From Erysipelotrichaceae bacterium (GTDB lineage: Bacteria > Bacillota_I > Bacilli_A > Erysipelotrichales > Erysipelotrichaceae): a stretch of DNA of 32,000 nt. The stretch spans positions 347,232-379,231 of the forward strand of contig JBMNIN010000003.1 in the NCBI GenBank assembly GCA_050950925.1, in the 5' to 3' direction. The notes below the pieces were generated by a model. That model ran no database searches. It worked only from the letters and a program-made list of their open reading frames with translations, and was not told where the DNA came from. Below are positions 1-32,000 of the stretch, in pieces (positions within the stretch are counted from its first letter, which is position 1; each line of letters begins with the position of its first letter). The position numbers and the translations under genes are program-made.

Positions 1-1
1 A

Positions 2-844
2 GAAAAAGCCAAAGAATTAAATGCCAATTTAATTTTAGCGGACCGAAATGTATCAATTACATTTAAAAGAATCTGGGCTAATTTAAATTTTGCTGATAAA
101 TTCAAACTTGTCACATTACTGCTTGCTTCTGTTTTAGAAGAGGAAGAAGTTACTGAAGAAGATTTAAAATCTCTCCAGCAGAAAGATATGCTGACTGCTG
201 CCCTTGATGAAGTAAGTAAACAGTTCCCCAACATTACCGAAGTTTTGGTTGACGAAAGAGATAAATATCTGGCTTACAAAATTAAAAATGCACCTGGTAA
301 GAATATCGTGGCAATATTGGGGGCAGCCCATACAATAAATATTCCCAAATATATTTTTATGGATTATGATATTTCCCAATATGATATTATTCCTGAAAAA
401 AAGAAAGCCGGTAAAATAGCCGGTTGGATTATTCCGATTATAATTGTCACTCTCATTTTGACAAGTTTTAAACTCGATACTTCCATTGGTTTTCAGCAAC
501 TTAAAGGATGGATTTTAATTAATGGTTCATTAAGTGCTTTGGGAGTTTTATTCTGTCGCGGACATATTCTGTCTATGTTAACTGCCTTTATTGCAGCACC
601 AGTTACTTCACTGAATCCTCTTCTGGCTGCCGGGTGGTTTGCGGGACTGGTAGAAGCCAGAATACTCAAGCCGACAGTTGCTGACTTTGATACTTTATCC
701 AGTGACTTAAACAGCTTTAAAGGATTTGTGAGCAATAAAGTTACAAGAATTTTACTGGTTGTACTTTTAGCAAATTTAGGAAGTACAATCGGCACATTTG
801 TAAGCGGTTTAAGTATTGTTAAGGCAATCTTCAATCTGATATAA
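2..844 (+). CDS. TraB/GumN family protein (pheromone-shutdown-like), 5' end outside window
   Basis: The frame is open from the window edge (EKAKELNANLILADRNVSITFKRIW...) and runs into track ORF 188..844. It has an ILGAAH motif and C-terminal hydrophobic segments typical of the TraB family. Confidence 0.75.
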   Translation, partial: EKAKELNANLILADRNVSITFKRIWANLNFADKFKLVTLLLASVLEEEEVTEEDLKSLQQKDMLTAALDEVSKQFPNITEVLVDERDKYLAYKIKNAPGKNIVAILGAAHTINIPKYIFMDYDISQYDIIPEKKKAGKIAGWIIPIIIVTLILTSFKLDTSIGFQQLKGWILINGSLSALGVLFCRGHILSMLTAFIAAPVTSLNPLLAAGWFAGLVEARILKPTVADFDTLSSDLNSFKGFVSNKVTRILLVVLLANLGSTIGTFVSGLSIVKAIFNLI

Positions 845-872
845 AAACAATCATATTATATTTAACACAATT

Positions 873-902
873 AAAATAAAGGATCAGTGAACCCTTTATT
901 TT
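873..902. terminator. Bidirectional hairpin between convergent traB-like and luxS genes
   Basis: AAAATAAAGG (873-882) pairs with CCTTTATTTT (893-902), flanked by A and T runs. It overlaps the luxS stop codon. Confidence 0.5.
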
Positions 903-1362
903 AATATCTTAATCTTCTGCAGGTTTCCAACTCTTTTTTATACTTTTTAATATAGTGTTTAGCCATTTTCAAATCCTGTTGTAAATAATTACCACACTCT
1001 TTGGCACTGGCTCCCGGTATTTCTCCTTCATATTCAATAATGAAGTCACACATACTGATAACCAGTGAATAGATATCCTCACTCAGCAAATCACCAAACA
1101 TTAACAGATAAAACCCTGTCCTGCAACCCATCGGCCCGAAATAGACAACATCATCTTTTTTTATACTGTTCCTTAAAAAAGTAGCACCTAAATGTTCGAT
1201 AGTATGTAAAGAACCATTATCAATTACCAGTTCAATATTAGGGATGGTAATCCTCAAATCAAAGGTTGTAACTGTCACATTACCTTTAGCATCTTTTCTT
1301 GAAACATATAATCCGGGTCTTAATTTTAAATGGTCAATTGTAAAACTTGTTATTTTCTCCAT
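901..1362 (-). CDS. luxS: S-ribosylhomocysteine lyase (autoinducer-2 synthase)
   Basis: 153 aa with the HTIEH metal motif (HxxEH) and the GPMGCRTGFY Cys motif. Length and N-terminus (SFTIDH) are typical of LuxS. Confidence 0.93.
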   Translation of the reverse strand: MEKITSFTIDHLKLRPGLYVSRKDAKGNVTVTTFDLRITIPNIELVIDNGSLHTIEHLGATFLRNSIKKDDVVYFGPMGCRTGFYLLMFGDLLSEDIYSLVISMCDFIIEYEGEIPGASAKECGNYLQQDLKMAKHYIKKYKKELETCRRLRY

Positions 1363-1390
1363 ACTTTTCTTCTTTCTTTCTATGCCTATA

Positions 1391-1630
1391 CTAATTCAGT
1401 TGAATTTTTTCGATAAACCACTTGCCTTCTTCTAAAAATAAATAGCGGTAACTGTTGCCTATCTTACAGGTAAATCTCAGACCCATTCCTCCGCTTCTTA
1501 ATGAGGCAGCAGGAATTATCTGGGTAATTTTGTCAATCGGATATTTTTCTCCATTCTCCCACAATATATATAATGGTCTGATCTGACCTGTTTTCTGATT
1601 CAGACAGATTACATCAACAAACTGTTTCAC
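1391..1630 (-). CDS. Small hypothetical protein translationally coupled to the Y-family polymerase
   Basis: 79-aa ORF whose ATG overlaps the dinB stop by 4 nt (ATGA at 1627-1630). It occupies the position YolD-like accessory genes take next to Y-family polymerases, but I recognise no motif. Confidence 0.5.
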   Translation of the reverse strand: MKQFVDVICLNQKTGQIRPLYILWENGEKYPIDKITQIIPAASLRSGGMGLRFTCKIGNSYRYLFLEEGKWFIEKIQLN

Positions 1631-2871
1631 TTCAAATCCTCCACATCTGTTAAATTATCGTTTTCACCAACCGGGTTATAATCGCTCAAATCTTTATCTA
1701 CCAGCATTGAAAGTTTCCTGATACTTTTATGTCCATACCTGCTTCTGATATCATCAATGGCATATTCCAGTTTTTCCTGCTGTCTTATTTCTTCAACATT
1801 TTCAAAAAGTGAAAGTTGCAGATGCTCTGACTGTTCAATAAACTTTCTGACTCTGATTCCTAACGTTCTCAACGGTTTTTGAAATTTGTAATTTTTACGA
1901 CATATTTCTTTAGCAGCTTTTAATATCATGCTGGATAAGTTTGTATACTCTTCCAGCTGCACCTGTCTGGTAAAACTTTTAAGCTGGCTGTCTCTAAAAT
2001 AAACAGAAACCTCCCTGGCCATCAAACCCTGTTGTCTTAATGATGTTGCAACTGATTCAGACAGGATATTTAAAATGATATCCACATCCTGCCAGTTTTC
2101 CATATTTCTGAAAGTAGTAATATTGTTGCCGATGGATTTGGCTTCCTGTCTGTGGTCAAATCTTGTGACTTCACTGTCATCTAAGCCATTGGCATAAACC
2201 CAAATCATTTCTCCCCATTTTCCAAACTTCTCTTTGAGAAAATTTACATCCTTATTGGCAATATCGCCAATAGTATACAAACCGTAAATCTTCAGCTGTT
2301 CATAACCTGATTTGCCAATAAATATCATCTCATTGGCTTTTAATGGCCAGACGATTTCTTTGTAATCTTCTTTGCTGATAACTGTCGTATAGTCCGGTTT
2401 TCTTAAATCACTGCCCAGTTTGGCAAATACCTTGTTGAAACTTACTCCTACTGAGGCTGTAATCCCTAACTCCGCTTTAATCTGCTCTCTTATTCTGTCA
2501 GCAATTTCTTTACCGCTGCCAAAATATTTGCTGTTGGTCACATCAAGCCAGGCTTCATCAATCCCAAAAGGTTCAACCAAGTCGGTGTACTGTAAAAAAA
2601 TTTTTCTGACCTTTAAAGAAAACTCTCCATACCTTTTATGATTGGGTCTTAAAATAATCAGATCAGGACATTTCTTTTTAGCCTGCCAGATGCTTTCGGC
2701 CGTAACAATATTATATTTTTTCGCAATCTGGTTTCTGGCTAAAACAATACCATGTCTTTCATCTTCACTTCCGCCAACAACCACCGGTTTACCTTTGACC
2801 TCAGGATGATACAGTTCTTCAACCGAAGCATAAAATGAATTCAAATCACAATGCAGTATTACTCTTTCCAT
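1627..2871 (-). CDS. dinB: DNA polymerase IV (Y-family translesion polymerase)
   Basis: The N-terminus ILHCDLNSFYASVE is the catalytic DxxxFYxSVE motif. IDEAWLDVT, a 414-aa length and SLF near the C-terminus also fit. Confidence 0.92.
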   Translation of the reverse strand: MERVILHCDLNSFYASVEELYHPEVKGKPVVVGGSEDERHGIVLARNQIAKKYNIVTAESIWQAKKKCPDLIILRPNHKRYGEFSLKVRKIFLQYTDLVEPFGIDEAWLDVTNSKYFGSGKEIADRIREQIKAELGITASVGVSFNKVFAKLGSDLRKPDYTTVISKEDYKEIVWPLKANEMIFIGKSGYEQLKIYGLYTIGDIANKDVNFLKEKFGKWGEMIWVYANGLDDSEVTRFDHRQEAKSIGNNITTFRNMENWQDVDIILNILSESVATSLRQQGLMAREVSVYFRDSQLKSFTRQVQLEEYTNLSSMILKAAKEICRKNYKFQKPLRTLGIRVRKFIEQSEHLQLSLFENVEEIRQQEKLEYAIDDIRSRYGHKSIRKLSMLVDKDLSDYNPVGENDNLTDVEDLK

Positions 2872-2877
2872 GATTTT

Positions 2878-2906
2878 ATATTACCATACACTTGAATTAT
2901 ATTCAA
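2878..2906 (-). promoter_or_regulatory. Putative dinB promoter (TTGAAT-17-TAATAT), placing the TSS at or next to the ATG
   Basis: On the minus strand the -35 TTGAAT is plus 2901-2906, the spacer is 17 nt, and the -10 TAATAT is plus 2878-2883. Only 6 nt separate the -10 from the ATG at 2871, and there is no SD sequence. Confidence 0.5.
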
Positions 2907-2907
2907 G
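2891..2907. promoter_or_regulatory. Perfect palindromic operator CTTGAAT-TAT-ATTCAAG
   Basis: 7-3-7 inverted repeat read directly from the sequence. It covers the -35 and spacer of the dinB promoter. A degenerate second copy (CTTGATTttatTTCAATTG, about 2916-2934) overlaps the -35 of the divergent repressor gene. Confidence 0.6.
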
Positions 2908-2916
2908 ATGAATCAC

Positions 2917-2945
2917 TTGATTTTATTTCAATTGTTTTTTATAAT
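2917..2945 (+). promoter_or_regulatory. Promoter of the S24 repressor gene (TTGATT-17-TATAAT)
   Basis: -35 at 2917-2922, 17-nt spacer, -10 at 2940-2945. A GAGGT SD lies just before the ATG at 2963. Confidence 0.6.
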
Positions 2946-2962
2946 TATATCGAGGTAAGAAG

Positions 2963-3571
2963 ATGAAATTTGCAAAGAATTTAAGGCATTTAAGAAAGCT
3001 GAATAACATTTCACAAAATGAATTGGCTGATTTTTTAGGCTATAAAAGTTTTACAACCATTCAGAAATGGGAAGATGGTTCTGCTACTCCTCCATATAGA
3101 GTTATTGTTAAAATTGCTGACTTTTTTGCGGTTGAAACAGAAACACTGATGCATCAGGATTTATCTGTCAATATGAAATCAGAAGTACCGGTATTGGGCT
3201 TTGTCAGAGGTGGACAGCCGATTTTCGCTGAACATCAATATATTGGCCTTGAACACGTATTTCCTGATGATGCCCGACATTCTGACTGTTTTTATTTGGA
3301 AGTTGTTGGTGACTCAATGAAAGATGCCAGAATTTTACCTAAAGACCTGTTATATGTAAAAAAACAAAACTATTTAAATAGTGGAGATATCGGCGTAATC
3401 TTATTAGATGATAATGAAGCAACAGTTAAAAGAGTTATCTACAAGAATGATTTAATGATTCTTCAACCAGAAAACAAAGAATATCAGCCACTGATTCTTA
3501 CTGCTGAAGATCAAAAAAAACGTAATGTCCGGATTATCGGCAAAGTATTACATAATAGAATCAAATTTTAA
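2963..3571 (+). CDS. XRE-family HTH + S24 peptidase repressor (LexA/CI-like)
   Basis: N-terminal HTH (LRKLNNISQNELADFLGYKSFTTIQKWE). C-terminal S24 domain with the GDSM Ser motif and the VKRV Lys. The linker reads GFVRGGQP where LexA has VAAGEP. Confidence 0.85.
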   Translation: MKFAKNLRHLRKLNNISQNELADFLGYKSFTTIQKWEDGSATPPYRVIVKIADFFAVETETLMHQDLSVNMKSEVPVLGFVRGGQPIFAEHQYIGLEHVFPDDARHSDCFYLEVVGDSMKDARILPKDLLYVKKQNYLNSGDIGVILLDDNEATVKRVIYKNDLMILQPENKEYQPLILTAEDQKKRNVRIIGKVLHNRIKF

Positions 3572-3596
3572 ACTCAAGTTATTTTGAGTTTTTATT
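3570..3596 (+). terminator. Intrinsic terminator
   Basis: AAACTCAA-gttatt-TTGAGTTT followed by a T-rich tail. Confidence 0.65.
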
Positions 3597-3606
3597 TATT
3601 CTTTTT

Positions 3607-3635
3607 TTGACATAAAATATATTTTTCAGTAGAAT
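3607..3635 (+). promoter_or_regulatory. Promoter TTGACA-17-TAGAAT for the lipoprotein gene
   Basis: Consensus -35 at 3607-3612, 17-nt spacer, -10 at 3630-3635. Confidence 0.6.
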
Positions 3636-3689
3636 AAGCCTGTTGAGTTTAATATTTTTTTATTACTTTTTTAGAAAGAGAGGGCAATT

Positions 3690-4343
3690 ATGAAAAAATT
3701 ATTAGTATTTATGATGACACTATTAATGGTGTTAACAATGACGGGTTGTGGTGACCCTAAGGAACCGGAAAAACCAAAATTAACTGAAGAACAAGCAATT
3801 GAGTTTGTTAAAGGATTACCACAATCTATTCCAGATTTAGAAAAAATGGCTGAAAACATGTTTAATATGAATACATTATTAGATTTAGTTAATGTAAAAG
3901 CAGAAGACACAATTCTTGATAAATCTGCACCACTTGATGAATTTAATAACGGTGTTGGCGCGGTTGATGTAGAATTACTTCAAGCAAGAATTAATGAAGT
4001 TTATTTTAAAGAATATGATATTGCAACTTTATTTAAAGATTTTATTGAAGATGGAAAACTTATTGCGCCTGTAAATATTTTAACAGATTTACCAGGCGAT
4101 GTTGAATTTGTTTACGGTGAAGAAATATTTGAAATTCATGAAGCTGGCGATAATTATATTGTTGTAAAAAGACATATTCCAATAACATTAGTTTATTCTA
4201 CAGACAATGTAGAGTACGACAAATCTTTAGACGCTTATTATACAGTTGTATTAACTGATAATGGACCAAGAGTTTATTCTTTCGATAGAGTCGCTGTTGG
4301 TGCTAGAGAACCTAAAATTGAACTGCCAGAAGTAGTAGAATAA
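3690..4343 (+). CDS. Lipoprotein of unknown function
   Basis: Signal peptide with lipobox (LTMTGC, Cys20) and a GAGAGGG SD upstream. No recognisable catalytic motif. Confidence 0.75.
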   Translation: MKKLLVFMMTLLMVLTMTGCGDPKEPEKPKLTEEQAIEFVKGLPQSIPDLEKMAENMFNMNTLLDLVNVKAEDTILDKSAPLDEFNNGVGAVDVELLQARINEVYFKEYDIATLFKDFIEDGKLIAPVNILTDLPGDVEFVYGEEIFEIHEAGDNYIVVKRHIPITLVYSTDNVEYDKSLDAYYTVVLTDNGPRVYSFDRVAVGAREPKIELPEVVE

Positions 4344-4356
4344 TTATAATACATTT

Positions 4357-4391
4357 GACGCATGTCTTTAAATGTAGATATGCGTCTTTTT
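4357..4391 (+). terminator. Intrinsic terminator
   Basis: GACGCAT (4357-4363) pairs with ATGCGTC (4380-4386), followed by TTTTT. Confidence 0.65.
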
Positions 4392-4406
4392 ATTTGAGGA
4401 GTTAAA

Positions 4407-4780
4407 ATGTTTTATATTAGAGAAAAATTGAGCAAATATTTTGAATATAATGAGTATAACAATTCAGAAGAATTGGAATGGTTTACGTCTTCGATTATGG
4501 CATTTTTTTGAAGGTTTAACCGATAAAGAGCTTGAGATGTATTCTAAAAATGCTTATGATATGAGAGAAGAACTTAATAGTATATCTTGGCCATTTGAAG
4601 AAGATTGTAGAAAACTATATTTTAGTAAAAGAAGCAAGAGCTTACATTATTAAAAATGATGACCAAGGAAATGCTTGGGATATGACAGACGATTTCTACT
4701 ATGTAATTTATGCAACTGTAGATGGATTAATAGTATGGAGCAACGACTGTAAACCAGTAGGAAAAGAACCTAGATTATAA
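4407..4780 (+). pseudogene. Small gene of unknown function split over three frames (two +1 shifts)
   Basis: ATG at 4407 has a GAGGAG SD (4396-4401). That frame stops at 4509-4511 inside a T7 run (4503-4509). Reading continues in the 4441 frame (EGLTDKELEMY...) and then the 4595 frame (KKIVENYILVKEARAY...), ending at 4780. Confidence 0.45.
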
Positions 4781-4805
4781 TATCCAGCACAATAGTTTAA
4801 AAATT

Positions 4806-4836
4806 AAGGACTTTGAAAAATAAGTCCTTTCTTTCT
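4806..4836 (+). terminator. Intrinsic terminator
   Basis: AAGGACTT (4806-4813) pairs with AAGTCCTT (4822-4829), followed by a T-rich tail. Confidence 0.6.
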
Positions 4837-4856
4837 ACTCAATTTTGCTTTTGTTA

Positions 4857-4885
4857 TTGAGAATGTAAAATAAATATGTTAAGAT
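4857..4885 (+). promoter_or_regulatory. Putative promoter TTGAGA-17-TAAGAT feeding the riboswitch
   Basis: Hexamers read at 4857-4862 and 4880-4885. The riboswitch P1 starts a few nt downstream. Confidence 0.4.
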
Positions 4886-4889
4886 AAAT

Positions 4890-5050
4890 CCATCAGATTT
4901 GGTGTATTTACTTAATAGGGAAATAAGTTTTATTCTTATGCTGTCCCAGCAACCGTGATACAGACGAAATTCAATTATGTCACTGCATTATTGTGGGAAG
5001 ACTGAATAGTAGGATGAAGTTAAGCCGGTAGACCTGCCAAAGACTGATAG
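4890..5050 (+). promoter_or_regulatory. Cobalamin (B12) riboswitch
   Basis: Conserved core elements appear in order: AATAGGGAA, GCTGTCCCAGCAACCGTGA, GTCACTG...GGGAAGAC, and the B12 box AGCCGGTAGACCTGCC. P1 candidate: TCAGATTTGG pairing with CCAAAGACTGA. Confidence 0.85.
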
Positions 5051-5101
5051 TTAGAGGTTTCTTCTGGGAGTGAGCAAACATTGAACTTTTTTGTTTATTT
5101 G

Positions 5102-5129
5102 GCCCATTTTCCTGGAAGATGGGCTTTTT
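5102..5129 (+). terminator. Riboswitch expression-platform terminator
   Basis: GCCCAT (5102-5107) pairs with ATGGGC (5119-5124), followed by TTTTT, just upstream of the SD GGAAGGTG and the ATG at 5145. Confidence 0.7.
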
Positions 5130-5144
5130 AAATGGAAGGTGACT

Positions 5145-5645
5145 ATGAAAGAATCTAAAAGAATGGCCAGAGTTGCATTAATTGGTGCTTTTCTATTCTG
5201 CACGTTTTTTTCATTGTCCAGTATCCTTTATCTTGAAGCTATCACTTTAATGATTATAGCAGTTGCTATGGTCTTTGATAGAAGAGACAGCTTTCAGGCA
5301 TCACTTGTTTTTGGAGTATTGTTAATATTGTACATGGGCTTAACTCCCTGGAGTGTTATGTATTTTATCATTTATCCCTGTTACTCTTTACTGACAAACT
5401 ACTTAAAACCACTTCTGAAGGAAAAAGAATGGTTGCTGATTGTTTATGGTTTTATTTTATCCTGCAGCACCGGTCTGATACTTGATTTACCATTTATTCT
5501 GGTATCAGAACTGGTAACCATTTACTATATCCTCACTGGTCTGAAAACAAGTCTGATTCAGGGAGCATTAACCGCCATGGAAATTGCCTTAATTTATCAG
5601 CCTCTGGAAAATGTATTATTTAAAATTAAGGAGATGCACAAATGA
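5145..5645 (+). CDS. Small polytopic membrane protein, B12-riboswitch controlled (CbrT-like ECF S-component candidate)
   Basis: 166 aa from the ATG at 5145; the track start at 5091 lies inside the terminator. Five or six hydrophobic helices. Size and B12 regulation match the predicted cobalamin S component CbrT, but family membership is not verified. Confidence 0.55.
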   Translation: MKESKRMARVALIGAFLFCTFFSLSSILYLEAITLMIIAVAMVFDRRDSFQASLVFGVLLILYMGLTPWSVMYFIIYPCYSLLTNYLKPLLKEKEWLLIVYGFILSCSTGLILDLPFILVSELVTIYYILTGLKTSLIQGALTAMEIALIYQPLENVLFKIKEMHK

Positions 5646-6067
5646 AAAACAAAAAGAAAATTATTACATTGCTGGCTATTATAGCGATTGTACTGGGAAT
5701 TGTATTTGTGATTAAAAAATTTGCTCAGCCAATTGAAAAACAGCAGGGAAGCAAACAAATCACCATTATTGTTATGAATCTGGAAGAAGAAGAAATCTTC
5801 AATAAAACTTATGGCACAGAAGCCGAATATTTAGATAAGTTACTGGAAGAAAACGCTGACGAATTACAGCTGGACATTTCTGAAATGACCGAAAATGGCA
5901 GAGCGGTCAATGGTTTATGCGGCTTTAAAGTTAACTGGGATACCGGACCATGGCTAATATATGAATCAGAGAATTCTGAGTGCTGTAAAGCAACCGGATT
6001 CTGTCCGTCAGTTGATAAATGTATAATTTTAGATGGAGAGATTTATATCTTCAAGTTCATTAATTGA
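5642..6067 (+). CDS. Membrane-anchored DUF4430-like (transcobalamin beta-domain-like) protein
   Basis: ATGA overlap with the upstream gene, with an AAGGAG SD. N-terminal TM anchor. The C-terminal pattern VNGLCG...GPWLIY...ILDGEIYIFKF resembles the DUF4430 signature (IdGl...gWmY.vNG...l.dGD.i.w.y). Confidence 0.5.
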   Translation: MKNKKKIITLLAIIAIVLGIVFVIKKFAQPIEKQQGSKQITIIVMNLEEEEIFNKTYGTEAEYLDKLLEENADELQLDISEMTENGRAVNGLCGFKVNWDTGPWLIYESENSECCKATGFCPSVDKCIILDGEIYIFKFIN

Positions 6068-6071
6068 TAAA

Positions 6072-6103
6072 AATGCCTTTGCTGATTTGCAAAGGTATTT
6101 TTA
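6072..6103. terminator. Bidirectional terminator between convergent genes
   Basis: CCTTTGC (6076-6082) pairs with GCAAAGG (6089-6095), with an A run before and a T run after. Confidence 0.6.
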
Positions 6104-7456
6104 TTAAAACTCATTTTTAAAACGTTCTAAGGCTTTAGCTACTCCGTCACTGTTAATGTCATCGGTGATATAATCAGCTTCAGCTTTCAGATTTTCTGAA
6201 CCATTTTCCATAGCAATTCCAATTCTGGCTTTCTGGACCATATCAATATCATTATCAGCATCCCCGAAAGCCATACAGTTATTCCAGGTTAACTCCGATA
6301 TCTTAAGCACTTCTTCAATGCCGGTAGACTTGTTGTATTCAGCATTATAAACCTCATAAGCCTGTGGATAGGCTTTGACAAATTTTACATTACTATATTT
6401 TTTTGAGATTTTCTCAATTACTTTTTCATCACCTATTAAAAAAGCGGCCATAGGTAAACCATGTTTCAAATGGTAGTTTTTTGTTGCTGTATAATCCTTA
6501 ACCAGATACTTTCTTTCTTCATGTTTTAAATATACTGCACAATACTCATCGTGCAGATTATAACTGGCAAGTTCGTCATCATACTTATAGGCCAAGGCAA
6601 CACCATACTTAACACAGTCATCAGTAAGTCTGTTCATATCTTCTAAAGAAATGGTGTGTTTAATAATAGAATTTAAATCCTTATTCAAAATAGACTGGCC
6701 GTTTATCGTTACTAAATAATCAGAATGTAATGAATTAAAGACATCATCCTGAATAAAACATTTAGATCTTCCGGTAGCAATCATCACCTTTATTCCCTTT
6801 TCTTTGCCCTTTTCTATTGCAGCTAAAGCACTTGGAGTAATCTTTGCTGAACCAAAAGGAATTAAAGTCCCATCAATATCAAAGATAATCATTTTTATTT
6901 TATTGTCCTTTTTCGGATTAAACAACACATATTTTTTTGATATTTCTTCTGTCTGATAACTTGTTTTAAAAACTTTTTCTCTTATTTCTTTAAAGCCATT
7001 TTTTTCAATTACTCTTTTTGACCTGTTGTTCCAGATAAAATGGCCACACATTACTAAATCTAATTTTTCAATTTCAAATAAATAATTAATAACTGCCTTT
7101 ACTGCTTCTGGCATGTATCCGTTTCCCCAGTAATCTTTACTTAAGACATAGCCAAATTCTACTCCTGATAGATTTTTATATTCTGGAAATTCCGTTTTAT
7201 TTATAGGTTTCAAACCAAATGATCCTATTACCTTATCATCTAAAACAATCGCAAACTCACTTTTGCTGCCGATAAACATCTTTAAAACTTCTTTTGTTTC
7301 TTCAATGTTTCTATGTGGCATCCAGCCAGCCATCTGGCCGACACCATCTACTTTTGCATACTCGTATACATCGTCTATATCAGTCATCCTGAAGGGTCTC
7401 AAAAATAATCTATCTGTTTTTATCATAATGTTACTGATATCTATTTTTTTATTCAT
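6104..7456 (-). CDS. Fusion protein: GNAT (RimJ/RimL-type) N-acetyltransferase + Cof-type HAD-IIB phosphatase
   Basis: The N-terminal half has LRPFRMTDIDDVYEY and YWGNGYMPEAVKAVINYLF (GNAT motif A region). The C-terminal half has IIFDIDGTL, ATGR and FGDADNDIDM (HAD motifs I-IV, Cof-like cap). I prefer the ATG at 7456 (MNKK), which has a GGAGAGG SD, over the track start at 7468. Confidence 0.8.
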   Translation of the reverse strand: MNKKIDISNIMIKTDRLFLRPFRMTDIDDVYEYAKVDGVGQMAGWMPHRNIEETKEVLKMFIGSKSEFAIVLDDKVIGSFGLKPINKTEFPEYKNLSGVEFGYVLSKDYWGNGYMPEAVKAVINYLFEIEKLDLVMCGHFIWNNRSKRVIEKNGFKEIREKVFKTSYQTEEISKKYVLFNPKKDNKIKMIIFDIDGTLIPFGSAKITPSALAAIEKGKEKGIKVMIATGRSKCFIQDDVFNSLHSDYLVTINGQSILNKDLNSIIKHTISLEDMNRLTDDCVKYGVALAYKYDDELASYNLHDEYCAVYLKHEERKYLVKDYTATKNYHLKHGLPMAAFLIGDEKVIEKISKKYSNVKFVKAYPQAYEVYNAEYNKSTGIEEVLKISELTWNNCMAFGDADNDIDMVQKARIGIAMENGSENLKAEADYITDDINSDGVAKALERFKNEF

Positions 7457-9461
7457 AAGCCTCTCCATTCACTTTAATTTCTGTTATTTGTTTATCTTTA
7501 TAATAAATCATTTCTATTATTTGTTCTTTCATAACAATCGACCATTTGAAACCATTATCATAGTCTTCTCTTTTAAAATCTCCAAACTGAATCAGTTCTC
7601 GATGTTTTTTATAAAATTCAATCTGCTTTTTAACTTCCTGTAATTCACTTTCAGTTAACAGGTTCAAATTAAGTTCATAACCCAGATTCCCAAAACAGGC
7701 AATGTCAAATCTTGTTTTCAGTGGAACCACTCTGCCGGTCTGATGATTTGGGCAGATTGAAACATGACAGGTATAGCTTGATAAAGGATAACCATAACTG
7801 TAACCGTTTTGCATATTAACCCTGACTATTGCATCAGTATTATCCGAAGCCCATATTTGCGGGAAATAACACAGTTTGCCTAAATCAAAACGGTTTCCTC
7901 CGGCAGAACATCCTTCAAACAGAATGTCAGGAAATTCTTCTACTAATGTAGATATTATTTTATAAAAAGAAATATAGTATCGATGCAATGTTTCTTTCTG
8001 TCTATTTTTAAGGAAAGGTGAATAGACATCAGAAAAAATCCGATTAAAATCCCATTTAACATAAATGACATTGCAGCTGTTGAACACTCTTTTTAAACTG
8101 TTCAGGATATAATCTGACACTTCAGGATTGATAATATCCAAAATCCTCTGGTTTCTTCCCTCACTATGATGTTTCCCTTTTATTTCCATTGCCCAATCGG
8201 GATGGGCACGATATAAATCAGAATCAACATTAACCATTTCAGGTTCAACCCATAAACCAAAATGTAAACCCAGTCCGTTTACTTTATCACATAATCCTTT
8301 CAAACCGGAAGGAAGTTTTTCTTTATTTTCATACCAGTCACCTAATGAACGGTAGTCATCTATTCTTTTTCCAAACCAGCCATCATCCATCACAAATAAT
8401 TCAACGCCTGCTTCTTTTCCCTTTTCAGCAAGTGATAAGAGTTTTTCTTCGTCAATATCAAAATAGGCCGCTTCCCAGCTGTTGAGTAAAACCGGTCTGA
8501 TCTTATTTTTATAATTTCCTCTGATAATATGATTATTGACAAAATAATGCATACTTTTACTGATTCCGTTAAAACCACTGTTACTATAAGTCATTACTGC
8601 TTCCGGTGTTTCAAAGGTTTCGTCTGCACTGATTTCAAATTCAAAGTTTTCACTGTTTATTCCCTGAATTATCCTGGTTCTTTTTAGTTGAGTTGTTTCT
8701 ATACTGCTGTAGTGATTCCCGCTATAAACCAGATTAAAACCATAGCACTCACCTTTTGTTTCGTCAGTATCATCTGAACTCAACATGAAAAAAGGGTTAT
8801 TACGGCTGCTGCTGGTACCTGTGTAAGAGGATATAACATATTTACCGGCATTTAACTTTACCTGCTGTTTATTCATTTCATTGGCCCAGTTGCCAAAAAA
8901 TGAAGTGACAGTAAACGTTTTATCCTGCATATCAATTAAAGAACTATATATTTTTTCCAGTTTTACCGTTTTATTAGAAGAATTGATAAATTTACAGCTT
9001 CTGACTATCACATCACTCTGATAAAAAACACTATAAAATAGCTGAAGTTTCAAATTGTAATATTCATCCGCCAGACTAATCACCAGTTGTCCGTCACAAT
9101 CATAACTGGAAGGTAATGTTTCTAATTTTTTCTTTTTATCAACTATCTCATAACTGTCAAAAATAAAGTCAGAAGTATTACTACCATCATGATTTCTTAC
9201 TACGATTAAAGGTTCCCTTATATCTCCTTTTCCATAACTGGAATATTCCAGAGGAATATCTTCCAGAGCATAGGGAAAATCAATACTGTAATTAACCGTA
9301 TTGCCGGTTGTGTTAATTTTCAGTTTGGACTTTTTATAAATTTCATTATCATACTTACTTCCATAATATAAATGAGCCAGATAACCATTGGCCAATATTT
9401 TAAAAATGTAAGTTGTGTTTCTAGTTTCTAAAATAAAATGGTCTTTTACTTTTTTTATCAT
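7449..9461 (-). CDS. Alpha-galactosidase, glycoside hydrolase family 36
   Basis: 670 aa with the motifs FVMDDGWFGKRIDDYRSLGDW, KWDFNR and CSAGGNRFD, which are characteristic of GH36 melibiases. Confidence 0.9.
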   Translation of the reverse strand: MIKKVKDHFILETRNTTYIFKILANGYLAHLYYGSKYDNEIYKKSKLKINTTGNTVNYSIDFPYALEDIPLEYSSYGKGDIREPLIVVRNHDGSNTSDFIFDSYEIVDKKKKLETLPSSYDCDGQLVISLADEYYNLKLQLFYSVFYQSDVIVRSCKFINSSNKTVKLEKIYSSLIDMQDKTFTVTSFFGNWANEMNKQQVKLNAGKYVISSYTGTSSSRNNPFFMLSSDDTDETKGECYGFNLVYSGNHYSSIETTQLKRTRIIQGINSENFEFEISADETFETPEAVMTYSNSGFNGISKSMHYFVNNHIIRGNYKNKIRPVLLNSWEAAYFDIDEEKLLSLAEKGKEAGVELFVMDDGWFGKRIDDYRSLGDWYENKEKLPSGLKGLCDKVNGLGLHFGLWVEPEMVNVDSDLYRAHPDWAMEIKGKHHSEGRNQRILDIINPEVSDYILNSLKRVFNSCNVIYVKWDFNRIFSDVYSPFLKNRQKETLHRYYISFYKIISTLVEEFPDILFEGCSAGGNRFDLGKLCYFPQIWASDNTDAIVRVNMQNGYSYGYPLSSYTCHVSICPNHQTGRVVPLKTRFDIACFGNLGYELNLNLLTESELQEVKKQIEFYKKHRELIQFGDFKREDYDNGFKWSIVMKEQIIEMIYYKDKQITEIKVNGEAYE

Positions 9462-9583
9462 AATAAATTCCTCTATTCTTTATAATTATAGCACAAAAAA
9501 ACGTTCGAATTATTGTATAGGCAATACAGTAATTCAACGTCTTCTTATCCGTAGCAAATAAAGAAAGTTTTCTTATATTCAAT

Positions 9584-9614
9584 CTGATTAGAAACTTTTA
9601 AAAGTTTTAATCAG
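9584..9614 (-). terminator. AT-rich hairpin downstream of the three-gene operon
   Basis: CTGATTAGAAACTTTT pairs with AAAAGTTTTAATCAG (about 15 bp, one bulge), 14 nt after the stop at 9628. The U tract is weak. Confidence 0.4.
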
Positions 9615-9627
9615 TTATAATTGCTAA

Positions 9628-11529
9628 CTATTCAATATTGCTTTTATTCTCTCTTTTAATTATTTCAAATGGTATATAGTCATATTCCAGAACATCAGGT
9701 CTTGTTTTAACAAGTTTTTCCCAATTACATAAACAACTATGTGTTTTCTTAAATTCCTTATCAGTTTTTTCACCATATTTAAAACCATGTGTAAGCATAA
9801 AATAGCACCAGCGTCTATGTTCCATTTTTTGCAATTCTTCCCTGTCTTCAAGAGTATATACACTATTTTCAATCAGCCACTCCCAGGTTCCTTTCGCCAT
9901 AGCCTGGGCTATACTTGATTCTTTATCAAACAGACTGCGTCTATTCCATATATCTTCTATAGTATTTACATTATTCTTTATCTGTTTTCTGTCATCACTG
10001 CATTTATTATTATAACCTGTATACTCATCATATATTTTTTGATATTCAAAATTAAAAATCTTAGATATATTTTCAATTTCCTGATTGACAAGAGCAGCAT
10101 ATGAGAAAGCATCTTCATTGGAAAAAACCACTTTAGCAGAATCAAATAACGGTTTCATCTTTTCCTTTTCTTGAGAATACATCAGTATCGGAATGTCACA
10201 ATATAAAAATTCTGACGAACACATACTTTGTTTTAAACACGATACTATATCGACAACTGCTTTATCCAGAGCGATTGCCACAAAAATATAATTGAAAGGC
10301 ATTTCCCGATGACAATTATCAAAAACTTTATTAAACTCTATATTATTTACGTCCATTTTCCAAAAACGTATAACGAGCTTTCCATCCATTGAAAAAAGCG
10401 GTGTTTCCTTTTTATAATCCGGGTCAAAAGGAAATAAAAGACGATAGCAGTCAACATCCATTTCTTCAGATATTTTTTCTTTAGTATATTTAAGAGCTTC
10501 AAGAGCATCAGAAGCAAAATTTTTCATAAAAGAATTAATTTCATTTTCAATATTTTTATCAAATACGTCAATCAGTATTGTTGAATCGCTGGACAATATC
10601 GAAACATTCAATGCATGAATCAGAGCACTCTGACCGACTTCTCCAAAACCACATATAGCAACATGTATATCTTTTTTAATGTTTGAATCATTCTGATATG
10701 AATTATCCTGTTTAATCATTTCCTCTGCCGCCTTAAACAATCCTTCAACAGCTTTTTTCTTAGGATTGATGATTTTAATATTATTTTTTAATCTGGAAAT
10801 ATTAGCACTTTCATTGGAAATATTATCTGAAATCAATCCTTCAACATAAGGGTTTTTGCATAAAACATATATTTTCTGTTGCGAATTAAATTCTTTTTTT
10901 TCGTAATATTCTGAAATTAAATTCAGATTATAATAATTTACAAGATCATCACTATCACAAAGCAGGATATTCTTATATCTGTTAATATTTAAAATATTTA
11001 TCAGGTCTTTCAGTTTCATATTTTCTCTATTTTGAATTAAACTGATACCGTTTCGATAATACCAGAGTAAAAGTTCATCATCAACAACAGTATCTTCTAC
11101 AACTGTCAATTTACAGTCTTTTACAAGGGCATTGATAAATTTTTTATAATCGCTCCCTTTTCCAATAATAAGGAATTTATTACCTTTAAATCTCTTGCCA
11201 AAACCAATAATCCAGTTATATGGTTTTTTTATTAACATCAGCAAAAATGTTGCGGTAAAAAAAGGAGTAATGAGCAATGATAAAGCGTAAAAATGCGTCA
11301 ATATCTGAATACAGACATTTCCTTCATTCTCTTTCATAAAACCATAGGCAGCATCCAGACTTATTTCAGGATCAAGTTTTATCGCATTTATTATATTCTG
11401 TATGTTCAAATAGATTCTAAAATGGATGTCTTCAACATTGCTGTAATAAATCCACCCCTCCAATGCTAAAACAACAAATATACTAACAGTTACTACTAAA
11501 ATAATAAATTTAAAACCAAATCTTTTCAT
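9628..11529 (-). CDS. Membrane protein: 2 TM helices + two Rossmann/KTN-like modules + C-terminal RyR-like domain
   Basis: TM1 at aa 7-27 and TM2 at about aa 72-100. FLIIGKGSDY (aa 119-128) and VAICGFGEVGQSALIHAL (GxGxxG, aa 294-299). The C-terminus EHRRWCYFMLTHGFKYG...THSCLCNWEKL...EYDYIP matches the RyR-repeat pattern (HERW...GW.YG...HP.LVPW.EL). Confidence 0.6.
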   Translation of the reverse strand: MKRFGFKFIILVVTVSIFVVLALEGWIYYSNVEDIHFRIYLNIQNIINAIKLDPEISLDAAYGFMKENEGNVCIQILTHFYALSLLITPFFTATFLLMLIKKPYNWIIGFGKRFKGNKFLIIGKGSDYKKFINALVKDCKLTVVEDTVVDDELLLWYYRNGISLIQNRENMKLKDLINILNINRYKNILLCDSDDLVNYYNLNLISEYYEKKEFNSQQKIYVLCKNPYVEGLISDNISNESANISRLKNNIKIINPKKKAVEGLFKAAEEMIKQDNSYQNDSNIKKDIHVAICGFGEVGQSALIHALNVSILSSDSTILIDVFDKNIENEINSFMKNFASDALEALKYTKEKISEEMDVDCYRLLFPFDPDYKKETPLFSMDGKLVIRFWKMDVNNIEFNKVFDNCHREMPFNYIFVAIALDKAVVDIVSCLKQSMCSSEFLYCDIPILMYSQEKEKMKPLFDSAKVVFSNEDAFSYAALVNQEIENISKIFNFEYQKIYDEYTGYNNKCSDDRKQIKNNVNTIEDIWNRRSLFDKESSIAQAMAKGTWEWLIENSVYTLEDREELQKMEHRRWCYFMLTHGFKYGEKTDKEFKKTHSCLCNWEKLVKTRPDVLEYDYIPFEIIKRENKSNIE

Positions 11530-11576
11530 CGTTCTTCATTCCTTTTCTGCAAAACATTTAATATAAATCTATTATA

Positions 11577-12473
11577 TTATATAAGCTTGCGAGTACCTTT
11601 TTCTATATAAGCTAAAATGTCAGCACTTCTAATTTTTTGTGAATCTGTCTGTGACAACTCAGATAATGATTCTAAAGACACCCATTTAAATTCAAAAATA
11701 TCTGATTCAGCAGTTACATCATTATTTAACAGTTCACCATTATATAGCATAATAAACTCCTGACGAACCTCACCATCTGAGTAGACAAATCTGATGTCCG
11801 GATTAGTATAAATTCCTATAACATCTCTGACTCTTATATCAAGACCGCTTTTTTCTTTCACTCCCCTTATTGCACATTCGATAATACTTTCACCACATTT
11901 CATTGTGCAACCTGGCAGCATCCATTGGTTTAAGTCTTTGGGTTTTAACATCAGCAATTCATGCTTTGAATTAATAACAGCAATTTCAGTGGCAGGTTTT
12001 ATCGAGTTAGCTTCGGGAGCTTCATTTTGAAAATAGTATTCTTTTTTTAAAACTCTCATTTTTTCTTCCAGCCAGACCAGCTGTTCATCGCTGATTACCA
12101 CTGTTTTTTTATCGTTTATTGAAGGAACTTTTATAAATAAAAGCGTCGTTCCAGCTGCAACTCTCTGGGCATATGAAGTATCAGGTTCTATGGCATAAAA
12201 ATCACCCTTTTTAAACTCATAAATCTCACCAGTTTCAACATTCATGTATTCAGTCCAGCCGCTGATAATATACTGATATTCTGTAGCAACATCATGAACG
12301 TGCGCTGTTTCTGACTGACCGTCTGAATAACTTGAAATTCCAATCTCCAGTCTGTCATCGCGAATAAAAGTAATCTGTTGCGGTCTGGACAGATTTCCGA
12401 CAAAATACTGCCTGGTTGTGCTTTTTAGCACATCCGTAATATCTGAATTTTCGATTCTGATAATTTTTCCCAT
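11577..12473 (-). CDS. Cupin-Nudix fusion protein with a degenerate Nudix box
   Basis: aa 52-72 (GQSETAHVHDVATEYQYIISG) fit cupin motif 1, G(X)5HXH(X)4E(X)6G, exactly. aa 189-211 (CTMKCGESIIECAIRGVKEKSGL) align to the Nudix box GX5EX7REUXEEXGU with G1->C, E16->G and E20->K. An AAGGAG SD lies 17 nt after the upstream stop. Confidence 0.65.
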   Translation of the reverse strand: MGKIIRIENSDITDVLKSTTRQYFVGNLSRPQQITFIRDDRLEIGISSYSDGQSETAHVHDVATEYQYIISGWTEYMNVETGEIYEFKKGDFYAIEPDTSYAQRVAAGTTLLFIKVPSINDKKTVVISDEQLVWLEEKMRVLKKEYYFQNEAPEANSIKPATEIAVINSKHELLMLKPKDLNQWMLPGCTMKCGESIIECAIRGVKEKSGLDIRVRDVIGIYTNPDIRFVYSDGEVRQEFIMLYNGELLNNDVTAESDIFEFKWVSLESLSELSQTDSQKIRSADILAYIEKGTRKLI

Positions 12474-12490
12474 TACTCATTTCTCCTTTT

Positions 12491-15478
12491 CTAAACAAAG
12501 TATAGTTTTAAATAATTGTTTGTACCATTACAAAGTTCTTCTATTGATTCAACACAAGAGCCAAAATGCATTATTTTTGCCCGACTGATTGCTTCACTGC
12601 ATGCCACTGAAATCGGTGCAGTTCCTATTTTGCTTTCACAGGCCCCCAGTAAAGACTGACTCATTATAAGTCCCCAATCTTGTTTAATCTCTTCGTATAT
12701 TGCTCTAGCCCTTGAGGCAAAATCCATGGCCCCCATTACATCATTCAGTTTAAAATGAACATTCGCTATACCTAAATTAGCGTGTGCTATCCATCCCGGA
12801 ATCCCCTTTACAGTAGCATATCTTAGTGCATCAGAATAATATTTCAAAGCTTCGTCTTCTTTAGCATGCATACAGGTATAAATTGTTGCCAGAGTGCACG
12901 TCAGATATGCATCATATCGGGTCTTAATAGGAGCACGATTTTTAATCTCCTCAGGAATCAGTGCTAATGCCATATCGTAATTATTGTTTCTATAATGATA
13001 TTCACATAATTTTCTGATATTTCTTTTTTTGTAATCCATCAGATTATATTGAGATGCATATTCTTCAGAAATCATTAACCACTGTAAAGAATTGTCCCAT
13101 TCGCCAGAAAGAGCATATTTGCCACCAATAAAAAACAGTAATTCATAATAAGGTTTAGGATAGTTTTTACCTATCTTTGCATATAACGAAAGGGCTTCTT
13201 CAATAACCTTATTTACAGGGCGATAAAAAGCGGAGTGATGCAGACATCTTACTTTGAGCATTAATAGAAACTCATTATTATTGATGGTTTCAAAATCATA
13301 CTGTGACAGATAATTATCAATTATATCCACTGCTTCCCTATATCTGCCGGACCGATGCACAATATCAACATATATAGAAAGGGCTTCCTTATCAAAATCA
13401 GTAATCTCATATTTTTCTTTAGCCATCTCAAATATCCATAATAGAAAATCAGTATTTCCTTCTCTTTGAAGTTTGTGTAGAAAATCATTACGTTTTTCAG
13501 ATTCCCAAAATGCCTGAAGCAATTCGGAATTATTCCAATTTATCGGAAATTGTCGCCACACTTTCCAGTACGGGTCTAATTTATCTTTCTTAGAAAGTAG
13601 AAATTCTTCAAGTTCAATATACTTTCCTGACGCAATATAATAGCCGCCAATATGATTTTTAATATAATTTTGAAGTAACATATTATCAACTGCTTCATCA
13701 TTTATCCGAAAGCAATTTTCTATTAATTTTCTGCAGTGACGAGCCAGCTTTAATGCTCCTTTCTGATAATCCACATAAAATTCTCCGCTCTGTTTACTGT
13801 TAGTAAACCAGTCTTTAACAGACTTATGTGAAAAACTCAGCAAAAAAAGCCCTGATTCTTCATAACGATTTACCCAGGAACCAAGCTTGTCCAGATAGAC
13901 AATAAAAGTATACTGATTGTATCCGCAAGCTGTATGAACCAATTCTTCAGGTATAGTATCAGAAATAGATAATAACTCTAAAATCCCTCTCAACTCAACA
14001 AACGACTCTTGAACAGGGAACTTTCTTTCCATTGACTTGCGATAAAAACCTGCTAAACCTTTTGGATAAGAATCAATTTCACTCAATTTGATACTTCCAT
14101 TTTTTATATCTGCAACCAGTAATTCGGCATATAGAAAAATCCCATCACTTAATTCAGATATTTTTGTTATTATTTCGATGAAATTTGATGTCTTATCGTA
14201 TTCATCTTTAAGCGCCTTTGTCAGATAAGCCAGAATGTCATTATAGTTTTCTGGCATATCTTCTATGATATCTATAACATCATAGGTCTGGAAATACTTG
14301 CTGACGTTTTTTTCCTGACGACTTGTAAAAATAAATTTAATCCAGCGAGGTAATCTATCAACACACCTTGCAAAAACACTGGCTAAAGGATTATCTCCAT
14401 CACTTTCCGCTTCATCCAGTCCGTCCACAATTATAATACCTGTTTCGCGATTACCGTCTACAAGGTTTGATAAAGGATACGTCAGAAGAAAATCAAATAG
14501 TGTTTCAGAATTCATTTCATCGAGACTATCTTCCAACTCTAACTGATGTAATAATAATCGTCTGTAATCCTGGATTTTAGTCGCCAGTCTGAAAGCTATA
14601 GTCTTTATCAGACTATTTGGGTTAGTAGTATTTTCCCGATTCCATTCACATAAAAAACAACCATAAACATAATGATTATAATGCGAGAAATTAACACTGA
14701 ATGCACTTTTGCCACTACCTGGACGTCCATACAGCATCAGTGCCTTTGTTGACTTATTTTCATACCAGTTACTGATATAATCTTCCAGCCATCCCCTCTT
14801 CTGAAAATCCTTTGAAAGTAGTTCTCTCTTTTTATTTGAGTCAGGATAAGGAGCAAGTTTTGTTTCCAGAATCTTAATATCACCACTCAATTCATGTGAT
14901 TTTTTTGATTCAATCACCTGACATAATTCAGCAAACTTTTCACTGTACCATTTTTCAAATTCGGTTTCAGAATTTTTTTTGATTTCATACCAGTCGCTCA
15001 TATCAAGCCATTGAATATTCGAAATTGTAATTGGGGGTTTAATTCTATTTTCTGATTCCAAAAGGACTGTTTTGATATTTGCTCCTGCTACACTGACCGC
15101 AATTTTCAATTCATCTAAACATACACCAGGATTTCGTGTTGAATGTTCGGACAAAAATGCAATAATACCTGACACACTCAGAATGCCGTTGAGTATTTCT
15201 TCCCGCCAGTGATTTCCTGCTTTTATTTCACTGGTATCAATCCATATATAATGACCTCTTTTTTCCAGGTCACGCTTTATACGTTCAACAAGCACACTGT
15301 TTCTATCGTGTCCATAACTAAAAAAAAGTTTGAGGCCTCCATCATCATTACAGTTCTGCTTTTTAAAATCCAGAATTTGCTGTTCTGTAAAGGTTCTATC
15401 ACAATCCTCACAAACAAATCTCTTTCCTTTTTTGCTATAATAAACATTTTCAGAGCCACAATGTAGACACTTTTCCAT
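12491..15478 (-). CDS. Zn-ribbon + TIR + STAND (NACHT-like) P-loop NTPase + TPR-like repeat protein (bacterial NLR-like)
   Basis: CxxC...CxxC at C4/C7/C23/C26. TIR_2-type signature LFFSYGHD (aa 51-58) and CLDEL with candidate catalytic E123. Walker A GRPGSGKS (aa 251-258) and Walker B IIIVDGLDEAE (aa 348-358). The helical repeat-rich C-terminus covers about aa 640-995. A GGAGGTG-like SD precedes the start. Confidence 0.8.
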   Translation of the reverse strand: MEKCLHCGSENVYYSKKGKRFVCEDCDRTFTEQQILDFKKQNCNDDGGLKLFFSYGHDRNSVLVERIKRDLEKRGHYIWIDTSEIKAGNHWREEILNGILSVSGIIAFLSEHSTRNPGVCLDELKIAVSVAGANIKTVLLESENRIKPPITISNIQWLDMSDWYEIKKNSETEFEKWYSEKFAELCQVIESKKSHELSGDIKILETKLAPYPDSNKKRELLSKDFQKRGWLEDYISNWYENKSTKALMLYGRPGSGKSAFSVNFSHYNHYVYGCFLCEWNRENTTNPNSLIKTIAFRLATKIQDYRRLLLHQLELEDSLDEMNSETLFDFLLTYPLSNLVDGNRETGIIIVDGLDEAESDGDNPLASVFARCVDRLPRWIKFIFTSRQEKNVSKYFQTYDVIDIIEDMPENYNDILAYLTKALKDEYDKTSNFIEIITKISELSDGIFLYAELLVADIKNGSIKLSEIDSYPKGLAGFYRKSMERKFPVQESFVELRGILELLSISDTIPEELVHTACGYNQYTFIVYLDKLGSWVNRYEESGLFLLSFSHKSVKDWFTNSKQSGEFYVDYQKGALKLARHCRKLIENCFRINDEAVDNMLLQNYIKNHIGGYYIASGKYIELEEFLLSKKDKLDPYWKVWRQFPINWNNSELLQAFWESEKRNDFLHKLQREGNTDFLLWIFEMAKEKYEITDFDKEALSIYVDIVHRSGRYREAVDIIDNYLSQYDFETINNNEFLLMLKVRCLHHSAFYRPVNKVIEEALSLYAKIGKNYPKPYYELLFFIGGKYALSGEWDNSLQWLMISEEYASQYNLMDYKKRNIRKLCEYHYRNNNYDMALALIPEEIKNRAPIKTRYDAYLTCTLATIYTCMHAKEDEALKYYSDALRYATVKGIPGWIAHANLGIANVHFKLNDVMGAMDFASRARAIYEEIKQDWGLIMSQSLLGACESKIGTAPISVACSEAISRAKIMHFGSCVESIEELCNGTNNYLKLYFV

Positions 15479-15653
15479 ACTCCCACCTCAACTGTCATTG
15501 ATTTATATTATTTTATTATTAATTTGCCCGGCATTGTATATTCTTGCTTTTTATTACTACCTAATATTAAGAATTAAACTGATTTTTTAATACACTGACA
15601 GGTAGAATATACATCAAAATGGCCCAAAACAAAGAGTTCTGCAACGGAATTAA

Positions 15654-15682
15654 TTATAAAATACAAAAACATATACGTCAAG
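15654..15682 (-). promoter_or_regulatory. Near-consensus promoter TTGACG-17-TATAAT for the TIR-STAND operon
   Basis: On the minus strand the -35 is plus 15677-15682, the spacer is 17 nt, and the -10 is plus 15654-15659. This implies a 5' leader of about 170 nt before the ATG at 15478. Confidence 0.55.
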
Positions 15683-16201
15683 AAAACCGTTTTTTTAGCG
15701 CGCACTCCTTTTTTTGTTTTTATAATGCATGTATCTCATAAATTATTTTTATTCAGTTATCCCAAGTTATCCTTAACATTATTTTCAACTGTTCTGATTA
15801 TTCTTTGAAACTCTCATCATTTTTCCCACTTGAATTACCTAAATCTCAACCTTCTATATCAGCTTAGGAAATTACAGAGTAATCCACATTACAACCCCTA
15901 GTGATTACCATATCAGCTTCAAAAATCTCAACTGTCTTTTTTGAATACTGTGTTCTTTCATATCTATTCCATACAATTCTTTTATCAAACATACAGCGTT
16001 CTGATTGGTTTTAGACTGCACCCTTGTCTGCTAATAAAGTTCATACATACCTGAACCTTTTTTTCAAGTGCTTATGCAAGCTGACCGCATAGGAATTGTA
16101 CATATAAATAATGGTCATTTTTTCTGACCATACTAATCAATGACTTTCTATTAAAATATTTATCATTTCTATTTTACATTTTACAATCATAATCATATTT
16201 A

Positions 16202-16222
16202 AGGCCACAAGATGTGGCCTTA
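16202..16222 (-). terminator. GC-rich hairpin ending the rimO-transketolase operon
   Basis: AAGGCCACA-aga-TGTGGCCTT, 49 nt downstream of the stop at 16271. The U tract is poor on either strand. Confidence 0.55.
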
Positions 16223-16270
16223 AATACTGATATTCAATTTGATTTATTATAAATTAAAAATTTCAAATTT

Positions 16271-17206
16271 CTATTTACATTCGTTAAGTATTCTTTCAAC
16301 TATCTTATTGGCACTTAAACCGTATTTTTCAAGTAACTGTTCCGGCTTTCCTGATTCTCCAAAAGTATCCTGTGTACCGATAAAAATCTGCTTTCTTGGA
16401 CAGTGTTTAGCTAAACATTCAGCAACTGCACTACCCAAACCACCAATAATATTATGCTCTTCTAAAGAAACAATATATTTTGCATCTTTTGCGTATCTGA
16501 TAATCATTTCTTCATCCAGCGGTTTAATAGTATGTATGTTGATTAAAGTTGGATTAATTCCCTTTTCTTTTAACTTTTCAATCGCCTGTAATGACTGTTG
16601 AACCATCACACCACTGGCAATCATCACAATATCTTTATCTCCTTCATTCATGAGTACTGCTTTACCAATTTCAAACTTATAGTCAGTAGAATTATTGACT
16701 GTTTCTACTGCACTTCTGCACATTCTGACATATACCGGACCCTTATATTCAGTTATTGCTCTGATACACTGCTCTGTTTCAATGCCATCACATGGCTGAA
16801 TTACGGTCATATTGGGAACTGCTCTCATTAATGCCAGATCTTCTAAAGCCTGATGAGTTGCTCCATCCTCTCCAACTGTTAAACCGGCATGAGTGGCACA
16901 GATTTTAACATTCAGATTTCCATAAGCAACTGTATTTCTAATCTGGTCATATGCTCTTCCACTGGCAAAAATAGCAAAAGTTGAACAAAAAGGAATTTTG
17001 CCATTACATGCCAAACCGGCACCAACGCCAATCAGATTACACTCAGCTATACCAACATTAAAATGGCTTTCGGGTGCTACTTTCTTTACTTCTAAAGTCT
17101 TGGTAGAAGCAGAAAGATCAGCATCCAATACTACAATATTTTTATTTTCTAAGGCTAATGCTGCCAGCGTTTTACCATAAGCTTCTCTTGTTGCAATTTT
17201 ACTCAT
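16271..17206 (-). CDS. Transketolase, C-terminal (pyrimidine-binding) subunit
   Basis: 311 aa. TREAYGKTLAALA...VVLDADLSASTKT is typical of the split transketolase B subunit. Its start overlaps the stop of the N-terminal subunit gene by 1 nt. Confidence 0.9.
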   Translation of the reverse strand: MSKIATREAYGKTLAALALENKNIVVLDADLSASTKTLEVKKVAPESHFNVGIAECNLIGVGAGLACNGKIPFCSTFAIFASGRAYDQIRNTVAYGNLNVKICATHAGLTVGEDGATHQALEDLALMRAVPNMTVIQPCDGIETEQCIRAITEYKGPVYVRMCRSAVETVNNSTDYKFEIGKAVLMNEGDKDIVMIASGVMVQQSLQAIEKLKEKGINPTLINIHTIKPLDEEMIIRYAKDAKYIVSLEEHNIIGGLGSAVAECLAKHCPRKQIFIGTQDTFGESGKPEQLLEKYGLSANKIVERILNECK

Positions 17207-18018
17207 CAGTTGTTACCTCCCAAATCTTTTAAAGCAATCGCCAATTCTTCATCAGAAGGAGCCTTACCATGCCAGCCTGCCTGATTTTCCATAAAGCTGA
17301 CACCTTTTCCCTTAACTGTTTCAGCAATTACTACTGTCGGCTGTCCTTTAATGGTTTCAGCATAATTACAGGCAGCAATAACGGATTCAATGTCATGACC
17401 ATCTACAGATATTGTATTCCAGCCAAAAGCTTTAAATTTATCACCGATTGGTCTGATATTCATCACATCTGTGTTATAGCCATCAATCTGTAAACCATTA
17501 TAATCAACTATTAACAACAGATTATCCAGATTATAGTGAGAAGCTGACATTGCCGCTTCCCATATCTGACCTTCCTGCAGTTCCCCATCGCCACAAAGGA
17601 CATAAGTTCTAAAATCATTGCCATCCAGTTTATTTGCTAAAGACATACCGACAGCTACTGATAAACCTTGGCCTAGAGAACCGGTAGAAATATCTACTCC
17701 CGGACAATCCAGCATATTAGGATGTCCCTGTAGTTTTGAGTCAATTGCCCTGAATGTCGGAAGTTGCTCAAACGGGATAAATCCTTTTTCAGCTAATACA
17801 GCATAAAGAGCAGCAGAGGCATGACCTTTAGATAAGACAAATTTATCTCTTACTTTATCATTTAAGTTATCATTATTTATATTCATAACCTCAAAATATA
17901 ATGCTGTTAAAATATCCGCACAACTTAAAGCACCACCCGGATGGCCGCTTTTATTAGCATGAACCATCTTGACAATGTTTATTCGCATATTATTTGCGAT
18001 TCTTTGTAAATTATCCAT
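17206..18018 (-). CDS. Transketolase, N-terminal (TPP-binding) subunit
   Basis: SGHPGGALSCADILTALYF and GDGELQEGQIWEA (TPP motif). I prefer the ATG at 18018 (MDNLQ), which has an AGAGG SD, over the track start at 18051. Confidence 0.9.
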   Translation of the reverse strand: MDNLQRIANNMRINIVKMVHANKSGHPGGALSCADILTALYFEVMNINNDNLNDKVRDKFVLSKGHASAALYAVLAEKGFIPFEQLPTFRAIDSKLQGHPNMLDCPGVDISTGSLGQGLSVAVGMSLANKLDGNDFRTYVLCGDGELQEGQIWEAAMSASHYNLDNLLLIVDYNGLQIDGYNTDVMNIRPIGDKFKAFGWNTISVDGHDIESVIAACNYAETIKGQPTVVIAETVKGKGVSFMENQAGWHGKAPSDEELAIALKDLGGNN

Positions 18019-18062
18019 AAATTTTACCTCTTCTTTATTATATTTTATCATACAATATGTAT

Positions 18063-19355
18063 TTAAATTACTACTTTACCGAATAAATCATGAATATTAA
18101 CACTTTCAATTTTAACACTGACAATTTCTCCTATTTCTATCTCTCTTGAAGAAGTAAATCTGACATGTCCATCAATATCATCCGGAGCATTACAATAACT
18201 TCTTCCCTGATACAGATTCTTGTCAAGAGAATCTCTTCCTTCAACCAGTACTTCCATGATTTTATTAATATATTTTTCATTATTACTTTGGGCAATCTTT
18301 TCCTGGATCAGCATTAGTTCTTCCAGCCTTTGGTCAGCTGTATTTTTATCAACTTTCGGCTCCATCTTATAACTGGCTGTGCCTTCTTCAAGTGAATAAG
18401 TAAAAGCTCCCAGTTTATCCCATTTAATTTCCTTAATAAACTCTATCAGCTCATTGAAATCATCATCAGTTTCTGTTGGAAAGCCGACAATAATTGTAGT
18501 TCTTAAAATCGGGTTTTCAAATCTCTTTCTTATTTTCTCAACTGTTTCTTTTATCTGCTTTTTGCTTCCCCTTCTATTCATAAGTTTCAATATTCTGTCG
18601 CTGCCATGTTGAATTGGAATGTCAAAATAAGGTACTACTTTATCACAGACTGCCATAGCCTGTAGCAGTTCATCATTTATTTCATCAGGATACATATATA
18701 AAACTCTAATCCAGTAAAAATCCATCTTATTCAACTGATAAAGTAAATCAGCCAGACGATATTTACCATATAAATCAATACCATATCGGGTAGTATCCTG
18801 AGCAATCAGATTTATTTCCTTAACTCCTATAGCTTCCAACTCTTTGGCCTGTCTGATTACTTGCTGAAAATCAACAGATTTATATTCTTTTCTAATTAAA
18901 GGAATTGCACAATAGGCGCATTTATTAGAGCAACCATCAGCAATTTTCAAATAAGCACTGTAATTACCGGCAGTCAGGACCATTTCAGGAGTCTCAATCG
19001 TTTTGCTGTTTAAAAAATCATTTAAAATCTTTTCTAAATCATTATATTCATCAATAGAAATAAACAGGTCAACTTCCGGTAGTTCTTTCTCCAGTTCTTT
19101 TCGATACCTCTGAACAAGACAACCCATAACAATCAGATACTTCAGATTATAATCCTTAAAACCTGCCATCTGCAAAATAGTGTCAATTGATTCCTGTTTG
19201 GCAGCATTAATAAAACCGCAGGTATTAATCACAATCGCTTCAGCAACTCTGGGATTTTCAACAAAAGTGTGACCGCCAGCTTTGAGAAGAGACATTGCCT
19301 TTTGGCTGTCTACCAGATTTTTACAGCATCCTAAAGAAATAAATCCTATTTTCAT
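18063..19355 (-). CDS. rimO: Ribosomal protein S12 methylthiotransferase
   Basis: N-terminal MKIGFISLGCCKN UPF0004 domain, radical-SAM CSNKCAYC, and a C-terminal TRAM domain. The 430-aa length fits RimO rather than MiaB. Confidence 0.8.
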   Translation of the reverse strand: MKIGFISLGCCKNLVDSQKAMSLLKAGGHTFVENPRVAEAIVINTCGFINAAKQESIDTILQMAGFKDYNLKYLIVMGCLVQRYRKELEKELPEVDLFISIDEYNDLEKILNDFLNSKTIETPEMVLTAGNYSAYLKIADGCSNKCAYCAIPLIRKEYKSVDFQQVIRQAKELEAIGVKEINLIAQDTTRYGIDLYGKYRLADLLYQLNKMDFYWIRVLYMYPDEINDELLQAMAVCDKVVPYFDIPIQHGSDRILKLMNRRGSKKQIKETVEKIRKRFENPILRTTIIVGFPTETDDDFNELIEFIKEIKWDKLGAFTYSLEEGTASYKMEPKVDKNTADQRLEELMLIQEKIAQSNNEKYINKIMEVLVEGRDSLDKNLYQGRSYCNAPDDIDGHVRFTSSREIEIGEIVSVKIESVNIHDLFGKVVI

Positions 19356-19569
19356 ATAATTCTCCTACTTAATATTCTATCATATCCGAATCGCTATTTT
19401 ATTCGCAATTTTAAAAGCATTTGACCTAGTTCTTATTTTTACAGTTTATTAAATATGTGTTAATATGAGTACAGAATCAATTCTTTTTTTCTGATAAAAT
19501 TGATTATTATTCTGATATTATCGGAAGATTGCAGTCATTTTTCAGGTGGAACTTTTTAGGAAAATCCTG

Positions 19570-19598
19570 TTGCATATCCAAAATTAATATGCTAATAT
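19570..19598 (+). promoter_or_regulatory. Putative tRNA-operon promoter TTGCAT-17-TAATAT
   Basis: Hexamers at 19570-19575 and 19593-19598, about 25 nt upstream of the first tRNA. Confidence 0.45.
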
Positions 19599-19623
19599 AA
19601 TTAGGCGTGGCCGTGACATATAT

Positions 19624-19700
19624 CGGGATGTTGCACAGCTTGGTAGTGCACCTGGTTTGGGACCAGGGGGTCGCAGGTTCGAATCCTGTCATCCCGACCA
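19624..19700 (+). tRNA. tRNA-Pro (TGG)
   Basis: Acceptor CGGGATG/CATCCCG, anticodon loop TTTGGGA, T-loop GGTTCGAATCC, CCA encoded. Confidence 0.9.
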
Positions 19701-19703
19701 TGT

Positions 19704-19780
19704 GGCGGGATAGCTTAGTTGGTTAGAGCGCTCGGTTCATACCCGGGAGGTCGTGAGTTCGAATCTCACTCCCGCTACCA
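19704..19780 (+). tRNA. tRNA-Met elongator (CAT)
   Basis: Acceptor GGCGGGA/TCCCGCT (G1-U72 wobble, as in Bacillus elongator Met), anticodon loop TTCATAC, CCA encoded. Confidence 0.8.
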
Positions 19781-19806
19781 TTAATATACTGGACCGATAT
19801 ATTACT

Positions 19807-19883
19807 GGACCCTTAGCGCAGCTGGTCAGAGCAGTCGGCTCATAACCGATCGGTCGCAGGTTCGAGTCCTGCAGGGTCCACCA
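19807..19883 (+). tRNA. tRNA with CAT anticodon, most likely tRNA-Ile2 (lysidine)
   Basis: GGACCCTTAGC...GGCTCATAACCG...GGGTCCACCA resembles the Bacillus tRNA-Ile(CAU) as I remember it. The cluster also holds separate elongator and initiator Met tRNAs. Confidence 0.7.
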
Positions 19884-19894
19884 AAACATTTTAC

Positions 19895-19985
19895 GGAGGA
19901 ATACCCAAGCGGTTGAAGGGTCCGGTCTTGAAAACCGGTAGGTCGGTAATGCGGCGCCTGGGTTCGAATCCCAGTTCCTCCGCCA
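19895..19985 (+). tRNA. tRNA-Ser (TGA)
   Basis: 91 nt with a long variable arm, anticodon loop CTTGAAA, acceptor GGAGGAA/TTCCTCC, CCA encoded. Confidence 0.9.
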
Positions 19986-19995
19986 TTATTAATAT

Positions 19996-20072
<77 letters not shown>

Positions 20073-20073
20073 T

Positions 20074-20149
20074 GGTCCGATAGCTCAGTTGGTAGAGCAG
20101 TGGACTGAAAATCCACGTGTCGCTGGTTCAATTCCGGCTCGGACCACCA
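20074..20149 (+). tRNA. tRNA-Phe (GAA)
   Basis: Acceptor GGTCCGA/TCGGACC, anticodon loop CTGAAAA, starts 1 nt after the preceding tRNA, CCA encoded. Confidence 0.9.
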
Positions 20150-20157
20150 TGAAAAAT

Positions 20158-20200
20158 AAAGAGTAGTAATGATTTGTCTTACTGCTCTTTTTCTTTTCTG
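20158..20200. terminator. Terminator of the tRNA operon (bidirectional, also downstream of the convergent pseudouridine synthase gene)
   Basis: 12-bp stem AAAGAGTAGTAA/TTACTGCTCTTT (one G-U pair), then TTTTCTTTTC. An A run lies upstream. Confidence 0.7.
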
Positions 20201-20224
20201 ATTATTATAAGTTGAACCCAATTT

Positions 20225-20923
20225 TTACCTTCTGTATTTTAATAGCATATCAACTTCTTTTTCTGTTAATTCTCTGTATTGTCCGGCTGATAAATCTTCA
20301 ACTGTCAGCCCTGCAAACTCTACCCTTTTCAGATATGTTACCTGACAGCCGGTTTTTTCAAACATCTTTTTTACCTGATGATGTTTTCCTTCCCAGATAG
20401 TTAAATAGCAGCTATTATCATCTATCTGTTCAAACTTGCCGCCCATGGTTGTAAAATCCTTAAACACAATTGGATTTTCTAATATCTCTTCAGCATTGGC
20501 AGGCAACCTCTTATCTAACTCAGCATAATATTTTTTTGCTATCCTATTAACAGGAGCCAGTAAAAAATGATTGAGCCTCCCATCATTGGTAAGAAGCAAA
20601 ACTCCTTCAGTACCTTTGTCAAGACGACCGACAACAGAAAGATTCTTACGATACTCCCTTATCAAATCTAAAACTACCGGTTGAGTTTCATCCTTTGTAG
20701 CAGAAAGATATCCCGCTGGCTTATTCATCAGATAATAAACAAACTTTTTATAAACAAAATCTTTATCATCAACTGATACGACACTGTTTTCACTTACTTT
20801 GCTATCTGGTTTTTTTACAATAATACCATCTACTTTAATTCTTCCATTGCTGACAAGTTTTTTTACTTCCTTTCTGCTGCCGAAACCATAATCTGCTAAA
20901 AATTTATCTAATCTTATTGCCAT
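20225..20923 (-). CDS. RsuA/RluB-family rRNA pseudouridine synthase with N-terminal S4 domain
   Basis: IRLDKFLADYGFGSRKE (S4 domain) and VGRLDKGTEGVLLLTNDG (catalytic Asp motif). 232 aa, like RsuA. Confidence 0.85.
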   Translation of the reverse strand: MAIRLDKFLADYGFGSRKEVKKLVSNGRIKVDGIIVKKPDSKVSENSVVSVDDKDFVYKKFVYYLMNKPAGYLSATKDETQPVVLDLIREYRKNLSVVGRLDKGTEGVLLLTNDGRLNHFLLAPVNRIAKKYYAELDKRLPANAEEILENPIVFKDFTTMGGKFEQIDDNSCYLTIWEGKHHQVKKMFEKTGCQVTYLKRVEFAGLTVEDLSAGQYRELTEKEVDMLLKYRR

Positions 20924-22263
20924 CTGAATCCTGCCTCATACATATTTTTTAAAATCCCGTTATTTACTTTACCAAATCCCAGTGAATAACCATTCACACA
21001 GACCAAAACATAGCCCTGAAAATTAAATTCTTTTACTTCTATCGTTTCACCTTTAAGATATCTGATTACTCTGTAATCATCAGCTTTCAAATCAATAACC
21101 TGATTGAACTGTTCTTTTTTCAAAGCCAAAGCAAAAGCTGTCGAAGGTTCAAAACGTCTGTTTTTAATTTTACCGATTAAAAGTCCGCTTCTAACAGTTC
21201 TTATTTTATCCAGATTAAGACTATGATGACAGACAAAATAGATATTATCATTTATCAGTTCAAAATTGCCTGCAGTTAAATCAAAATCAACCAAACTTAG
21301 AAAATCTTTCAATATTTCAGGTACAGAACATTTATCATGCTTAACTGCTTCCTTAAAGTTTTGTTTTTCTCCTTTTTGCAACAGACAGACAAAATGTCCT
21401 TCACCCCTGATATTAAACGGGTACAGTCTGATACAGTCTTTCAAGTGATTATATACTCCTTCAGCAAAACCATCACTTTCAATGATCGGTTTAACTGTTT
21501 TCAGTTCAGGATATTTTTTTAGTGCATAATCAATTACATCTTCATTTTCCATCAACGAAAAAGTACAGGTCGAGTAAACAAGCTGTCCGCCTTCTTTCAG
21601 CATTTCTATTGCTGAAATTATAATTTCTCTTTGAATTTCGCTATAATAATTATTCCCTTTTTTCTGCCAGTTTTTAATTAAAGTCTGATCTTTTCTAAAC
21701 ATGCCTTCACCGGAACAGGGAGCATCAATTAAAATCTTATCGAAACAGTTTTTGAATTTGTCCTGGAGTGTTGTTAAATCCTCACAGATAACAAAACTGT
21801 TTCCTATACCAGCCAGTTCAATATTTTTTACCAGTCCCTTGCCTCTGGAAGCACTGATATCATTGGAAACAAGTATTCCGCTACCAGACAGTTTACTGGC
21901 AATTTTAGTACTTTTACCACCAGGAGCAGCACAGCCATCAAGCACAATATCTCCCTTTTCAATTTCCAGCACTTCTGCAGGAAGCATTGCTGATGGTTCC
22001 TGCAAATAATAAAGACCGGCATAATAATATGGATGTTTGGCCGGTTTATCATCCTTCTGATAATAAAAACCATCACTGGTAAAAGGAATTCTTTCCAGCT
22101 TAAAAGGAGAAATATTAAGAAAATCCTCAACTGATATTTTTAAAGTATTTACTCTAAGACCAGATGCCGGTTCATCATTAAAACAGTCTAAATAATCAGT
22201 ATAACGATTTTTCAGCAATTTCTTCATATTTTCCAAATATTCAGGCGGTAATCTGTTTGTCAT
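20914..22263 (-). CDS. rsmF: NOL1/NOP2/Sun-family rRNA cytosine-C5 methyltransferase (RsmF-like)
   Basis: SAM motif DGCAAPGGKST, catalytic DAPCSGEGMFRK and YSTCT cysteines, and a C-terminal extension as in RsmF/YebU. It overlaps the downstream gene by 10 nt. Confidence 0.75.
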   Translation of the reverse strand: MTNRLPPEYLENMKKLLKNRYTDYLDCFNDEPASGLRVNTLKISVEDFLNISPFKLERIPFTSDGFYYQKDDKPAKHPYYYAGLYYLQEPSAMLPAEVLEIEKGDIVLDGCAAPGGKSTKIASKLSGSGILVSNDISASRGKGLVKNIELAGIGNSFVICEDLTTLQDKFKNCFDKILIDAPCSGEGMFRKDQTLIKNWQKKGNNYYSEIQREIIISAIEMLKEGGQLVYSTCTFSLMENEDVIDYALKKYPELKTVKPIIESDGFAEGVYNHLKDCIRLYPFNIRGEGHFVCLLQKGEKQNFKEAVKHDKCSVPEILKDFLSLVDFDLTAGNFELINDNIYFVCHHSLNLDKIRTVRSGLLIGKIKNRRFEPSTAFALALKKEQFNQVIDLKADDYRVIRYLKGETIEVKEFNFQGYVLVCVNGYSLGFGKVNNGILKNMYEAGFRWQ

Positions 22264-22529
22264 AAAATCTTCCTTCTTTTTAATTATATAGGAAAATTAT
22301 TGTTTTTATATTATAATCTATACTTGAGATAGATAATATTATACCTGCAACATAAAGATTGCTGAAAATACGTCATTTCACTGAAAAAAAAGTAAATTAC
22401 TTCTTCAGCAGAATCGAATAATATTATTACTGTCTTACCATCAGATAATCGGTTTTATAAATAAAGATGGGTGTTGAAATAAGTAAACATTTCAGATAAA
22501 AGCATTAAACAAACCACTGTTAAGACTAA

Positions 22530-22556
22530 AAAAAGCGGTGGGCAATCCCGCTTTTT
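22530..22556. terminator. Orphan symmetric intrinsic terminator in a divergent intergenic region
   Basis: AAAAAGCGG-tgggcaatc-CCGCTTTTT. No ORF of 60 aa or more on either side within 22264..22700. Confidence 0.55.
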
Positions 22557-22700
22557 CTGAGATAAGCAACTTTTTAATGGGGTAAATATAAGTCTTTAAC
22601 GCTTATCCCATCTTTATTATAATACCATTAAAAACTGAAGTAAATAATTTTTTAACAATTTTATTTATATATCGCCATATTTAAATTAAAGGGGGAAAAT

Positions 22701-23864
22701 ATGACTGAAATTCTATTAAAAACCTTTGTCAAAGACTACCAAAACAGCGAAAATAATGAAGTGAGAAAGAACGCCGGGTTTTTAAGCAGTATTACCGGTA
22801 TCATCTGTAATATTTTCCTGTTTATAACTAAATATATTATGGGAACAGTTTCTAACTCCATCGCCATTATTTCTGATGGATTTAACAATCTTTCTGACTG
22901 TCTGAGCTGTGTCATTTCCTTAATAAGTTACAAGCTTGCAGCCCAGCCGGCAGATAAAGACCATCCTTTCGGCCATGGGAGAATTGAATATCTTTCTTCT
23001 TTAATTATCGCGGTAATAATTATGCTGGTAGGTTTTTCTTTTTTAAAGACTTCATTTAATAAAATCCTTCATCCTGAAAAAGTTGTTTTTAGTGTTATAA
23101 CAGTATTTTCTCTGTTAATTTCAATTGTTGTAAAATTATGGATGAGCAGTTTCAACAAAAATCTGTCTATCAGATTTAACTCTTCAATTATGCTGGCAAC
23201 TTCCAAAGATTCATTAAATGACTCTTATATTACTCTGGTAACACTATCTTCGCTTTTTTTGTCATTGATTACCAGTTGGCCGGTTGACGGTGTTATTGGT
23301 TGTATTGTTTCTATTCTGATTTTAAAAACCGGTTATGAAATCATCAAAGATACCGTTGATACTCTAATCGGCAGCAAAGCTGACGAAGCAACCGTAAATG
23401 CAATTACTGAATTAGTCCTTTCATATCCGGATGTTATTGGTATCCATGATTTAATTGTCCACAATTACGGACCTGGAAAGCTGATCTGTTCCTTACATGC
23501 CGAGGTTGACAGTAAAAGAGATATGCTGGAAGTTCATGATACCATTGATTTAATAGAGCGGGTCTTATATGAAAAGCTTAATATAATGGCTTCTATTCAC
23601 ATGGACCCGATTGAAACAGACAATCCGCTAGTAAATCAATATAAGAAAATTGTCACTGAGATTATTGATGAAATTGATCCCTGTCTGAGTTTTCATGATT
23701 TCAGAATTGTTACTGGGCCAACCCATACCAATTTAATCTTTGACCTTGTAATTCCTCATGAATATCAGAAGAAAACTAAACAGCTTAAAAGTGCCATTGA
23801 TGAAAAAATAAAAGAAAAAGACGATACACTGTTTACCGTCATTTCTTTCGATACTGAATTTTAA
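22701..23864 (+). CDS. Cation diffusion facilitator (CDF) family divalent-metal efflux transporter
   Basis: SDGFNNLSDC...DKDHPFGHGRIEYL signature, six TM segments, C-terminal cytoplasmic domain (HDLIVHNYGP), and a GGGGGA SD. Confidence 0.88.
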   Translation: MTEILLKTFVKDYQNSENNEVRKNAGFLSSITGIICNIFLFITKYIMGTVSNSIAIISDGFNNLSDCLSCVISLISYKLAAQPADKDHPFGHGRIEYLSSLIIAVIIMLVGFSFLKTSFNKILHPEKVVFSVITVFSLLISIVVKLWMSSFNKNLSIRFNSSIMLATSKDSLNDSYITLVTLSSLFLSLITSWPVDGVIGCIVSILILKTGYEIIKDTVDTLIGSKADEATVNAITELVLSYPDVIGIHDLIVHNYGPGKLICSLHAEVDSKRDMLEVHDTIDLIERVLYEKLNIMASIHMDPIETDNPLVNQYKKIVTEIIDEIDPCLSFHDFRIVTGPTHTNLIFDLVIPHEYQKKTKQLKSAIDEKIKEKDDTLFTVISFDTEF

Positions 23865-23889
23865 ATCACGTTAAGTCGTGATTTTTTTT
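23863..23889 (+). terminator. Intrinsic terminator
   Basis: AAATCACG-ttaagt-CGTGATTT followed by a T run. Confidence 0.7.
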
Positions 23890-23907
23890 GTCTGAAAACA
23901 CTTTCCT

Positions 23908-24559
23908 TTAACCATTCAACAGATAATCCTCTATTTCCCTGGCAGTGAACAGTATTACTTCAGCACCTGCTTCTTTTAAAAACTCTACATCTCTAAAGCC
24001 AAAACCGACAATTGTGATCCATTGAACTGTTATGAGCCGTCAAAATGTCCACCTCACTGTCACCAATGTAGACACATTCCTTAACATCAAAACCAAATTC
24101 TTCTACTATAGAAATAATGGCTTCCTTATGAGGTTTTCTTTTTATATTCTTTCTTTCACCATGGGCAAAATCAAATAAATCTCTAAAATGATTCTCCACT
24201 AATATTTTAACCTGTTTATCACCTTTATTGGAAACAACTGCCAATTTAATACCCGCCTTCTTCAGGTTAGCCAACATTTCGTAAATGCCATCGTATGGTT
24301 TTGTCTTAATATCACAATTGGCAGAATAATAATCAATGTAGCATTTATATATTTCATCAAATTTATCTTGCGGTATTTCTTGATCAATGGCAGCTGTTAT
24401 CAGATTTTTACCACCATAACCAAGGAAGTTTCTAATCTCTTCTAAACTTCTTTTTTTATAACCATACTTCAGTAACACATAGTTTACTGCATCGCTGATA
24501 TCTTCCAAAGTATCAAGAATTGTTCCATCTAAATCAAAAATTGCTAATTTATATTTCAT
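23908..24559 (-). pseudogene. HAD-superfamily phosphatase (PGP/Gph-like), frameshifted near the 3' end
   Basis: It has the FDLDGTILDT, VSNK and GDSEVDILTA motifs. After ...HNSSMD the annotated frame ends (NCRFWL*). A +1 frame carries the expected conserved tail ITIVGFGFRDVEFLKEAGAEVILFTAREIEDYLLNG* down to 23908. The likely start is the ATG at 24559 (MKYKLAIF). Confidence 0.6.
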
Positions 24560-24574
24560 AATACGCACCACTTC

Positions 24575-25147
24575 CTACAAATTCTCTATAATCAGGGTTA
24601 ATTTATTAACGATTTCTTCCAGTGTCATGCTTTCTGTCTTCTCATTAGTCTGTTCAGGCAGATACGGAACATGAATAAACCCGATTCTTTTTTCATCCTG
24701 ATAGTAATTAAGTAGCATATAAAGCAAATCATTACAGACAAAAGCTCCAGCGCTTAAAGAAACATCACTGTTACTTACTTCAGCTGATTTTTCAATATCC
24801 AGACTGCTGAAAATTCCATCTCTTCCCTGTTCATCAATTTTTACTCCCTGATACCTGTTTCCCTCATTATCAGCAATTTCACTGTTGCGGTAATTAATGG
24901 CAATCTTTTCTAAAGTGACATTTTTTCTGCCGCCAGCCTGACCGACACATAAAATAACATCCGGATTTATCTCTTCAGATTTTTGATGTACCGTTTCAAA
25001 AGCTTTTCCATAAACTACCGGAACCAGTAATTTTACCAGATGATACTTACCTATTTTACTGTCCAGCTGTTCAACTGCAGGATATGAAGAATTAATTGTT
25101 TCGTTGTTAAAAGGTTCAAAACAGGTAACCAGTAGCCTTTTCCTCAT
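24575..25147 (-). CDS. pcp: Pyroglutamyl-peptidase I
   Basis: LVTCFEPF N-terminus, GQAGGR, catalytic Cys in GAFVCNDLLY and His in GFIHVP. 190 aa. Confidence 0.9.
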   Translation of the reverse strand: MRKRLLVTCFEPFNNETINSSYPAVEQLDSKIGKYHLVKLLVPVVYGKAFETVHQKSEEINPDVILCVGQAGGRKNVTLEKIAINYRNSEIADNEGNRYQGVKIDEQGRDGIFSSLDIEKSAEVSNSDVSLSAGAFVCNDLLYMLLNYYQDEKRIGFIHVPYLPEQTNEKTESMTLEEIVNKLTLIIENL

Positions 25148-25333
25148 CAGTTATTGCCTCTCTTTTAAATCTCATCTTTTCTATATATTTGACTTTTCCT
25201 CCATCCTTTATATTCTAACATTATAAAAAACAATATGTTATTCATTTTCCATTAATAAACTGTTATTGCTTTAAATTATTCTTTATTTTTTGTAAAATGA
25301 GCAATTGTAAAGTAAAATATAGAAGGGATTATA

Positions 25334-26242
25334 ATGAAAAGAGTTTTAACATTTACAGTTGATAGAAATAGTGACAACAGCAAAGTTGCTGACTTTTTAT
25401 TGTTAAAAAATATTTCACGCAGTTGTATAACTGCCTTAAAAAAAGAAAAAGAAGGTATTAAGGTCAACAATAAAAAACAGTTTACTGATTATATTCTTAA
25501 AGAAAATGATGTAGTAAAAATATCTCTGGCTGAAAAAAATGACTACACTAAAATTGTTCCCGTCAGACTTGATTTTGAAATTGTTTATGAAGATGAAGAT
25601 ATCATAGTAATTAACAAACCTGCCAATATGACGGTTCATCCCTCTTTTAAATATTTTGATAGCAGTCTGGAAAATGGACTGGCTTATTATTTTTTGAAAA
25701 AAAATGAAGATATTGTCTGTCACTTCATCAATCGCTTAGATAAAGATACTACTGGACTGATGATAGTTGCTAAAAACCGCTTTGCAGCTAATATCCTATC
25801 ACAGGCAATTTTAAAAAAAGAAATTGAAAGAATGTACCTGGCTCTGGTTCAGGGGCAACTGGCTGATAAAACAGGCGTCATCAGTGCGCCGGTTGAAAGA
25901 GAAAGTCCAAATTCAATAATCAGAATTGTTAATTTTGAAAGTGGCAGAAAGGCTGTAACCAAATATGAAGTTGTTTATTATAATCCTGAAAATAATATTT
26001 CGTTAGTAAAACTTGAACTTTTAACCGGCCGGACTCATCAGATAAGAGTACACATGAAATATCTTGGTCATCCCTTAGTGGGCGATAATTTATACAATAA
26101 AACTAACCGACAGCTGAATCGACAGGCTTTACATAGCTGCTTTTTGAGTTTCAATCATCCAATCACAAATGAAAAACTCACCTTTAATAGCGGGATACCC
26201 TCAGACTTCACTACACTGGTCAATAAATGTTATAATGAATAG
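25334..26242 (+). CDS. rluD: RluA-family 23S rRNA pseudouridine synthase (RluD-type)
   Basis: S4-like N-terminus, HFINRLDKDTTGLMIVAK catalytic motif and GRTHQIRVHM. Confidence 0.8.
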   Translation: MKRVLTFTVDRNSDNSKVADFLLLKNISRSCITALKKEKEGIKVNNKKQFTDYILKENDVVKISLAEKNDYTKIVPVRLDFEIVYEDEDIIVINKPANMTVHPSFKYFDSSLENGLAYYFLKKNEDIVCHFINRLDKDTTGLMIVAKNRFAANILSQAILKKEIERMYLALVQGQLADKTGVISAPVERESPNSIIRIVNFESGRKAVTKYEVVYYNPENNISLVKLELLTGRTHQIRVHMKYLGHPLVGDNLYNKTNRQLNRQALHSCFLSFNHPITNEKLTFNSGIPSDFTTLVNKCYNE

Positions 26243-26265
26243 AATTTGAAAGGTAAGATAAACCA

Positions 26266-27609
26266 ATGGATTTCACAAATAAAAAAGTATTGGTAATGGG
26301 TTTAGCCCGAAGCGGACTTGCTGCAATAAGAGTTTTACATAAACTTGATGCAACAATTGTTTTAAGTGAAAGTAAAGATCAAAGCCAGATGAATGAATTA
26401 GAACTCCTGAAACAATTTAATGTAGAAATCGTAAAACAGGACAGGGAAGTTTTTACCAGGAATTATGATTTATGTGTCAAAAATCCTGGCGTTCCTTTTA
26501 ACAGTGAATTCATTAAACTGTTGAAAGAAAAAAATATCCCGGTTATAACAGAAATTGAACTGGCTTTTATAGTCAGCAAACCACAAAATTATATCGCTAT
26601 TACAGGAACCAACGGTAAAACAACTACTGCTACTTTAGTTTACCAGCTGTTAGAGAAACAGTTTGGAAACAAAGCTCATTTGTGCGGAAATATCGGTACT
26701 CCATTATGTGATATTGTTTTATCAGAAAATTTAATGGAAGAAGAAAATCACTATATCGCTTTAGAGATTTCCAATTTTCAATTGGTCAATATTGATAAAT
26801 TCAGACCGAAAATAGCGACCATCCTGAATCTTGCTCCAGATCATATCGATTTTATGGGTAATCTTGATTTCTATTATTATTCAAAAACATTAGTCTATAA
26901 GAATATGATTGATGATGATATCTTCTTGTTTAATCTGGATGACATAATAATCGGTGAATATATTGAAAAATACCCGATTAAATGTCATGTCAGCAGTTTT
27001 TCGCTGGAAACCTGTGAAGCCGACAACTTTATCTTTCAGGATTATATTTATATCGATAACGAAAAAGTACTGCCTCTAAAATGTATTAAGCTGGTTGGTC
27101 GACATAACCTTCAGAACATTCTGGTGGCAGTAAGCTGTGCAAAGAAGTTGGGGGTTTCTAATGAAAATATTTATAATGTTATCTCTAATTTTAAAGGTGT
27201 TGAACATCGGTTAGAGTTTGTAAAGGAAATTGATAAAGTAAAATATTATAATGATTCTAAAGCAACCAATACTGATGCTGCCATCACTGCTTTAAAATCA
27301 TTTGATAAAGGTGTTATCCTGCTTGTTGGAGGTTTTGAAAAAGGTTTAAGCATGGAACCTGTGATACCGTATTTAACCTGTGTCAAAAAGGTAATCGGAT
27401 TTGGAGCAAGTGGAAAAAGATTAGTTAATGATTTAGTCGGACAAAATGGAATTGTTGTTGATAATTTAAAGCAGGCTGTATTGCAAGCAAAAGAAATTGC
27501 CGTTGCTGATGATATTATCCTGCTTTCTCCAACAACTTCTTCATTTGACCAGTACAGCTGTTTTGAAGAAAGAGGAAAACATTTTAAGGAAATTGTAAAT
27601 TCCCTATAG
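26266..27609 (+). CDS. murD: UDP-N-acetylmuramoyl-L-alanine--D-glutamate ligase
   Basis: N-terminal Rossmann VLVMGLARSG, P-loop ITGTNGKTTT, NLAPDHID and HRLEFV motifs. 447 aa. Confidence 0.92.
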   Translation: MDFTNKKVLVMGLARSGLAAIRVLHKLDATIVLSESKDQSQMNELELLKQFNVEIVKQDREVFTRNYDLCVKNPGVPFNSEFIKLLKEKNIPVITEIELAFIVSKPQNYIAITGTNGKTTTATLVYQLLEKQFGNKAHLCGNIGTPLCDIVLSENLMEEENHYIALEISNFQLVNIDKFRPKIATILNLAPDHIDFMGNLDFYYYSKTLVYKNMIDDDIFLFNLDDIIIGEYIEKYPIKCHVSSFSLETCEADNFIFQDYIYIDNEKVLPLKCIKLVGRHNLQNILVAVSCAKKLGVSNENIYNVISNFKGVEHRLEFVKEIDKVKYYNDSKATNTDAAITALKSFDKGVILLVGGFEKGLSMEPVIPYLTCVKKVIGFGASGKRLVNDLVGQNGIVVDNLKQAVLQAKEIAVADDIILLSPTTSSFDQYSCFEERGKHFKEIVNSL

Positions 27610-27618
27610 TGAGGTAAA

Positions 27619-28419
27619 ATGGAAAGTAAAAATAAGCCAATTGGAATATTTGATTCCGGCGTTGGAGGTCTGACAGTTATCAACCATCTTTTAGAAGTTT
27701 TGCCAAATGAAAACTTCATCTTTTTTGCTGACAGTGCCAATATACCTTATGGTAATAAAGATAAAAAACAATTAAAAAAACTGGTTACAGATGATATAAA
27801 ATTTCTATCCGGATTCAATATCAAAGCGATAATTGTGGCCTGTAATACTGCTGACAGTGTTATTAATCAGGAAATAAAAAAGCATTCTAAAGTCGATATT
27901 ATCAGGCCGATAAAATCAACTGCCAAATTAGCAGTCAGACAGACAAAAAATAAAAAAATCGGTGTTCTGGCTACTAGGGCCACCTGTCTCAGCAATGACT
28001 ATCTGAATGAAATAAAAAAACATGATGAAACTGTTGAAGTTTATCAGCAGCCCTGTCCACTGTTGGCCAGTTATATTGAAAATCAGGATTATTTTAACAA
28101 CAGGGAAATAATGACTGATCTTATAAAACAATATTTAATTTCCCTGTTGGAAAAAGAAGTTGATACTATAATCTTAGGCTGCACTCACTACCCTTTAGCA
28201 TTAGAGTATTTAAAACCTTTAGCTGAGAATGTTAATTTTGTTTCATCTTCATTAGCTGCAGTTTTAGAGACTGAAAAACTTTTAACAGATAAAGATATGT
28301 TAGCTGATAAGGTGCATACAAGAATATTCTATACCAATGCTGATGTCGAAGAATTTAAACAGAAAACTGAACTGTTCATTACGGCAGATATTGAAAAAAT
28401 TATCAGAAAAGCTGAATAA
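27619..28419 (+). CDS. murI: Glutamate racemase
   Basis: IGIFDSGVGGLTV, with catalytic cysteines in ACNTA and GCTHYP. 266 aa, directly after murD. Confidence 0.92.
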   Translation: MESKNKPIGIFDSGVGGLTVINHLLEVLPNENFIFFADSANIPYGNKDKKQLKKLVTDDIKFLSGFNIKAIIVACNTADSVINQEIKKHSKVDIIRPIKSTAKLAVRQTKNKKIGVLATRATCLSNDYLNEIKKHDETVEVYQQPCPLLASYIENQDYFNNREIMTDLIKQYLISLLEKEVDTIILGCTHYPLALEYLKPLAENVNFVSSSLAAVLETEKLLTDKDMLADKVHTRIFYTNADVEEFKQKTELFITADIEKIIRKAE

Positions 28420-28500
28420 TGCTTATTTGATAGAACTCTTTACCTGAAAATTACATCACAATATGATAAATAATGTATAATAATTCCTGGAGGTAATTAT

Positions 28501-29292
28501 ATGAGTTACGAATTACACAATTTCATTAATGAAAACAGAATTGTAAAACAGCAGAAAGGTCCTTTCAGTGTAATAGAACATCAGTTTGACAAAAGTGTTA
28601 CTTCAAATACTGCTCAAACAGAATATTTTATGAGCAAAATGAATGTCAGACGCCGTCAACTATTAGTTGAACTGGATGGAAGAAATGAAGTCATAATACA
28701 AGCTGGAGCAATGCAATGGTATGTTGGCAATATCGAAGCTACCAGTGGAATTAAAGGAGCTTCAGATTTTTTAGGCAAAATGATTAAAGGTGCTGTTACC
28801 AAAGAATCTGCCAGTAAGCCACATTATATTGGAAAGGGAAAACTTATGTTAGAACCTACCTATAAACATTTGCTTTTAATAGATGTAAGTGATTATAAAG
28901 GTGGTCTGACACTTGAGGACGGTATGTTTTTAGCCTGTGAATCTACTGTCGACCAGAAAATTGTTTCCAGGACCAATTTATCCAGTGCCATTTTAGGTGG
29001 CGAAGGCTTGTTTAATCTTTCATTAAGCGGACATGGTATTGCTGCTTTAGAAAGCTATGTTCCCGAAGAAGAACTGATTGAAATCGAACTGGTTAACGAA
29101 ACACTGAAAATAGATGGAAACTTGGCTGTGTGCTGGTCATCTTCACTGGAATTTACCGTAGAAAAAGCAATAAGTTCTTTAATAGGTTCAGCAATTTCAG
29201 GTGAAGGATTTGTCAATGTTTATCGTGGAACCGGCAAAGTGCTGATGTGTCCTGTTGCTTCTACCAATTTACTTCAGACTATTCTTAAATAA
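28501..29292 (+). CDS. AIM24 family protein (DUF124)
   Basis: 263 aa. The ILGGEGLFNLSLSGHGIAALESY pattern and the GEGFVNVYRGTGKVLM tail are typical of the AIM24/TIGR00266 family. Confidence 0.7.
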   Translation: MSYELHNFINENRIVKQQKGPFSVIEHQFDKSVTSNTAQTEYFMSKMNVRRRQLLVELDGRNEVIIQAGAMQWYVGNIEATSGIKGASDFLGKMIKGAVTKESASKPHYIGKGKLMLEPTYKHLLLIDVSDYKGGLTLEDGMFLACESTVDQKIVSRTNLSSAILGGEGLFNLSLSGHGIAALESYVPEEELIEIELVNETLKIDGNLAVCWSSSLEFTVEKAISSLIGSAISGEGFVNVYRGTGKVLMCPVASTNLLQTILK

Positions 29293-29329
29293 GGTTTTAT
29301 CAGGATAAATAATTTTTAAATTTAGCCAG

Positions 29330-29357
29330 AAAAAACAACTGCGCAGTTGTTTTTTTA
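29330..29357. terminator. Bidirectional terminator between convergent genes
   Basis: AAAAAACAACTGC/GCAGTTGTTTTTTT perfect palindrome with flanking A and T runs. It overlaps the stop of the PHP gene. Confidence 0.75.
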
Positions 29358-30077
29358 CTGTTTTCTGGCAATGAACTCTTTGAACTTTTCTTTAGTTGTA
29401 TTGACAATTAAATCTTCGTCAAATCCAACATCATCAAGTAATTCAAGTGCTAAATCAAATCTGCCAATGTGTTGAGGGTCATGAGCATCAGAACTGACAA
29501 TTATATTCGTTCTGTATTCCATACATAGCTTCAACATCGTCCGATAATTTTCATAACAGTTAATTCTGAGATGTGGTTTGACAAGTGAACTGTTATTAAG
29601 TTCTAAGGCAACATCATATTTTTTTGCCGCTTTTACCAGACGCTGATAATTAACAGGAGCATTATCAGTATCAGGATGGGCAATAAAGTTTACTTTTGGA
29701 TGCTTCATACATTCAATCAGGTTATCAGTATTTTTTTCGGCTCCGACATCCTCATAACACATTAAATGAATGCCGACAATTCCATAATCTAAATCTTTGA
29801 AATATTTATCTTCCATTGAAATACTGCCATCATTTAAAACATTTAATTCACAACCATGAAATATTTCCACACCATATAAGACTTCAGGGGCTGACTCTTT
29901 AATATTCCAGAAATAAGCAGGAGAACAGGTGCCCATAATTCCAGGACCATGTTCTGATATCCCCAATAATTCAATTCCTTTTTCAGCAGCCGCCTGAGCC
30001 ATTTCTCTAATCGTACCATAGCCATGTCCACTGGCAATGGTATGAGTGTGCACGTCGCATACAATCTTACTTTTCAT
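29355..30077 (-). CDS. PHP-domain phosphatase (YcdX-like)
   Basis: CDVHTHTIASGHG N-terminus, SEHGP, and later His/Asp motifs (IAHPD, SSDAHD). 240 aa. Confidence 0.8.
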   Translation of the reverse strand: MKSKIVCDVHTHTIASGHGYGTIREMAQAAAEKGIELLGISEHGPGIMGTCSPAYFWNIKESAPEVLYGVEIFHGCELNVLNDGSISMEDKYFKDLDYGIVGIHLMCYEDVGAEKNTDNLIECMKHPKVNFIAHPDTDNAPVNYQRLVKAAKKYDVALELNNSSLVKPHLRINCYENYRTMLKLCMEYRTNIIVSSDAHDPQHIGRFDLALELLDDVGFDEDLIVNTTKEKFKEFIARKQ

Positions 30078-30235
30078 ATTCTCTCTTTCCAGCTGATATT
30101 ATTAGCACAAATAGTTTATCGGTCAAATTAAATGAATAATACTGATATCTCAATTAAAATACTCTCTTATGTCTCAATAATTCAAATATTGAAATATTAT
30201 GTTATTTCAACGTTTTTATAATAACATTTTGATTT

Positions 30236-31009
30236 TTATATTTCCAGTGGCTTATACATTAGAGTCGCCATTGCAAAAGGCAACTGTTTTTCCCATGTCG
30301 CTTCATTATGTAAGCCATTTTCAATAATTCTGCTTGTTACATTAACACCCTTTTCTATTAACATCGTGTTTATTTTGCAAAACATTGGAATACACTGTTC
30401 TGTTATTAAATCATCTGCTCCATAATCTGTATAGAGAGTCGTTTTTTTATCTATTTTATTTTCTTCAATTTCTTTGATAAGTTCTTGAGCATTGTACATA
30501 TAAAAAGGCGATAAAGCAGCACCTTTAGAAAAAATATTATTGTACTTTATCAGTCCGTAAACCGTCATTAACCCTCCCATTGAGGAACCCATCAGAAAAG
30601 TATTTTCTCTATCTGTCAAAGTGCGATATCTTCTGTCTATCTTTGGTTTCATATTTTTAATAAACCATTTAAAAGTATCATCACCATAGCCAGGACTTAA
30701 TTCTTCACCTTCAGAAAGAATTAGCGGATATGGTGAATATTCCATAATTCTTTCATTATTTTCTCCAAAATGACAGCTTACAGCACAGACTATTATTTCA
30801 GTTCCCTCTTTGTCTAAATATTCTTTCAGTCCCCAACTTTTTCCATATGTTGCATCACTGTCATAAAAAATATTATGACCATCAAACATATACAAAACCG
30901 GATATCTCTTTTTTCTGTTTCTTCTATATCCTTTCGGCAGATACAGATATACTTTTCTTTTTTCTAATCCAGTAAAAGCCGGATAATCAACATAAAACTT
31001 TTTAATCAT
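30236..31009 (-). CDS. Alpha/beta-hydrolase, putative esterase family (esterase D-like)
   Basis: YPVLYMFDGHN and the nucleophile elbow GSSMGG. I prefer the ATG at 31009 (MIKKF), which has a GGGAG SD, over the track start at 31030. Confidence 0.75.
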   Translation of the reverse strand: MIKKFYVDYPAFTGLEKRKVYLYLPKGYRRNRKKRYPVLYMFDGHNIFYDSDATYGKSWGLKEYLDKEGTEIIVCAVSCHFGENNERIMEYSPYPLILSEGEELSPGYGDDTFKWFIKNMKPKIDRRYRTLTDRENTFLMGSSMGGLMTVYGLIKYNNIFSKGAALSPFYMYNAQELIKEIEENKIDKKTTLYTDYGADDLITEQCIPMFCKINTMLIEKGVNVTSRIIENGLHNEATWEKQLPFAMATLMYKPLEI

Positions 31010-31069
31010 TTTTACAACTCCCGTTAACATTCTATCATAAAAATGTATCCAGTTATCGGATACAGATTT

Positions 31070-32000
31070 TTATTCTGTTCTTAAAGCATCCACCGGATTT
31101 TTATTGCTGGCACTTCTGGAAGGTATCAAACCGGAAATATAAGTCAGAATAACACTGATAACAATTAGAATACCGCCACTGTAAAGTGGTAAAACAGCTT
31201 TCAGGGAACTTATTTTTGTCAGTTTATATAAAATCTGATTTATCGGAATCAGCAATAAATTACTGCCAACTACTCCGATAATACCGGAAAGAAATCCTAC
31301 AATTATAGTTTCAGCATTAAATACTCTGGCAATATCTCTTTACTGGCTCCTACAGACCTTAAAATACCAATTTCTTTTGTTCTTTCCATAACTGAAATCA
31401 GGGTTATTACTCCTATCATTATCGAAGATACAACCAAAGAAATTGAAACAAAGGCAATCAGGACATAGGTAATCGCATCTATAATTGTTTTTATTGAACC
31501 CATCAGAATTCCAGTAATATCAACATAAGAAATTTCCTTGCCGGTATTTTTTACCATGATATTATAATTATCAATAAAACCTAAAAAAGCTTCCTTATTA
31601 TCAAAATTTCTGAAATAGATGGAAATAGAAGTAGGATCATCTACATCCTGATAACCCAAAGCTATCAGGTTAGTTTTATATGTTTTTGAATCAGTTGAAG
31701 ATAATACTGTTTCCATCAGTCTTGAAAGTTCTTCCTGTGAAGTATTAAATTTAAAGGCCTGAGTAAATTTGGCTGTATCAATTTCCATCAGATTACCGTC
31801 GAATATTTTCATCACAGGCTGAAGAAGAGCCTGTGATAAACCGGCTGTATTATTTACGATTACATCAGCCATTAAAGATTTAACTAACCCTGATGCCAGA
31901 TTATCAAAAATAAGATTCATATCTGTTGCCGGATTATAGTCTGGATCTTCAGTATCTACTGTAAAAATTGTCTGTACATATAAGTCAGCCAAAACCGGAA
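31070..32000 (-). pseudogene. FtsX/MacB-type ABC transporter permease, frameshifted; 5' end outside window
   Basis: The upstream frame ends ...ERTKEIGILRSVGASKEILPEYLMLKL* at 31303. The conserved continuation IARVFNAETIIVGFLSGIIGVVGSNLLLIPINQ...NPVDALRTE* is in another frame. The shift maps to AGTAAAGAGAT (plus about 31335-31345), where family members usually read GASK(R/K)DI. The frame is open at 32000. Confidence 0.65.

Follow-up and report, generated by a model that had tools for sequence, protein, structure and literature searches.

The window, a 32-kb stretch of DNA, carries on its minus strand a three-gene block that we read as one arrangement of a TIR signalling module of defence type, NLR-like and spread horizontally. 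A TIR-STAND-TPR receptor (gene 1) and a cupin-Nudix protein (gene 2) make up its invariant core, and the surrounding genes are interchangeable, many of them bearing a RyR/R12 domain. The mechanism that we infer for the block is Thoeris-like signalling, in which the TIR sits inside an NLR-like receptor, a membrane protein with a RyR sensor (gene 3) acts as effector, and the Nudix partner is predicted to be dead in this copy. We give this reading about even credence. In line with the preliminary description, no named system matching the block is found in PADLOC, NCBIfam, or the literature searched.

Operon layout and chromosomal setting

The three open reading frames are separated by gaps of 17 and 47 nt, and each has one Shine-Dalgarno sequence (GAGGTG, AAGGAG, and AAAGGA for genes 1, 2, and 3, respectively), exactly as first described. 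The elements of the operon are as follows.

12491-15478, minus strand: gene 1, 995 aa (ORF call)
11577-12473, minus strand: gene 2, 298 aa (ORF call)
9628-11529, minus strand: gene 3, 633 aa (ORF call)
15653..15681, minus strand: sigma-70-type promoter TTGACG-17-TATAAT, ~175 nt before the start of gene 1
9584..9614, minus strand: AT-rich, imperfect hairpin 3' of gene 3, possible weak terminator

The promoter is verified as the top site of the region (11/12), in which promoter-like sites are in slight excess (47 versus 35.5±6.7). The downstream hairpin is present, but it is not a strong terminator: it has no T-tract, its z-score is -1.6, 16/200 shuffles fold equally well, and a terminator scan does not pick it up. 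The 47-nt gap, the SD of gene 3 itself, and the single promoter together indicate co-transcription of gene 3 with the core. The GC content of gene 3 is 0.293, versus 0.346 for gene 1 and 0.358 for gene 2, so gene 3 may have arrived later and independently. The flanking genes are GH36 and transketolase/rimO, confirming the neighbours originally noted. The identical flanking gene is seen solely in copies with the operon attached, so the accessory insertion first suggested is a putative one.

The housekeeping neighbours and the lack of any integrase or transposase within the 32-kb window would suit a non-immune housekeeping or stress module, in which NAD+/ADPR metabolism is tied to ion homeostasis via an adenine-nucleotide-regulated RCK-type membrane protein. 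In addition, RCK/KTN domains normally control ion transport, metabolic genes flank an abundant gut clade of gene 3, and cupin-Nudix homologues occur in non-defence settings. However, the distribution of the TIR-STAND-TPR architecture is patchy, over at least eight phyla, and related loci often lie on ICE/transposon backbones or beside Cap2-like E1-E2, DolB-like, LmuB-like, and SspH-like genes. ThsB-like TIR gene arrays stand alongside the core, and RyR domains are fused to nuclease, kinase, and peptidase effectors. We therefore consider a housekeeping role very improbable.

The receptor and its cupin-Nudix partner

Gene 1 is intact and has the zinc-ribbon, TIR, STAND, and TPR-like parts previously assigned to it, as verified by Pfam matches and motifs.

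15401..15469, minus strand: zinc ribbon CxxC...CxxC, gene 1 aa 4-26 (motifs at 4 and 23), weak Zn-ribbon Pfam matches
14978..15331, minus strand: TIR domain, gene 1 aa 50-167, GVCLDEL with E123 (Pfam and motif)
14318..14776, minus strand: STAND NTPase core, gene 1 aa 235-387, NPHP3_N/NACHT-like (Pfam and motifs)
12494..13801, minus strand: TPR-like sensor region, gene 1 aa ~560-995 (phmmer and TPRs of orthologues)

The matches to TIR_2 (E = 7e-16) and to the STAND family NPHP3_N (E = 1e-18; 68 bits) are both above the cut-offs, and Pfam NACHT scores 14 bits versus a cut-off of 26.7. Matches to a TANC1-like lid are weak, and the orthologue at locus L020 matches NACHT with E = 9e-6. The TIR motif FFSYGHD is confirmed at aa 52, Walker A is GRPGSGKS (K257), and Walker B is IIIVDGLDEAE at aa 348. 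GVCLDEL and both Walker motifs show no variation across 11 orthologues, to which gene 1 is 52-62 % identical (10 loci), and FFSYGHD and the CxxC pairs are likewise conserved there. The TPR signal is weak in the window's gene 1 (15.8 bits) and clear in the orthologues. Gene 1 differs from them at 22 otherwise invariant positions, 14 of which fall within the TPR region.

Gene 2 is indeed a cupin-Nudix fusion, but its Nudix box is degenerate, which was overlooked at first.

12099..12356, minus strand: cupin barrel, gene 2 aa ~40-125, with the well conserved metal motif HVHDVATEYQYIISG at aa 58
11841..11912, minus strand: degenerate Nudix box GCTMKCGESIIECAIRGVKEKSGL, gene 2 aa 188-211 (family consensus GGTLEFGESMTECALREVKEESGL)

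The Nudix fold is supported by Pfam NUDIX (38.7 bits, passing the cut-off of 21.1), by PDB profile matches, and by Foldseek matches with probability 1.0 to many Nudix structures. Cupin_2 scores 24.3 bits, slightly under the cut-off of 27.2, and PF07883 is recorded for many homologues. In accordance, the AF2 model (pLDDT 74) has an all-beta barrel at aa 42-124, and the sequence HVHDVATEYQYIISG, with HxH(x4)E(x6)G, conforms to the cupin motif G(x)5HxH(x)3-4E(x)6G. The sequence GCTMKCGESIIECAIRGVKEKSGL does not conform to the catalytic Nudix box GX5EX7REUXEEXGU; in particular, REVKEE of the family is RGVKEK here. The substitutions G189C, E192K, E204G, and E208K lie at positions that are 99-100 % conserved, and the positions of E204 and E208 are 100 % conserved among 118 aligned relatives, whose tallied box variants are all RE.xEE. 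The Nudix half deviates at 23 of its 76 conserved columns, the cupin half at 3 of 58 (p = 3e-4).

The canonical box predicts that the Nudix domain of the wider family is catalytically competent, and the substitutions predict that the active site of the window's copy is destroyed, with the cupin half retained. The proposal that gene 2 degrades a signal therefore does not hold for this copy: two glutamates out of the three in REUXEE are gone, as are numerous conserved residues besides, and it should be unable to act as such an enzyme. Nor does its assignment as an ADPR-type Nudix stand. AtNUDT7 is among the Foldseek matches, but the best matches are to MutT-like proteins, NudI, NUDT1, Ap4A/Ap6A hydrolases, and RppH, with ADPRases ranking no better. 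The full-length reading frame without frameshift and the conserved cupin half make outright pseudogenisation unlikely. The degenerate gene 2, taken with the deviations of gene 1 at invariant positions, could reflect decay of the whole operon.

Genes 1 and 2, rather than the trio proposed earlier, form the conserved unit; the slot beside them varies, and gene 3 is just one of the many interchangeable genes found in it. The gene immediately upstream of close gene 2 homologues is gene 1-like in 19/19 loci with upstream sequence (Bacillota, Spirochaetota, Kiritimatiellia, and Bacteroidota), which argues against autonomy of gene 1. The slot next to the core is filled by ThsB-like TIR arrays or by RyR-domain proteins, either stand-alone or fused. 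Further afield, more distant homologues of gene 2 have upstream neighbours with other N-termini, in which TPR_MalT/TPR_12 are present. Cupin-Nudix proteins also lie beside STAND-TPR proteins without a TIR and beside non-STAND neighbours, so their role is not confined to TIR products.

The cupin-Nudix protein could itself be the true output of the STAND-TPR receptor, or share in its sensing. The cupin half would then bind either a ligand or the TPR region, the Nudix domain would hydrolyse an essential nucleotide, and the window's operon would be degenerating, with gene 3 compensating or incidental. In accordance, wherever a cupin-Nudix protein adjoins a STAND protein, what remains homologous to gene 1 is the C-terminal TPR region (phmmer), not the TIR or the NTPase. 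The partner at L035 is a STAND-TPR protein without an N-terminal effector domain, and those at L044 and L046 are HTH-nSTAND1-TPR regulators, which leaves the cupin-Nudix protein as the sole candidate enzymatic output at these loci. The separate, adjacent cupin and Nudix genes of Acidobacteria, the concentration of gene 2 deviations in the Nudix half, and that of gene 1 deviations in the TPR region fit the same reading. However, gene 2 is full length with a conserved cupin, its Nudix matches point to no substrate class, and homologues occur without a STAND neighbour in Bacillaceae and, with CorA-like and HD proteins, in Actinomyces. The enrichment of RyR proteins described below would also be left unexplained. 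We regard this alternative as improbable.

The membrane protein and its RyR domain

Of the features first ascribed to gene 3, the two transmembrane helices and a canonical second Rossmann module hold, and the RyR domain is recovered through the family profile, but the first Rossmann module is degenerate.

11227..11517, minus strand: membrane region of gene 3, TM1 aa ~5-30, LNIQN..A.K.DP helix, TM2 aa ~72-101
10120..10674, minus strand: second Rossmann module, gene 3 aa ~286-470, GFGEVG (294-299) and IDVFD (D321/D324)
9643..9957, minus strand: RyR/R12 domain, gene 3 aa ~525-629, EHRRW (H571, W574), H597-x-C599, Y616-D617

The membrane region is assigned from hydropathy, AF2 helices, and conservation, including that of the LNIQN..A.K.DP helix. 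GFGEVG and IDVFD are invariant over 47 diverse family members. Among the same 47, Pfam TrkA_N appears in two, below its cut-off, and Ion_trans in none, and the family alignment has no TVGYG-like selectivity filter between the two helices. Foldseek aligns gene 3 (model pLDDT 63) with the tandem RCK rings of CASTOR, Slo1, TrkA, and GsuK with probability 1.0 and TM-scores of 0.31-0.42.

For the window's gene 3 alone, Pfam RyR is sub-threshold (15.7 versus 27.4 bits), and RyR (PF02026) is matched by 14/47 family members (best 3e-6). When the C-terminal profile of the family is compared with the PDB, it matches the R12 domain of RyR1 at 3e-15 and the RyR-like protein 3nrt of B. thetaiotaomicron at 4.5e-7, and HxxW and H-P-C of the family align with RyR1. 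Over the 47 members, H571 is conserved in 46, W574 in 43 (the rest F), H597 in 34 (10 N), and D617 in 46. A phage protein of this fold, RyDEP, is a RyR-domain glycosidase/sponge whose residues H75, W78, H100, and D117 bind and cleave 2'/3'cADPR (2026; PMC13232231). The spacing from H571 to W574, H597, and D617 (+3, +26, +46) resembles that of the RyDEP residues (+3, +25, +42), and it is from this spacing, without structural superposition, that D617 is equated with D117. Gene 3 thus keeps RyDEP-type ligand residues in an R12 fold known to bind 2'/3'cADPR, which makes the proposal of a membrane effector for an NAD-derived ligand well motivated, although not for the reason given originally. The most plausible candidate for sensing the ligand is the RyR/R12 domain in combination with the second Rossmann module.

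RyR-domain proteins occur in ~10 of 14 distinct TIR-type loci versus 0 of ~60-67 non-TIR loci retrieved with the same query (Fisher p ~1e-8 for 9/13 versus 0/60, against a non-TIR background that is mostly from other phyla and not phylogenetically matched). The stand-alone proteins, of 76-104 aa, match Pfam RyR with E-values down to 1.5e-31 and PDB 3nrt at 5e-31. The fused proteins join RyR to TM segments, a Card1/CARF-PDDEXK-type nuclease, a PD-T4-6/MkoA-like kinase, or a C39 peptidase. Positions 265-610 of the gene 3 profile, covering the second Rossmann module and RyR, align to the nuclease and kinase fusions, and the RyR-bearing giants of L009, L013, and L014 share one Card1/CARF-PDDEXK-type nuclease. 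Judged by these architectures, the RyR domain behaves as an exchangeable sensor.

Gene 3 relatives directly adjoin three other TIR architectures. A homologue lies beside a 531-aa TIR_2 protein in L004, ~11 loci have one beside a TIR_2+DUF4357 protein of 552 aa, and in L020 a full-length family member is directly upstream of a divergent gene 1-gene 2 pair. Most sampled homologues (~65 metagenome loci and Lachnospira L001-L003, context having been sampled for the close clade of a family of 733 clusters) have no TIR neighbour; the ~65 metagenome loci are probably one abundant gut lineage. The family is essentially missing from viral contigs.

Comparison with known systems and proposed mechanism

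Thoeris systems (types I-XI) combine a ThsB TIR with a signal-activated effector. The block is alike in that gene 1 has a TIR with a catalytic Glu and that a neighbouring protein joins a candidate ADPR-signal-binding domain to a killing module, here membrane-spanning. In addition, related loci carry several tandem ThsB-like TIR genes. Unlike in Thoeris, the TIR forms part of a STAND-TPR receptor of ~1000 aa, the candidate sensor of gene 3 is RyR/R12 plus Rossmann instead of SLOG, Macro, SLATT, DUF2270, DUF6650, or TPR, and a cupin-Nudix gene is an invariant additional component. Membrane effectors are known for types II, V, VI, VII, and X. Neither the text of a systematic 2025 Thoeris survey nor the table rows searched mention RyR, Nudix, cupin, or TrkA. 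Gene 3 fits none of the classes described there (ThsA, ThsC-L, or putative), the type X 'ion channel' effector being a possible exception, and PADLOC matches no ThsA or other Thoeris effector in the block. The survey deliberately left out Avs-type TIR-STAND fusions because they were taken as NAD+-depleting single-gene effectors.

With Avs/AVAST and bacterial NACHT proteins, gene 1 shares a tripartite layout of TIR, STAND with Walker A/B, and C-terminal repeat sensor, as well as weak local similarity to the NTPase region of Avs1b (PADLOC local match, E = 1.6e-7). No Avs model is reached, NCBIfam Avs1b scoring 20.8 bits versus a cut-off of 1500. Avs-type TIR-STAND proteins are generally regarded as lone NAD+-depleting effectors, whereas gene 1 is obligatorily paired with a cupin-Nudix protein and frequently joined by RyR-domain proteins, which argues for signalling over stand-alone NAD+ depletion. 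A 2026 STAND survey makes no mention of a Nudix partner.

Gene 1 might nevertheless be a self-sufficient, Avs-like abortive-infection NAD+ depleter, with gene 2 an auxiliary ADPR/NAD(H) hydrolase, dead here, and gene 3 unrelated cargo. Gene 2 would then prevent any recovery from depletion, for instance by taking away the ADPR on which phage NARP1 depends. Because NARP1 rebuilds NAD+ out of ADPR, a host would have reason to destroy ADPR with a Nudix enzyme. This alternative accords with the single-gene view of TIR-STANDs in the Thoeris survey, with the deviating GC of gene 3, and with the fact that most gene 1-gene 2 loci lack gene 3, which often stands alone. It is at odds with the strong enrichment of RyR proteins near cores and the resemblance of their fusions to signal-activated immune effectors, with gene 3 relatives lying beside four different TIR architectures, with the probable co-transcription of gene 3, and with cupin-Nudix proteins accompanying TIR-less STAND-TPR proteins. 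We judge it rather unlikely.

Other likenesses concern single parts. Gene 3 belongs to the R12 fold family of RyDEP (PF02026), with the H/W/H/D ligand/catalytic residues conserved in its family, and small stand-alone RyR proteins resembling RyDEP adjoin host TIR-STAND genes. RyDEP is phage-encoded counter-defence, whereas gene 3 is host-encoded, and the host RyR domains are fused to membrane/Rossmann, nuclease, kinase, or peptidase modules inside a TIR operon, implying a role as sensor or host-side regulator. As in type III CRISPR/CBASS effectors (CARF/SAVED-nuclease, Card1/Can2), one sensor domain is found on many effector modules, and the small stand-alone copies could degrade or buffer a signal as ring nucleases do; unlike there, RyR plus Rossmann replaces CARF/SAVED and TIR replaces a cyclase.

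Three eukaryotic parallels are analogies only, which imply neither orthology nor a calcium or channel function. Plant TNL-EDS1 with NUDT7 also pairs an N-terminal-TIR NLR with a Nudix enzyme. In vertebrate TRPM2, the inactive NUDT9-H domain serves as the ADPR sensor, comparable to a catalytically dead Nudix beside a channel-like protein. The eukaryotic RyR/cADPR question likewise involves an R12 domain on a membrane protein.

In the Thoeris-like signalling that we favour, the TPR region of gene 1 would sense an invader cue, upon which the STAND NTPase would oligomerise. From NAD+, the clustered TIRs, with catalytic E123, would make a signal of the cyclic-ADPR type, to be bound by the RyR pocket in gene 3 (H571, W574, H597, and D617), possibly with the adjacent dinucleotide-binding Rossmann module. 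Binding would alter the RCK-like cytoplasmic assembly, and the 2-TM region would conduct ions or breach the membrane, arresting the infected cell. The most likely job of the Nudix domain in the gene 2 family would be to trim ADPR-type nucleotides, thereby defining how much signal is needed, switching the signal off, or preventing NAD+ from being restored; the family might also work together with the TPR sensor. For the window's gene 2, only ligand binding or a structural role would be left. If this mechanism is true, it suggests a branch of TIR signalling immunity without earlier description.

Operon layout and the TIR-STAND receptor

The operon comprises three minus-strand ORFs, separated by gaps of 17 and 47 nt and each preceded by a Shine-Dalgarno sequence. 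They encode a Zn-ribbon/TIR/STAND/TPR protein (gene 1), a cupin-Nudix fusion (gene 2), and a membrane protein with tandem Rossmann modules and an RyR (R12) domain (gene 3). This arrangement, the near-consensus promoter, and the GH36 and rimO-transketolase flanks are all present as first described. The downstream hairpin exists as well, but it is not unusual when compared with shuffled sequences.

Features of the operon
15681-15653, minus strand: promoter TTGACG-17-TATAAT, the top-scoring site of the region
12491-15478, minus strand: gene 1, ORF of 995 aa
11577-12473, minus strand: gene 2, ORF of 298 aa
9628-11529, minus strand: gene 3, ORF of 633 aa (NCBI ACOX1F_05450, Erysipelotrichaceae MAG)
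9584-9614, minus strand: hairpin 3' of gene 3, AT-rich, without a T-tract, z = -1.6 against shuffles

Housekeeping genes flank the operon: at one end those for a GH36 melibiase and a GNAT-HAD protein, at the other those for transketolase, RimO, an S4/pseudouridine synthase, and RsmF. No integrase or transposase is found within the 32-kb window, and the contigs with an identical transketolase gene all carry the operon. In GC content, genes 1 and 2 (0.346 and 0.358) do not stand out from the flanks; only gene 3 is markedly lower (0.293), which fits an independent arrival of this gene in a variable slot.

The 790-nt spacer upstream of the operon has no Rfam match, and no relics of RyR or TIR genes are found in it or in the rest of the window. 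No ORF and no Rfam match lies in the ~590 nt that separate the transketolase stop from the operon promoter (15682-16270). Within this stretch, a strong terminator is found at 16227-16195 and a second terminator-like hairpin at 16131-16111, and a short motif, AAGCTGATAT, is repeated at ~15919 and ~15861. In sister loci, a small RyR gene occupies the equivalent position. The stretch may be what an insertion, or a gene since lost, has left behind. Elsewhere in the window, a cobalamin riboswitch (Rfam RF00174, 90 bits) at 4884-5055 on the plus strand is followed by two small ORFs (5091-5645 and 5642-6067) without a Pfam match, and six plus-strand tRNA genes at 19624-20149 (Pro-TGG, Met, Met, Ser-TGA, Met, and Phe-GAA) account for a local GC peak.

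The TIR and STAND assignments of gene 1 are confirmed by Pfam matches to TIR_2 (aa 52-167, 7e-16) and to NPHP3_N, a NACHT-like STAND module (aa 235-387, 1e-18); the Zn-ribbon and TPR matches are weak. The motifs FFSYGHD (at 52), CLDEL (with E123), GRPGSGKS (with K257), and IIIVDGLDEAE (at 348) all lie where the preliminary description placed them and are invariant in 11 orthologues of 35-62 % identity, indicating that gene 1 is intact. It departs from the orthologue-invariant columns at 22 of 209 positions, 14 of which fall in the C-terminal TPR region. When searched with Avs models, gene 1 stays below every threshold (20.8 bits against 1500 for NCBIfam Avs1b), and PADLOC gives local matches only.

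The cupin-Nudix partner

Gene 2 is a cupin-Nudix fusion, as first proposed. NUDIX scores above the Pfam threshold and Cupin_2 just under it; the cupin metal motif HxH(x4)E(x6)G is present, and PF07883 is matched in many homologues. Clustering at 90 % identity gives a minimum of 359 family clusters; of the 120 matches listed, nearly all are 298 aa long. A plasmid search with gene 2 gave only Nudix-only actinomycete matches. The Nudix domain had been called ADPR-type. We reject this class, because profile and fold comparisons prefer none: the matches are generic and include MutT-like proteins, NudI, Ap4A/Ap6A hydrolases, RppH, AtNUDT7, and ADPRase, the last not preferred over the others.

The Nudix box is canonical in the family (GGTLEFGESMTECALREVKEESGL) and degenerate in the window copy (GCTMKCGESIIECAIRGVKEKSGL). 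Among 118 relatives, 134 columns are at least 95 % conserved, and window gene 2 deviates at 26 of them. The cupin half contributes 58 of these columns and 3 deviations, the Nudix half 76 columns and 23 deviations (Fisher p = 3e-4). The deviations include G189C, E192K, E204G, E208K, and R178P. At the same columns, other family members have a median of 1 deviation and a maximum of 9. The deviations in the Nudix half, E204G and E208K among them, indicate that the window Nudix domain is very probably catalytically dead, with the ORF and the cupin half maintained. The suggestion that this Nudix is a signal-degrading modulator is thus not borne out for the window copy. Window gene 2 may be retained as a partner of the TPR region, either binding a ligand or serving structurally, and its naturally dead Nudix provides a ready-made separation-of-function allele. 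Alternatively, the cupin-Nudix protein is the true output or a co-sensor, and the window copy, with its damaged Nudix half and conserved cupin half, is decaying; we regard this as distinctly unlikely.

Distant gene 2 homologues follow STAND-TPR proteins with other N-termini. In Bryobacterales the partner is an HTH-nSTAND1-TPR protein, in a Calditrichota MAG it is a STAND-TPR protein that lacks an effector domain, and in another case it is a TPR-only protein. These partners share only the C-terminal TPR region with gene 1, indicating, at the level of homology, that the closest link of the cupin-Nudix gene is with the TPR sensor rather than with the TIR.

Further arrangements appear among the loci fetched from other genomes and metagenomes through gene 2 or gene 3 homologues (L-numbers). 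In Acidobacteriota/Verrucomicrobiota (L042-L051; for example, L046 9989-10910), cupin (~142-146 aa) and Nudix (~158-174 aa) are two adjacent genes; the fusion is here naturally divided, and its partner resembles a transcription factor. The upstream partner in L044 is an HTH-nSTAND1-TPR regulator-type STAND protein, and a 977-aa neighbour in L046 is homologous to the C-terminal region of gene 1. In Actinomyces/Schaalia and relatives (L023, L026-L030, L037, and L045; for example, L027 3104-5885), the cupin-Nudix gene is the middle of a conserved triad; a CorA-like/holin-like membrane protein of 437-467 aa is encoded on one side and a small HD protein of ~160 aa on the other, and the triad has neither a TIR nor a STAND gene with it in these loci. 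A small HD gene also lies 3' of the cupin-Nudix gene in L020. In some Bacillaceae and other loci, the neighbours are unrelated.

The membrane protein and its RyR-like domain

Gene 3 has two hydrophobic segments (aa ~5-30 and ~72-101). Its AF2 model is mediocre (pLDDT 63) and consists of two Rossmann-like α/β modules and a helical C-terminal domain. Foldseek matches it to tandem RCK/KTN gating rings (CASTOR, Slo1, TrkA, GsuK, and MthK) and also to two-Rossmann dehydrogenases, in both cases with probability ~1 and TM 0.3-0.4. An exhaustive HMM profile search recovers 733 representative clusters, 112 of them at E <= 1e-30, with members mostly of 620-720 aa and full length. A word-indexed search found only 18 clusters, to which a repeat with a diverse alignment added almost nothing. 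Plasmids gave no match and viral contigs one partial RyR match. A metagenome scan with a narrower alignment returned only the close human-gut clade, and the genomic context sampled is that of a close clade of the 733-cluster family.

In 47 diverse members, the second Rossmann module is invariant at GxGxxG and IDxxD, and the C-terminal domain at EHRRW, H597-x-C, and YD617. Pfam RyR matches 14 of the 47 and is sub-threshold in window gene 3. The full-length profile finds no match among PDB sequences. The C-terminal-domain profile matches RyR1 R12 (3e-15) and a B. thetaiotaomicron RyR-like protein (4.5e-7), with HxxW and H-P-C aligned to the RyR R12 structures. Of the architecture proposed earlier, the two TM segments and the RyR domain (family profile, 3e-15) stand, but the KTN/RCK assignment has only TM 0.3-0.4. 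We reject a K+-channel reading of the 2-TM region because the family alignment shows no selectivity filter; an Ion_trans signature is likewise absent from the 47 members. We considered whether gene 3 is the type X Thoeris 'ion channel' effector; the missing Ion_trans signature is weak evidence against this.

According to a 2026 preprint (PMC13232231), 2'cADPR and 3'cADPR are bound or cleaved by RyDEP, RyR-domain proteins of phages, through residues H75, W78, H100, and D117, which are conserved across PF02026, the Pfam RyR family. Residues H571, W574, H597, and D617 of gene 3 have nearly the same spacing. PDB entry 35tm, a low-ranked match in the PDB profile searches, may be the RyDEP structure. 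Some CARF effectors cleave their own ligand, and gene 3, with its conserved H/D dyad, may do so too.

Gene neighbourhoods and a candidate signalling pathway

We sampled the contexts of three gene 2 homologues and 80 genome loci. A gene 1 orthologue lies ~13-17 nt upstream of the close gene 2 homologues in all 19 loci with upstream sequence, 2 of which are degenerate. The trio is not a fixed unit: of the synteny expected from the preliminary description, the gene 1-gene 2 core holds, but gene 3 sits in a variable slot, downstream or upstream of the core. Its occupants can be arrays of as many as five TIR genes, with ThsB_TIR, LRR, or Sel1 domains in some of them, an HD protein, or RyR-domain proteins. 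That the operon, set among housekeeping genes in the window, is a non-immune NAD/ion-homeostasis module is a very improbable reading.

The RyR-domain occupants include stand-alone proteins of 76-104 aa beside the TIR-STAND gene (L010/11, L013, L014, and L017; Pfam down to 1.5e-31; PDB 3nrt, 5e-31). RyR is also fused to a C39 peptidase (L022), to a Rossmann module and a Card1/CARF-PDDEXK-type nuclease (L009), to a PD-T4-6/MkoA-like kinase with Rossmann and nuclease (L013 and L014), and to multi-TM proteins (L017 and L020). The nuclease and kinase fusions align with positions 265-610 of the gene 3 profile, which cover its second Rossmann module and RyR. The 597-aa protein of L020 is a full-length gene 3-family member (3e-20) directly upstream of a divergent gene 1-gene 2 pair (35 % and 47 % identity to those of the window). 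Among the loci retrieved with the same query, RyR proteins are found in ~10 of 14 distinct TIR-type loci and in none of ~60-67 non-TIR loci, a background mostly from other phyla and thus an imperfect control.

In addition, the close gene 3 clade adjoins a 531-aa TIR_2 protein (L004 type) or a 552-aa TIR_2+DUF4357 protein (~11 loci). Gene 3 homologues also occur alone, in ~65 loci, probably one abundant gut lineage, and in Lachnospira. Gene 1 could instead be a stand-alone NADase with an auxiliary Nudix and with gene 3 as unrelated cargo. The lone homologues speak for this reading and the RyR proteins of TIR-type loci against it; we consider it unlikely.

The sampled loci show several further layouts. 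In L013 (2148-6332) and L014 (2217-6611), the giants of 1394 and 1464 aa (kinase, Rossmann, RyR-like, and Card1/CARF-PDDEXK-type nuclease) lie just upstream of the stand-alone RyR gene and the TIR-STAND gene. In L094-L099 (for example, L094 6323-7981), a 446-aa Zn-ribbon protein precedes the TIR_2+DUF4357 protein, itself immediately upstream of the gene 3 homologue. The gene 3 homologues of L002 and L092 are also preceded by Zn-ribbon proteins, small ones of 186-259 aa. Dozens of independent human-gut metagenome assemblies (L108-L170) end ~5.9-6.2 kb upstream of the gene 3 homologue, which suggests a repeated or variable element there. The Lachnospira homologue (L001 2-3272) is ~7 kb from ToxN and Abi_2 genes and follows an unannotated 668-aa protein without a Pfam or PADLOC match. 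In L005/L007 (7922-13725), five TIR genes (157, 263, 500 with LRR_5, 569, and 211 aa) follow the core pair, interrupted by one 177-aa ORF without a Pfam match. Sister locus L006 has three of these TIR genes, and its backbone carries a TraG-like coupling protein and a Tn916-type integrase and excisionase. The array layout resembles multi-ThsB Thoeris islands. Decayed cores are found in L019 (6996-9991), with the gene 1 orthologue split into ORFs of 657 and 338 aa, and in Prevotella L022 (9438-10789), with a 180-aa C-terminal gene 1 fragment and a truncated, 262-aa cupin-Nudix protein next to the zf-HC2/C39-peptidase/RyR protein.

In our best reading, held with about even confidence, an NLR-like TIR receptor makes a cADPR-type signal that is read by RyR-domain proteins. 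The TIR domain of gene 1 would produce this signal after receptor oligomerisation. In the window, the reader would be gene 3, and its RCK-like assembly would control ion flux or damage to the membrane; in sister loci, the signal would be adjusted or shut off by stand-alone RyR proteins and the Nudix enzyme. More tentatively, and with less than even confidence, we propose a TNL-like bacterial pathway, in which a cyclic-ADPR messenger of the TIR-NLR is read by RyR/R12 on a channel-like membrane protein (in sister loci, on nucleases, kinases, or peptidases) and is tuned by small host RyR proteins and the cupin-Nudix protein. The initial observation is confirmed, and its interpretation as a three-gene NAD-signal defence module is partly supported.

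The operon logic is Thoeris-like. In contrast to Thoeris, the operon has its TIR within a STAND receptor, and the systematic Thoeris survey explicitly excludes proteins of this class. The operon further differs from the described types in its sensor domain, RyR/R12, which is new for a host effector, and in the additional invariant cupin-Nudix gene; the survey's text and tables contain no RyR, Nudix, cupin, or TrkA. Consistent with the earlier view that the trio matches no named system, these gene combinations have no prior description in the literature covered, which includes STAND and conflict-system surveys and is incomplete. We would class the operon with TIR-based signalling immunity, as a variant whose new element is a class of host effectors with an RyR/R12 domain. 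A further component, the cupin-Nudix gene, is unexplained; it is an obligatory partner in a widespread STAND family and is associated with the TPR sensor across STANDs of different outputs.

The interest is high because RyR-cADPR recognition and bacterial TIR-NLR signalling become directly testable, and it is tempered because the mechanistic steps are all inferred and the window Nudix is dead. In plant TNLs, TIR domains generate signals; if our reading is true, TIRs in NLR-like STAND receptors would likewise generate signals and not only deplete NAD+. TRPM2 has an inactive Nudix domain working with an ADPR-responsive channel, for which the operon would be a prokaryotic precedent. Direct action of cADPR-type molecules on the ryanodine-receptor R12 domain has long been debated. 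The operon would offer a simple bacterial setting for this question and a prokaryotic precedent for cADPR action on ryanodine receptors. The R12 domain would then be a bona fide immune-signal receptor module, and RyR/R12 with its Rossmann module would join CARF, SAVED, SLOG, Macro, and STING among the prokaryotic receptors of immune nucleotide signals.

Follow-up and report, generated by a model that had tools for sequence, protein, structure and literature searches.

A RyR-repeat protein with a 2TM/tandem-RCK body as a probable effector of TIR-based anti-phage signalling

The 633-aa protein described here joins two N-terminal transmembrane (TM) helices to tandem RCK domains and a single C-terminal RyR repeat. 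As TIR immune genes are the usual neighbours of its relatives, the protein probably acts as executioner in an anti-phage signalling system that has not been described before. On balance, we favour a more detailed reading: the protein would serve abortive infection as the effector of a TIR-based system akin to Thoeris, in which the RyR repeat senses an ADPR-derived signal and the RCK domains drive a membrane lesion or ion leak. We infer all three of its key properties, i.e. pore activity, ligand identity and role in defence. The gene is located in a stretch of 32,000 nucleotides from an Erysipelotrichaceae bacterium (the window). A sequence-only reading of this DNA had proposed a nucleotide-gated membrane effector. 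The proposal is supported, and none of the checks that were run (profile matches, genomic context) refuted it.

Results

The gene closes a three-gene operon

The ORF of the 633-aa protein begins with an ATG codon and has an AGGA-type ribosome-binding site about 10 nt upstream. Three genes on one strand form an operon in the order TIR-STAND, cupin-Nudix and 633-aa gene, with gaps of 17 and 47 nt. The earlier designation as last gene of a TIR operon was thus correct. The components are:

9628..11529, minus strand: whole gene of the 633-aa candidate effector (ORF; 2TM, RCK1, RCK2, helical linker, RyR repeat)
11577..12473, minus strand: middle gene, cupin and Nudix, 298 aa (Pfam NUDIX E = 1.2e-9, Cupin_2 E = 2.6e-5)
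12491..15478, minus strand: first gene, Zn-ribbon, TIR, STAND NTPase and TPR-like, 995 aa (Pfam TIR_2 E = 6.7e-16, NPHP3_N E = 1.1e-18)
15653..15681, minus strand: promoter-like site TTGACG-17-TATAAT, the best one ahead of the operon (11/12; a consensus match only)

The TIR domain of the first gene lies at about nt 14969-15331 and carries the catalytic E123 (VCLDEL); the Walker A motif, GRPGSGKS, is at residue 251. This TIR-STAND protein is presumed to be sensor and signal generator. In the cupin-Nudix protein, alignment to Nudix proteins of the PDB revealed a degenerate Nudix box (RE to RG and EE to EK). In this window only, the protein probably buffers or binds ADPR-type molecules and sets a threshold. 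Genes of 298-299 aa in loci of a distant clade were considered as equivalents of the Nudix gene and rejected; they encode PHP-domain or unannotated proteins. They adjoin a UvrD/PD-(D/E)XK helicase and are ordinary neighbours.

The operon is outside any defence island. Among the PADLOC-DB v2 (PADLOC 2023) models none matched the effector; only Csx3 appeared, at chance level (E about 0.01).

Relatives of the 633-aa protein are paired with diverse TIR proteins

The family of the 633-aa protein comprises about 690 clusters at 50% identity and is without annotation. Its loci were collected with small clade-specific alignments; a word-indexed homologue search with a 115-sequence profile returned almost only the known near clade. 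A TIR ORF was present within 3 kb in 21 of 44 non-redundant family loci, and likewise in 13 of the 22 loci whose flanks reach 2 kb or more in either direction. The family loci together contain 2,476 ORFs, of which 26 matched TIR, and all 26 adjoin the family gene. Usually the TIR gene abuts or overlaps it on the same strand. The TIR partners have kept the catalytic Glu. With a catalytically competent TIR protein at this distance in 21/44 loci, homologues are not consistently found in non-defence contexts, the setting which the sequence-only reading had named as evidence against its proposal.

The partners represent at least six mutually unrelated architectures: TIR-STAND, TIR+DUF4357, TIR+beta-propeller, TIR+MORN, SIR2+TIR and a TIR protein of 412-573 aa (upstream or downstream). 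The pairing recurs in two clades with only about 22% identity between them. In two loci (L012/L013) a decayed TIR fragment adjoins the family gene, which argues for a functional pair of TIR and family gene.

About half of the family loci have no TIR gene nearby. Together with the housekeeping genes which flank the operon in the window and the usually homeostatic role of RCK proteins, this would suit a nucleotide-regulated protein with housekeeping duties in Clostridia, either a cation channel or a regulator of transporters, beside which TIR genes came to lie by chance or as hitch-hikers in variable regions. Among all explanations considered we give this the least credence. TIR genes are rare, yet they are close by in the loci counted above and mostly in direct contact on the same strand; unrelated TIR architectures take part in the pairing, which extends across distant clades; the presence of the family is patchy and GC content is low; and the decayed TIR fragment of L012/L013 also counts against it.

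A RyR repeat with a conserved putative ligand pocket

The C-terminal domain is:

9631..9903, minus strand: single RyR repeat (R12-type, PF02026), residues 543-633 (Pfam, PDB profile matches, conservation)

For the 633-aa protein alone, RyR membership is weak. Pfam RyR matched with E = 0.018, and its 15.7 bits fall short of the gathering score (27.4); a phmmer search of the PDB yielded single bacterial RyR domains at E about 0.09 and a tandem chimera at 4.7e-5. For the family, membership as judged by sequence is clear: Pfam RyR was matched by 23 of 74 relatives (E <= 0.01, best 3e-6), and the family profile matched PDB RyR domains with E = 2e-13 to 4e-6. The RyR pattern noticed earlier (residues 570-620) thus held at the family level, whereas the single protein remains below the Pfam threshold.

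The link between RyR repeats and cADPR, previously called debated, now has a direct precedent in phage RyR-domain proteins which bind or cleave 2'cADPR and 3'cADPR (PMC13232231; 10.64898/2026.06.04.730250). The pocket of phage RyDEP and RyR Tad binds 2'cADPR, 3'cADPR and cADPR; for the phage proteins binding of TIR signals is of nanomolar affinity. Four ligand residues, H, W, H and D, are alike in RyDEP (H75, W78, H100, D117), RyR Tad (H129, W132, H154, D171) and RyR3. In the 633-aa protein H571, W574, H597 and D617 are present, spaced H(i), W(i+3), H(i+26), D(i+46) compared with i, i+3, i+25 and i+42 in RyDEP and RyR Tad. At least 106 of 115 relatives have kept the stretch E570-H-R-R-W574 (E570 113/115, H571 112/115, W574 106/115), and D617 is conserved in 111/115. 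Position 597 varies: H in 55, N in 34, T in 14 and S in 9 of the 115. The near-matching spacing and the conservation suggest the same pocket as in RyDEP and RyR Tad, and binding of a similar ligand may be expected. To our knowledge, all solved single-repeat RyR proteins pair.

As in these phage proteins, a single PF02026 repeat is expected to dimerise and carries the four ligand residues at nearly the same spacing. In contrast, RyDEP and RyR Tad are small, soluble phage anti-defence proteins (a 2'cADPR/3'cADPR glycosidase and sponges), whereas the repeat described here belongs to a host protein with a membrane/RCK body and a genomic link to TIR genes. This would place it on the defence side.

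The catalytic dyad of RyDEP is the His-Asp pair H75 and D117, and both residues have counterparts here (H571 and D617). Conceivably, the repeat acts as a glycosidase in the manner of RyDEP, and the protein would then end the signal from its membrane anchor or regulate immunity instead of killing the cell. We regard this as highly improbable. Sponge homologues without catalytic activity have these residues too; of eight phage homologues tested, six bound the signals and none of them cleaved them. Further, two-gene loci hold no other candidate effector, and the conserved 2TM and tandem-RCK body would be superfluous for a regulator.

The membrane part

The N-terminus consists of:

11437..11514, minus strand: TM1, residues 6-31, with conserved E24-G25 and Y29 (hydropathy 2.65, model helix, conservation counts)
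11317..11436, minus strand: loop of residues 32-71, extracytoplasmic or re-entrant, containing two short helices (model, conservation)
11194..11316, minus strand: TM2 continuing into a cytoplasmic linker as one long helix, residues 72-112 (model, hydropathy, conservation)

Hydropathy identified two hydrophobic segments, residues 5-23 and 72-90, the second reaching to about 100. In the structure model the helices span residues 6-31 and 72-112, with the short loop helices at 35-50 and 58-67. Two N-terminal hydrophobic helices around a loop, as noted before, are therefore borne out, and exactly two such segments are present in 80 of 115 relatives. The distribution of charges (N-terminal tail +3/0, loop 3+/7-, behind TM2 +6/0) fits a topology with the N-terminus inside, the loop outside and the C-terminus inside.

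Several positions are strongly conserved. N45 of the loop is kept in 110/115 relatives within a family motif LxLQNxIxAFxFxPxI, and in the TM2 helix Y81, A88-P89 and T92 are near-invariant across the 115 relatives. The near-invariance and polarity of N45, Y81, P89, T92 and E24 suggest more than a passive anchor would need. A K+ selectivity filter of the TVGYG type, or GYG, was not found in the loop sequence, and none of 74 relatives matched Ion_trans_2. Profiles of the family and of the N-terminal half yielded no sequence-level match of the membrane part to channel pores in the PDB. 'Channel' is therefore used here as an architectural analogy, with a presumptive pore.

Tandem RCK domains connect membrane and RyR repeat

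Between the membrane part and the RyR repeat are:

10768..11181, minus strand: RCK1, a KTN-like Rossmann domain, residues 117-254 (Foldseek to GsuK, TrkA and Slo1)
10120..10668, minus strand: RCK2, a Rossmann domain, residues 288-470 (Foldseek, conservation, hhalign against RCK1)
9904..10119, minus strand: helical linker, residues 471-542; F492, Y496 and W528 (108/115) are conserved

The structure model computed from 115 sequences had a pLDDT of 91.3 and a pTM of 0.88; it replaced a poor model (pLDDT 58) from 18 close sequences. The top Foldseek matches in the PDB were tandem-RCK proteins (E = 1.7e-6 to 7e-3): GsuK 1.7e-6, TrkA ring 8e-5, full-length GsuK 1e-4, Slo1/BK 3e-4 and MthK 7e-3, with KefC also among them. 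Against viral structures Foldseek found nothing significant for this model. The two segments reported earlier as Rossmann-type, FLIIGKGSDY (residues 119-128) and ICGFGEVGQS (residues 292-301), each open a beta-alpha-beta Rossmann unit in the model. An internal similarity of RCK1 and RCK2 was detected by hhalign (E = 5e-5).

At the sequence level Pfam TrkA_N did not match the 633-aa protein alone at E <= 1, and a profile of the N-terminal half reached the RCK domain of DMI1 with E = 0.022 and TrkA with E = 0.76. The TrkA_N/RCK match which had been called for is present in the family, where 4 of 74 relatives matched TrkA_N (best E = 6.6e-6), and in the structural comparison. Of the layout likened to MthK and TrkA, i.e. 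2TM plus RCK/KTN, the tandem RCK fold stands; the K+ filter and Ion_trans_2 are absent. As in GsuK, MthK, BK (Slo1) and TrkA, two TM helices and a continuous helix are followed by tandem RCK domains. The differences are that the loop forms two short helices instead of a pore helix and TVGYG filter and lacks Ion_trans_2, that a C-terminal RyR repeat is added, that sequence similarity is marginal (E = 0.02-1) and that the neighbours are TIR genes, not genes of K+ homeostasis.

RCK1 has near-invariant G123 and N198, but GxGxxG is not kept across the family (mostly G-Y-N). RCK2 carries a dinucleotide-binding signature, G294-x-G296-x-x-G299 with D321/D324 ending beta2, and a beta-hairpin insert (346-391). 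G294 is conserved in 115/115, G299 in 107/115, D321 in 112/115 and D324 in 105/115 relatives. Such a GxGxxG...D nucleotide site is shared with NAD+/ADP-binding GsuK and TrkA, and in the 633-aa protein its probable occupant is an adenine dinucleotide, NAD(H) or ADP, serving as co-ligand.

In conservation this site equals the RyR pocket, and the signal might therefore actually be read here. The protein then would be a TIR-linked effector in which RCK2 senses the loss of NAD+/NADH or ADPR from a TIR-NADase, and the RyR repeat only dimerises or clears the signal. KTN/RCK domains of TrkA, KtrA and GsuK do read adenine nucleotides, nucleotide-bound GsuK and TrkA are the best structural matches, G294/G296/G299 and D321/D324 are near-invariant, and in the window TIR and a STAND NTPase share one polypeptide, as they do in Avs-type NADase effectors. 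Still, we consider this version unlikely. The residues of the RyR pocket are equally conserved, the pocket has an experimental precedent in nanomolar binding of TIR signals, and a mere dimerisation module would not need an invariant E-H-R-R-W and Y-D.

Discussion

Proposed mechanism

Under the reading favoured here, a RyR-sensing effector, the TIR-STAND protein would detect infection and use NAD+ to make a signal derived from ADP-ribose, for which a cyclic ADPR isomer is the most likely candidate. In other genomes detection may be done by TIR proteins with other sensor domains. The signal would bind to the C-terminal RyR repeat, as the fold and the H/W/H/D residues suggest. RyR repeats of neighbouring subunits would then pair and the change would travel through the tandem RCK domains. 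In GsuK, MthK, BK and TrkA, RCK domains form a gating ring; here the RCK fold is evident, and ring and coupling are proposed. Finally, a shift of the long TM2-linker helix would open a non-selective pore in the 2TM part or breach the membrane otherwise, so that the cell depolarises and growth halts before the phage cycle is completed. In Avs-type TIR-STAND proteins TIR usually is a terminal NADase and not a signal maker, which counts against the first step. Against the reading as a whole speak the family loci with no TIR gene close by, the missing K+ filter and pore matches, the variability of position 597, the conservation of the RCK2 site, the lack of a PADLOC match and the position outside a defence island.

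Tentatively, one may go further and consider the protein an ion channel of bacteria for which a cyclic ADPR isomer is the gating ligand, with an RyR Repeat12-type sensor and a tandem-RCK ring as transducer; we are inclined to doubt this stricter version. If true, it would be the first host-side receptor use of a RyR domain in TIR immunity and the likely source of phage RyR sponges and glycosidases, and it would give prokaryotes a counterpart of the control by cADPR that has long been debated for RyR channels of eukaryotes.

More generally, a RyR repeat on an RCK channel-like body would be a new class of effector and sensor for TIR/Thoeris immunity, common in gut and rumen Clostridia, a group which tested systems barely cover. 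Phage RyR sponges and glycosidases would be copies of a host receptor, like other sponge families. In animal ryanodine receptors the coupling of Repeat12 and cADPR to gating is still under debate; a simple bacterial system would be available for the coupling of cADPR-type ligands by Repeat12 to channel gating.

Relationship to known systems

Thoeris types I-XI combine a TIR signal generator, ThsB, with a signal-activated effector; according to the text and the examined table parts of a survey, membrane effectors occur in types II (TM-Macro), VII (SLATT) and X (ThsK), and 18 putative effector types are untested (10.64898/2025.12.03.692087). These same parts do not mention RyR or TrkA, nor was the C. 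aminophilum TIR found in the examined part of Table S1. The likeness to Thoeris is that a catalytically competent TIR gene adjoins a protein in which a toxic or membrane module is coupled to a nucleotide-binding domain, and that the TIR partners are swappable. Yet here the putative sensor is a RyR repeat, not SLOG, Macro, DUF6650 or SLATT, the effector body is a 2TM and tandem-RCK unit, and the window has a TIR-STAND protein and a Nudix gene instead of a small ThsB.

Identity with ThsK, the 'ion channel' effector of type X, was considered and rejected. ThsK of the Bacillus system, a locus found via its TIR, has 229 aa (L030:3298-3987), and hhalign against the family gave a probability of 0.6%. 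Moreover, ThsK pairs with a PF08937 ThsB_TIR, whereas the partners here are TIR_2. Plasmid matches to the TIR cluster of type X/II Thoeris were Macro-domain systems (type II look-alikes) and uninformative.

The first gene resembles Avs/bNACHT proteins in its N-terminal TIR, P-loop STAND NTPase (NPHP3_N; weak Avs1b match) and helical-repeat C-terminus. In contrast, Avs proteins act alone, whereas the TIR-STAND gene of the window shares its transcript with a Nudix gene and an effector, and relatives of the effector pair with many other TIR proteins. As the TIR-STAND protein would feed a separate, signal-gated effector, the version in the window points to a possible combination of Avs-like sensing with Thoeris-like signalling, alongside a Nudix-type modulator.

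Eukaryotic ryanodine receptors share a RyR-type nucleotide-binding repeat (Repeat12) on an ion-channel-like protein. An ADPR-family ligand is expected as for these and for TRPM2, which is gated by ADPR and has a NUDT9H Nudix domain. Both differ in their 6TM pore, compared with 2TM here, and in an entirely different size; ryanodine receptors have tandem repeats instead of one. The likeness to TRPM2 extends to a catalytically weakened Nudix module in the same pathway, which in the window is a separate protein.

A TIR operon between housekeeping genes

The gene at 9628-11529 (-) starts with ATG behind an AGGA-type ribosome-binding site and encodes 633 aa. The sequence-only reading had named it the last gene of a TIR operon. 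This was borne out: three genes are tightly packed on one strand, separated by 17 and 47 nt.

Genes of the operon
12491-15478, minus strand, TIR-STAND gene, 995 aa: Zn-ribbon, TIR (TIR_2, E = 6.7e-16), STAND NTPase, helical-repeat tail
11577-12473, minus strand, middle gene, cupin + Nudix, 298 aa
9628-11529, minus strand, putative effector gene, 633 aa

The STAND NTPase matched NPHP3_N (E = 1.1e-18) and has the Walker A motif GRPGSGKS. The best promoter-like site precedes the TIR gene by about 175 nt and comes after a terminator-like hairpin assigned to the preceding transketolase gene. The flanks are housekeeping genes (transketolase, a MiaB-like radical SAM enzyme, RsmF, alpha-galactosidase), with bordering genes at 16271-19355 on the transketolase/MiaB-like side and 6104-9461 on the alpha-galactosidase side. 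GC content is 28-31% in the operon region (9000-12500 compared with flanks) versus 33-38% nearby. Because of the housekeeping flanks and the lower GC, the operon looks like an isolated insertion and not like part of a defence island.

Two membrane helices and tandem RCK domains

An initial AlphaFold model from 18 close sequences had a pLDDT of 58. With 115 diverse relatives, pLDDT was 91.3 and pTM 0.88.

Domains of the effector in the 115-sequence model
residues 6-31, TM1
residues 35-50 and 58-67, two short loop helices
residues 72-112, TM2, unbroken into the cytoplasm
residues 117-254, Rossmann domain 1 (RCK1)
residues 288-470, Rossmann domain 2 (RCK2) with a beta-hairpin insert
residues 471-554, helical linker
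residues 563-632, RyR repeat

The two N-terminal hydrophobic segments that had been noticed are thus seen in hydropathy and model alike, and the two Gly-rich strings (residues 119-128 and 292-301) are in Rossmann domains. The charge pattern (N-tail +3, loop 3+/7-, post-TM2 +6) fits N-in, loop-out, C-in. In a Foldseek search of the PDB tandem-RCK proteins ranked first: GsuK (E = 1.7e-6), its RCK domains (2e-5), the TrkA gating ring (8e-5), full-length GsuK with NAD (1e-4), human Slo1/BK (3e-4), KefC (2.5e-3) and MthK (7e-3). This agrees with the proposed likeness to MthK and TrkA; the protein is laid out like an RCK-gated channel. RCK1 and RCK2 resemble each other (hhalign E = 5e-5), and a profile built from the N-terminal half gave weak matches to RCK domains in DMI1 (E = 0.022) and in TrkA.

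The membrane part lacks a K+ filter, and Ion_trans_2 had no match among 74 diverse members; therefore the pore, if present, is not a canonical K+ pore. Polar positions are near-invariant (N45 and Y81, each 110/115; also A88-P89, T92 and E24-G25). Within residues 6-71 (11317-11514), TM1 contains E24-G25, the first of the two loop helices contains N45, and the family motif QNxIxAFxFxPxI is found in the loop. These polar residues and the motif could form a pore or filter element of a non-canonical kind.

RCK2 retains the classical dinucleotide-binding signature (G294 in 115/115 relatives, G299 in 107, D321 in 112, D324 in 105), which RCK1 mostly lacks, with G-Y-N in most relatives. Sensing at this RCK2 nucleotide site is the main rival to sensing by the RyR repeat.

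A conserved pocket in the RyR repeat

Matches to both RyR and TrkA_N profiles are found at the level of the family: Pfam RyR matched 23 of 74 diverse members (best 3e-6) and TrkA_N four (best 6.6e-6). The window protein alone had a RyR match under the gathering score (E = 0.018) and no TrkA_N match in Pfam; bacterial RyR domains matched it at E ~0.09 (phmmer against PDB). An exhaustive profile search gave about 690 family clusters at 50% identity (E ≤ 1e-3), 111 of them with E ≤ 1e-30; members are mostly full-length (620-720 aa) and none is named. The family profile matched solved RyR domains with E = 2e-13 to 4e-6, which supports the reading of the C-terminal string (residues 570-620) as RyR-like.

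Six of eight tested homologues of the phage protein RyDEP bind TIR signals, two characterised ones with nanomolar affinity, and RyDEP contacts its ligand via H75, W78, H100 and D117 (PMC13232231). RyR Tad of a Pectobacterium phage binds 3'cADPR, 2'cADPR and cADPR via H129/W132, K147/H154 and K170/D171 (10.64898/2026.06.04.730250). The spacing i, i+3, i+25, i+42 is common to both (PMC13232231; 10.64898/2026.06.04.730250) and recurs in an RyR domain from Bacteroides to which the window protein was aligned. In the window protein the putative pocket is H571, W574, H597 and Y616-D617 (i, i+3, i+26, i+46). E-H-R-R-W and Y-D are almost invariant in the 115 relatives; position 597 is H in 55 of them, with N, T or S in most others. 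By analogy, the RyR repeat is likely the sensor of the effector. A signal-terminating, RyDEP-like enzyme is a lesser rival, to be weighed against the membrane and RCK domains that precede this pocket.

Interchangeable TIR partners

In a near clade (29-35% identity to the window protein) the gene abuts varied TIR partners. A distant clade (~22%), sampled from metagenomes via its own alignment, is also TIR-paired, again with different partners.

TIR partners at loci of relatives (L numbers)
L005, L006-8, L011, L018, L021: 531-567-aa TIR protein, downstream
L010, L022: TIR+DUF4357 protein, upstream
L025: 523-aa TIR protein, adjacent
L019: 1,074-aa TIR protein, adjacent
L009 (the window locus in a second copy): window-type TIR-STAND protein, adjacent
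Distant clade: TIR+beta-propeller proteins, 1,135-1,188 aa
Distant clade: TIR+MORN protein
Distant clade, L060:3935-5323: SIR2_2+TIR fusion, followed by a further 761-aa gene
Distant clade: other TIR proteins

In Streptococcus parasanguinis the TIR gene is three genes away. In two Eubacterium-type genomes the sole TIR remnant is a 103-108-aa fragment directly upstream (L012:5621-5932, L013:6065-6391), which matches the TIR domains found at L025 and L022. The effector gene itself is intact, and the fragment next to it looks like the remains of a decayed partner.

After collapsing loci with family proteins at least 90% identical, 44 remained. The survey of genomic context found a TIR ORF within 3 kb in 21 of these, and in 13 of the 22 that extend 2 kb or more to each side. 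All 26 TIR matches among 2,476 ORFs of the sampled loci were beside the family gene. The catalytic Glu is kept in the partner TIR domains (E123 in the window TIR). Because one conserved partner is combined with interchangeable TIRs carrying differing sensor domains, this is the signature of a Thoeris-like pair of sensor/signal-generator and effector. Roughly half of the family loci lack a TIR gene at 3 kb or closer (L001-L004, L014/L016, L015, L017, L023, L050, L063 and others); these may be orphan effectors or users of another signal source. A housekeeping channel is a lesser rival, to be judged by both the TIR-less loci and the TIR linkage.

Some TIR-less loci have unannotated upstream proteins instead (668, 370, 310 and 485 aa; no Pfam/PADLOC match), and L001 has an Abi_2 gene ~7 kb upstream. 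In two different organisms, unrelated TIR genes are directly preceded by a gene for an 80%-identical protein of 668-687 aa (L019:2613-4676, L025:4286-6292). The protein had no Pfam/PADLOC match; it may be a third component, or else a mobile neighbour.

Relation to known Thoeris systems and a model

Type X Thoeris, validated in a systematic survey, has an "ion channel" effector, ThsK (10.64898/2025.12.03.692087). ThsK of a Bacillus strain (L030:3298-3987), found via its TIR sequence, is a 229-aa membrane protein with a PF08937 ThsB_TIR partner. It is unrelated to the family, and identity of the two was rejected. ThsK has no Pfam match although annotated "ion channel", and its element carries FtsK/SpoIIIE and Replic_Relax genes. 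A figure of the survey shows 18 further untested effector types (10.64898/2025.12.03.692087), among which the family may be. The two RyR preprints (PMC13232231; 10.64898/2026.06.04.730250) and the accessible part of the survey (10.64898/2025.12.03.692087) do not mention a host RyR-domain effector. Literature searches returned nothing else linking Thoeris to RyR, TrkA or RCK, and PADLOC-DB 2023 contains no model of the family.

The analysis establishes the architecture, the RyR and RCK assignments for family and structure, the conserved pocket and the TIR linkage. We file the operon as a putative TIR signalling system of Thoeris-like kind; its effector would be an undescribed protein with 2TM, tandem-RCK and RyR parts. 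TIR would make a cyclic ADPR-type signal that would bind the RyR repeat; RyR repeats would then pair and drive an RCK ring, and the 2TM part would leak ions or breach the membrane. The proposed nucleotide-gated membrane effector, a reading from sequence and model, passed every available test and is supported, with strong comparative and literature backing.

The cupin-Nudix protein

A Nudix gene was not found in any relative locus with annotated neighbours; the middle gene belongs only to the version of the system seen in the window. Its Nudix box (~residues 185-210) reads LPGCTMKCGESIIECAIRGVKEKSGL and is degenerate (RE to RG, EE to EK, first Gly to Cys). The protein probably hydrolyses weakly or not at all. 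From the degenerate box, a role in binding or buffering ADPR-type molecules seems likelier than efficient hydrolysis. ADPR-type ligand binding as in NUDT9H of TRPM2 or in NrtR may be a parallel.

Follow-up and report, generated by a model that had tools for sequence, protein, structure and literature searches.

The window (the whole stretch of 32,000 nucleotides that was analysed) holds an island of three genes read from the minus strand (Table 1). A 995-aa protein with an N-terminal Zn-ribbon, a TIR domain, a STAND NTPase and a TPR region is encoded first, followed after 17 nt by the cupin-Nudix gene which is the subject of this study and, 47 nt further on, by the gene of a 633-aa membrane protein. 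In genomes of the same genus the transketolase gene is directly followed by a GH36 gene and the three genes are therefore read as an insertion, by this comparison private to the source species; no orthologue of the cupin-Nudix gene was found in 40 related genomes. The minus strand is the only open strand over the gene, as the plus-strand frame is full of stops, and a strong Shine-Dalgarno sequence precedes its ATG by 9 nt.

Table 1. Features of the island and of the cupin-Nudix gene, in window coordinates
Feature	Position	Strand	Basis
Three-gene island, approximate extent	9506..15763	.	Flanks shared with same-genus genomes
633-aa membrane protein, Rossmann-like modules, weak C-terminal RyR match; probable effector	9628..11529	-	ORF, Pfam, neighbourhoods
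Cupin-Nudix ORF, 298 aa (P0001)	11577..12473	-	ORF call; Pfam; homologue search
Nudix fold, aa 143-292	11598..12047	-	Pfam; AF2/Foldseek; phmmer to solved Nudix proteins
Family-specific motif YSDGEVRQEF, aa 231-240, fully retained	11754..11783	-	Alignment; direct reading
Degenerate Nudix box CTMKCGESIIECAIRGVKEKSGL; G1>C189, E4>K192, E16>G204, E20>K208	11841..11909	-	Direct reading; alignments
Cupin beta-barrel, aa 42-124	12102..12350	-	AF2 models; Foldseek; profile matches to metal cupins with HxH..E aligned
Cupin motif 1, G52-x5-H58-x-H60-x4-E65-x6-G72	12258..12320	-	Direct reading; H58/H60/E65 invariant in relatives
Shine-Dalgarno AAGGAG (strong), 9 nt before ATG	12483..12488	-	Direct sequence reading
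C-terminal TPR sensor module of the partner protein, aa ~650-995	12491..13531	-	Co-segregation analysis
Partner gene, Zn-ribbon - TIR - STAND NTPase (NPHP3_N) - TPR, 995 aa	12491..15478	-	Pfam; alignment

The sequence of the cupin-Nudix gene is real and not an assembly error, since six more metagenome contigs carry the gene in the same chromosomal surroundings, with no difference in either protein or DNA. The gene is 100% identical in all six copies and the island DNA is identical throughout in five of them, so that these copies are clonal and therefore uninformative about selection. A homologue search returned 359 matches, nearly all exactly 298 aa long, with a family match of E = 1.9e-123 over 100% of the length of the protein. 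The nearest homologue is 63% identical, and among 5.8 billion clusters no protein was found between 63% and 100% identity.

In the TIR-STAND protein the TIR glutamate (CLDELK), Walker A (GRPGSGKS) and Walker B (VDGLDE) motifs are all intact. The RyR match of the 633-aa protein reaches 15.7 bits, which is below the cut-off, and relatives of this protein (35% identity) are found alone or beside a TIR gene and never beside a Nudix gene; a role as fixed partner of the cupin-Nudix protein was rejected on these grounds. For RyR-domain proteins of phages, binding or cleavage of 2'/3'cADPR has been shown (preprint 10.64898/2026.05.28.727677), and because of this the TIR domain of the present clade may plausibly act as a signal generator with the RyR proteins as its receivers.

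A conserved cupin half and a degenerate Nudix half

Modelling of the whole protein with AF2 gave a confident two-domain model (pLDDT 83) in which the geometry between the domains is uncertain (pTM 0.59). In the N-terminal half, residues 52-72 (GQSETAHVHDVATEYQYIISG) fit the cupin motif 1 G-x5-H-x-H-x4-E-x6-G exactly, as the earlier note had read them. G52 of this motif is not conserved among the relatives, and the alignment proposes H58, H60 and E65, together with Y101 and Q103, as candidate conserved metal ligands. The second cupin motif is non-canonical; its sequence GDFYAIEPDTSYAQR fails G(x)5PxG(x)2H(x)3N, and Tyr101 aligns with the histidine of quercetinase that is the usual fourth metal ligand. 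This position is a tyrosine in the window copy and in the close family and a histidine in a few stand-alone relatives. Pfam Cupin_2 falls just under its cut-off at aa 50-101 (24.3 bits against 27.2). The score is about 24-26 bits in the window copy and its relatives alike, and the profile matches 17 of 18 family members at E up to 0.01. When modelled alone the domain reached pLDDT 94 and pTM 0.85, and Foldseek placed it among small metal cupins with probability 1.0, confirming the predicted cupin fold; the matches are only generic (dioxygenases, phosphomannose isomerase and KdgF, E ~1e-5, TM 0.5-0.6).

The Nudix fold of the C-terminal half is genuine. Pfam NUDIX (PF00293) matches aa 161-273 with 38.7 bits against a gathering score of 21.1, compared with 72-80 bits in the relatives, the Foldseek top 50 for the whole-protein model are all Nudix hydrolases and phmmer gave matches to 13 solved Nudix proteins. 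The Nudix box, aa 189-211, has the sequence CTMKCGESIIECAIRGVKEKSGL, that is C-x5-E-x7-R-G-V-K-E-K-S-G-L, and differs from the G-x5-E-x7-R-E-U-x-E-E-x-G-U of a competent Nudix hydrolase in that G1, E16 and E20 are gone. The glutamate at box position 4, which is conserved in the family, is also replaced, by K192, while E7, R15, E19 and G22 are kept, and the new cysteines C189 and C193 lie near the family-invariant C200. The register of the box is fixed, as it aligns without gaps with the homologue box GTLEFGESMTECALREVKEESGL in sets of 23 and 119 sequences, column for column in four pairwise HMMER alignments to solved structures (3smd, 3fk9, 3id9 and 3oga), and within a profile match above the gathering score. 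The replacement of G1, E16 and E20 by C, G and K that the earlier note had pointed out thus stands, and neither of the outcomes which would have undone it, a shift in register restoring the catalytic glutamates or a C-terminal half that does not score as Nudix, was found. From these replacements the canonical Mg2+-dependent diphosphate hydrolysis would appear to be lost in the window copy.

It had been left to alignment whether the substitutions are shared by close homologues, and they are not. The box is fully canonical in 117 of 119 close homologues, with the remaining two differing solely at G22, and in 266 of 295 related Nudix domains when distant and stand-alone forms are included; the combination of substitutions in the window is absent from all other Nudix domains among these 295. 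Since the close homologues carry a textbook box, the degenerate box is best read as a lineage-specific loss and not as a trait of the family. Relatives whose Nudix box is intact have the same H-x-H...E...Y site in the cupin, the cupin half of the window copy shows no compensating change, and the suggestion that the cupin might supply a replacement metal is for this reason not upheld. Full-length members as distant as 25-46% identity keep a canonical Nudix box but have often lost the cupin H-x-H...E, and the Nudix half is therefore taken as the constant catalytic part of the family.

Searches for a known substrate or class gave few clues. The best solved relative is 3smd, whose function is unassigned, followed by NudI, MutT and Ap4A/Ap6A hydrolases; at 15-24% identity these matches are not diagnostic, and the assignment of a substrate from them was rejected. 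PADLOC gave only a weak PDC-S07 match to the Nudix part (E = 1.7e-4), and the NCBIfam matches to NudI, NadM and RppH are all sub-threshold. No HTH or wHTH match was found in the protein, which ends with the C-terminal helix of the Nudix domain.

When comparing the two halves, the divergence of the window copy was found to be strongly asymmetric. Of the columns that are at least 97% conserved in the other 119 sequences, 51 fall in the cupin half and 59 in the Nudix half, and the window copy departs at 2 and at 17 of them, respectively. The 17 Nudix departures include R178P, N181L, G189C, E192K, E204G, E208K, D256E, E258D and S259I, so that 13 near-invariant Nudix positions have changed besides the four of the box. 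Mean identity to the family is 72% in the cupin half (75% among the others) against 48% in the Nudix half (76% among the others), and FastTree gives the cupin half a terminal branch of 0.19 and the Nudix half one of 1.16, roughly six-fold longer, the largest other Nudix branch being 0.37. In a gene-by-gene comparison of seven loci, changes private to the window lineage amount to 10% in the Zn-ribbon and TIR, 12% in the NTPase, 10% in the cupin, 21% in the TPR and 40% in the Nudix part.

The cupin half thus appears as that of an ordinary family member under ordinary constraint. The 138 codons of the Nudix half contain no stop, frameshift or indel, for which the chance is about 5% if the frame is to stay open through some 35 neutral replacements at 34% G+C, and the motif YSDGEVRQEF, E195, R203, E207, W264 and SQ..R are retained. 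We read this half as one in which catalysis has been lost and the fold is still under constraint, with modest statistical support.

Neighbours of the cupin-Nudix family

By its full-length colinear homology and its position immediately downstream of a TPR-bearing STAND gene the window protein belongs to a family of cupin-Nudix partners. In close relatives the gene lies 16-17 nt downstream of a Zn-ribbon-TIR-STAND-TPR gene which is 55-62% identical, over its full length, to that of the window. The relatives P0061, P0089 and P0053 are colinear proteins of 298 aa with 52-63% identity to the window copy, hold the same place in the operon and share its H-x-H...E...Y site and YSDGEVRQEF motif, but have the canonical box GTLEFGESxxxCALREVKEESGL where the window has C, K, G and K at positions 1, 4, 16 and 20. 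In NCBI records, proteins of the P0061 type are named 'NUDIX domain-containing protein'. Most of the close relatives are situated on conjugative elements (TraG/VirD4, Tn916-type Xis/Int, ArdC), whereas the window copy lies in a chromosomal island of three genes. What follows the gene in these relatives varies and includes TIR-fusion arrays (TIR alone, TIR-LRR, TIR-kinase, guanylate-kinase-TIR and TIR-FtsK), DUF4062-STAND proteins and MFS or PDZ proteins.

Members of the family turned up in Bacillota, Actinomycetota, Bacteroidota, Acidobacteriota and Pseudomonadota when species-representative genomes were scanned. At 21 of 42 cupin-Nudix loci the gene upstream is a match to the STAND protein of the window, in 16 of these 21 only over aa ~650-995, the TPR part, and a TIR domain is present in only five. 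The partners without TIR are STAND-TPR proteins with a P-loop near the N-terminus or HTH-nSTAND1-TPR proteins, and Pfam TPR_MalT matches are found in the sensor region of STAND partners. The other half of the 42 loci lack a STAND gene and have CorA-like or unrelated neighbours, so the partnership is not obligatory.

The reverse comparison was made with TIR-STAND homologues retrieved through peptide patterns of the TIR and the Zn-ribbon. All three homologues that share the TPR part have a cupin-Nudix gene immediately downstream, while in about 12 TIR-STANDs with adequate flanking sequence, whose similarity ends near aa 580-630, no cupin-Nudix gene was found. Because the gene accompanies TIR-STANDs that share the TPR part and not those with a different C-terminus, the family appears to follow the TPR sensor module and neither the TIR domain nor the NTPase, a strong pattern among loci that are not phylogenetically independent.

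In a neighbouring clade of 42-49% identity, 15 loci have a small HD-domain gene after the cupin-Nudix gene, whether or not a STAND gene is present, and some of the HD-bearing loci have a CorA-like membrane protein upstream in place of the STAND. No remnant of an HD partner gene was found within the window. Split forms, with one gene for the cupin and one for the Nudix domain, as well as cupin-Nudix-HD and cupin-HD fusions also occur; one such locus adjoins an OLD/UvrD (Gabija-like) pair and another an RHS toxin gene. RyR-domain proteins (HD-RyR-SLOG-like) accompany the pair of STAND and cupin-Nudix genes at L023/L118 and L117, where the boxes are canonical, and a connection between the degenerate box and an RyR effector was rejected on this evidence.

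Proposed role and competing readings

As the canonical metal-binding and catalytic positions are replaced, a non-hydrolytic role is the most economical for the Nudix half of the window copy. We propose, with confidence that is evenly balanced, that this half has become a binding or structural module without canonical hydrolysis and that the function which is retained resides in the cupin half and in the link with the TPR module. The protein would stand on the input side of the STAND protein. In the family it may act on a nucleotide-type ligand of the TPR module, by processing, presenting or removing it, or it may be an enzyme partner bound by this module, much as MalT is controlled by MalY and Aes. 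From homology and gene neighbourhood a chain of five steps can be outlined, where the TPR module would sense a cue jointly with its cupin-Nudix partner or by way of it, upon which the NTPase would switch and oligomerise, the TIR domain would cleave NAD+, an ADPR-type product would reach the RyR domain of the membrane protein, and membrane damage or ion flux would follow. The output of the system is probably the intact TIR domain, with an NAD-derived product acting on the RyR-domain membrane protein. The co-segregation with TPR would also fit a cupin-Nudix protein (with or without HD) that acts as an effector in trans, recruited by the TPR module.

Four other readings have to be weighed against this. 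Selection on the Nudix half may simply have relaxed once the island had become stranded in a small chromosome, so that this half is now in decay, TIR and RyR perhaps having taken over an effector role that Nudix (with or without HD) once had. The gene would in that case be heading for loss, or its cupin half would be the only reason for keeping it. The loss of the catalytic residues along with the 13 other near-invariant positions, the six-fold longer branch, the missing HD partner of the neighbouring clade and the confinement of the island to one species, outside the conjugative elements of its nearest relatives, are all in line with such decay. It is nevertheless considered unlikely, as the reading frame is undamaged over a length where neutral drift would seldom leave it so, the ten-residue family motif and other invariant positions are fully kept, the Shine-Dalgarno sequence, the tight operon spacing and the partner genes are intact, and dead DNA is usually deleted in streamlined genomes of 1.6 Mb.

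The earlier note had proposed a binding-only sensor of an ADPR-like ligand. Its non-hydrolytic part agrees with the role preferred here, while the link to ADPR and TIR is weaker than it seems and the family co-segregates with TPR instead. A dead Nudix domain that binds the ADPR-type product of the TIR without cleaving it, in the manner of NrtR or of NUDT9-H in TRPM2, and so buffers it, sets a threshold or assists the RyR-domain membrane protein in sensing it, would suit a gene placed in a tight operon between an intact TIR gene and such a membrane protein. With two glutamates of the metal site changed to lysine, direct contacts with phosphate would be favoured, and cADPR isomers are bound by RyR domains (preprint 10.64898/2026.05.28.727677). 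Against this stand the occurrence of the family with STANDs that lack TIR, its absence from TIR-STANDs with other C-termini, the lack of a Nudix gene where relatives of the 633-aa protein pair with TIR genes, and the canonical boxes of the pairs beside RyR proteins (L023 and L117). Neither the ADPRase-type proline, whose distance past the box bears directly on this reading, nor the ApnA-type tyrosine is found downstream of the window box at the spacing we take to be characteristic, and the reading is judged improbable. Much the same small likelihood is given to the cupin-Nudix protein as a guarded enzyme or decoy whose state is monitored by the TPR sensor, the window copy then being a pure decoy without catalysis; what is watched might be the binding of a ligand, or a modification or attack by a phage factor.

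A residual or altered activity is possible because E7, R15 and E19 are kept and Nudix-fold enzymes with atypical boxes exist, such as GDP-mannose mannosyl hydrolase and IPP isomerase. E195 and E207, the new lysines and cysteines (C189 and C193 close to the invariant C200) or a metal in the intact H-x-H...E site of the cupin could then support a different reaction or metal need. We regard this as quite unlikely, as relatives with a canonical box have the same cupin site, which thus offers no compensation, the changes are scattered over many invariant Nudix positions and not focused on a re-tooled pocket, and no other member has the pattern, so that there is no clade in which a new motif has been maintained.

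Relation to known systems and significance

Nudix folds without catalysis are known from NrtR, an ADPR-responsive repressor, from the NUDT9-H domain of TRPM2, a Nudix-fold sensor, and from the C-terminal domain of MutY. As in NrtR and NUDT9-H, the window protein keeps the Nudix fold and has lost glutamates of the box, which implies binding without hydrolysis, but it differs from NrtR in having an N-terminal cupin and no C-terminal winged-helix DNA-binding domain, and from TRPM2, where NUDT9-H is functionally tied to an ion channel and to ADPR, in not being fused to a channel-like protein. The association is thus with an operator or a channel in the known cases and with a STAND sensor module in the present family.

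Another likeness is offered by MalT, a STAND regulator which is bound by MalY, Aes and MalK and held inactive by them independently of catalysis. Common to both is a STAND protein with a TPR-like (MalT-type) sensor to which an enzyme-fold protein has a genetic tie, and in the window catalysis is apparently dispensable for keeping this partner. The output of MalT is transcription whereas that of the window STAND would be TIR, with the HTH-nSTAND1 relatives as an exception.

TIR-bearing NLR-like defence proteins (Avs/AVAST, bNACHT and TIR-NLR) have the same layout of effector, NTPase and sensor with an intact TIR, and Thoeris, compared at the level of domains only, likewise has a separate protein of the signal-binding type (here RyR) after the TIR gene, but no cupin-Nudix component belongs to the described systems of either kind. 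A survey of Thoeris types I-XI, which set aside the TIRs in Avs-type proteins, makes no mention of Nudix, cupin or RyR (preprint 10.64898/2025.12.03.692087), and the surveys of conflict systems consulted mention Nudix only in general terms. Non-catalytic Nudix folds and TIR-bearing STAND defence proteins are thus already known, while in the literature searched no description was found of a cupin-Nudix protein (with or without HD) as a partner of STAND or TIR systems or as an accessory tied to a STAND sensor module. To this the present analysis adds the co-segregation with TPR and a natural variant with a dead box.

A single degenerate Nudix box in one species would by itself be a modest curiosity. 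If the decoy reading were true, the STAND and its partner would parallel, in bacteria, the plant NLRs that watch over dead-enzyme decoys, as ZAR1 does with its pseudokinases, and the family would represent a new accessory-dependent class of STAND immune systems across many phyla. NLR-like STANDs are central to bacterial, plant and animal immunity, and what triggers their sensors is known for few of them. Here a conserved enzyme-type partner appears to follow one TPR sensor module across five phyla, whatever the output domain of the STAND. The window copy can be seen as a natural experiment in which catalysis has apparently been dismantled, and since the cupin half has been kept, together with an open frame and the partnership, it suggests that at least part of the role of the protein needs no hydrolysis.

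Variation in the fusion and its neighbourhood

The domains of the conserved cupin-Nudix family are reshuffled among its members, and this is seen both in fused variants, i.e. a cupin-Nudix-HD triple fusion and a cupin-HD fusion that lacks Nudix, and in split variants where cupin and Nudix are separate genes, overlapping or abutting (proteins P0133, 431 aa, and P0125, 298 aa; loci L017 and L018).

The genes beside the TIR-STAND/cupin-Nudix pair vary as well. In ten loci (L001-L009 and L021), all conjugative elements of gut Bacillota, as many as six distinct TIR-fusion genes stand in an array downstream of the pair, encoding TIR alone, TIR-LRR_5, TIR-protein kinase, guanylate kinase-TIR, TIR-FtsK and NADAR, and the content differs among otherwise similar elements. 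These arrays resemble the multi-thsB arrays of Thoeris loci. In a Sphaerochaetaceae MAG (L119) a second TIR-STAND, apparently in two ORFs (246 and 739 aa), is located downstream of the pair.

In two MAGs, one of Bacilli and one of Bacteroidales, the pair is accompanied by a protein of ~750 aa that combines an HD-like motif at the N-terminus with a RyR domain in the middle (Pfam, 34 bits) and a SLOG/LOG-like region at the C-terminus, a candidate for a second RyR-bearing effector architecture.

Features in the window and in related loci
Feature	Locus	Position (nt)	Strand	Residues
~750-aa RyR-domain protein	L023/L118	9456-11720
~750-aa RyR-domain protein	L117	4115-5878
Second TIR-STAND	L119	11300-14196
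Region without ORFs	window	15479-16270
Spacer-homologous part	window	~15764-16270
TPR sensor part of TIR-STAND	window	12491-13558		641-995
Cysteine cluster of cupin-Nudix	window	11880-11909	-	189-200

Upstream edge of the island

The ~790 bp without ORFs upstream of the TIR-STAND gene are of composite origin. The ~500 bp adjoining the transketolase gene are 65% homologous to the spacer of same-genus genomes lacking the island, which places the island edge near position 15760.

Changes in the window copies

Two substitutions in the Nudix box of the window cupin-Nudix, G189C and F193C, introduce new cysteines a few residues from Cys200 (box position 12), which is invariant in the entire family, and thereby create a C-x3-C-x6-C cluster that, judged from sequence, could be a candidate thiol-based metal or redox site.

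When comparing substitutions private to the window lineage, the TPR part of its TIR-STAND carries a load of 21% versus 10–12% for the TIR and NTPase parts, i.e. about twofold, in a comparison of only seven sequences. Within the same seven, this runs parallel to an acceleration of the Nudix half of the cupin-Nudix, and may be a sign that the TPR part and the Nudix half co-evolve.
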